A stretch of 34,406 nucleotides of DNA from Chloroflexi bacterium RBG_13_53_26. GTDB taxonomy: Bacteria > Chloroflexota > Dehalococcoidia > UBA2247 > RBG-13-53-26. Under the pieces are notes generated by a model that was not told the origin of the DNA, did not search any database, and saw only the letters and a program-made list of their open reading frames with translations. The stretch's first letter is position 1; the number at the start of each line of letters is the position of its first letter. The DNA lies in NCBI GenBank assembly GCA_001795035.1, contig MGMW01000112.1, forward strand, positions 1 through 34,406, read 5' to 3'. A program made the position numbers and the translations under genes. Shown piece after piece: positions 1-34,406 of this stretch.

Positions 1-2
1 TA

Positions 3-926
3 TCTAAAGCGTACATATCCCAAGTCAAGAGTGCTAAGCGGCCACCATCGAAGAAGCTTCTGCAGTGTCTGGGCGAACTGGAACAAGGCACAGGCAGAAG
101 AAACGGCCATCTAAGCCCGTACGAGGTTATTGAGGCCTTTCTCAACTCAAGGCGGGAAGGTGCGTCACTCGGAACACTGGAGTTCTATGGCAAGTACCTG
201 TCCAAGTCAATCCCTGTTCTGGGAGTGACCCCAAGTGCCAGAGCTATCGGCAAGTACCTTGATTCATTGTCCTGCACTATGGGTGGCAAGCACGCCTATT
301 TCAGAGCTATATCCGTCTTCTACAATTGGCTGTACAGCCCAAGGTCAGGTTTTGCTTTCATAGGCAGAGAAAACCCCATCACTCTTGTTGACCCTCCGAG
401 AAGGCCCAAGCGCATAATGCCCAGCCTGACAAGGGAGCAAGTCGAACTACTAATTGAGAAAGCGCCCACAGCAAGGGACAAGGCGATGATTGCTCTCTTT
501 GCCGAGTCGGGACTCAGGTTGTCCGAACTGGCCAACATCAGGACTGGTGATATCGACTGGAGGTCGCACACCGTGAGAGTGATAGGCAAGGGCAACAAAG
601 AGGGCCATGCTCCCTTCGGCAACTTGACTGAGAATCTCTTGAAGGCTTGGCTAAGCGAATACCAGCCAAAGGAAGAAGAACCCATATGGAACATCGGCTA
701 TTGGGGCGTCAAGACTATGCTCAACAACCTGAGAGTGCAAACTGGCATTCCCTGCAATCCTCACACCTTCCGCCGTACCTTCGCCTGCCTGCTCAGAAAG
801 GCCGGCGTGGACACCATGACCATCAAGGATTTGGGCAGGTGGGAGTCACTGGAGATGGTGCAGCGGTACACCAGGTCAGTGACTTTCGAGGATAGCCTGA
901 AGTTCTACAAGGCACCGCTAGGGTGA
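3..926 (+). CDS. Tyrosine recombinase/integrase with N-terminal HTH-like region (5'-truncated by the window edge)
   Basis: The frame is open from nt 3 (SKAYISQVKSAKRPPSKKLL..., XRE-HTH-like) into the ORF-track protein. Catalytic motifs: GLRLSEL (R), GKGNK (K), HTFRR (HxxR), LGRW, VQRY (Y). Confidence 0.93.
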   Translation, partial: SKAYISQVKSAKRPPSKKLLQCLGELEQGTGRRNGHLSPYEVIEAFLNSRREGASLGTLEFYGKYLSKSIPVLGVTPSARAIGKYLDSLSCTMGGKHAYFRAISVFYNWLYSPRSGFAFIGRENPITLVDPPRRPKRIMPSLTREQVELLIEKAPTARDKAMIALFAESGLRLSELANIRTGDIDWRSHTVRVIGKGNKEGHAPFGNLTENLLKAWLSEYQPKEEEPIWNIGYWGVKTMLNNLRVQTGIPCNPHTFRRTFACLLRKAGVDTMTIKDLGRWESLEMVQRYTRSVTFEDSLKFYKAPLG

Positions 927-1256
927 GTCGGTATCTGTACACCCACAGCAGCACTCTCGATGACTGCATGAAGCACTACAGGGCTGTCCTGAACTGAGAG
1001 ATTGGCCCCAACCGACGAACTGGTGGGGGAGATGTATCTCCCATGGCCTATCACCTGTCTAGTGGCCTCTGGTGAGGCCATATGCCTAGCGAACAGGTGA
1101 GGGCAGGTTGATGTTGTGTGAGATGCTGGGAGGTGCTGGCTGGGTGAGAACTATGTCCAACGACGAGCTGGGGATTTGCCAAACGACAGGGGAAAGGACT
1201 GTAGACAACAGGGTTCTACTCAAGCACATGCTGGCAGAGCCATGACCAGTCTAGCC

Positions 1257-1706
1257 TTACTCTCTCGGAAGTAGGCCTCGCTCGCCTATTTCCCGCATAA
1301 ACGCATCAGGGTCTCTTCGTGCAGTCTTAGCGACGTTCTCCCAATCCGCTCTTGCCATCTGGGGAGCCTGCTGGCGCATTTTGGAGGCCTGGTTCCTCAC
1401 CCTAAATTCTGCTCGCTGCAATTCTTCCTTGGTATGTTCAAGCTCAGCTTTCGTTTCCTGCAGGGTTTTGCGGCACTCCTCCAATTCCTGTTGCAGTCCT
1501 TCTTTGGGAGCTTCCGGGGGCAACTCAGTGCTGCCCAATATCTCGTCAACCTTCGATTCGACTTGGACCAGCATCGCTCCCATTTCGTTCTTTTCGCCTT
1601 TGGTAATCGTCAATTCAGCAAGTGCCTTGTCCATATCATCCTGGAGCAGCTTGAGAAAGGCTATTGCCTTATCCATTCTCTCCAGCAGTGGTGCCTGTTG
1701 GGTCAT
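1257..1706 (-). CDS. Hypothetical coiled-coil protein (paralog of 30281..30487)
   Basis: 149 aa, rich in E/L/K/Q heptads, with SD-like AGGGAG upstream. The N-terminal ~58 aa align with the 68-aa ORF at 30281..30487. Confidence 0.75.
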   Translation of the reverse strand: MTQQAPLLERMDKAIAFLKLLQDDMDKALAELTITKGEKNEMGAMLVQVESKVDEILGSTELPPEAPKEGLQQELEECRKTLQETKAELEHTKEELQRAEFRVRNQASKMRQQAPQMARADWENVAKTARRDPDAFMREIGERGLLPRE

Positions 1707-2090
1707 TGTCGTCTCTCCCTTTCCAAAAGGCTGCTTCGCAGTATTGGCGAGTGAACAGCGGTGACTCTTGCCACCAGAATAAGCCTAACACGGCAGTGTC
1801 ACCACGTTCTCTCTACAGCAGCCCAGGCACCCACAGAGTGCTCTCAAAAGGGAGCTGGGCCTTCAGACGACTTCAAGCTACTAAACCTCTCAGCCGGCAG
1901 GACGCATGTCAGTCAATCCTGAACAAACACGACCAACACAGTCGCCTTCGCCCAGAACCGAAGTGGGATGCCGCACAGGAATGGATATGCGGACGGTATG
2001 ATGCCCCGGCGAAATCTTGAGCCAAAATCCAGCACATCGGGGGCGGAACAGGGTTCTACGAGGCGCCAATGGGCTCAGATAAACTCCACT

Positions 2091-3098
2091 TCAGTAGAGT
2101 TGTGCGAACACCCGCTTGAGCGGTATCTTCTCGCTCTCCAGTGCCTCTATTCCTCCTGCAAGTCCTGCGAACTTCGGCCTCACGAAGCCCATTACTTTGT
2201 CTGATTGTCCTGCTCTTCCAAGTGCCGCAAACATCGCCAGTCTGAAGTCCTTGAGTTGGTCCAGATTGGTGTCTGGTCCAAAGGTTTCATTGGCGTTTCT
2301 GATGGCCCTGACCAGCCTGTCCACGACCTTGTTGTGATACACCGCAAGTGAGTGGTACTTCGCCAGCAGAATAGGGTCGGCTTTCTTCCCAGGCTTCGTC
2401 TCTACAGCCTTCTCAATCGCCCTTCGGTGTTCGGCAATGTAGTCTGTGGTGATGTAATCGTAGGCTTTGAGAGAATCCTGCCTGAGGACATTTAGTGACC
2501 CAGACATGTATTCTACGAGCCAAGCGGTCTCCTTATTCAAAGTGTATGTTGCTTGAAGGTAGTTGAGATACGGCAGTCCATCATCGCCTCGGAGAACCAG
2601 CTGTCCTTCCACAAGCCCAGCGAATTCTGGCGCACTGCGCCGCAGACTCTGGAGGACGTCTGGCTTAACCAGCACTCTGGGCCAACCTGCTGAATCCTAC
2701 AAGTTTACCGCCGCTATCATTGCAGGCCCGAACATGACCTTGCCCTTTTCGTAATGGAGGCCGCCGGCCAGTGCTCCTCTCCACAGGAAGCCTTTCAGCA
2801 GGAGTTGTGTCTGCAGAAGCATGAGATTGCCCGTCATCGCTGCGAAGGACCACTTGCCGGTTCCAAGCACGCTGAGGGATATTGAATCAGAGAACATCTG
2901 GGTGGTCACTCTCGGTGTTGGAACCCCAGGCACCCGACCTCGCGTTCGTATAGCTCTGGTGTGTGCCTCCACTGACTCCAGGGCGTCCTTGATGGCAGAG
3001 AACACCATACTATTGTTCACGGAGTGCTCAACTCTATCTTTGAATCCCAGAAGGTCCAAATAAGCGACTAGACGCGTTCTGTAGCTTGCCATGGCCAT
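2091..3098 (-). pseudogene. Class III nucleotidyl-cyclase-fold protein interrupted by an in-frame TAG (2697..2699)
   Basis: ORFs 2697..3098 and 2091..2675 are in the same frame and read ...FGPAMIAAVNL*DSAGWPRVLV... Motifs YLDLLGF, FSD, RGALAGG, FGPA and PRV are typical of cyclase-fold proteins, and the stop sits where this family usually has Glu. Confidence 0.7.
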
Positions 3099-3309
3099 CC
3101 ACCTCGTCGTGACTCTGATTGTGCTAGGTAAGTCCTCATGAGCCGTTTGAACAGTTCCCTACGGTCGGGAACACGCAGACGCAGCAAATCATGAACGATG
3201 GATTCAGCTCCCAATCGACTGTGATATTCTACCACACCGACCTCAGCCTGGACTACAAGAGGAAAAGGAAACCGAAGAGGAAGAAGGAGGGAAAGGTCAC
3301 ATGAGAGGT

Positions 3310-3366
3310 GTTAAGCAAAGTCCCAAAGCTCGTTACATACAAAGAGTTAAGCAAAATGTTAAGCAA
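3310..3366 (+). repeat. Three direct repeats GTTAAGCAA
   Basis: Copies at 3310-3318, 3346-3354 and 3358-3366, 30-85 nt from the tRNA 3' end. Confidence 0.8.
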
Positions 3367-3395
3367 CTGGAAATCAGTGACGCTCATAGCAGGAA

Positions 3396-3468
3396 TGCCC
3401 TCAAGGGAATTCGAATCCCTGTTTTCGGCTTGAAAGGCCAACGTCCTAGTCCACTAGACGATGAGGGC
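3396..3468 (-). tRNA. tRNA-Glu (anticodon TTC), CCA not encoded
   Basis: Minus strand: GCCCTCA...GTCTAGTGGACTAGGAC G TTGGC-CT-TTC-AA-GCCGA AAAC AGGGA-TTCGAAT-TCCCT TGAGGGC A, a full cloverleaf. Confidence 0.97.
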
Positions 3469-3480
3469 GCCAAAGTGAAG

Positions 3481-3509
3481 AGTATATAATGGCCTGGAAC
3501 AAATAACAA
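3481..3509 (-). promoter_or_regulatory. Putative sigma70 promoter of tRNA-Glu
   Basis: TTGTTA-N17-TATACT on the minus strand, just upstream of the tRNA. Confidence 0.6.
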
Positions 3510-3520
3510 GCGTCGTGGCG

Positions 3521-4561
3521 CTACGGATAGACAGGCAATGCCTCTAACCCCGTGGTCTCAGGAAAGCCCAGCATCAGGTTCATATTCTGGATCGCCTGCC
3601 CGGCTCCCCCCTTGACCAGATTGTCAATGCAACTGACTACTATCAGCCTGTTGGTTCTCAGGTCAATGGTGGGATGAAGAAGGCACAGATTGCTCCCCCA
3701 GGCTTGCTTGGTCTGCGGTGGGATATCCACAACCTTCACAAAAGGCTCACCTTTGTAGAATTCCCGATAGTGCTGTCTCAATTCGGCTATCCCCTGCTGG
3801 CTGACCGCAATCTTCCCCTCCACCAATCGAGCATAGCACGAGCTGAGAATTCCCCGTGTCATCGGCACCAGATGAGGCAGAAAGGTCACCGATACTGGCT
3901 TGTCTGGATGGAATGCGCTCAGCTCCTGGACTATCTCGGGGATGTGGCGGTGGCCTTCCAGAGAATAGGCTGACACACTCTCGTTGATCTCCGCATAGTG
4001 CGTTCCCAGGCTGGGCGTTCTGCCTGCACCTGACACGCCCGATTTGCTGTCAACGATAACGTCAGGTTGGATAAGCCCCGCCTTGACCGCCGGAGCCAGG
4101 GCCAGGATTGCACCGGTCGGATAGCAGCCGGGATTGGCCACCAGAGATGCCGGTGCAACCTCAGAGCGGTGAAGCTCCGTGAGGCCATAGACAGCCTTCG
4201 GCAGCAGTTCCACTGCAGGATGGGTGAAATCATACCACCGCGGGTATTCCGCCGCGTCCTTCAGTCTGAAGTCGGCGCTGAGGTCTACCACCTTCACACC
4301 CTTCTTGACCAGAGGTGCGATGGCTTCCGCGCTCGCCTTATGGGGTAGCGATGAAAAGATTAGGTCTGCCTCCCTGGGCTCCGCCTCAATGACGAGGTCG
4401 ATGTCGGAGAGGTAAGGCATGACTTTGCCCAGCTTTTTGCCTGCTTCGCTTCGCCCGGTTACAGAGATAATCTGCACCCCGGGATGGCCATAGAGCAGGC
4501 GGGCTACCTCTGCGCCTATGTAACCGGTAATGTTGATGATGGCTATTCTAAACTGCTTCAT
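3521..4561 (-). CDS. argC: N-acetyl-gamma-glutamyl-phosphate reductase
   Basis: Motifs TGYIG, DLSADFRL, NPGCYPT, SGVSGAGR, IDNLVKGGAGQAIQNMN. Confidence 0.97.
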   Translation of the reverse strand: MKQFRIAIINITGYIGAEVARLLYGHPGVQIISVTGRSEAGKKLGKVMPYLSDIDLVIEAEPREADLIFSSLPHKASAEAIAPLVKKGVKVVDLSADFRLKDAAEYPRWYDFTHPAVELLPKAVYGLTELHRSEVAPASLVANPGCYPTGAILALAPAVKAGLIQPDVIVDSKSGVSGAGRTPSLGTHYAEINESVSAYSLEGHRHIPEIVQELSAFHPDKPVSVTFLPHLVPMTRGILSSCYARLVEGKIAVSQQGIAELRQHYREFYKGEPFVKVVDIPPQTKQAWGSNLCLLHPTIDLRTNRLIVVSCIDNLVKGGAGQAIQNMNLMLGFPETTGLEALPVYP

Positions 4562-4660
4562 TCGTTATACCATCTGCATTCTTCTGACAGTTCTGCTGAA
4601 AAGGATTTTATCGCTTGAACATCGGCTAAGGCAACTCTGAGCACCAATGCCGTGAATTGG

Positions 4661-5314
4661 CTATCCGCGGGCTTCTGTAGCACTCGGACAGAGTTCTCGC
4701 AAAACACAAAGGTGACAGCGGGGTCGCTGTGCCTTGCATACCTTCCGCCCATGCTCCACCATATTGAGGTGGAACTCATAGACTTGGCCTGCTGGAATCA
4801 GATTCTCCAGAATCTCGTGGGCTTGCTCGGCGGAGACCTTGGAGTGAAGTAGGCCCAGTCTCCTGGCCACTCGAAAGACGTGGGTGTCGACAGGCAGAGC
4901 AGGTCTCCCCAGAGAAAAGAGCAGTACACACGCCGCAGTTTTCGGTCCCACACCAGGCAGCTTCATCAACCAGGCTTTGGCCTCGGCCAGGCTGAAACTG
5001 CCCAGGAAATCCAGGTCAAAGCCACCCCGCTCTTGGCGCACCTCTTGGAGCATGTTCTTTATTCGCCTTGCCTTTATTTCCGCCAGGCCACCCACCCTTA
5101 TGGACCTGGTTATTTCGCTGGGGCTGGCGTCAGCCACAGCTTCCCAGCCACCAAAGGCAGCCATGAGAGAATCAAAGGCTCGTTCTGAGTTCACATCCGA
5201 GGTATTCTGGGAGAGCACAGTTGACACCAGCGTGGACATCGGGGCTCCCTTCGGCTTCCAGCGGCGCGGCCCATACTCCTGCCTCAAGAGGCGGAGGATC
5301 TGATCAATCCTCAC
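4661..5314 (-). CDS. nth: Endonuclease III family HhH-GPD DNA glycosylase
   Basis: Motifs LSQNTSD, LPGVGPKTA, VDTHV and the CxxxxxxCxxCxxxxxC Fe-S motif. Start placed at the GTG overlapping the upstream TGA (GTGA). Confidence 0.9.
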   Translation of the reverse strand: MRIDQILRLLRQEYGPRRWKPKGAPMSTLVSTVLSQNTSDVNSERAFDSLMAAFGGWEAVADASPSEITRSIRVGGLAEIKARRIKNMLQEVRQERGGFDLDFLGSFSLAEAKAWLMKLPGVGPKTAACVLLFSLGRPALPVDTHVFRVARRLGLLHSKVSAEQAHEILENLIPAGQVYEFHLNMVEHGRKVCKAQRPRCHLCVLRELCPSATEARG

Positions 5315-5940
5315 CCGACATCCCGAAGGTGACAGGTATCGTTCAGCAACAGCATCACTGGAACATCGTTCTCTATCTCGACCAGGCTTATGGCACAAAG
5401 CCCCTGCTGTATCTGCCAGAAGTGGGAGTTATCCAGACCGAGAAGGCTGCATAGCAGCACCTTGCAGACTACCTTGTGCGAAACCAGGACAACGGTCTGC
5501 CCGGGATGACGCGGCACCAAGATTTCCACCGCGCTGGTTACCCTTTCCCTGACCTGCTCCAGGCCCTCACCGCCGGGGAAGGTGGTCAAATGCGGACGCT
5601 GCAGCCAGAGCCTGTACAGCTCAGGGTCATTTGCCTCTGCTTCCTTCAGGCTGAGCCCCTGCCAGCTCCCGTAGTCTATGTCTATGAGCCCTTCAAGCGC
5701 TTGAGCTTTCAATCTAAGTGACTCTGCCAGGATTTCTGCTGTGGTCACTGCTCTTTTCAGGGGGCTGGAGTAGACGGCAGTCACTCGCCATAGAGCCATC
5801 CTTGTCGCCGCTGCCCTGGCCTGCCGCAGGCCGATTCCATCCAGTTCCAGATCGGCCCGTCCCCGAAGTCTCTCCCCTTCGCCCTCATTCCACGCGGTTT
5901 GTCCATGCCTGATTATGATGAGACGGGTCAAGGATAGCAC
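5311..5940 (-). CDS. Histidine phosphatase (phosphoglycerate mutase/CobC/PspA-like)
   Basis: Motifs RHGQT, SSPLKRA, LVSH. The true start may be TTG at 5931. Confidence 0.9.
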   Translation of the reverse strand: MLSLTRLIIIRHGQTAWNEGEGERLRGRADLELDGIGLRQARAAATRMALWRVTAVYSSPLKRAVTTAEILAESLRLKAQALEGLIDIDYGSWQGLSLKEAEANDPELYRLWLQRPHLTTFPGGEGLEQVRERVTSAVEILVPRHPGQTVVLVSHKVVCKVLLCSLLGLDNSHFWQIQQGLCAISLVEIENDVPVMLLLNDTCHLRDVG

Positions 5941-6082
5941 CTCCTTGCCTGACAGATTTCATTGTGACACGGATGAGCGCTCGCTTTTTCAGCCGGCAGC
6001 AGCAATTGTACCAGATTCAAGAACAACGCTGGGAGCCACCGGGCGCAACGGCAGTGAGAACCCATTCAGAAATCCTCGCAAC

Positions 6083-6107
6083 AAGAAAGGCTGCATAGTT
6101 GCAGCCT
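6083..6107 (-). terminator. Putative intrinsic terminator
   Basis: AGGCTGCA-4 nt loop-TGCAGCCT stem followed by TTCTT on the minus strand, downstream of the desulforedoxin-like pair. Confidence 0.55.
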
Positions 6108-6169
6108 CTTGCGTTGGAAGCAGGCGTTTATGGCAAAGCTAACGCATAGTGTGCCGTGACCTTGTCCCC

Positions 6170-6313
6170 CTAGTCCGAAGAAGGCAGTGGCCTGGGTTGC
6201 TGCTCTGCCATTTCTTTGTCACAGCAGACAACCGCGCCCGCACCTTGCTTGGTGCAAAGGACTTCGGTATTACACACTTCGCAGCGATATCTCTTGCCTA
6301 GCGTATTGGCCAT
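6170..6313 (-). CDS. Desulforedoxin-like small metal-binding protein (47 aa)
   Basis: MANTLGKRYRCEVCNTEVLCTKQGAGAVVCCDKEMAEQQPRPLPSSD, with a CxxC-x15-CC motif and SD AGGAGG. Below the ORF-track cutoff. Confidence 0.85.
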   Translation of the reverse strand: MANTLGKRYRCEVCNTEVLCTKQGAGAVVCCDKEMAEQQPRPLPSSD

Positions 6314-6331
6314 GTCAGTTCGCAACCTCCT

Positions 6332-6451
6332 CTACTTCTTGATCTCCATCGGCTTTCCACAGCAGTGAAGAGTACCTTGGCCCCCCCGTGTGACGATGAA
6401 CTCCGAGCCACACTTGGCGCAGAAGTACCTTTTGCCTATCTGATTTGCCAT
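6332..6451 (-). CDS. Desulforedoxin-like small metal-binding protein (39 aa)
   Basis: MANQIGKRYFCAKCGSEFIVTRGGQGTLHCCGKPMEIKK, with a CxxC-x15-CC motif and SD AAGGAG. Below the ORF-track cutoff. Confidence 0.85.
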   Translation of the reverse strand: MANQIGKRYFCAKCGSEFIVTRGGQGTLHCCGKPMEIKK

Positions 6452-6487
6452 TCACCCAACTCCTTTTTCTAGAATTTCCTTCCTCTG

Positions 6488-7138
6488 TTACTCCTCAAGC
6501 TTGAATTCCCACTGGCAGGCGATCTCATCCGAACTCTTCCTCGGTGGCAGCTTGAGCGGCGTCACTTTTATCTTTCGATTGACCAGATATCTCTCGATAA
6601 TCTTCTTCTCGTTTATGTGACAAACGTGATGGATCCTCTCCGGTTCCTTGGCTTCGAAAAATTCCAGCGAGCGGCACCTGGGAATAGTCCAGATAACGTG
6701 GTTCGGATTTATGATCTTCGCCTCGGCAGGGAACAGCCCGCCGGTAGTATTATCCAAAGGCAACTGGAGGCATTTCAGAGAGTCGACCACAGTTTTGAGC
6801 TCGATGTTGGCCACCTTGGCAAACCTCGGATTCACTCGCTCTCCTATGGTCTCCCAGGCCTGCGTCTCACATTCGTTGGCTACATCAACGCCATACCTTT
6901 GCTTGACCGCGTTATACCAGGCTTCTGTCATGTGAAGCCAGCCGTACTGCCAGATGAGCATTAGCTTCAACAGGAATTCTTTGGAGAAGTCGTTGAAGGT
7001 CAGGTTAGGAATGAATGGGCCACTATAGTCGTCCATCTCTTTCTTCTTTTTCGGCACGGATGTCTTCTTCACTGGCATTTGTCTTGTTGCCTTAGCCTTC
7101 GGTCTCACCGTCTTCTTCTTTGGCGTTTCTTTAGCCAT
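6488..7138 (-). CDS. Uncharacterised protein, DUF6125-like, with Lys-rich N-terminal extension
   Basis: DDYSGPFIPNLTFNDFSKEFL...CRSLEFFE...C...LKLPPRKS..IACQWEFK resembles the DUF6125 family from memory. ATG at 7138 has an SD. Confidence 0.65.
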   Translation of the reverse strand: MAKETPKKKTVRPKAKATRQMPVKKTSVPKKKKEMDDYSGPFIPNLTFNDFSKEFLLKLMLIWQYGWLHMTEAWYNAVKQRYGVDVANECETQAWETIGERVNPRFAKVANIELKTVVDSLKCLQLPLDNTTGGLFPAEAKIINPNHVIWTIPRCRSLEFFEAKEPERIHHVCHINEKKIIERYLVNRKIKVTPLKLPPRKSSDEIACQWEFKLEE

Positions 7139-7287
7139 CCTGTAAACCTTCCTTTCCGTTGGGATCACTTTGCGATTTCAGCGCCGCTTTACCGCGACAG
7201 CCGCATGCTTGCTCCCAAGTCTGAACCACAACTTTCAGGCGATCTTAATTATTCCAATTCCATTACTGCACTGTCAAGTTTGGCCAA

Positions 7288-7316
7288 TTGCCTCCTGCGT
7301 ATCAGGATGGTATAAC
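7288..7316 (+). promoter_or_regulatory. Putative promoter of the folP operon
   Basis: TTGCCT-N17-TATAAC with a TG extended -10. Confidence 0.5.
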
Positions 7317-7360
7317 AGTATAATTGCACATATTCCCGAAACGCCGACTAAGGTGATTGA

Positions 7361-8224
7361 ATGAGCACTTCAAGTATGGGTATTACCTGCTGTGGGAACA
7401 GGGGCTTCAAGTGGGGTGAGCGTACCTATATCATGGGCGTCATCAACACCACCCCGGACTCCTTCTCAGGAGATGGGTTAGGCCGGGATATTGAGGCTGC
7501 CGTTGCACAGGGCAAACGCTTCGCTGCTGAAGGGGCTGACCTCCTCGATATCGGCGGCGAGTCGACCCGGCCGAACGCTGCTCCAGTATCTGATGACGAT
7601 GAGCTGAGACGGGTGATTCCGGTCATCGAGCGCCTGGCCAGCGAGGTATCACTGCCCCTGAGCATTGATACCTACAAGTGGGAAGTGGCGCGGAAGGCCC
7701 TCTCGGCCGGTGCGCGCATGATAAATGATATCTGGGGACTGAAACACGATCCTCGCCTGGCTGATCTTGCCGCTGAATGGGACGTGCCCCTGGTGCTGAT
7801 GAGCAATCAGCGGGGCAAGGCCTGCCAGAACATCATTCCTGAGGTGGTCTCTGATCTGGGAGCAAGTATGAACTTGGCCATGGAGCGGGGTCTGGCCTGG
7901 GAGAATATCATCGTTGATCCCGGCGTGGGCTTCGGCAAAACGCTGGAGCAGAATCTTGAGATCGTCTGCCGATTGGATGAGTTGAGGTGCCTGGAGAGGC
8001 CCATCCTGATAGGTACCTCTCGCAAGTCGATGATTGGCCTGGTACTCGATCTGCCGCCCGATCAGCGGATCGAGGGCACAGCAGCCACCGTAGCCATCAG
8101 TATTGCCAGGGGCGCCGATATCGTACGGGTACATGACGTAGAGCAAATGGCCAGGGTATGCCAGATGAGTGATGCCATCATTAGAGGAAGACGTCCATCG
8201 AAAGACCAGAAGACAGCCCGGTGA
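7361..8224 (+). CDS. folP: Dihydropteroate synthase
   Basis: Motifs MGVINTTPDSFSGDG, DIGGESTRP, DPGVGFGKT, GTSRKS, VRVHDV. Confidence 0.97.
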   Translation: MSTSSMGITCCGNRGFKWGERTYIMGVINTTPDSFSGDGLGRDIEAAVAQGKRFAAEGADLLDIGGESTRPNAAPVSDDDELRRVIPVIERLASEVSLPLSIDTYKWEVARKALSAGARMINDIWGLKHDPRLADLAAEWDVPLVLMSNQRGKACQNIIPEVVSDLGASMNLAMERGLAWENIIVDPGVGFGKTLEQNLEIVCRLDELRCLERPILIGTSRKSMIGLVLDLPPDQRIEGTAATVAISIARGADIVRVHDVEQMARVCQMSDAIIRGRRPSKDQKTAR

Positions 8225-8715
8225 CGGTTTACTTGGGCCTGGGATCCAATCTGGGCGACAGGGAGCAGAACATCTCCAGAGCAATCGAGATGCTGTCTCA
8301 TTGGCTGCACGTGGAGAAGATCTCATCCTATTATGAAACCGAACCTGTGGGCTATAGCCAGCAACCTCGATTTCTCAATGCTGTCTGTGAGGCTACCACC
8401 ACTCTTGCCCCGGAGGAACTGCTCTCCGCCGGAAAAAAAATTGAGTCCGCCCTGGGCAGGGGAAAAAACACTTTCCCCAACACCCCCCGAATAATAGACA
8501 TAGACATCCTCTTCTATGCTGATAGGACAGTCGAATCCACCCAACTGAATATCCCTCATCCTCGCTTGGAGGAGAGAGCTTTTGTCCTGGTTCCTCTGAC
8601 AGAGATCGCCTCCGAACTGGTCCATCCGGTGAGCGGCAGAACCGCCACGGAGATGCTGAAAGAACTGGGGATGATAGAAGGGGTGACAAAGTGGAAGGAG
8701 GCCAGGAATGTATGA
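8221..8715 (+). CDS. folK: 2-amino-4-hydroxy-6-hydroxymethyldihydropteridine pyrophosphokinase
   Basis: Motifs LGLGSNLGD, YETEP, PRIIDIDIL, IPHPRLEERAFVLVPL. Confidence 0.97.
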   Translation: MTVYLGLGSNLGDREQNISRAIEMLSHWLHVEKISSYYETEPVGYSQQPRFLNAVCEATTTLAPEELLSAGKKIESALGRGKNTFPNTPRIIDIDILFYADRTVESTQLNIPHPRLEERAFVLVPLTEIASELVHPVSGRTATEMLKELGMIEGVTKWKEARNV

Positions 8716-9085
8716 GGTTGCTGTTGAGCAAGAGTTCGATGCCGCCCACTATCTAAGAGGCTATCAGGGCAAGTGTGAGAATGTTCACGGGCATCGTTTT
8801 CGGGTGGTGGCCCGAGTAAGAGCGAAGGAAACAGACGATATCGGCATGGCCTATGATTTCACCCGGCTCAGGCAGCAGCTAGGGCAGGTGGTTGGCAGGT
8901 TTGATCACGTTTGTCTCAATGACACGCCGCCCTTTGACAAGATCAACCCTTCCTCGGAAAATATCGCCTCCACAATTTTCACAGAACTTCAGCCCATCCT
9001 TACAGGAACAGGGTTTTCTCTCTCCAACATCCAGGTATGGGAATCTCCGCATAGCAGCGTGACCTACTTCCCTGAAGGAGAATAG
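8708..9085 (+). CDS. queD: QueD/PTPS family (COG0720) protein with CExxHGH motif
   Basis: Motifs FDAAHYL, CENVHGH, DF, FDH, NPSSENIA, VWES. Confidence 0.9.
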   Translation: MYEVAVEQEFDAAHYLRGYQGKCENVHGHRFRVVARVRAKETDDIGMAYDFTRLRQQLGQVVGRFDHVCLNDTPPFDKINPSSENIASTIFTELQPILTGTGFSLSNIQVWESPHSSVTYFPEGE

Positions 9086-9091
9086 CCTTGG

Positions 9092-9274
9092 CTAGTCTCT
9101 CAGATTCGGTGGGAGGAGATTGGGAATAGCGTCCTCAATGGGGTAGGTCTCCTTACACTTAGCACAGTAAAGCGAGCCGGTAACTATCTCCTTCGTATCC
9201 TCTTTGACGACGGTGAGCTGCAAATCTCCTTTGCACAGAGGACAGGCCAGGATATCCATCAATTCCCTCTTCAC
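9092..9274 (-). CDS. Trm112 family protein
   Basis: LMDILACPLCKGDL...LYCAKC...YPIEDAIPNLLP. Confidence 0.9.
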   Translation of the reverse strand: MKRELMDILACPLCKGDLQLTVVKEDTKEIVTGSLYCAKCKETYPIEDAIPNLLPPNLRD

Positions 9275-9401
9275 TTCGCTCGCCTCCCTTTTGTATATTC
9301 GGTTAGCATTAGATTACTGGAGCAGGCCGAGTTAATCAAGTCAAGGTTGACCGGGGGCGGTAAACTCCTTATTATTCGTAAATGTCTCGGAGGTGCAGAA
9401 T

Positions 9402-9920
9402 ATGATCAGAGCCTTGGGGAATAAGGTTCCCAAGATAGCCGAGTCGGCCTTCGTCAGTGAGGCTGCCTACATAATCGGGGATGTGGAGATAGGGGATAGG
9501 TGTGCCGCTTTCCCAGGGGCGGTTGTCAGGGGCGATTTTGGGCCTATAAGGATCGGCAGTTATGTTCTGATCGAGGACAATGTGGTGATACACGGCGCTC
9601 CGTCCGGGCTGGACATTGGCGATGGTGTGACGCTGGGACATAGTGCAGTGATTAACTCGCGAAGGATTGGGAGTAAAGTGCTCATCGGCATGAATGCCAC
9701 CGTTCTTCACGATTCAGAGATTGGCGATCATTGCATTATCGCTGCAGGGTCAGTTGTTGGCCAGGGTATGAAGGTTCCCGACGGCTCCTTTGTAGCTGGC
9801 GTGCCAGGCAGGATTGTAGGCAAGGCCACCGAGCAGCAACTGAAGTGGGTAGAGCATGATCCGGCGCTCTACTCCTGGTGGCTGGAAATGCTGGAGGAAT
9901 ACAAAAAGGGGCAGCTTTAG
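9402..9920 (+). CDS. Gamma carbonic anhydrase family (left-handed beta-helix) protein
   Basis: Hexapeptide repeats with IIGDVEIG, VRGD, DNVVIH and LGH. ATG at 9402 has SD GGAGG. Confidence 0.88.
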   Translation: MIRALGNKVPKIAESAFVSEAAYIIGDVEIGDRCAAFPGAVVRGDFGPIRIGSYVLIEDNVVIHGAPSGLDIGDGVTLGHSAVINSRRIGSKVLIGMNATVLHDSEIGDHCIIAAGSVVGQGMKVPDGSFVAGVPGRIVGKATEQQLKWVEHDPALYSWWLEMLEEYKKGQL

Positions 9921-9934
9921 GGTTCATCCTCCAC

Positions 9935-11953
9935 CTATATCTTTCGCCCGATCAGAGCAGCTTCTTCAATGGCCTCACAGGCAGTCCTTGCCTTAACGCA
10001 ATCCCCGACCTGATACACCTCAGTCACCATGCCCTGAAGTGCCTCGAACAGAATGCTCTCGGATTTCGACCCCATCGCAATAACCACGGCATCTGCCTCG
10101 GACAGTTCCTCTTTGCCTTCGCGTTCATACACTACACCCGCCCCTGTGATGCGGCGGGCAGTCGCCTTGGTAATGACCTTCACGTTGTGCAAGCGAAGGG
10201 CGAATCTCACTGAGGCTCTGGTGGTAGGACCCATGTCCTGACCGATGCGATCCAGCATCTCCAGTATGGTAACCTCGGGGCCTTTGCGTGTCATCTGGAC
10301 AGCAGTCTCGGCGTCTAAAGCTCCACCCAAGGCCAGGAATACTGCAGATTCTGCCGACATGGGACCCTGCTTGGCAATGAACAACGCTGTCTCCATGCCC
10401 ACTGCCCCACCCCCGATCACCACCACTCGCTTCCCCAACGCCACCCTTTGCTCCAGGACATCCCAGGCCCAGACCACGTTGCCGCCGTCAATCCCTGGAA
10501 TATTGGGGTGTAGAGGAGTAGCACCGGTAGCCACCACCACCACGTCAGGCGCTCGCTTCTTCACAGTATCCACATCAATCTCTTTGCCCAACTCCACCTT
10601 GACTCCGACTCTGTACAGTTCCTTGGAGAGATAGTTGACGGCGCTGGCAAACTCACCTCGCCCGGGCGGCACAGCAGCCAGGTTTAACTGACCGCCGAGC
10701 TTGTGCGACTTCTCGAACAGAGTCACCTTGTGTCCCCTTTGCGCCAGCGTGCGAGCAGCCTCCATGCCGGCTGGCCCACCACCAATGACGAACACCTTCT
10801 TGGGTTTGTCAGCATGGATCAGCGCATACTCTCTTTCTCTTCCAGCGGCCGGGTTGAAGGTGCAGGTGATTTCTTTCATCGCGAAGACAGCATCAAGGCA
10901 GCGCTGGTTGCACGCAGTACACTGTCGGATCTCATCATAGCGTCCTTCGGCTGCCTTCTTGGGCCATTCAGGATCAGTCAAGAAGGGTCGGCCCATCCCT
11001 ACCATGTCGGCCTGGTTGTTTATCAGTATCTGCTCGGCTAGGAAGGGATTGTTGATACGGTTGCAGGCGATCACCGGTACTTTGACTACTTGTTTGATTC
11101 CCTCAGCCAGGTAAACATAAGCACCCCGGGGAACGTCCATTGAGGCTAAGGGGAGAAAGGATTGATGCCATCCGGCGGTTACATTGACCAGATCGATGCC
11201 AGCTTTCTCCAAGGCTTTCGCGATGGTCTTCATTTCCTCCTGCCGATTGCCTCCCTTCATGAACTCATCACCGGAGGCGCGATAGGAGATAGGGAAACCG
11301 GGGCCGACTCTGGCCCTTATCTCTTTGACTACTTCCAGGGGGAACCTCATCCGCCTCTCGAAATCTCCGCCATACTCGTCGCTGCGCGTGTTGGTCAGCG
11401 GCGAGAGGAACTGATTCATCAAGTAGCCGCCATTGCCCACAAGCTCTACCCCATCGAAGCCGCCCTCTTTGGCTCTCCAGGCTCCTTCACCGAAATGCTG
11501 AATAAGCAGCTTGACCTCTGCCGTTGTCATTTCGCGGGGCATTACGCGAGTGAGTGTGTTGCGGATTGCCGAGGGCGCTGCCGGCGGGCCACCGTCTGCA
11601 GTGGAAAAGCATGATGATCCCATGTTCATCATTTGCCCAAAGACCATGGCACCGTGCTCATGCATCGCTTCGGTCAGCCTCTTTAGCCCGGGGAGAAACC
11701 TGTCATCATCCAGGGCTGGGATATTTGGCAGGTATACACAAAAATCGTTGTATCCGCAGACAACATAGATCAGCCCTGCCCCGCCCTTTGCTCTCTCGAT
11801 GTAGAAATCGACCATGCCGTCGGTGACTTGGCCATCCTTGGTAGCTCGTCCCAGTCCCATCGGAGACATGGCAATCCGGTTCTTGACCTGCACGTCGGCG
11901 ATTTTGATGGGCTCAAAAAGCTTCCTGAGTATTCTCATTGTCCATCCTTTCAT
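9935..11953 (-). CDS. Old-yellow-enzyme family NAD(P)H:flavin oxidoreductase, FadH (2,4-dienoyl-CoA reductase)-like
   Basis: TIM-barrel motifs NRIAMSPM and GYLMNQFLSP..N.R.DEYGG, the CTACNQRC...C [4Fe-4S] motif, and two GGGxxG dinucleotide motifs. Start uncertain (11938-11983). Confidence 0.9.
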   Translation of the reverse strand: MKGWTMRILRKLFEPIKIADVQVKNRIAMSPMGLGRATKDGQVTDGMVDFYIERAKGGAGLIYVVCGYNDFCVYLPNIPALDDDRFLPGLKRLTEAMHEHGAMVFGQMMNMGSSCFSTADGGPPAAPSAIRNTLTRVMPREMTTAEVKLLIQHFGEGAWRAKEGGFDGVELVGNGGYLMNQFLSPLTNTRSDEYGGDFERRMRFPLEVVKEIRARVGPGFPISYRASGDEFMKGGNRQEEMKTIAKALEKAGIDLVNVTAGWHQSFLPLASMDVPRGAYVYLAEGIKQVVKVPVIACNRINNPFLAEQILINNQADMVGMGRPFLTDPEWPKKAAEGRYDEIRQCTACNQRCLDAVFAMKEITCTFNPAAGREREYALIHADKPKKVFVIGGGPAGMEAARTLAQRGHKVTLFEKSHKLGGQLNLAAVPPGRGEFASAVNYLSKELYRVGVKVELGKEIDVDTVKKRAPDVVVVATGATPLHPNIPGIDGGNVVWAWDVLEQRVALGKRVVVIGGGAVGMETALFIAKQGPMSAESAVFLALGGALDAETAVQMTRKGPEVTILEMLDRIGQDMGPTTRASVRFALRLHNVKVITKATARRITGAGVVYEREGKEELSEADAVVIAMGSKSESILFEALQGMVTEVYQVGDCVKARTACEAIEEAALIGRKI

Positions 11954-12348
11954 ATTCCCTTCGACAGTCAGCACCGTAGCCAACTATCGTCATTGCCCAT
12001 GATCCAGACTATGGATGATCTGACATTTGACTGCAATACGGTTCTCGCCATGGCCTTCCCCAAATAGTGTACCATTAGGGCGTCTCTGGGCGCATGGTTT
12101 TACACACACCCTGGGTAATGCATCCTTGATCGAGAGCTGTCTCTCTGAACCTTCCCAGCCATCGGCAATTGCTCCGCTTTATCAACCGCCGTCTGATGTG
12201 CTGGTGAATCATACATCCTGTATAATTACGAAAATGTCTCCTCACTTGCCGGAATCCTCTGAATGCCTGGGAAGGCATGCCATGAACTCTGATTCTTCAG
12301 GTTTCGAACTGTAACCACATCCCTCATGGTACGGAGAGGAGGACAAAA

Positions 12349-13845
12349 ATGATGAATCCCGTTCGGGAATATCGAAAATGTGAGATTGCGGACAAACGTC
12401 AACTTGAGGATATCGTTGGGGCAGACAACGTTATCGACGATCCAACCGTACTGGAAGAGCATACTCACGACATGAGCTTCACTGCTGGTCGTCCGCCCGT
12501 TCTTGTTGTGAGGCCCAAGCAGGCGCAACAGGTTCAGGAAATCGTCAAGTGGGCCAACCGAACGTTGATGCCTCTGATACCTGTTAGCTCTGGCCCCCCT
12601 CATTTCAAGGGTGACACCGTTCCTGCATTGGGTGGATTAATAATAGACCTCTCGGGAATGAAGAATATCTTGCGCATCGATCGCAGGAACCGCGTGGCAA
12701 TGATCGAGCCCGGCGTTACATTCGGGGCTCTTAGACCTGAGATTGAAAAGCACCATATGCGATTGATGCTCCCACTGGCACCTAGAGTCACCAAATCGAT
12801 AGTTGGCAGTTATCTGGAGCGTGAACCGATCTTGGTGCCGAAATACCACTGGGACATGTCTGACCCCCTTTGCTGCACAGAGGTGATCTTCGGTACAGGC
12901 GACATGTTCAGGACAGGCGCCGCCGCCGGTCCGGGCACACTGGAGGAACAGTGGGAATCGGGCCAAGCCCAGAAGAACCCACTGGGCCCCGGGCCGAGCG
13001 ATCTGTTCAGAGTGGTGCAGGGTGCGCAGGGCACGCTGGGGATAGTTACATGGGCCACAATCCGACTGGAGCTCTTGCCATCCGTCCAGAAACTGTTCAT
13101 GGTGGGCTGCGAGAGAGTGGATGAAATCATAGACTTTGTGTACCGGCTGCAGCGGCTCAAATTGGGCGACGAGTGCCTGATCCTTGACCGTCTCAATCTG
13201 GCCTCGATTCTTGAGCAGGACGCTCAGTCCATGGAAGAACTCCGATCGGCACTGCCACCGTATATCCTGATCCTGGTCATCGCAGGTTACGATAGATTTC
13301 CCGAGGAACGGGTAGACTACCAGACAAAGGACATAGTGGAGATCGCTGAGAGATACGGTGTCCACCCTGTAACGGCACTGCCTGGAGTGGATTCCAGAAA
13401 GCTTCTTCAGGCCCTGAGTGAGCCTAGTGCCGAACCATATTGGAAGCTGCGTTACAAAGGCAACAGCGCCGACATATTCTTCCTGACGACCCTGGACCGA
13501 TGCCCACAATTCGTAGAGACCATGGGCAGGGTTGCCGGCGAAACAGATTTCCCAACAACCAGCATTGGCACATATATCCAGCCGATACAACAGGGCCGTT
13601 CCTGTCATGTGGAGTTTGACCTGGCGTTCGATCCGAACAATGTGATGGAAGCAGCCCGGACAAAGAGAACCTTTGAGCAAGCAAGCAGGGTCCTGATGCA
13701 AGAAGGGGCTTTCTTCTCCAGACCTTATGGAATGTGGTCGGCAATGATAAGTAGCCAATATGCAGAGAATGTGATTGCGCTGAGAAAGGTGAAGAGGATT
13801 TTCGACCCTAACAACGTGATGAACCCAGGGAAGCTCTACTTCTAA
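12349..13845 (+). CDS. FAD-linked oxidoreductase (GlcD/VAO-PCMH superfamily)
   Basis: Motifs IIDLSGMKNIL, EPGVT, GAQGTLGIVT, FDPNNVMNPGK; SD GGAGG. Confidence 0.88.
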   Translation: MMNPVREYRKCEIADKRQLEDIVGADNVIDDPTVLEEHTHDMSFTAGRPPVLVVRPKQAQQVQEIVKWANRTLMPLIPVSSGPPHFKGDTVPALGGLIIDLSGMKNILRIDRRNRVAMIEPGVTFGALRPEIEKHHMRLMLPLAPRVTKSIVGSYLEREPILVPKYHWDMSDPLCCTEVIFGTGDMFRTGAAAGPGTLEEQWESGQAQKNPLGPGPSDLFRVVQGAQGTLGIVTWATIRLELLPSVQKLFMVGCERVDEIIDFVYRLQRLKLGDECLILDRLNLASILEQDAQSMEELRSALPPYILILVIAGYDRFPEERVDYQTKDIVEIAERYGVHPVTALPGVDSRKLLQALSEPSAEPYWKLRYKGNSADIFFLTTLDRCPQFVETMGRVAGETDFPTTSIGTYIQPIQQGRSCHVEFDLAFDPNNVMEAARTKRTFEQASRVLMQEGAFFSRPYGMWSAMISSQYAENVIALRKVKRIFDPNNVMNPGKLYF

Positions 13846-13858
13846 TGGACTTGAAAGT

Positions 13859-14644
13859 ATGCAGGTCGTCGTCTGCATAAAACAGATACTCGATCCGGAG
13901 ATGCCCCGTTCTGCCTTCAAGATTGACTCGGAGAAGAAACGGGTGGTTCCGCCACAAGGCATCCCGCCGGTAATTTCACCGTTCGACGAAAATGCGCTTG
14001 AGGCAGCATTGCGCATAAAGGATGAGCACAAAGCCAAGGTAATTGCGCTGAGCATGGGGAATAGACTGTCCCGTCCACTGCTCACGAAGGCTTTGGCCGC
14101 GGGCGCGGACGAACTGATCTTACTTGAAGATACAGTCTTCGAATACCTGGATAGCTTCGCAAGCGCAAGTGTTCTGGCGGCCGCGATCAGAAAAATCGGT
14201 GTTGCCGACATCGTATTCACCGGGCGCCAAGCTGCTGACTGGGACTCGGGTATCACCGGTTGTGCTATCGCGGAAGAGTTAGGGCTACCCTGCGTCACCA
14301 TAGCCAGAAAGGTCGAGGTAAACAGGGGGCAAATGAGGATAGAGCGAGTGATCGCAGATGGCTTTGAGATCGTTCAGGCACCCCTTCCATGCGTCATTAC
14401 CGTTGATAGCGACTTAGGGGGATTACGTCACGTCACTCTGCAGGACCTATCGTCTGCACGGAAGAAGCCACTGCAGGTATGGAAGGCAGGAGACTTGAAC
14501 ATGTCCCCACCCCCACCACGGTGCGAGCTTCTCGACTTGTACGTCCCTAAGCGCGAAACAGTCTGCGAAGTGATTAACGGGAAGACTCCTGAAGAGGCGG
14601 CAGCAAGACTCGCCGATAGACTACGAGAGGAAGGCTTCCTGTGA
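13859..14644 (+). CDS. etfB: Electron transfer flavoprotein beta subunit (FixA-like)
   Basis: Motifs VCIKQILDP, SPFDENALEAAL, TGRQAADWDSG, LPCVIT. Confidence 0.93.
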   Translation: MQVVVCIKQILDPEMPRSAFKIDSEKKRVVPPQGIPPVISPFDENALEAALRIKDEHKAKVIALSMGNRLSRPLLTKALAAGADELILLEDTVFEYLDSFASASVLAAAIRKIGVADIVFTGRQAADWDSGITGCAIAEELGLPCVTIARKVEVNRGQMRIERVIADGFEIVQAPLPCVITVDSDLGGLRHVTLQDLSSARKKPLQVWKAGDLNMSPPPPRCELLDLYVPKRETVCEVINGKTPEEAAARLADRLREEGFL

Positions 14645-14667
14645 CTAAAGGGTGAGGGAGAGAGACG

Positions 14668-15954
14668 ATGATACTTGAGCTCAAGGACTACGTAGGTGAC
14701 ATGAAAAGATGTGCCAGGTGCTCGTTGTGCAAATGGCCACCTCTGGCCCAAATGAAGAGCTGGAGATTCTCGAATAACTGCCCCAGCATTGCCAGGTACA
14801 ATTTTCACTCGTACTCTGGCGGCGGCAGGATGGCCCTGGGACTAGCCCTGGCCGAAGGGCGGCTGGATGAGATAACGGATGAACTGTTGAACATTGTCTA
14901 CCGATGTACAGCCTGCGGTGCCTGCGATTCATCCTGCAAGTACAATGCCGAACTGGAAGTTCTATGGCCCATCTACTCCACCCGCGCACACCTTGTAGGC
15001 ATGGGATACTTGCTACCCGAGCACTCGATGATCATTGAGAGTCTCAGGAAAGAAGACAACACCATGATGCAGCCCAAAGCCGATCGCGGCAAATGGGCCG
15101 AAGGTCTTGACGTCAAAGATCTCTCCAAAGGCGAGAAAGCAGAGGTTGTATATCATGCCGGATGTCTCTACTGCTACGACCCGGAGCTGTCAGCCATAGC
15201 CAGAGATACGGTCACGCTGCTCAAAGAGGCCGGAGTTGATGTGGGTATCAGGGGCAGCCAGGAGACATGCTGCGGTAGTATCGCCTTCCAACTGGGCTTT
15301 CAGGGTGAGTTCATTAAGTTCGCCGAGAGCAATATCGATGACTGGAATGCAGCCGGCGTGACAGAAGTCATCACTTCATGTGCCTGCGGATTCGGCATCA
15401 TGAAGTCCGTGTATCCGCTTCTGGGCAAGGAAATGAAGTTCAAGGTGCTGCATATAACCCAGTATCTTGACGAACTGATCAAGCAGGGCAAGTTGAAGCT
15501 TTCCAGAAGTTTGTCCATGCGGGTCACCTATCACGACCCATGCAACCTGGGTCGGAAATCCGAGACATACGTGCCGTGGAAAGGCGAAGAAAAGAAGGTG
15601 CTCGGCCAATTCATCCTGAGGGAACCAGAGAAGATTGTACACCGGGGCTGGAACGGCATTTATGAGCCTCCCCGCAATATCATAAGGAGTGTGCCCGGTA
15701 TCCATCTGGTGGAGATGGAGAGGATCATGGAGTACTCCTGGTGCTGCGGGGCTGGTTCTGGTGTGAAGCAGACGATGAACGATCTCGCGCTCTGGACCGC
15801 ATCCGAACGCATAGAGGAAGCGAAGTCTGTAGGCAGCGAAGCAATCATAACTGCTTGCCCATGGTGTGAGCGCAATTTCAAGGATGCGATCACGGAGGCT
15901 GGAGACAATCTAATGGTCTATGACATTGTAGAACTGGTTAGACAAGCTCTATAA
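14668..15954 (+). CDS. Fe-S oxidoreductase, HdrD/GlpC/GlcF-like (2x ferredoxin motifs + CCG domains)
   Basis: Motifs CARCSLC, CTACGACDSSC, ETCCG, TYHDPC, WCCGAG, TACPWC. Confidence 0.9.
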   Translation: MILELKDYVGDMKRCARCSLCKWPPLAQMKSWRFSNNCPSIARYNFHSYSGGGRMALGLALAEGRLDEITDELLNIVYRCTACGACDSSCKYNAELEVLWPIYSTRAHLVGMGYLLPEHSMIIESLRKEDNTMMQPKADRGKWAEGLDVKDLSKGEKAEVVYHAGCLYCYDPELSAIARDTVTLLKEAGVDVGIRGSQETCCGSIAFQLGFQGEFIKFAESNIDDWNAAGVTEVITSCACGFGIMKSVYPLLGKEMKFKVLHITQYLDELIKQGKLKLSRSLSMRVTYHDPCNLGRKSETYVPWKGEEKKVLGQFILREPEKIVHRGWNGIYEPPRNIIRSVPGIHLVEMERIMEYSWCCGAGSGVKQTMNDLALWTASERIEEAKSVGSEAIITACPWCERNFKDAITEAGDNLMVYDIVELVRQAL

Positions 15955-15983
15955 CCACTCTTTTGAGAGTGAAGGAGGCAATA

Positions 15984-17546
15984 ATGGCCCTTCGCGGAGA
16001 TATTTACAGATTGTTTGAAAGTGTTGTCGGCCCTGAGAACATATCAGACGATCCGGCGGTGCTCAGATCATACATGTATCAGCCGTTTGGAGCCAAGGAG
16101 GGCGTGTGGGCCGATATCTCGCCTGCGGCCGTTATCATGCCCTCGAGCACTGAGGAGGTCGTTGCCATAGCCAAAATCTGCAATAGATACGGCATTGTGT
16201 TCAAGGCCATGAGCACCGGGTGGGGCATGCACAACCTGCCGGGAGTTGAGGGTGCAGTGTCTCTTGACCTGCGCCGCATGAATCGCATCCTCGAGATAGA
16301 CGAAAAAAACATGTACGCTGTTGTCGAGCCACACGTGATCTGTATGCAACTCCAGGTAGAGGCAATGAAAAAGGGCCTGAACTGCCACATTATCGGCGCA
16401 GGATCCAATACATCGGTGCTGGCCAGTGCGACTTCAGTGGTTGGCTACGGACCGGATGGACTGAGTATGGGGTTCAGCGGGCGCAATCTTCTTGGGGTAG
16501 AATGGGTACTTCCTACCGGCGATGTTCTCAAGCTAGGATCCCTAGGTGCAGACTCGGGCTGGTTCTGCGGCGATGGTCCAGGCCCCAGCCTGCGAGGCAT
16601 AATGAGGGGTTGGGAAGGAGCTTGGGGAGGCCTCGGCGTTTTCACCAAAGGTGCTGTTAAGCTGTTCCACTGGAACGGGCCGACTGAACTAGAGATGAAG
16701 CGAACACCTCCAAATTACGTACTCAAGGAGCCTCTCAGGTTTTTCAAAGTTTCGCTGTTCAGTTTCTCCACTATCGAGAAACTCGCAGAGGCAGCCCTGA
16801 AGTTAGGGGAGGCAGAGATCGGATACTTCATTTCGCGGCTAAGCCCGTCCTTTGTTGGCCTGCAGTTGGCTTCTGGTGCGAATTACGTTGCCACATGGAA
16901 TACGGGCATGCTTCAGCAAATGCTGAAGTATGCCTTCCTCTTTGTTATCTTCGCTAACTCTGAGAGGGAGTTTGAGTATCAGCAAAAATTGCTGGCGCAG
17001 ATTCTTGAAGAGACCGACGGTCAGACTTCGCCAATATCTGAGACCAAGGAGATGCAGGAGCAGACTTCAACAGCCGTAATCAAAGTGGATGCAGTTGTAC
17101 GCTCATGCTTCCGAACTACAGGGGGGTTCAATACATCTTTCGGCTCTATGGATACTGTGGACTTGGCCATGAATCAGATCAAGGCAGGTACGGAACTTAA
17201 AGACAAGTACATCAATAAGGGCGTCATCATGGACGACGGAGGAGACAATTCCGCCACATTAGCGTTTGACCAGGGACATCTTGCCTATACTGAAATGTTG
17301 ATTATGTACGATCACCACGACCGTGATTCTGCAGAAGGTGCCTGTCAGTATCTGGCTGAGTCAAATCAGGCGTGTTTGGACAAGAAGCTCGGACCACCAA
17401 TATTCCAGATCTCGCAGATCGGCAAGGGGAAGCACGGGGCTTTCGGGCCCGCATGTTTCAATTATGATAGCTGGCTGCGCAAAATCAAAGGAGAATTTGA
17501 CCCGAACAATACGTCCGATCCTACTGCCTACGCATCGCCGGAATGA
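15984..17546 (+). CDS. FAD-linked oxidoreductase (GlcD/VAO-PCMH superfamily), second subunit
   Basis: Motifs PSSTEEV, STGWG, LDLRRMNRILEID, GGLGVFTK, FDPNNTSDP. ATG at 15984 has SD AAGGAGG. Confidence 0.88.
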   Translation: MALRGDIYRLFESVVGPENISDDPAVLRSYMYQPFGAKEGVWADISPAAVIMPSSTEEVVAIAKICNRYGIVFKAMSTGWGMHNLPGVEGAVSLDLRRMNRILEIDEKNMYAVVEPHVICMQLQVEAMKKGLNCHIIGAGSNTSVLASATSVVGYGPDGLSMGFSGRNLLGVEWVLPTGDVLKLGSLGADSGWFCGDGPGPSLRGIMRGWEGAWGGLGVFTKGAVKLFHWNGPTELEMKRTPPNYVLKEPLRFFKVSLFSFSTIEKLAEAALKLGEAEIGYFISRLSPSFVGLQLASGANYVATWNTGMLQQMLKYAFLFVIFANSEREFEYQQKLLAQILEETDGQTSPISETKEMQEQTSTAVIKVDAVVRSCFRTTGGFNTSFGSMDTVDLAMNQIKAGTELKDKYINKGVIMDDGGDNSATLAFDQGHLAYTEMLIMYDHHDRDSAEGACQYLAESNQACLDKKLGPPIFQISQIGKGKHGAFGPACFNYDSWLRKIKGEFDPNNTSDPTAYASPE

Positions 17547-17618
17547 TGATATTAACTACCTCACCCGGCATTCGACCGCAATCCGTGAATAGTCTCAGTA
17601 TTCGAAGGAGGTGGCTAG

Positions 17619-19010
17619 ATGAATAGTTATGATCTGATTGTAGTTGGCGGCGGCCCTGGAGGTAGCGCCGCAGCCAAGGAGGCCGCTGACAGCGGACTCA
17701 AGGTAATCGTCTTCGAGCGGGGGAGGTTCTGCGGCGAGAAAAATTCATCAGGCTTCGGATTGTCGCCCAAGGCTGCTCGGGATTTTGACTACATCAGGGA
17801 ACTCGATGTGCCCTCACTGTGGCCCACCAAGTTCGGCATGATGCACATCGTCGAACCCCAACCATCAAATGCAGATCGGATGACCTGGGGGCTGACACCG
17901 CCAAGGCGTAGCAGCTACCCACAGGCCAGCGAGTACATGGTGCAGATGATGTACCGGGCTGAGTTCGACCAGTGGATGATGGAGAAGGCCACCTCAGCAG
18001 GAGCAGAGTTAAAGCTTACTACCCTGATCACCAACGTTCTTCGGGATGGCGAACAAGTGGTAGGTGTGATAGACAACGAAGGCAACCAATATCAGGCACC
18101 GGTGGTGATTGCAGCAGATGGTGCTCACTCCTTGGTAGCCCAAAAGGCGGGGCTGAGAAACAAATGGGACAAGGATCAGGTTACCGTGCTGGCTACTGTC
18201 GATTTCGAAGCAGATTCAGAGCGGATTGCCGAATACTGCGGTGACACAAACGTCCACATTTTCATGGGGCCAGACCGAGGAGGGTATGTGTGCGTTTTCC
18301 GAAACGGATTCCACGTAGGTTCCCGACCCGCCAAGACCCTGTTGAGTGAAATAGACGCGGGCCGTAACTTGTCCACCACATCTATCACCGACAACACACG
18401 ACTGGATTTTGTCCAGCGCCTGATCAAGGCTACTAGAGCTGAGCCTCGAGAGTTCCAGCTTCACTTTCTGCCCTGGCTAAAAAGATTCAACGAGAGAATC
18501 TATACCGGGGGACTCATGCTCACCGGTGACGCTGCGGGAGTCCCTGAGCCGTTTATGGCAGAAGGAGTGTGGCAGGCGATGTATTCGTCGAGGCTGGCGG
18601 CTCAAGTTGCTCTGCGAGCGCACAAAGACAAAGACTTTTCTAAAGCATATCTGAGCCAATATATGGAGGAACTCAAAATGTCGCCCGTGGGAGTTGATTT
18701 CATGGCCGGCACGGAGTTAAGGGACTTCTTTTCCGAGTGGACCTCACAGACATTCTACGATCTGTTCGATAACCTGGCGGATGCCATGTTCTATGGAATG
18801 CTCACCATGGCCGAACCTCATGCTCAGGGAATGTTGCGCGTGCCCGCAATACTCGTGGATATGATCCCACAACTGCTTTTCCTGACGCGCTACTACTTCC
18901 CCATAGCAGAGGAAGCCTCGAGGGAAAAGATTACCAACTTCCTAGCAGGGATGAAGATGATGGCCCCTATACTTAAGAGCATGATGCCACCGGCAGCAGG
19001 AGGAAAGTAA
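17619..19010 (+). CDS. fixC: FixC/geranylgeranyl-reductase family FAD oxidoreductase (ETF:quinone oxidoreductase-like)
   Basis: Motifs VGGGPGGS, ERG..CGEKN, RAEFDQW, AADGAHS, TGDAAG; followed by a FixX-like ferredoxin. Confidence 0.75.
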   Translation: MNSYDLIVVGGGPGGSAAAKEAADSGLKVIVFERGRFCGEKNSSGFGLSPKAARDFDYIRELDVPSLWPTKFGMMHIVEPQPSNADRMTWGLTPPRRSSYPQASEYMVQMMYRAEFDQWMMEKATSAGAELKLTTLITNVLRDGEQVVGVIDNEGNQYQAPVVIAADGAHSLVAQKAGLRNKWDKDQVTVLATVDFEADSERIAEYCGDTNVHIFMGPDRGGYVCVFRNGFHVGSRPAKTLLSEIDAGRNLSTTSITDNTRLDFVQRLIKATRAEPREFQLHFLPWLKRFNERIYTGGLMLTGDAAGVPEPFMAEGVWQAMYSSRLAAQVALRAHKDKDFSKAYLSQYMEELKMSPVGVDFMAGTELRDFFSEWTSQTFYDLFDNLADAMFYGMLTMAEPHAQGMLRVPAILVDMIPQLLFLTRYYFPIAEEASREKITNFLAGMKMMAPILKSMMPPAAGGK

Positions 19011-19012
19011 CC

Positions 19013-19291
19013 ATGGAGAAACATCCAATACAGAAAAGAGAGTTGGTAACAGTGATTGAATCACCTGTCGACTTTATCAGGGTCGATCAAGAGAAGTGCG
19101 TCGGCTGCAAGAACTGTGTGATAATCTGTGGCATGGATTTGTGGAGAATGAGTAACGGCAAAGCTTTGTTGGCCTCCGACTACAAGAGGTTCTGTACCGA
19201 GTGCGCTTCCTGCTATACCGTTTGCGACTACAATGCAATCGAGTTCACCTTCCCACCGCCAGGGTATGGCATTGTGTACGAGAAAGGCTGA
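19013..19291 (+). CDS. fixX: FixX-like 4Fe-4S ferredoxin
   Basis: Motifs CVGCKNCVIIC and CTECASCYTVC, with the C-terminal FPPPGYGIVYEKG typical of FixX. Confidence 0.85.
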   Translation: MEKHPIQKRELVTVIESPVDFIRVDQEKCVGCKNCVIICGMDLWRMSNGKALLASDYKRFCTECASCYTVCDYNAIEFTFPPPGYGIVYEKG

Positions 19292-19345
19292 TCTGAGGAC
19301 TTTGGGATCGAACCGACTCATTGATAATGATATAATCTCTGCAAC

Positions 19346-20188
19346 GTGATAGTTGATTTCCATACCCATATCTTCCCGCCGGAGATGAAGAATCGACACC
19401 AGGACTATCTGCGCGATGATGTCCTGTTCTCTGAGCTCTATTCCTCTCCCAAGGCCAAAATTGCCACCGCTGAAGACCTTATCTCCAGCATGGATAATTC
19501 CGGGGTCGATTTGTCAGTGATACTGAATGCAGGCTGGACAAGTCATGAGGCCTGTGTTCGAACAAACGACTATATTCTCGATGCAGCAGCACGCTACCCA
19601 AAGCGTCTGATTCCCTTCTGTGCTATACAGCCGAAGGTCGGGGAGGCAGCAATAGTGGAACTGGAACGCTGTGTCAGGGGTGGGGCGAAGGGGATTGGAG
19701 AGATGAGGTCAGATACTCAGGGCTTCGACTTGGCAGACAAAGAGGTGATGGGGCCCGTTGTCGAAGTGGCCAGGAAACACAGCTTGATCTTCCTCACCCA
19801 TGCCTCAGAGCCTGTAGGACATCAATACCCGGGGAAGGGCAAGATTACGCCGGATGTTCTATATCGCTTTATCTCGACCTTCCCTGAACTTACTGTCGTC
19901 TGTGCTCACTGGGGTGGCGGCCTACCCTTCTACGCTTTGATGCCTGAGGTGGCTTCTGCCCTGACCAACACCTTCTTCGATACCGCTGCTACGCCTTTCC
20001 TTTACCAGCCTCATATCTTCAAGCACGTCGTGGAGATTTTGGGCGCTGACAAGATACTCCTTGGCAGTGACAATCCCCTGATCTCACCCGAGAGGGTGAC
20101 GAAGCAGATCGAGTCTACTGGTCTGCCTGCAGAGGCAAAGGCCATGATCCTTGGGGGAAACGCACAGAGGCTGCTGGGATGGAGCTAG
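19346..20188 (+). CDS. Amidohydrolase family protein (Amidohydro_2-like)
   Basis: Motifs DFHTH, GIGE, THAS, AHWGGG, LGSD. Confidence 0.88.
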   Translation: MIVDFHTHIFPPEMKNRHQDYLRDDVLFSELYSSPKAKIATAEDLISSMDNSGVDLSVILNAGWTSHEACVRTNDYILDAAARYPKRLIPFCAIQPKVGEAAIVELERCVRGGAKGIGEMRSDTQGFDLADKEVMGPVVEVARKHSLIFLTHASEPVGHQYPGKGKITPDVLYRFISTFPELTVVCAHWGGGLPFYALMPEVASALTNTFFDTAATPFLYQPHIFKHVVEILGADKILLGSDNPLISPERVTKQIESTGLPAEAKAMILGGNAQRLLGWS

Positions 20189-20766
20189 TCCGCAGTTTCA
20201 TCGCTATTGAACTCCCGCAAGAGATAAAGGCCGAGCTTACTGCAATGGAGGAGAACCTCAAGGCAAGACGGCATCCCTTTGTGAAGTGGGTCGATCCAGA
20301 GAGCATTCACCTTACCCTCAAGTTCCTGGGCAGTGTAGCCCTGGACACCATACCGCAAATAGTCGAAGCAATGACCAGGATAGCCCAACCAGCATCGCCG
20401 TTTTCCCTGCAAGTGAGGGGGGCAGGCGCCTTCCCCAATTGGCAGCGGCCGCAGGTCATCTGGGTGGGGATCGGGGGCGAAATAGGCAGGTTAGCTGCGT
20501 TGCAGAAGGAGTTGGAGGCTGCCCTGTCTCCACTGGGTTTTCCACCTGAGTCCCGGGCTTTCAGCCCGCATCTGACTCTGGGAAGGCTCAGGGACCGCGT
20601 ATCTCCTGAAGATAGGCGAAGATTTGGCCAATGGGCTGAGTCTGTGAAGTTTGAAGTCAGCCCATCCTTCGAGGTTGATGCCCTCAGGTTGATGAAGAGC
20701 CAGTTGACCCCTGATGGCCCCATCTACTCCGGGCTTAGCTCTGTACATCTGACGGGCCAGGGCTGA
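20179..20766 (+). CDS. thpR: RNA 2',3'-cyclic phosphodiesterase
   Basis: RSFIAI, two HxT motifs (HLTLKFLG, PHLTLGR), and SQLTPDGPIY. Confidence 0.95.
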   Translation: MELVRSFIAIELPQEIKAELTAMEENLKARRHPFVKWVDPESIHLTLKFLGSVALDTIPQIVEAMTRIAQPASPFSLQVRGAGAFPNWQRPQVIWVGIGGEIGRLAALQKELEAALSPLGFPPESRAFSPHLTLGRLRDRVSPEDRRRFGQWAESVKFEVSPSFEVDALRLMKSQLTPDGPIYSGLSSVHLTGQG

Positions 20767-20792
20767 TCTCCTCTGCAAAGCCGGCGTCGCGT

Positions 20793-22649
20793 TTATCTCA
20801 GCACCCGTTCGTCGCCAACACGTCGGGTGATCTTCTGCTCATCAAGGTGTTCCATCAGAGCCAGGGCGTACTTGCGGCTGGTTTGAAAGAGATCGCGCAC
20901 TTCCGCCACCGTTATCTTGCCGTGTGATTTGACGTGGGCGATAACACGTTCCACCATTTCATCATAGGCCGAGGCGGCAAAGATGACATTTTCGGCTACC
21001 TTCACTACCTTCCGTTGCTCGATCAGCAGTTCGAGCAGTTCCTGATCCATGGTTGTCTCGCTGGGCGGGGAATAGGGGTTTTGGGTCAAAGGCCTGAGGA
21101 AAGCATCTACGGCAGCCTGCTGCCCTTTTTTCAGCTCTATCCGATGAGAAGGCAGATAAACGAGTTTGCCAGCCTCCGCCAGCGCACCGTCCCGCACAAG
21201 TTGCTGCACTGCCGCAGGGAATGAGCCAGGGGGGATCGTCAGCTTGCTCTTCAGCTCCTCTTTGGGCATACCTGAACGGAGAGGGAACTGCTGATGGTAA
21301 CGCCCCACTGCTCGCGTTACTTTGTCTGTCAGACGCCGCCAACCCGTAGACGAAAAGAGCAGCGCATGAGACCCTTTGTCGCCAAGCATCACCAGCTTAC
21401 TTTCAAAAAGCAGGGATTCTATAGCCTGCTCTACTTCGGATTGAGATAGGCTGGAACGGGTCAGTAGCTCACCCATCGCCAGAGGCTCTTGGGCCTCCAG
21501 GGTTGCCAGTAGTATATCATTAGGCCCGCCCTTCTCCCTCGCAGCCAGTCCCTGAATGGTGCTCGCCTGAAAGCGGCGGTGGCGTCTTGGATAGGCATCC
21601 ACAATCTCGCCGCCACCCAGAGTGTCCTTAGAGGAGCGAATGACGAAGAGGTCACCCTTGACCACAGCCACCGGACGAGAGAGGGCTATCTGTGCCCAAC
21701 TCCTATCCCCGGGTTCAAGCTTTTCTTTTTCCAGCAATCGCACCTTTCCGATTGCCTCAAGGGCATTGCTGTGGAAAGTGATCTCGGCGTTATGTCTCAG
21801 AGGGTGAGTCACCCTGGGAAGTAGCTCTATCTTGACATCCACTACTTTTGTAGGGCGCAACCAGTCAGGGGTGGTCAACACATCGCCACGCTCCAGTTGA
21901 GCCGTGGACAGGCCTGACAGGTTAGCTGCCACTCTGCTTCCGGGGGAAGCGGTTTCCACCTTCCTTTTGTGGGTCTGGAGCCCGCGCAGGCGTGCCTTGA
22001 AGCGAGACGGGAGTATTTCTACCTCCTGTCCCACCATGAGGTTTCCGTCCACAAGCGTCCCTGTCACTACAGTGCCGAAGCCGGCGATGGTGAATACCCG
22101 GTCAATGGGAAGCCTCGGTCTGCCGACGTCCCTTTTGGGTTGGGTGGCGTCCAGAAGACGATCAATGGTAGCCACAAGTTCAGGCAGACCTTCTCCGGTT
22201 ACCGCAGACACGCCGATGATGGGGGCTGGAGCCAGAGCAGTGCCAGCTATGACCTCTTTGACCTCCATGGTGACCAACTCCAGTAGTTCCTGATCTACCA
22301 GGTCCTTCTTGGTGATAACGACAATCCCCTTTTCCAGACGAAGCAGGTCGAGGATGGCCAGATGCTCCCTCGTCTGCGGCATCACACCCTCATCGGCAGC
22401 GATGACCAGCAGGGCCAGATCGATACCCCCCACCCCAGCCAGCATATTCTTGATGAACCTCTCATGCCCTGGAACATCGACGATGCTGACTTCCCGACCA
22501 CTGGGCAACTTCAGCCAGGCAAAGCCGAGGTCGATAGTCATGCCCCGCTCTTTCTCTTCGGTCAGGCGGTCGGGGTCGATACCGGTTAGCGCCTCAACCA
22601 GGCGGGATTTGCCATGGTCTACGTGGCCAGCCGTGCCAAGAACAAACAT
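20793..22649 (-). CDS. selB: Selenocysteine-specific elongation factor
   Basis: Motifs [32 protein letters not shown], and the C-terminal winged helix [13 protein letters not shown]. Confidence 0.97.
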
Positions 22650-22652
22650 ACC

Positions 22653-23705
22653 CTACCCCTCTATGATGATCATTTCCTTGGGTTGCCCTACTACCTCTCC
22701 AACAATTCTAGCCTCAACCACGCCAGCTTTGTGCAATCTGGAAAGCAATAGGTCTGCTTTGGCAGCGCTGACCGCGATGAACAAACCACCGGAAGTTTGT
22801 GGATCGAAGAGGACGTCTTGCACATATTCTGGGACTTCAGTTGCCTTCTTCACCATGCTGGAACGGAACTCCTTGTTACGGTATGTGCCTCCAGGGATCA
22901 TTCCCATCTGGGCAAACTCTATGGCCTCAGCAAACACGGGGACAGAAGCAGCGCGAATCTTCATACCGATCTCACTGTCCTGGATCATTTCACAGGCATG
23001 TCCCAGAAGGCCAAAACCTGTGATATCGGTACAGGCATTGACTCCGATTTCCTGCATCGCTTCGGAGGCTACCTTGTTGAGAGTGGCCATATGGCCGGCG
23101 ACTTTGGTCACGGTTTCTTCACCTGCCACCCTCCCTTTGATAGCGGTGTTGATGATGCCTGTGCCCAACGGTTTCGTCAGTATCAGCTTGTCTCCTGCCT
23201 TGGCTCCTGTCTTGGTGATCACTTTGCTTGGGTGCATGACACCAGTGACAGAGAGCCCGTATTTCAACTCCGTATCATCAACACTGTGCCCACCGACTAG
23301 CACCACACCAGCCTCCCTCATTTTCTCCAGCCCGCCCCTCAGAATTTCCCTCAATACCGATATGTCCAGAGTCTTGATGGGGAAGCAGACTACATTCATG
23401 GCGGTGAGGGGTTTGCCTCCCATGGCATAAACGTCGCTAAGGGCATTGGCCACCGCGATCTGCCCAAAGGTATAGGGATCATCGACAATGGGCGTGAAGA
23501 AGTCAATGGTCTGTATGATAGCCAGATCTTCGCTCAGCTTATACACACCAGCGTCGTCAGCCTTCTCCAGCCCCACGATGAGATTGGGGTCATGGATCAA
23601 GGGCAAGCCACACAATGCCCTGTCCAGGTCCCCTGGACCCAGCTTGGAAGCTCAACCTGCGCCGCGAACAGTCTCGGTGAGCCTGGGGTGCCCTTTGTCG
23701 TTCAT
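22653..23705 (-). CDS. selD: Selenide, water dikinase (selenophosphate synthetase), selenoprotein with Sec18
   Basis: ATG 23705 with SD AAGGAG reads [20 protein letters not shown](23652-23654)-ASKLGPGDL in frame with the ORF-track CDS. The U sits in the conserved G-[C/U]-x-x-K motif. DDAGVY, DFFTP and DITGFGL are present. Confidence 0.95.
23622..23638 (-). promoter_or_regulatory. Bacterial SECIS element of selD
   Basis: Perfect hairpin GTCCAGG-GGA-CCTGGAC starting 13 nt after the in-frame UGA, with a G-rich loop. Confidence 0.8.
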
Positions 23706-23743
23706 TTACTTCTCCTTCGACCGATTCTCACCCATATGAGGTG

Positions 23744-23971
23744 CTAGATCGGGTGAATCCCCTGAATCTCTATCTGCTTCTTCTCCAGAATAGCCTTGAC
23801 GCTCGGCTCATCTGGCCGGTCAAAGCGGAGGCAAATGCCACAGTCCGAGCTGAGTTGACGGGGTACGGGTATGAGCTTGATGGCCACGCCCGTTTTCTTG
23901 AACAGCTTCTCAGCCTGCAGGGCATTGCTCGTTGAGTAAAAGAGGACTACGCTATACTCTGCGGTTTCCAT
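23744..23971 (-). CDS. DUF3343 family protein (selenium-cluster associated)
   Basis: F.STSNAL.AEK, IPVPRQLSSDCG motif, and selenium-cluster context. Confidence 0.88.
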   Translation of the reverse strand: METAEYSVVLFYSTSNALQAEKLFKKTGVAIKLIPVPRQLSSDCGICLRFDRPDEPSVKAILEKKQIEIQGIHPI

Positions 23972-23986
23972 TCAACCATTCTATCA

Positions 23987-24568
23987 TCAAAGAGAAATGA
24001 TCTTGTCAGCGTCAAGCAATGCTGCGGTAATATCATACATGTTGGAAACGCGTCCTACCTCCACCGCCTCCTTCAGGTTATAGTACCCCAAGCAGGTACC
24101 ACACGCCAGTATCTCAACCCCCTGCTTCTCCAAAGCCCGAAGGTCACCTATCACCTCGGAGTCCCTGGCCACCAGTTTGACACCGCTGTTCATGAAGATG
24201 ATTCTGCTGGGCCTGGTTTCCGCCTCAGTCAGAGTATGCATGAAGCTGCGCATCAGCGTATTCCCCAGAATATCATCTCCCCGCCCTATGGTGTTGGATG
24301 AGATGAGGAGCACATCCGACTTAGTGGCAGGAGTGACTGAGGACTTCTCCAACCCGCTCACTTTCCTGGTCAGGTGTAGGTAAGTTGCTTCACCCTTCTT
24401 CTCCACAGATACCTGGAATCCCCGGCTGTCTGCCAGACGGGAAACATTCTGTTTAGCCGTCTCGTTATCTACGATCACAAACACTTCATCAGCTTTTTCC
24501 AACGCCTTTTTGGTCAAGACCACAGGTTGAGGACAGGCCAGACCACGCGCATCCACGTTTTCAGACAT
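23987..24568 (-). CDS. yedF: Selenium metabolism protein YedF (TusA + DsrE-like domains)
   Basis: Motifs VDARGLACPQPVV, GRGDDILG..LM, FMNSGVKL, ACGTCL, VSNMYDI. ATG at 24568. Confidence 0.9.
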   Translation of the reverse strand: MSENVDARGLACPQPVVLTKKALEKADEVFVIVDNETAKQNVSRLADSRGFQVSVEKKGEATYLHLTRKVSGLEKSSVTPATKSDVLLISSNTIGRGDDILGNTLMRSFMHTLTEAETRPSRIIFMNSGVKLVARDSEVIGDLRALEKQGVEILACGTCLGYYNLKEAVEVGRVSNMYDITAALLDADKIISL

Positions 24569-24569
24569 T

Positions 24570-25727
24570 CTAAAACCTCGCTTTGGTGGCAATGATTCTT
24601 CGCACTGCCTCCAAGGTTCCCTCTATATCATCGTCTGAAGTGAAGTAGCCGGGACTCAGCCTTATAGTCCCCTGAGGGAACGTTCCTAGCGTCTTGTGTG
24701 CTATGGGCGAGCAGTGCAATCCCGGGCGACACATAATCTGATGGTACTCCTCTAGTTGCATGGCCACTTCTGAAGGAATGAGCCCGGAGATATTGAAAGA
24801 GACGACCGCTACCCGTTTTCTGGGATCACTGTCTCCGTAAATGGTGACACCCGGGATAGCCTTCAATCCATCGATGATTGATCTTGTCAGCACCTGTTCC
24901 CTTTTCTGTATTTCATTTACACCCTGCTCCAGAACGAAGCGCACTCCAGCACCCAGGCCAGCCAGACCCACCGTGTTGGGTGTTCCACTCTCATACTTGT
25001 CAGGCAGAAAATCGGGCTGGTACTCATGTTCGGAGCGGCTACCCGTGCCTCCATATTTGAGAGGTTCGATGCTGGATTCAATACCTTTGCGAATGTACAG
25101 GCCGCCTGTTCCCTGCGGCCCGTAGAGTCCCTTGTGCCCAGAGAAGGCCAGCAGATCGATATGCATCTCCTCTACATCGACGGGATAGCATCCCATGGTC
25201 TGAGCCGCATCAATCATCAGAAGCACTCCGCGACGGCGGGTAATCTGGCCCACTTCGGCTACGGGCAGAAGGGTGCCCACGACATTGGAGGCATGATTGA
25301 GAATGACGAGCCTGGTATGCGGACCAACAGCCTGCTCTACGTCATGGGGATTGAGGAACCCTTCGGAAGAGCATTTGACCACGGTTACTTCGACACCCAG
25401 TTTCTCCATATGACGCAGTGGTCGCATCACCGAGTTGTGCTCCATGCTGCTGGTGATCACATGGTCACCAGGATGCAGGAGTCCTCGTATCACCACATTC
25501 AAGGCTTCGGTGGCATTCGAGGTAAAGACGATACGCATCGGATCACCGATGCCGAAGAGCATGGACAGGGACTCTCTGGTCTCATAGATAATGCGGCCTG
25601 CTTCAATGGAAAGCTGATGTGCGGAGCGGCCGGGGTTGGCCCCCGTATGGCGCATGAAATTATCCATCGCCTGATATACCGCTTCTGGTTTAGGCCAGGA
25701 AGTAGCCGCATTGTCCAGATAAATCAT
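24570..25727 (-). CDS. Cysteine desulfurase / selenocysteine lyase family PLP enzyme
   Basis: Motifs YLDNAATSWPKP, EHNSV, DAAQT, SGHKGLYGP, RPGLHCSP. Confidence 0.93.
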   Translation of the reverse strand: MIYLDNAATSWPKPEAVYQAMDNFMRHTGANPGRSAHQLSIEAGRIIYETRESLSMLFGIGDPMRIVFTSNATEALNVVIRGLLHPGDHVITSSMEHNSVMRPLRHMEKLGVEVTVVKCSSEGFLNPHDVEQAVGPHTRLVILNHASNVVGTLLPVAEVGQITRRRGVLLMIDAAQTMGCYPVDVEEMHIDLLAFSGHKGLYGPQGTGGLYIRKGIESSIEPLKYGGTGSRSEHEYQPDFLPDKYESGTPNTVGLAGLGAGVRFVLEQGVNEIQKREQVLTRSIIDGLKAIPGVTIYGDSDPRKRVAVVSFNISGLIPSEVAMQLEEYHQIMCRPGLHCSPIAHKTLGTFPQGTIRLSPGYFTSDDDIEGTLEAVRRIIATKARF

Positions 25728-25767
25728 CTCGCGCCCTATCCTATGCTCTTCGACATGAGATTATAGC

Positions 25768-25986
25768 CTACTTTGACGATGGGCTCAGCAGCAGGCGAAA
25801 TCCGTCTTCGATCCTCTCCACCTTGACGGAATAACCCCTGCTTCTGGCCAGGCGAGAGACATTCTCCCTGGAGACCTCGCTCTCCACAAGGACAGACAAC
25901 GGTGCGCTCGGGTTATTGTCAATCGCTTCTTTGGTCTTGACTACGGGTATAGGGCAGGAGAAACCTCTGGCATCTACCTCCATCAT
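25768..25986 (-). CDS. TusA/SirA-like sulfur (selenium) carrier
   Basis: VDARGFSCPIPVVKTK motif. Confidence 0.9.
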   Translation of the reverse strand: MMEVDARGFSCPIPVVKTKEAIDNNPSAPLSVLVESEVSRENVSRLARSRGYSVKVERIEDGFRLLLSPSSK

Positions 25987-27062
25987 CAGGATTGCCTCCT
26001 TTCCTTCATGAGGAAACCAATGACCAGGGCAATGGCCAGTCCGATGCCCACTGCCCAGGCACCAAACGTAGCTACTCCCTTGGTGCTGGCAGCCAGGCCG
26101 AAGTTATGAGCCACAGCCGCGCCAGCTATCATACCGAGGACCGTCATGACGGCATCAGTGTCTCCCTCACCAGAGAGGATCATCTGGCGCAGGGGACAGC
26201 CACCGAGGAGAGTAGCTGCCAGCCCTACCAGTGACATGCTGAAGAAGTTCCACAGGTGATTGTTATGAGCTATTGGCTGATCACTGAAACCCCAGTGACC
26301 CATTTGGCCGAGGATGAGGTTGGTAACCAGTGCCCCGACGAAGAAGGCCGCTATGATGCTAAAAAGGTGAATGTCCTTAATCAGCATCAGATCTCGCCAG
26401 CCCCCCACGAAGCACATCCTGGTCCGCTGAGCTAGAAAGCCGACGCCCAGTCCAATGACCAGAGCTACCCACAGCGCAGCGTGGAGCGCCCCGGGGCCCG
26501 TGGTGCTGGAGAAGATGAAATATGGGGTGAAGATGGCAAACAGGAGAAGGACTATTGTGAATGCAGGGAAAAGCCATCCCGGTAGGGCTGGCAGCTTGGT
26601 GGATCGACCGAGGTTGAAACCTCGCTTGAGGAAGAGGATCCCCAGGAAAGCACCAAAGATCAAGCCAACGAGAGCAGTGATCCCATTAAGATCGCCACCA
26701 GCCAATCGCAGCAAAGCTCTTACAGGGCAGCCTAGGAACACCAGGGCACCGATCATCATCAGGGCACCCAGCAAAAAACGAACTAGAGGCGCAGAGCCAC
26801 CTCTAGTTCGAAATTCCTTGAAGGCAAAAGCAGCGATGAAGCTGCCAAGCACTAGCCCCAGTATTTCAGGGCGGATGTACTGCACCACCTCCGCTCGGTG
26901 CAAGCCGAGCGCTCCGGTGATATCTCTCAGGAAGCAGGCGGCGCAGAAGCCCATGTTGGCTGGATTGCCCCACCTGACTAGTAACGAAGCGAGGACTCCG
27001 AAGACCAGTCCGGAGAAGATCAACAATATACGCGGATTGAGCGATTGAAAGAATCGCCGCAA
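25986..27062 (-). CDS. yedE: YedE/YeeE family putative selenium transporter
   Basis: Multi-TM protein with GNPANMGFCAACFLRDI, LGCPVR, QRTRMCF and GGCPLRQ. TTG start with SD AAGGAGG. Confidence 0.92.
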   Translation of the reverse strand: MRRFFQSLNPRILLIFSGLVFGVLASLLVRWGNPANMGFCAACFLRDITGALGLHRAEVVQYIRPEILGLVLGSFIAAFAFKEFRTRGGSAPLVRFLLGALMMIGALVFLGCPVRALLRLAGGDLNGITALVGLIFGAFLGILFLKRGFNLGRSTKLPALPGWLFPAFTIVLLLFAIFTPYFIFSSTTGPGALHAALWVALVIGLGVGFLAQRTRMCFVGGWRDLMLIKDIHLFSIIAAFFVGALVTNLILGQMGHWGFSDQPIAHNNHLWNFFSMSLVGLAATLLGGCPLRQMILSGEGDTDAVMTVLGMIAGAAVAHNFGLAASTKGVATFGAWAVGIGLAIALVIGFLMKERRQS

Positions 27063-27138
27063 AACAGTTACCTCCTTTTCTAACTATTCTGGTAGAGACT
27101 TCTCTGACGAAGAGCCACGCCCTTCGGCCCAGATTGGT

Positions 27139-27156
27139 TCACGTTCGGCGATTCAT
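27139..27156 (-). promoter_or_regulatory. Leader uORF M-N-R-R-T-UGA upstream of yedE (candidate Sec-sensing element)
   Basis: SD-like AGGGGGTGAG (27161-27170), then ATCG, then ATG AAT CGC CGA ACG TGA. The read-through frame stays open across the yedE SD/start to TGA at 26866-26868. Confidence 0.55.
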
Positions 27157-27218
27157 CGATCTCACCCCCTCTCGGCCAGAATCTACGGGAAGAAATACTA
27201 TTGTTCCCGCTTCCTGAA

Positions 27219-27248
27219 TTTGTACCATCTCGGGAATCAACTTGTCAA
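27219..27248 (-). promoter_or_regulatory. Putative promoter of the yedE operon
   Basis: TTGACA-N18-TACAAA with a TG extension; the -10 is imperfect. Confidence 0.5.
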
Positions 27249-27269
27249 AACATGCTTTTCCTCGCCAGT

Positions 27270-27298
27270 TTGCCCCTTAATGAGGCCTGTGCTACATT
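27270..27298 (+). promoter_or_regulatory. Putative promoter of selA
   Basis: TTGCCC-N17-TACATT with a TG extended -10. Confidence 0.5.
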
Positions 27299-27322
27299 TG
27301 TATGGCCAAGGAGAGGATCAGG

Positions 27323-28714
27323 ATGTCGAACGGTTTTCGCAGTCTCCCCAGCGTGGACAGGTTGTTGGCAGATGAGCGCCTCCAGCCGCTTGAGGCAATA
27401 TATTCTCGCCAATTCATTACCGATGAAGTGCGCCTGATCCTTGAAGAGAGTCGTTCATCGATTGTCAGAGGTCAACCCGCCCCCTCTTTTGATGAATTGT
27501 TGGCATCGGTTTGCGCCCGTGTTGAGTCGCTGGGCCAAATCACACTAAGGCCGGTGATCAACGCCACTGGCGTTGTTCTGCACACCAATCTGGGCCGTGC
27601 GCCCGTCAGCCAGGAAACCGCAACTGCTATGAAGGCGGTCTCACTGGGCTATGTGAATCTGGAATTCGATCTTGAAAGTGGGGCACGCGGGTCTCGCGAA
27701 GTCCACATATCCTCCCTGCTGTGTCGCCTTACGGGGGCCGAAGCAGCCCTGGTGGTGAATAACAACTCCTCTGCAGTTCTCCTCGCCTTGAGTGCCCTGG
27801 CGAAGAAGAAAGAGGTGATTGTGTCCCGAGGGCAAGCAGTAGAGATCGGCGGTGGTTTCCGCATCCCCGATGTGATGCGCCAGAGTGGGGCCAAGCTGGT
27901 GGAAGTGGGTACCACCAATTGTACCTACCCATCGGACTACGAGCAGGCGATTACCGCCAGAACAGCGGCACTGCTCCGTGTGCACTCAAGCAACTTCAAG
28001 ATAATCGGGTTCGCCCAAGAAGTATCTGTAAATGAAATCGCCGAACTGGGGGCAAGGCACAATCTGCCCGTGCTGGATGATTTGGGGAGCGGTTGTCTCC
28101 TGGATACCACCAGATTTGGATTGGGCCCGGAGCCTATGGTTCAGGACAGCATTGCTGCCGGCGTCGCCTTGGCCTTCTTCTCGGGTGATAAGCTCCTGGG
28201 TGGCCCACAAGCCGGCATCATTGTGGGCAAGAAGCACCTCATTGACAAACTCAGGAAACACCCCCTGGCTCGTGCAGCGCGCGTTGACAAAACGAGAATG
28301 GCCGGGCTGGCTGCTACCCTTCTCCATTATCTCAAGGGAGAGGCAGAGCAGAAGATACCAGTGTGGCAGATGATATCGATGCCTCTGGAGGAGATAGAGA
28401 AGCGGGCCAGGGAGTGGTCAGAGCACTTCAAAGGACTGGCCACCGTGACGGAAGGCGAATCTGTAGTGGGAGGGGGTAGCCTGCCGGGAAGCACTCTGCC
28501 TACCAGGCTTCTGGTCATCAAGGGATCAGCCAGGGCAAAAGAGCGGAATACGGTTCAAGCACTGGCGGCCCGGCTAAGGGCTCACCAGCCACCGGTTGTG
28601 GGACGGATAGAAGGTAATTCACTGCTTCTCGACCCCCGCACTGTGTTCCCTGATGAAGACCGTATAGTCCTTGAGGCACTTCGCCACGGCCTGGATTCCC
28701 TGGGAGTGGGCTGA
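27323..28714 (+). CDS. selA: L-seryl-tRNA(Sec) selenium transferase
   Basis: Motifs VINATGVVLHTNLGRA, EIGGGFRIPDVM, EVGTTN, FSGDKLLGGPQAG. ATG at 27323 has SD AAGGAG. Confidence 0.97.
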   Translation: MSNGFRSLPSVDRLLADERLQPLEAIYSRQFITDEVRLILEESRSSIVRGQPAPSFDELLASVCARVESLGQITLRPVINATGVVLHTNLGRAPVSQETATAMKAVSLGYVNLEFDLESGARGSREVHISSLLCRLTGAEAALVVNNNSSAVLLALSALAKKKEVIVSRGQAVEIGGGFRIPDVMRQSGAKLVEVGTTNCTYPSDYEQAITARTAALLRVHSSNFKIIGFAQEVSVNEIAELGARHNLPVLDDLGSGCLLDTTRFGLGPEPMVQDSIAAGVALAFFSGDKLLGGPQAGIIVGKKHLIDKLRKHPLARAARVDKTRMAGLAATLLHYLKGEAEQKIPVWQMISMPLEEIEKRAREWSEHFKGLATVTEGESVVGGGSLPGSTLPTRLLVIKGSARAKERNTVQALAARLRAHQPPVVGRIEGNSLLLDPRTVFPDEDRIVLEALRHGLDSLGVG

Positions 28715-28809
28715 GGGGTTTGAATGAAGATTGTGGGAAGAGAGGTCTTCTCAAGTTCACTTCGGACCAGGAATCAATAGTGTCTGGACAACAAACAAGC
28801 TGAATCGCC

Positions 28810-29052
28810 CTATGTTACCAGACTCCTGGATTCCTCTGTCTCCCATTCGTTTTGGTGAGGTCGAGGTGCCTTGGGCTGTTTCTCTTTACCTTCATTGACT
28901 GGTTGCAGATGGTTACTGAACTCCCTTTGTTGGCCACACAATCTGCACACGCCCTTGCTGGTTTCCTCCTGTGCAAACTCGATTATCCAATGGTGCCTAC
29001 AGGTTCCTTTTGATTCAGTCTGCAGAGCATTCAATCGCCGTTTCACTGGCAT
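28810..29052 (-). CDS. Small putative zinc-binding protein (CxHHW...CxxC)
   Basis: CRHHWIIE...SKGVCRLCGQQREFSN. ATG at 29052 has SD GGAG. Confidence 0.65.
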   Translation of the reverse strand: MPVKRRLNALQTESKGTCRHHWIIEFAQEETSKGVCRLCGQQREFSNHLQPVNEGKEKQPKAPRPHQNEWETEESRSLVT

Positions 29053-29307
29053 GGCATCAACTCCGTAATGATATTGAAGACTCGATGAGTTCCCTCTCAG
29101 GAACATTCCCGCTACTGCCGATATAGTCTACGCTGGCATGCTCTCAAGCGTATCACCGCAAGGGCTGATATCCTCTCGTAACTATCACAACAGGCTGTCA
29201 TTCCTCTCCACCAGAACGTGACAAAAGTCGCTTACTGTCCGCCATCAGTTAAATACAATTTATGGTGTATTAAGAACACTGTCTCAAAGAAAGCAGAAGG
29301 AGGTACA

Positions 29308-29724
29308 ATGATGACAGCTATGATAGTAAGACGCCCAAGTATCATCGAGGAGCTAGAGAATCTGACGGACGGGCTGTGGACAAACTGGGAACGTTGGGGT
29401 GGTCATTATATGACCCTGGATGTCCACGAGGCAAATGATGAGTTGGTAGTGAAGGCCGAGCTTCCTGGTGTTGAGAAGGACAGCTTCGATGTGACCATCG
29501 ACGGGGAGTTGCTTCGGATAGAGGCTGAGAAGAAGGGCGCGGATGAGACACAAGAGGGTAGCTACTACCTGCGCGAGAGGCATTATGGTAAGTTCTCACG
29601 AGCTCTATCTCTTCCATTCCCTGTTGACTCTGGCAAGGCATCAGCCACTCTGGAGAATGGAGTCTTGGAGATACGGTTGCCCAAGGCTGAAGAGGCCAAG
29701 AGCAAGCGGATTGAAGTGAAATAG
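29308..29724 (+). CDS. Hsp20/alpha-crystallin small heat-shock protein
   Basis: Motifs KAELPGV, ERHYGKFSRALSLP, ATLENGVLEIRLPK; SD AGGAGG. Confidence 0.95.
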   Translation: MMTAMIVRRPSIIEELENLTDGLWTNWERWGGHYMTLDVHEANDELVVKAELPGVEKDSFDVTIDGELLRIEAEKKGADETQEGSYYLRERHYGKFSRALSLPFPVDSGKASATLENGVLEIRLPKAEEAKSKRIEVK

Positions 29725-29748
29725 AGCGGACCTCGAATAACGGTTGTA

Positions 29749-29782
29749 GGGGGAGTTGGGGTTTACCCGGCTCCTTCTTTTT
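29749..29782 (+). terminator. Intrinsic terminator after hsp20
   Basis: GGGGAGTTGGG...CCCGGCTCCT stem followed by TCTTTTT. Confidence 0.75.
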
Positions 29783-29906
29783 GCCCAAGCGGCCCTCGTG
29801 ACCGTCAATTACCTTGGGGGGCAGTCATATTGGAGGTTTGCTGTCCGTTTGGACCTTGTTGCCGTATCTACGGATCCGATGGACTCTGCCGGGCTGCAAG
29901 CTGGGC

Positions 29907-30182
29907 CTAGAAGGTTCGCTTCACACAGATCGTGGATATTTCGCCCAATTCTATGTCCATTAGGTAACCGCGGTGTTCCGTGTCACCAGGTCGCTCTAGG
30001 GTGTTCTGAACGCCTTCAGAAGTCATCACGATGTCTACTTCTTCGTGGGGCTGCAAGTGCATTATCTGCGACAGTAGCTCGCTGATATCAGAGCCCTGCA
30101 ATGGAGTTTCATCTGAAGCTTTCCCTGACAGCGCATCCGCAGGATGGCCCAACACTGATTGCTGATCGATCGCATAACCCAT
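29907..30182 (-). CDS. Hypothetical protein
   Basis: ATG at 30182 preceded by AAGGAG; no recognisable motif. Confidence 0.45.
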   Translation of the reverse strand: MGYAIDQQSVLGHPADALSGKASDETPLQGSDISELLSQIMHLQPHEEVDIVMTSEGVQNTLERPGDTEHRGYLMDIELGEISTICVKRTF

Positions 30183-30280
30183 GCTATCTCCTTTTCCGTC
30201 CGTCATTCATCTGTGATCTGATAATGAACGCTGACTATCAGGGCATAGAGGATTCCTGGTATGCCGTCACTATGTCCGGC

Positions 30281-30487
30281 CTACACTCTCGTGCTGGTAG
30301 CGACAGACGTTTGACCAAGCACTTCGTCAACCTTCGATTCTGCGAGTGCCAACAGCTCTTTCAAATCCCTGTTCTCGTGGTCAAGAGTCCTAATACGTTC
30401 CAGCGCCCTGTCTCTCTCCTGGTGAAGAGCCTTGGCGAGGCCAGCAGCCTCTTCCATCTTCTGCAGTATCGATTGTTGTTGTGCCAT
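30281..30487 (-). CDS. Hypothetical coiled-coil protein (paralog of 1257..1706)
   Basis: MAQQQSILQKMEEA...ESKVDEVLG aligns without gaps to MTQQAPLLERMDKA...ESKVDEILG. Confidence 0.75.
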   Translation of the reverse strand: MAQQQSILQKMEEAAGLAKALHQERDRALERIRTLDHENRDLKELLALAESKVDEVLGQTSVATSTRV

Positions 30488-30726
30488 ATATTCCCTCGTC
30501 GGTCTTGATTGAAGTGTCCGATGCTACCAGGTGTCTCCGAGCCGCTCCTTCAGACGAGCGCAGAACCGCATGACAGTCGTCACTCCTCAACTGGATTCTA
30601 CGCGAACGGCGTCTCAAACAGACCTCAGGGGTATGACAAAAACTCACCAATAGTTCACACTGGACCAGAGGATCCATGACCCTTCACAAGTCAGGTCTTC
30701 GCCTTGACGCTGGCGTATGTCGGCGT

Positions 30727-30918
30727 TCACTTGCTCCTTCTGACTGCAAGAATGGCGATCAGGACTACCAGACCAAGGAGGGCGAGTCCCACCGGCAATA
30801 TCACACGCCACGTCGTTACTCTGACCAACAACGCAAAACTGAAGCCCAATCCCAGCACCAGAATCCACGCCAGAAGTCCCAATAACAGTTCCATGGCTGA
30901 AGTTCTTACGCTGTGCAT
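30727..30918 (-). CDS. Small two-TM membrane protein
   Basis: Two hydrophobic helices ending in RRSK; start uncertain. Confidence 0.45.
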   Translation of the reverse strand: MHSVRTSAMELLLGLLAWILVLGLGFSFALLVRVTTWRVILPVGLALLGLVVLIAILAVRRSK

Positions 30919-30990
30919 ATCGCTTCTCCCGCTTGATGTTCTGTATGTTCTGTCACATTTGTATGTGCAAAAGAAAGGCATCTTCTGCCG

Positions 30991-31440
30991 TCACGATCCC
31001 TCTTCCAGGTACTTGCGGTTTTTTTCCGCCGCAGCTTCCATCTCATCCTCCATCATCTTCTTGATCCACTTCTTCCCAAGCTGGCCCAGAACCTTTCCCG
31101 CCATTCCCCCAAACTTGATGTCCATTGTATAGGTCACCTTGGTCCCTTCAGATACTGACTCAAAGGTTGTCGTTGATTTCGAGCCTTGCCCCGGACCTGA
31201 CACTACTTCGGAGTCGATGCGATGCGGCAGATGGAGCACCGTTTTATGCGTGGTCTTCAATCGTCGACGTCCCGCATCCCGTTCTTCCTCAACCAGTATC
31301 TCATTCTCACGGCTGCTCACGATCTTGAACGATGCGTCATCGCTTGAATGCATACTGAAGTATAGCTCGGGATTGCCGAAATACTCGACCACCTTCTCTA
31401 TTGGGACTCGGATGACCTTTCGTAGCTGAACCTTGGCCAT
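30991..31440 (-). CDS. SRPBCC (START/polyketide cyclase-like) family protein
   Basis: Pattern I.VP.EKV......PE ... GTKVTYTMDIKFGG, with a C-terminal helix; SD GAGGTG. Confidence 0.8.
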   Translation of the reverse strand: MAKVQLRKVIRVPIEKVVEYFGNPELYFSMHSSDDASFKIVSSRENEILVEEERDAGRRRLKTTHKTVLHLPHRIDSEVVSGPGQGSKSTTTFESVSEGTKVTYTMDIKFGGMAGKVLGQLGKKWIKKMMEDEMEAAAEKNRKYLEEGS

Positions 31441-31840
31441 GCTTTCACCTCACGATAGACCGCGCAGTATAAAAACTGTTGAAGGTTGTGAACTCCGACT
31501 GTTGTTTTCGCCGAAGAGGTTGCCCCTTCCATCGACTGCGCGAAGCCGGAGGAAGATTATACCATCGTAAGCCTCATCCTCCAACTCTCACGCCCGGCAT
31601 TCAGAATACGCCACTGCAACTCGGATCGGACCGTCCATGGAGGGAATATGTCTGTAACCCTCCAGGCTAGAGGACACTCTTTCGAAGACAGCATGAATCC
31701 TACAAGTCGCCACCGGGGTCCATTCAATGCTGACAGGTGAGGGTGCTATGAGGAACACAAGAGACTCACAGGTCCACGGCCAATCCGAATCTATGGAAAC
31801 AGGAGCACCACAATGCGAGTACAACAGGTGGGGCATCGAA

Positions 31841-32098
31841 TCAGGATCGGTGTAGGTCTCTCCACAATTGCCAGAGAGCATAAAGGGCAACAAGAACACA
31901 TAGTCCCAGCTCCAACCCTCTGACCCACGCATTAGGTTCGACTGCCTTCACAGCCCCATTTATCCACATCAGGGCAAATACGCCTGACAGGCCTATGAAT
32001 CCACAACACAACAAGAACAAGGGCAACGCCCGACCGTTCAATACGCGTCTGACTCTGCCCATATTCTTATTCGTCTCCACACGCCATTGGTTTGCCAC
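31841..32098 (-). CDS. Hypothetical two-TM membrane protein
   Basis: Two hydrophobic segments around EPN..V.GLE; start may be at a later ATG. Confidence 0.55.
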   Translation of the reverse strand: MANQWRVETNKNMGRVRRVLNGRALPLFLLCCGFIGLSGVFALMWINGAVKAVEPNAWVRGLELGLCVLVALYALWQLWRDLHRS

Positions 32099-32592
32099 TT
32101 TCGACTTCCATACATTGGTACACCCGCAACAGCTTGTTGCATCTGTTTTCTGGGTTCAGATCGCCTATGAGGCTCCCTGCAGGGAATAAGTAAGATCAGA
32201 GACAGAATAACCATGAGCCCTACCTGAATACCTAGTGAGTCCAGGGCATCAACGTCTCTTATATATCTGGGGAATATACCACTCAGATGTATCCATCTTC
32301 CTTGAGAGCCTAATATCCATTCAAAGTCCCAGCATAGCCAAGCCCAGAGGCCTGACAGCAAATACCATCTGCCCTTTGTGACTACTGCCGAGACTGCCAG
32401 TACATGAACTCCTATAAGAATACCCCAGTACCACCATGGGCCATGAAGCCCATGATAAGCTCCGATTTCGTCCAGTACCCAGTGGGAAACAAACCCACCT
32501 GCTAGAGTAAGGCTGACCTTAGCCCAGAGTGGCTTTCTCCTCACCACTTCATATACAGTGGCCCCAGCTAATAAGTGCGCCCCAACCCACAT
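32038..32592 (-). CDS. Membrane protein, possible YdjM-like metal-dependent hydrolase
   Basis: AHLLAGA and SHWVLD motifs, further His/Asp residues, and several TM segments. Confidence 0.55.
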   Translation of the reverse strand: MWVGAHLLAGATVYEVVRRKPLWAKVSLTLAGGFVSHWVLDEIGAYHGLHGPWWYWGILIGVHVLAVSAVVTKGRWYLLSGLWAWLCWDFEWILGSQGRWIHLSGIFPRYIRDVDALDSLGIQVGLMVILSLILLIPCREPHRRSEPRKQMQQAVAGVPMYGSRKWQTNGVWRRIRIWAESDAY

Positions 32593-32732
32593 TCCTGCTC
32601 TACCCCCTGATAGACATGCTCTATGTCGCTATCTTCCCAGCCAAAAGACCGTGTGCGAGATACACCCCCTACCTCCTAGTAGAATTTGGGCAACCTGCAC
32701 CAACCAGTTCGGAGTAAGACCAAATGGCGGCA

Positions 32733-33107
32733 TCAGACTATATCAGTGTCTCCAAAAGCGGTCACCAGCCACGCCGGGGGCCATTCCGCTGTCGAGTTCC
32801 CCCCCAGAGATTCGGCGGGGGCCTGCTGCAGTTTGCTAATGAGCCATCTGAGAAGCCAGCCATGACCCTGCATTTTTATGGAGAAGAGAGGATTCGCGGT
32901 GTCATACCGCCCATGCATGTTCTTGGCGAAAACATCCACCTGGTAAAGATGAAGTCTGTCTCTCACTTCTATGCATACGGCCTCACCCATGAACACTCTC
33001 ACCGTGTCACCGGGGTTGTTGGTGATATCATCCTCGTACTCCTCGACAGCTAGCGCATCCGCAGCTTGGAGAAGGCTGCTAATCTGTTCACATAGTTCCT
33101 TTTGCAT
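32733..33107 (-). CDS. Hypothetical protein, first gene downstream of the riboswitch
   Basis: ATG at 33107 (MQKELCEQ...) with SD-like GGGGGGTG. Confidence 0.55.
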   Translation of the reverse strand: MQKELCEQISSLLQAADALAVEEYEDDITNNPGDTVRVFMGEAVCIEVRDRLHLYQVDVFAKNMHGRYDTANPLFSIKMQGHGWLLRWLISKLQQAPAESLGGNSTAEWPPAWLVTAFGDTDIV

Positions 33108-33172
33108 TTCACACCCCCCTAACCATAATCCGCTTGCCTGAAGCAAGTGAGAGCCTGGAGCCTTTTGTGCCC

Positions 33173-33204
33173 AAAAAGAAAACCGACCCCAGTGGGGTCG
33201 GTTT
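33173..33204 (-). terminator. Intrinsic terminator forming the riboswitch expression platform
   Basis: AAACCGACCCC-ACT-GGGGTCGGTTT stem followed by TCTTTTT on the minus strand. Confidence 0.85.
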
Positions 33205-33264
33205 CACTACTAGCTCCTCACCGCCCAAGTGACCATCTACGGGCAGTGATTCGTCGCTCCCCTG
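33190..33264 (-). ncRNA. c-di-GMP-II riboswitch aptamer
   Basis: CAGGGG AGC GACGAA TCACTGCCCG TAGA TGGTCAC TTGGGCGGTGA GGA GCT AGTAGTG AAACC GA CCCCACTG. It shows P1 GGGG/CCCC, P2 AGC/GCT, a kink-turn GA pair, a long P3, the pseudoknot GGT-CAC/GTG-AA-ACC, and the hallmark GAGYTAGTAGTG(A/C)AACC. Confidence 0.88.
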
Positions 33265-33533
33265 TGTCTATTTACTAGATTTATTCCAGGTATCTTGTTT
33301 CTATCCTATTAGTCGGAGGAAGACGACCAAAACCCTCAATCCCATCTGTGCATACCTTTCCAGCCAAATCAAGGGCAGAAAGAGTAACCAAAATGAGAAC
33401 GTGCACGTTATTCAGGAGCCCTGCCGCCAGCCTGAAGCGCTCATCTGCCCAACTGCACAATGTCAGAATTCTTGTGTGAGATGGCAGAATGCGGACTTGA
33501 CGCAACCCGCAGGAAAACGAGGTGGATCTGGAC

Positions 33534-33572
33534 AAAAGCGGCTATCAGTCGAAAGGCCGGCCCGATAGCCGC
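33534..33572 (-). terminator. Putative terminator downstream of the PaaI gene
   Basis: GCGGCTATC...GATAGCCGC 9-bp stem with a 17-nt loop, followed by TTTT on the minus strand. Confidence 0.5.
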
Positions 33573-33653
33573 GGAAGGCAGTGCTACAATGGCGGTGGGA
33601 GGAGGCAACTGAATCGGGTCTTCGCTTGGCAGTCCTGGCCCGCGCACTCAGTT

Positions 33654-34055
33654 CTATTTGACCCTGAATATGGAGAATGTTCCGGTCGCTTTGGCAACAA
33701 GACGTCCATCATTTGCGATTTCTGATTCCAGGGTGGCAATCCTCTTGCTCCTGTGAAGGATTCTTGTATCACAGGTCAGCCTACCCGATGCCACCGCCTT
33801 GAGGTAGATGATTTGGATTTCTATGGTTGCACACAGCTCATCATCTTCCATACATGAGTAAAGTGCGCCTCCCATGCCGGTGTCGGCCATCGAATAGATG
33901 ACGCCCCCGTGCAGCACCCTGTGAGGGTTGAGTAACCGTTCGTCTACCTCCAAGACACACTGACTGTGTCCATCCTCACACCTGACGAAATCCAGGCCTA
34001 TGAGGTCTCCGAACGGATTGAACCCTCCTGACCCCGGAGGTATCTTCTTGGGCAT
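33654..34055 (-). CDS. PaaI family hotdog-fold thioesterase
   Basis: Motifs NPHRVLHGGVIYSMADTGMG, ATIEIQIIYL, VAKATGTF. Confidence 0.92.
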   Translation of the reverse strand: MPKKIPPGSGGFNPFGDLIGLDFVRCEDGHSQCVLEVDERLLNPHRVLHGGVIYSMADTGMGGALYSCMEDDELCATIEIQIIYLKAVASGRLTCDTRILHRSKRIATLESEIANDGRLVAKATGTFSIFRVK

Positions 34056-34124
34056 AAAGATTTCCTCAAAATTCCTACCCGAAACTATAGCACGGGCTAC
34101 CTCTCACGCCGTACACTCACCCCA

Positions 34125-34406
34125 CTAGAGCTGTAGTTCCTCTCTGAGTATAGCGAAGAATTTCTCTTTCGCGTGCTTCTCATACCAGGGATGATGGCCA
34201 CAGCGCTCCAGTAGTATGAATCGAAAGTTGTCCACGAATCTGGAAAGCGGAGTCTCCACCCCTTCGGCGGGATGGGGGTCGTACTCTCCATGGATTGCTA
34301 CCACTGGACACTTTGTTTCGTTGCCAATCTTCAGAAGCTCCCCATTGCTTCTCATCTCTTCGGCATCTCTCCAAACACTCTGATAGATATCGTACTGGTA
34401 TTCAAT
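34125..34406 (-). CDS. Alpha/beta hydrolase, C-terminal part (5'-truncated by the window edge)
   Basis: Frame open from the window end (IEYQYDIYQSVWRDAEEM...). PVVAIHGEYDPH and CGHHPWYE give the catalytic Asp and His motifs. Confidence 0.85.
   Translation of the reverse strand: MEYQYDIYQSVWRDAEEMRSNGELLKIGNETKCPVVAIHGEYDPHPAEGVETPLSRFVDNFRFILLERCGHHPWYEKHAKEKFFAILREELQL

Follow-up and report, generated by a model that had tools for sequence, protein, structure and literature searches.

The window, the 34,406-nt stretch of DNA analysed here, carries on its minus strand an operon headed by yedE in which both selD and selB lie behind one leader, and selA diverges from the same intergenic region on the plus strand. 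No match to AhpC-TSA (PF00578) was found in the window's own genome. The genes and leader features, in the coordinates of the window, are:

27302 to 28714, plus strand: selA, divergent from the same intergenic region (Pfam SelA, 2.3e-139)
27219 to 27248, minus strand: promoter-like site, read by eye, with -35 TTGACA at 27248-27243 and a TG-extended -10 TACAAA at 27224-27219
27185 to 27210, minus strand: 5' leader hairpin GCGGGAA...UUCCCGU (RNAfold; genus only)
27161 to 27172, minus strand: extended Shine-Dalgarno (SD) of the upstream frame, GAGAGGGGGTGAG, from the alignment of 37 copies
27169 to 27162, minus strand: SD-like core GGGGGTGA, read in the sequence
27139 to 27156, minus strand: upstream frame ATG AAT CGC CGA ACG TGA (MNRRT, then stop or selenocysteine (Sec)), from sequence and codon variation
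27139 to 27141, minus strand: UGA, a stop or candidate Sec codon, invariant in the aligned copies
27108 to 27126, minus strand: SECIS-like hairpin CGAAGGGC-GUG-GCUCUUCG (RNAfold, RNAalifold and pair counts)
26866 to 27138, minus strand: read-through frame of 90 codons plus TGA (26868-26866), from translation past the UGA
27071 to 27077, minus strand: SD of yedE, AAGGAGG, read in the sequence
25986 to 27062, minus strand: yedE, first gene of the operon, with a TTG start at 27062 (Pfam Sulf_transp and homologues)
20793 to 25986, minus strand: rest of the yedE operon (Pfam and sequence), made up of the six genes that follow
25986 to 25768, minus strand: TusA/yedF
25727 to 24570, minus strand: class-V aminotransferase
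24592 to 23987, minus strand: TusA-DsrE
23971 to 23744, minus strand: Se_S_carrier
23705 to 22653, minus strand: selD, with its Sec UGA at 23654-23652
22649 to 20793, minus strand: selB

The leader begins with a promoter-like site, whose TTGACA and -10 keep their position in leaders L001-L006 (by eye); TTGACA-N17-TATAAT lies at the corresponding place in L034 and L040. A scan of the window leader for promoters and terminators returned no sites, the promoter-like site having been missed because its -10 lacks the final T. The 5' leader hairpin at 27185-27210 is not conserved outside the closest relatives, and the fold of the leader as a whole is not unusual (z = -1.84). Further downstream, the strong SD and the ATG-initiated NRRT frame ending in TGA that an earlier note on this DNA had described were found at 27169-27162 and 27156-27139, respectively. 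Among 37 aligned copies the GG.GGTGA of this SD is near-invariant, and some copies read GGAGGTGAT, which we take to be the full complement of the 16S rRNA 3' tail. In the window, yedE translation starts 76 nt past the UGA, and the AGGAG of the yedE SD is invariant in alignment A2.

The distribution of this leader was followed with a covariance model, R1, at a cut-off of E 1e-4. In a Dehalococcoidia sample of 401 genomes, 56 of which carry YedE, R1 matches the yedE leaders of 28, and it also matches 3 genomes of the relatives sample; all conservation counts given here overstate the support because the relatives are not independent. The earlier note had cautioned that short upstream frames ending in TGA arise by chance, but the module in its entirety is far better conserved than its flanks, and the leader is the only strong match of R1 in the window's genome, scoring 78.5 bits where the next match scores 14.9. 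Left uncounted, as they have no R1 match at E 1e-4, are the doubtful leaders L030, L033 and L037, where short TGA frames were seen by eye, and L049, which has the hairpin only and TGG in place of TGA. In the rest of the phylum Chloroflexota, YedE was found in 7 of 301 sampled genomes, 3 of them outside the class; one of these three (L163) has a type-B leader by eye and lies beyond R1 at E 1e-4. Scanning 185,579 species for the pattern returned 91 stretches, and among the 80 listed, 22 precede yedE, all with an in-frame short ORF, their labels being Dehalococcoidia or Chloroflexota in 21 cases and Gammaproteobacteria in one (a 1.9-kb contig). SelB (PF09107) occurs in 306 of the 401 genomes of the class, a tally that includes G258, flagged as unpublished and entering this count alone; co-occurrence of SelB with the leader discriminates nothing, because nearly all YedE genomes have SelB.

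The upstream frame ends in TGA in 37 of 37 model-aligned copies, with zero entropy at all three positions, as expected from the suggestion in the earlier note that the stop would be TGA alone across orthologous leaders. In the window's genome at large, TGA is the stop of 43% of long ORFs and of 52% of short ATG frames taken at random. Third codon positions have an entropy of 1.2-1.7 bits, first and second positions one of 0-0.8, and synonymous variation affects the final three sense codons (CGA/CGC/CGG/CGT/AGG and ACG/ACA/ACC), with repeated ACG/ACA wobble changes beside the invariant TGA. The extended SD and this coding-type variation indicate that the upstream frame is translated.

Downstream of the UGA, the hairpin GGGCCG-AAGGGCG-TGGCTC proposed in the earlier note can be written but is neither predicted nor conserved. 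RNAfold, RNAalifold and pair counts instead identify an 8-bp stem with a GUG triloop (27126-27108), of which 6 bp are conserved, this conserved part ending ∼29 nt past the UGA. Its loop begins 20 nt past the UGA, as does that of the selD SECIS (GUCCAGG-GGA-CCUGGAC, UGA at 23654-23652), so that the caveat of a 14-nt distance shorter than in selD falls away. This correction strengthens the idea of a sensor because the geometry then fits the genome's own SECIS elements: at its four genuine UGA sites (two molybdopterin oxidoreductases, an MvhD-type protein and selD), stems of 6-8 bp carry G-first triloops (GUC, GGC, GGA and GGA) that start 19-23 nt past the UGA. The UGA-to-loop distance is kept in 23 of 23 rows of alignment A1, with a one-base shift in 3. 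The stem covaries across leaders, as the earlier note had suggested it should. Paired cells amount to 82.1%, compared with 68.0% in shuffles, and the covariation score is 0.438, compared with 0.202, neither value being reached in any of 500 shuffles; slid controls score no higher than 0.362. G-U pairs are present (66:74, GU in 8; 65:75, UG in 3), and in the inner pairs 66:74 and 65:75 every cell is paired, consistent with an RNA on the minus (leader) strand.

Published models of the bacterial SECIS place the apical loop ∼16-37 nt from the UGA. The leader hairpin lies directly downstream of an in-frame UGA in an SD-led frame, at a set UGA-to-loop distance and with a G opening the loop, and is presumably a SECIS-type element that SelB would bind for Sec insertion. 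No Rfam family, SECIS included, scores between 26900 and 27400 at its gathering threshold or at E ≤ 10, barring a chance lncRNA match; the SECIS part of this search has little power, since the selD SECIS in the window is likewise missed by Rfam.

If the UGA is read through, the frame comprises 96 positions in all. That it stays open to 26866, and that it runs out of frame (offset 1) over the SD and start codon of yedE, was confirmed in the sequence. The openness extends to relatives, in keeping with the earlier note: from the UGA on, the read-through frame reaches the yedE start without meeting a stop in all 26 distinct short leaders, compared with 4 and 7 of them for the two remaining frames. 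The probability of an open frame in dinucleotide shuffles is 0.14-0.70 per leader, with a product of 1.1e-3 over 8 clusters (70% identity) and 3e-7 over 16 clusters. The frame offset to yedE is identical in 25 of the 26, and the shortest distance from UGA to yedE start is 55 nt (L027). This count omits the doubtful L030, L033, L037 and L049, the long type-B leaders L054, L056 and L057 together with L055, the junk-ORF leaders L011, L014, L015, L016 and L018, the remnant loci L019 and L020, and the exact duplicates L086 (= L034) and L117 (= L005). In L037 the read-through frame would hold one stop, and in the long leaders L054, L056 and L057 it meets 2, 3 and 1 stops, respectively, ahead of yedE. 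In 5 genomes the module precedes a junk frame of ∼125 codons, the stop codon of which shares bases with the true start of yedE (ATGA/GTGA), an arrangement that speaks for translational control passed on by coupling.

Two other roles for the sequence past the UGA were considered and set aside. A small selenoprotein gene was rejected because, apart from residues encoded by the hairpin and the SD, the read-through peptides have nothing in common, and the frame overlaps yedE out of frame. Pairing of the upstream frame or post-UGA sequence with the yedE start is striking in the window (GAAUCGCCG with CGGCGAUUC) and occurs in some lineages; it was dropped as a general feature because duplex z-scores against the yedE start spread from -4.4 to +1.7 and no helix sequestering the yedE SD or start is conserved, RNAalifold on the 26 leaders yielding the hairpin alone.

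Taken together, these features suggest how the leader may operate. On the yedE...selD-selB mRNA, a 5-codon frame would be highly translated up to a UGA that has a SECIS-type hairpin at the canonical distance. When SelB-GTP-Sec-tRNA(Sec) is available it would bind the hairpin, and the UGA would be read as selenocysteine; ribosomes moving past the UGA would run for ∼90 codons out of frame over the yedE ribosome-binding site and start, leaving less initiation at yedE, and the downstream genes, dependent on yedE translation, would fall along with it. When selenium is short, RF2 would release the five-residue peptide, the start of yedE would remain free and the operon would be made. The selenium-uptake and Sec-synthesis operon would be a product of the low-selenium state, and the leader a sensor for the 21st amino acid that closes a negative feedback loop on selD and selB. 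From the comparative evidence, we consider it reasonably probable that the translated leader reports the supply of SelB and Sec-tRNA and controls yedE...selD-selB by read-through over the yedE start. The leader probably lets the cell gauge its selenocysteine supply, with negative feedback probably being the sense of this control; that SelB binds, that Sec is inserted, which sign the regulation has and that repression works by occlusion are what we infer from the sequence features.

The hairpin could also act as an operator only, with SelB-GTP-Sec-tRNA bound to it blocking or slowing ribosomes without Sec insertion, and the short frame serving to bring ribosomes to it. The regulatory SECIS-like element reported for the leader of the E. 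coli selAB Sec-machinery genes is a precedent for this, and selB itself sits in the controlled operon. An invariant in-frame UGA at SECIS distance followed by an open read-through frame would, however, be unnecessary, and the hairpin, separated from the start of yedE by at least 44 nt, is too distant for direct occlusion; we regard an operator role alone as distinctly unlikely.

A further alternative places the coupling at the level of transcription, where read-through ribosomes would shield the leader from Rho or prevent a terminator from forming, such that plentiful selenium would turn the operon on, a sign opposite to that of read-through repression. It draws support from a terminator-like site in one leader of a second phylum (L176) and from Treponema primitia, where SECIS translation raises elongation of the fdhF-Sec transcript (PMC3892789). 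The scan of the window leader, however, gave no terminator-like site, and yedE translation, beginning 76 nt past the UGA, would couple by itself. In Methanococcus maripaludis, the one organism with data, it is selenium starvation and not plenty that induces yedE, its mRNA rising by 5.3 log2 (PMC11097638). This alternative seems very improbable to us. Neither the window scan nor RNAalifold nor the weak duplex test revealed alternative structures of the terminator/antiterminator or SD-sequestration type.

The second phylum was entered through a MAG labelled Deltaproteobacteria. Among 69 of its yedE leaders, 8 by an automatic rule, or 12 by eye, combine a strong SD, a conserved peptide, a UGA and a hairpin. 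The peptide, ..PLSLI, is conserved with synonymous changes at every codon and is unrelated to the ..RRT of the first family; plain read-through by Sec insertion would not require the peptide ends (R-R-T; P-L-S-L-I) to be conserved. Four loci of the second phylum carry a tandem UGA-NNN-UGA, with the hairpin loop 21 nt past the second UGA, a placement from which the ribosome would be expected to pass the first UGA. The read-through frame ends 25-36 codons past the UGA, ahead of yedE. Judged from these leaders, the UGA-leader design recurs independently with unrelated sequence.

The comparison between leader types bears on the mechanism. Occlusion of the yedE start cannot be the general step, because read-through stops before yedE in the long leaders and in the second phylum. 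The reading of the leader as a Sec-codon sensor given in the earlier note is supported, although its blocked yedE start cannot be universal: the TGA-only stop, the covarying hairpin and the open frame that it proposed to look for were all found, the open frame in the short leaders. For the design as a whole, we lean slightly towards a selenocysteine attenuator, in which the contest between RF2 termination and SelB-driven Sec insertion would report Sec-tRNA in at least two phyla, with the ..RRT and ..PLSLI ends tuning the contest and some leaders using tandem UGAs.

The conserved C-termini also invite comparison with nascent-peptide arrest of the TnaC type, in which ..RRT or ..PLSLI would stall the ribosome at an RF2-dependent UGA in response to a selenium compound or to RF2 activity, and the stalled ribosome, not Sec insertion, would set downstream expression, the hairpin being merely a pause or platform. 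Conservation of amino acids with synonymous changes at the C-termini of two unrelated families, and a stop that is always an RF2 codon, fit this proposal. It does not account for a hairpin whose SECIS distance and G-first loop match the real SECIS elements of the genome, and pure stalling would have no need of the read-through frame that stays open in all 26 short leaders; in the tandem leaders, moreover, the loop lies 21 nt past the second UGA and the first UGA is expected to be passed. Such arrest appears unlikely, and an element unrelated to Sec decoding (a riboswitch, a protein operator or a small selenoprotein gene), with an incidental short frame, is extremely unlikely. Conserved leader motifs are common, and the hairpin, as an inverted repeat, could be read by a dimeric protein too; against such an element stand the three-base period of variation, the invariant TGA, the G-U pairs of the stem, a read-through peptide that is unconserved past the hairpin residues and overlaps yedE out of frame, and the same design with unrelated sequence in the second phylum. 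Searches of the open-access literature, supplements aside, turned up no account of a UGA leader ahead of yedE.

Little is understood of selenium sensing in bacteria and of the way in which they adjust the amount of their Sec machinery. Lin et al. 2015 describe the regulatory network for selenium as not understood (PMC5322559), and the M. maripaludis study states that no dedicated selenium transporter is known (PMC11097638). If correct, our interpretation would provide the first case of an amino-acid-sensing leader peptide directed at the 21st amino acid, would give yedE a functional link to the supply of selenium and would offer, in ∼100 nt, a natural and compact switch responsive to selenium, usable in reporters and in engineered selenoprotein expression. 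For annotators and selenoprotein finders, it would mean that a SECIS-guided UGA can be regulatory and not part of an enzyme.

Thanbichler and Bock are said to have described, in 2002, a SECIS-like element in the 5' leader of E. coli selAB, which reportedly has no upstream frame and no UGA and acts by binding alone. The yedE leader is similar in that a SECIS-type hairpin heads an operon of the Sec machinery, here one with selD and selB, and could give feedback by SelB-Sec-tRNA; it differs from the selAB element as reported in that a translated frame leads to an invariant UGA placed at decoding distance, and the frame beyond this UGA is kept open. It also resembles the SECIS of selD and of three other genes in the genome, with a hairpin past an in-frame UGA and a G-first loop at ∼20 nt, but lies outside any conserved coding gene, its read-through product being unconserved and out of frame.

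The trpL and hisL attenuators have short, strongly translated leader frames with codons of the sensed amino acid in tandem. Here, too, a short SD-bearing frame in the 5' leader shows coding-type variation across relatives and contains the codon of the amino acid that would be sensed (UGA, 37 of 37), and the tandem UGA-NNN-UGA of the second phylum resembles the tandem regulatory codons of trpL and hisL. In contrast to these attenuators, the sensed codon is a recoded stop, which makes the alternatives termination and elongation rather than stalling and elongation, and no terminator/antiterminator pair was seen in the window leader.

In fdhF-Sec of T. primitia, decoding versus termination at a SECIS-guided UGA is likewise the selenium signal, but the UGA lies inside a selenoprotein gene and the read-out is transcript elongation (PMC3892789), whereas the yedE leader has its UGA in a dedicated 5-codon leader before a gene that encodes no selenoprotein. 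Finally, Lin et al. 2015 propose a LysR-like selenium regulator adjoining yedE/sel genes (PMC5322559). This concerns the same gene set, but the regulator is a protein, and the window instead has selA and the leader. At 10 scanned Dehalococcoidia yedE loci without the motif, the divergent upstream ORF is of LysR type in 7 and of OmpR type in 2, and the UGA leader and the LysR-type neighbour look like alternative solutions.

The leader of the yedE operon lies in the 240-nt intergenic region between selA and yedE and consists of an SD, a five-codon frame ending in TGA and a SECIS-like hairpin. The letters that the earlier note had read for both SDs, the short frame and the TTG start are all present, and the frame does stay open past the UGA to 26866, as had been claimed. 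The features of the region and its operon are:

from 27302, plus strand: selA, divergent to yedE
27248-27243 and 27224-27219, minus strand: promoter-like site, TTGACA with TG-extended TACAAA (by eye; position kept in relatives)
27169-27162, minus strand: SD of the short frame, GGGGGTGA (read in the sequence)
27156-27139, minus strand: short frame ATG AAT CGC CGA ACG TGA (read in the sequence)
27126-27108, minus strand: leader hairpin
27077-27071, minus strand: yedE SD
27062-25986, minus strand: yedE, TTG start at 27062, Pfam Sulf_transp, first in the operon
26868-26866, minus strand: TGA stop of the read-through frame, open from the leader UGA up to there
25986-25768, minus strand: TusA/yedF-like gene, same operon
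25727-24570, minus strand: class-V aminotransferase, same operon
24592-23987, minus strand: TusA-DsrE fusion, same operon
23971-23744, minus strand: Se_S_carrier protein, same operon
23705-22653, minus strand: selD, same operon, in-frame UGA at 23654-23652
22649-20793, minus strand: selB, same operon

The promoter-like site at 27248-27219, which the scan tool did not call in the window leader, would place the short frame within the 5' leader. No Rfam model matches the leader element. Elsewhere in the window, Rfam identifies a tRNA gene (3396-3468, minus strand, 62.6 bits) and a cyclic di-GMP-II riboswitch aptamer (33187-33267, minus strand, 59.4 bits; gathering score 53.5), a class found mainly in Firmicutes and here present in a Dehalococcoidia MAG.

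RNAfold and RNAalifold agree on CGAAGGGC-GUG-GCUCUUCG as the leader hairpin, with an 8-bp stem and a triloop starting 20 nt past the UGA; the GGGCCG/TGGCTC pairing proposed earlier is given by neither. Sec-prone families were also searched in the window's genome and the sequence after each in-frame TGA was folded, yielding stems of 6-8 bp at all four genuine SECIS sites.

Loops and UGA-to-loop distances of the yedE leader and of the SECIS hairpins of the same genome
yedE leader: loop GUG, 20 nt
selD: loop GGA, 20 nt
molybdopterin oxidoreductase, contig C11: loop GUC, 19 nt
molybdopterin oxidoreductase, contig C68: loop GGC, 23 nt
MvhD-type protein, contig C59: loop GGA, 23 nt

The leader geometry matches this set exactly, so the earlier worry about a short UGA-to-loop distance falls, the corrected loop lying as far from the UGA as in selD. 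The likely selenoprotein genes beyond selD, each with a SECIS hairpin, are the two molybdopterin oxidoreductases (C11:3925-5607, plus strand; C68:5-385, minus strand) and the MvhD/FlpD-type protein (C59:9278-9646, plus strand).

In an alignment of 23 leader copies, 82.1% of the cells of the 8-pair helix are paired, compared with 68.0% in shuffles, and the covariation score is 0.438, compared with 0.202 in shuffles and at most 0.362 in slid controls; none of 500 shuffles reaches either value. Both-sided changes occur in all eight pairs, for example 63:77 (AU 10, GC 7, GU 2, UA 1). The G-U pairs at 66:74 (eight G-U) and 65:75 (three U-G), with no non-standard cells in either, speak for a hairpin acting as RNA of the minus strand rather than as a DNA palindrome. 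Three long leaders of a second type (type-B; L054, L056 and L057) have a wholly different stem (GGUGCAC/GUGCACC, GAUGCA/UGCAUC) at an unchanged position.

Of 41 close relatives, 21 have a YedE homologue; in a sample of 401 genomes from the class the number is 56. The six closest leaders are identical in the letters of SD, short frame and hairpin while their flanks drift, and distant leaders keep the same design in other letters. A covariance model built from the 23-copy alignment has a single strong match in the window's own genome (78.5 bits; runner-up 14.9 bits) and, within the class sample, matches yedE leaders in 28 of the 56 genomes that carry YedE, with three further genomes matched in the sample of relatives; at L007 the contig carries no sequence 5' of yedE. 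Scanning 185,579 species, each represented by one genome, with a sequence pattern returned 91 stretches. Among the 80 listed, 22 precede yedE, every one with ATG and TGA in frame; 21 of these come from MAGs labelled Dehalococcoidia, Dehalococcoidales or Chloroflexi(a)/Chloroflexota and the remaining one from a 1.9-kb contig labelled Gammaproteobacteria. YedE is absent near the other 58 listed, where ATG and TGA are out of frame in 34 and in frame in 24, and a stretch that recurs among them is presumably 16S rRNA. At L163, a Chloroflexota locus outside the class, a type-B leader lies ~190-260 nt 5' of yedE (SD GGGGGTGACGCT, frame MLVLRP-TGA, hairpin GUGCAC-GUC-GUGCAC); it is not matched by the covariance model at E 1e-4. 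At L049:600-641 the hairpin is kept, the strong SD is absent and ACG TGG stands where others have ACR TGA; the copy may have decayed or been re-wired.

The short frame ends in TGA in 37 of 37 copies of the model-guided alignment, and in the 23-copy alignment all three letters of the stop have zero entropy. The background share of TGA in the window's genome is 43% for frames of at least 300 codons and 52% for all short ATG frames, so that chance retention would be ~5e-3 to 3e-5 for 8 to 16 lineages taken as independent (the clusters of the read-through shuffle test below), an estimate that is rough because related genomes are not independent. When 60 yedE leaders of Dehalococcoidia were scanned automatically, with nested starts tallied separately, SD-led short frames end in TGA, TAA and TAG 82, 13 and 8 times, and those with a hairpin at SECIS distance 42, 1 and 0 times. 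The encoded peptides are MNRRT, MKRRT, MQRRT, MRLRT, MRRRT, MVNRRT, MANRRT, MLNRRT, MFNRRT, MVNRST, MYHRKT, MMKQRT, MIKQRK, MKRRK, MPRRL, MCRVM, MVVLHRRV, MGPLRPRT and MAASQRKT. Across the last three sense codons of the 23-copy alignment, the first two positions have entropies of 0-0.8 bits and the third positions entropies of 1.7, 1.5 and 1.2 bits. The conserved peptide ends may point to nascent-peptide arrest; alternatively, they may serve to adjust termination or Sec insertion at the stop codon.

From the UGA to the yedE start (55-79 nt), the uORF frame is free of stops in 26 of 26 distinct short leaders, the other two frames in 4 and 7. The count stands apart from four doubtful leaders (L030, L033, L037, L049), the long type-B leaders L054, L056 and L057, L055, five loci discussed below (L011, L014, L015, L016, L018), the remnants L019 and L020, and duplicates (L086 = L034, L117 = L005). 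Dinucleotide shuffles give a probability of an open frame of 0.14-0.70 per spacer. Multiplying the highest value from each cluster yields 1.1e-3 with 8 clusters (70% identity) and 3e-7 with 16 (80% identity). The frame offset to yedE is 1 in 25 of 26, and the overlap into yedE is ~155-215 nt in 24 (8 of these open to the end of the sequence), 83 nt in L027 and 92 nt in L042. Only the hairpin-coded (..RAWL..) and SD-coded (..KGG..) residues of the read-through peptide are conserved. Read-through across the yedE start is not universal, since the type-B leaders L054, L056 and L057 have 2, 3 and 1 stops ahead of yedE in this frame.

At L011, L014, L015, L016 and L018 an SD and a start lie at the usual distance behind the module and open a ~125-codon frame, which combines a Pro/Ala-rich stretch with a degenerate copy of the N-terminal part of yedE; ~380-435 nt separate the leader ATG from yedE. 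The stop of this frame shares letters with the genuine yedE start (GTGA and ATGA, at letter level in L011 and L015; the other three end alike, judged from translation). The leader and first start have been retained as a unit whose output appears to be handed on by translational coupling, which argues for control at the level of translation. At L020:1489-1782 (minus strand) the leader precedes a 59-aa yedE remnant followed directly by aminotransferase and TusA genes, so that it serves the operon and not yedE alone. The leader at L019 accompanies a yedE fragment containing a TGA. At ten leaderless Dehalococcoidia yedE loci, the divergent upstream ORF is LysR-type in seven (L009, L013, L017, L026, L028, L032, L038) and OmpR-type in two (L039, L041), with an AT-rich intergenic region in place of the leader. 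The LysR-type ORFs agree with the LysR-like regulator proposed for selenium genes by Lin et al. (available text of PMC5322559), and the RNA leader and protein regulators look like alternative solutions.

In a second phylum, reached via a MAG labelled Deltaproteobacteria, YedE is present in 123 of 301 sampled genomes, and 69 of 70 retrieved yedE leaders could be scanned. A short SD-led frame that ends in TGA, with a hairpin, was found in 8 of 69 by the automatic rule and in 12 of 69 by eye, the latter in three groups (L166, L199, L204, L216, L223, L232; L167, L176; L181, L182, L185, L217). One family (MGRPLHPLSLI, MAKLQTPLSLI, MGKPQTPLSLI, MGMSYHPLSLI, MGKLQTPLSIR, MEKPYTPLPL) shows synonymous changes in each conserved codon, a stop that is always TGA, and GGU or GGC loops; the family also has a second short frame inside the read-through frame and a CU-rich stretch complementary to its SD. 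A shorter family (MPYHSLI, MTYLHIS) has AGUU hairpin loops. L181, L182, L185 and L217 carry tandem in-frame UGA-NNN-UGA with the loop starting 21 nt past the second UGA. The read-through frame closes 25-36 codons past the UGA, ahead of yedE, and the scan tool finds a terminator-like site in the L176 leader. As none of these sequences is related to the element of the window, the design has either arisen repeatedly or diverged past recognition.

With its hairpin corrected, the observation holds and the element is conserved, and the reading of a Sec-sensing attenuator has passed the comparison proposed for it (constant TGA, covarying hairpin, open read-through frame). Comparison of the leaders shows an anatomy under selection, in which a translated short frame ends in an invariant UGA, a hairpin of SECIS type follows at the distance suited to decoding, and the frame behind it stays open. 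The simplest mechanism needing all four features would be competition of RF2 and SelB-GTP-Sec-tRNA for the UGA, its outcome serving as a gauge of Sec supply, and we consider this plausible. For the window type, negative feedback is favoured by the overlap geometry, by selD and selB lying inside the controlled operon, and by the response of Methanococcus maripaludis, where selenium starvation raises yedE mRNA by 5.3 log2 (available text of PMC11097638). Read-through ribosomes, starting from the very strong SD, would cross the yedE SD and start out of frame and continue ~190 nt beyond, hindering initiation, while termination after five codons would leave the start free; no conserved structure hiding the yedE start was found in the leaders compared. 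The sign may instead be opposite, through ribosome-coupled protection of the transcript as in Treponema primitia fdhF-Sec (available text of PMC3892789). We think it fairly probable that the element is a Sec/SelB-responsive regulatory leader, and hold negative sign and occlusion with less confidence.

No description of a UGA leader ahead of yedE was found in the full-text literature, a body from which subscription journals are mostly absent, nor in the available text of PMC5322559, PMC13188914, PMC11097638 and PMC3892789. We class the element as a form of leader-peptide control in which the SECIS machinery has been co-opted, outside every curated family. The closest known systems include the SECIS-like element in the selAB leader of E. 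coli and the classical leader-peptide attenuators. The fdhF-Sec gene of Treponema primitia, as described in the available text of PMC3892789, is also among them.
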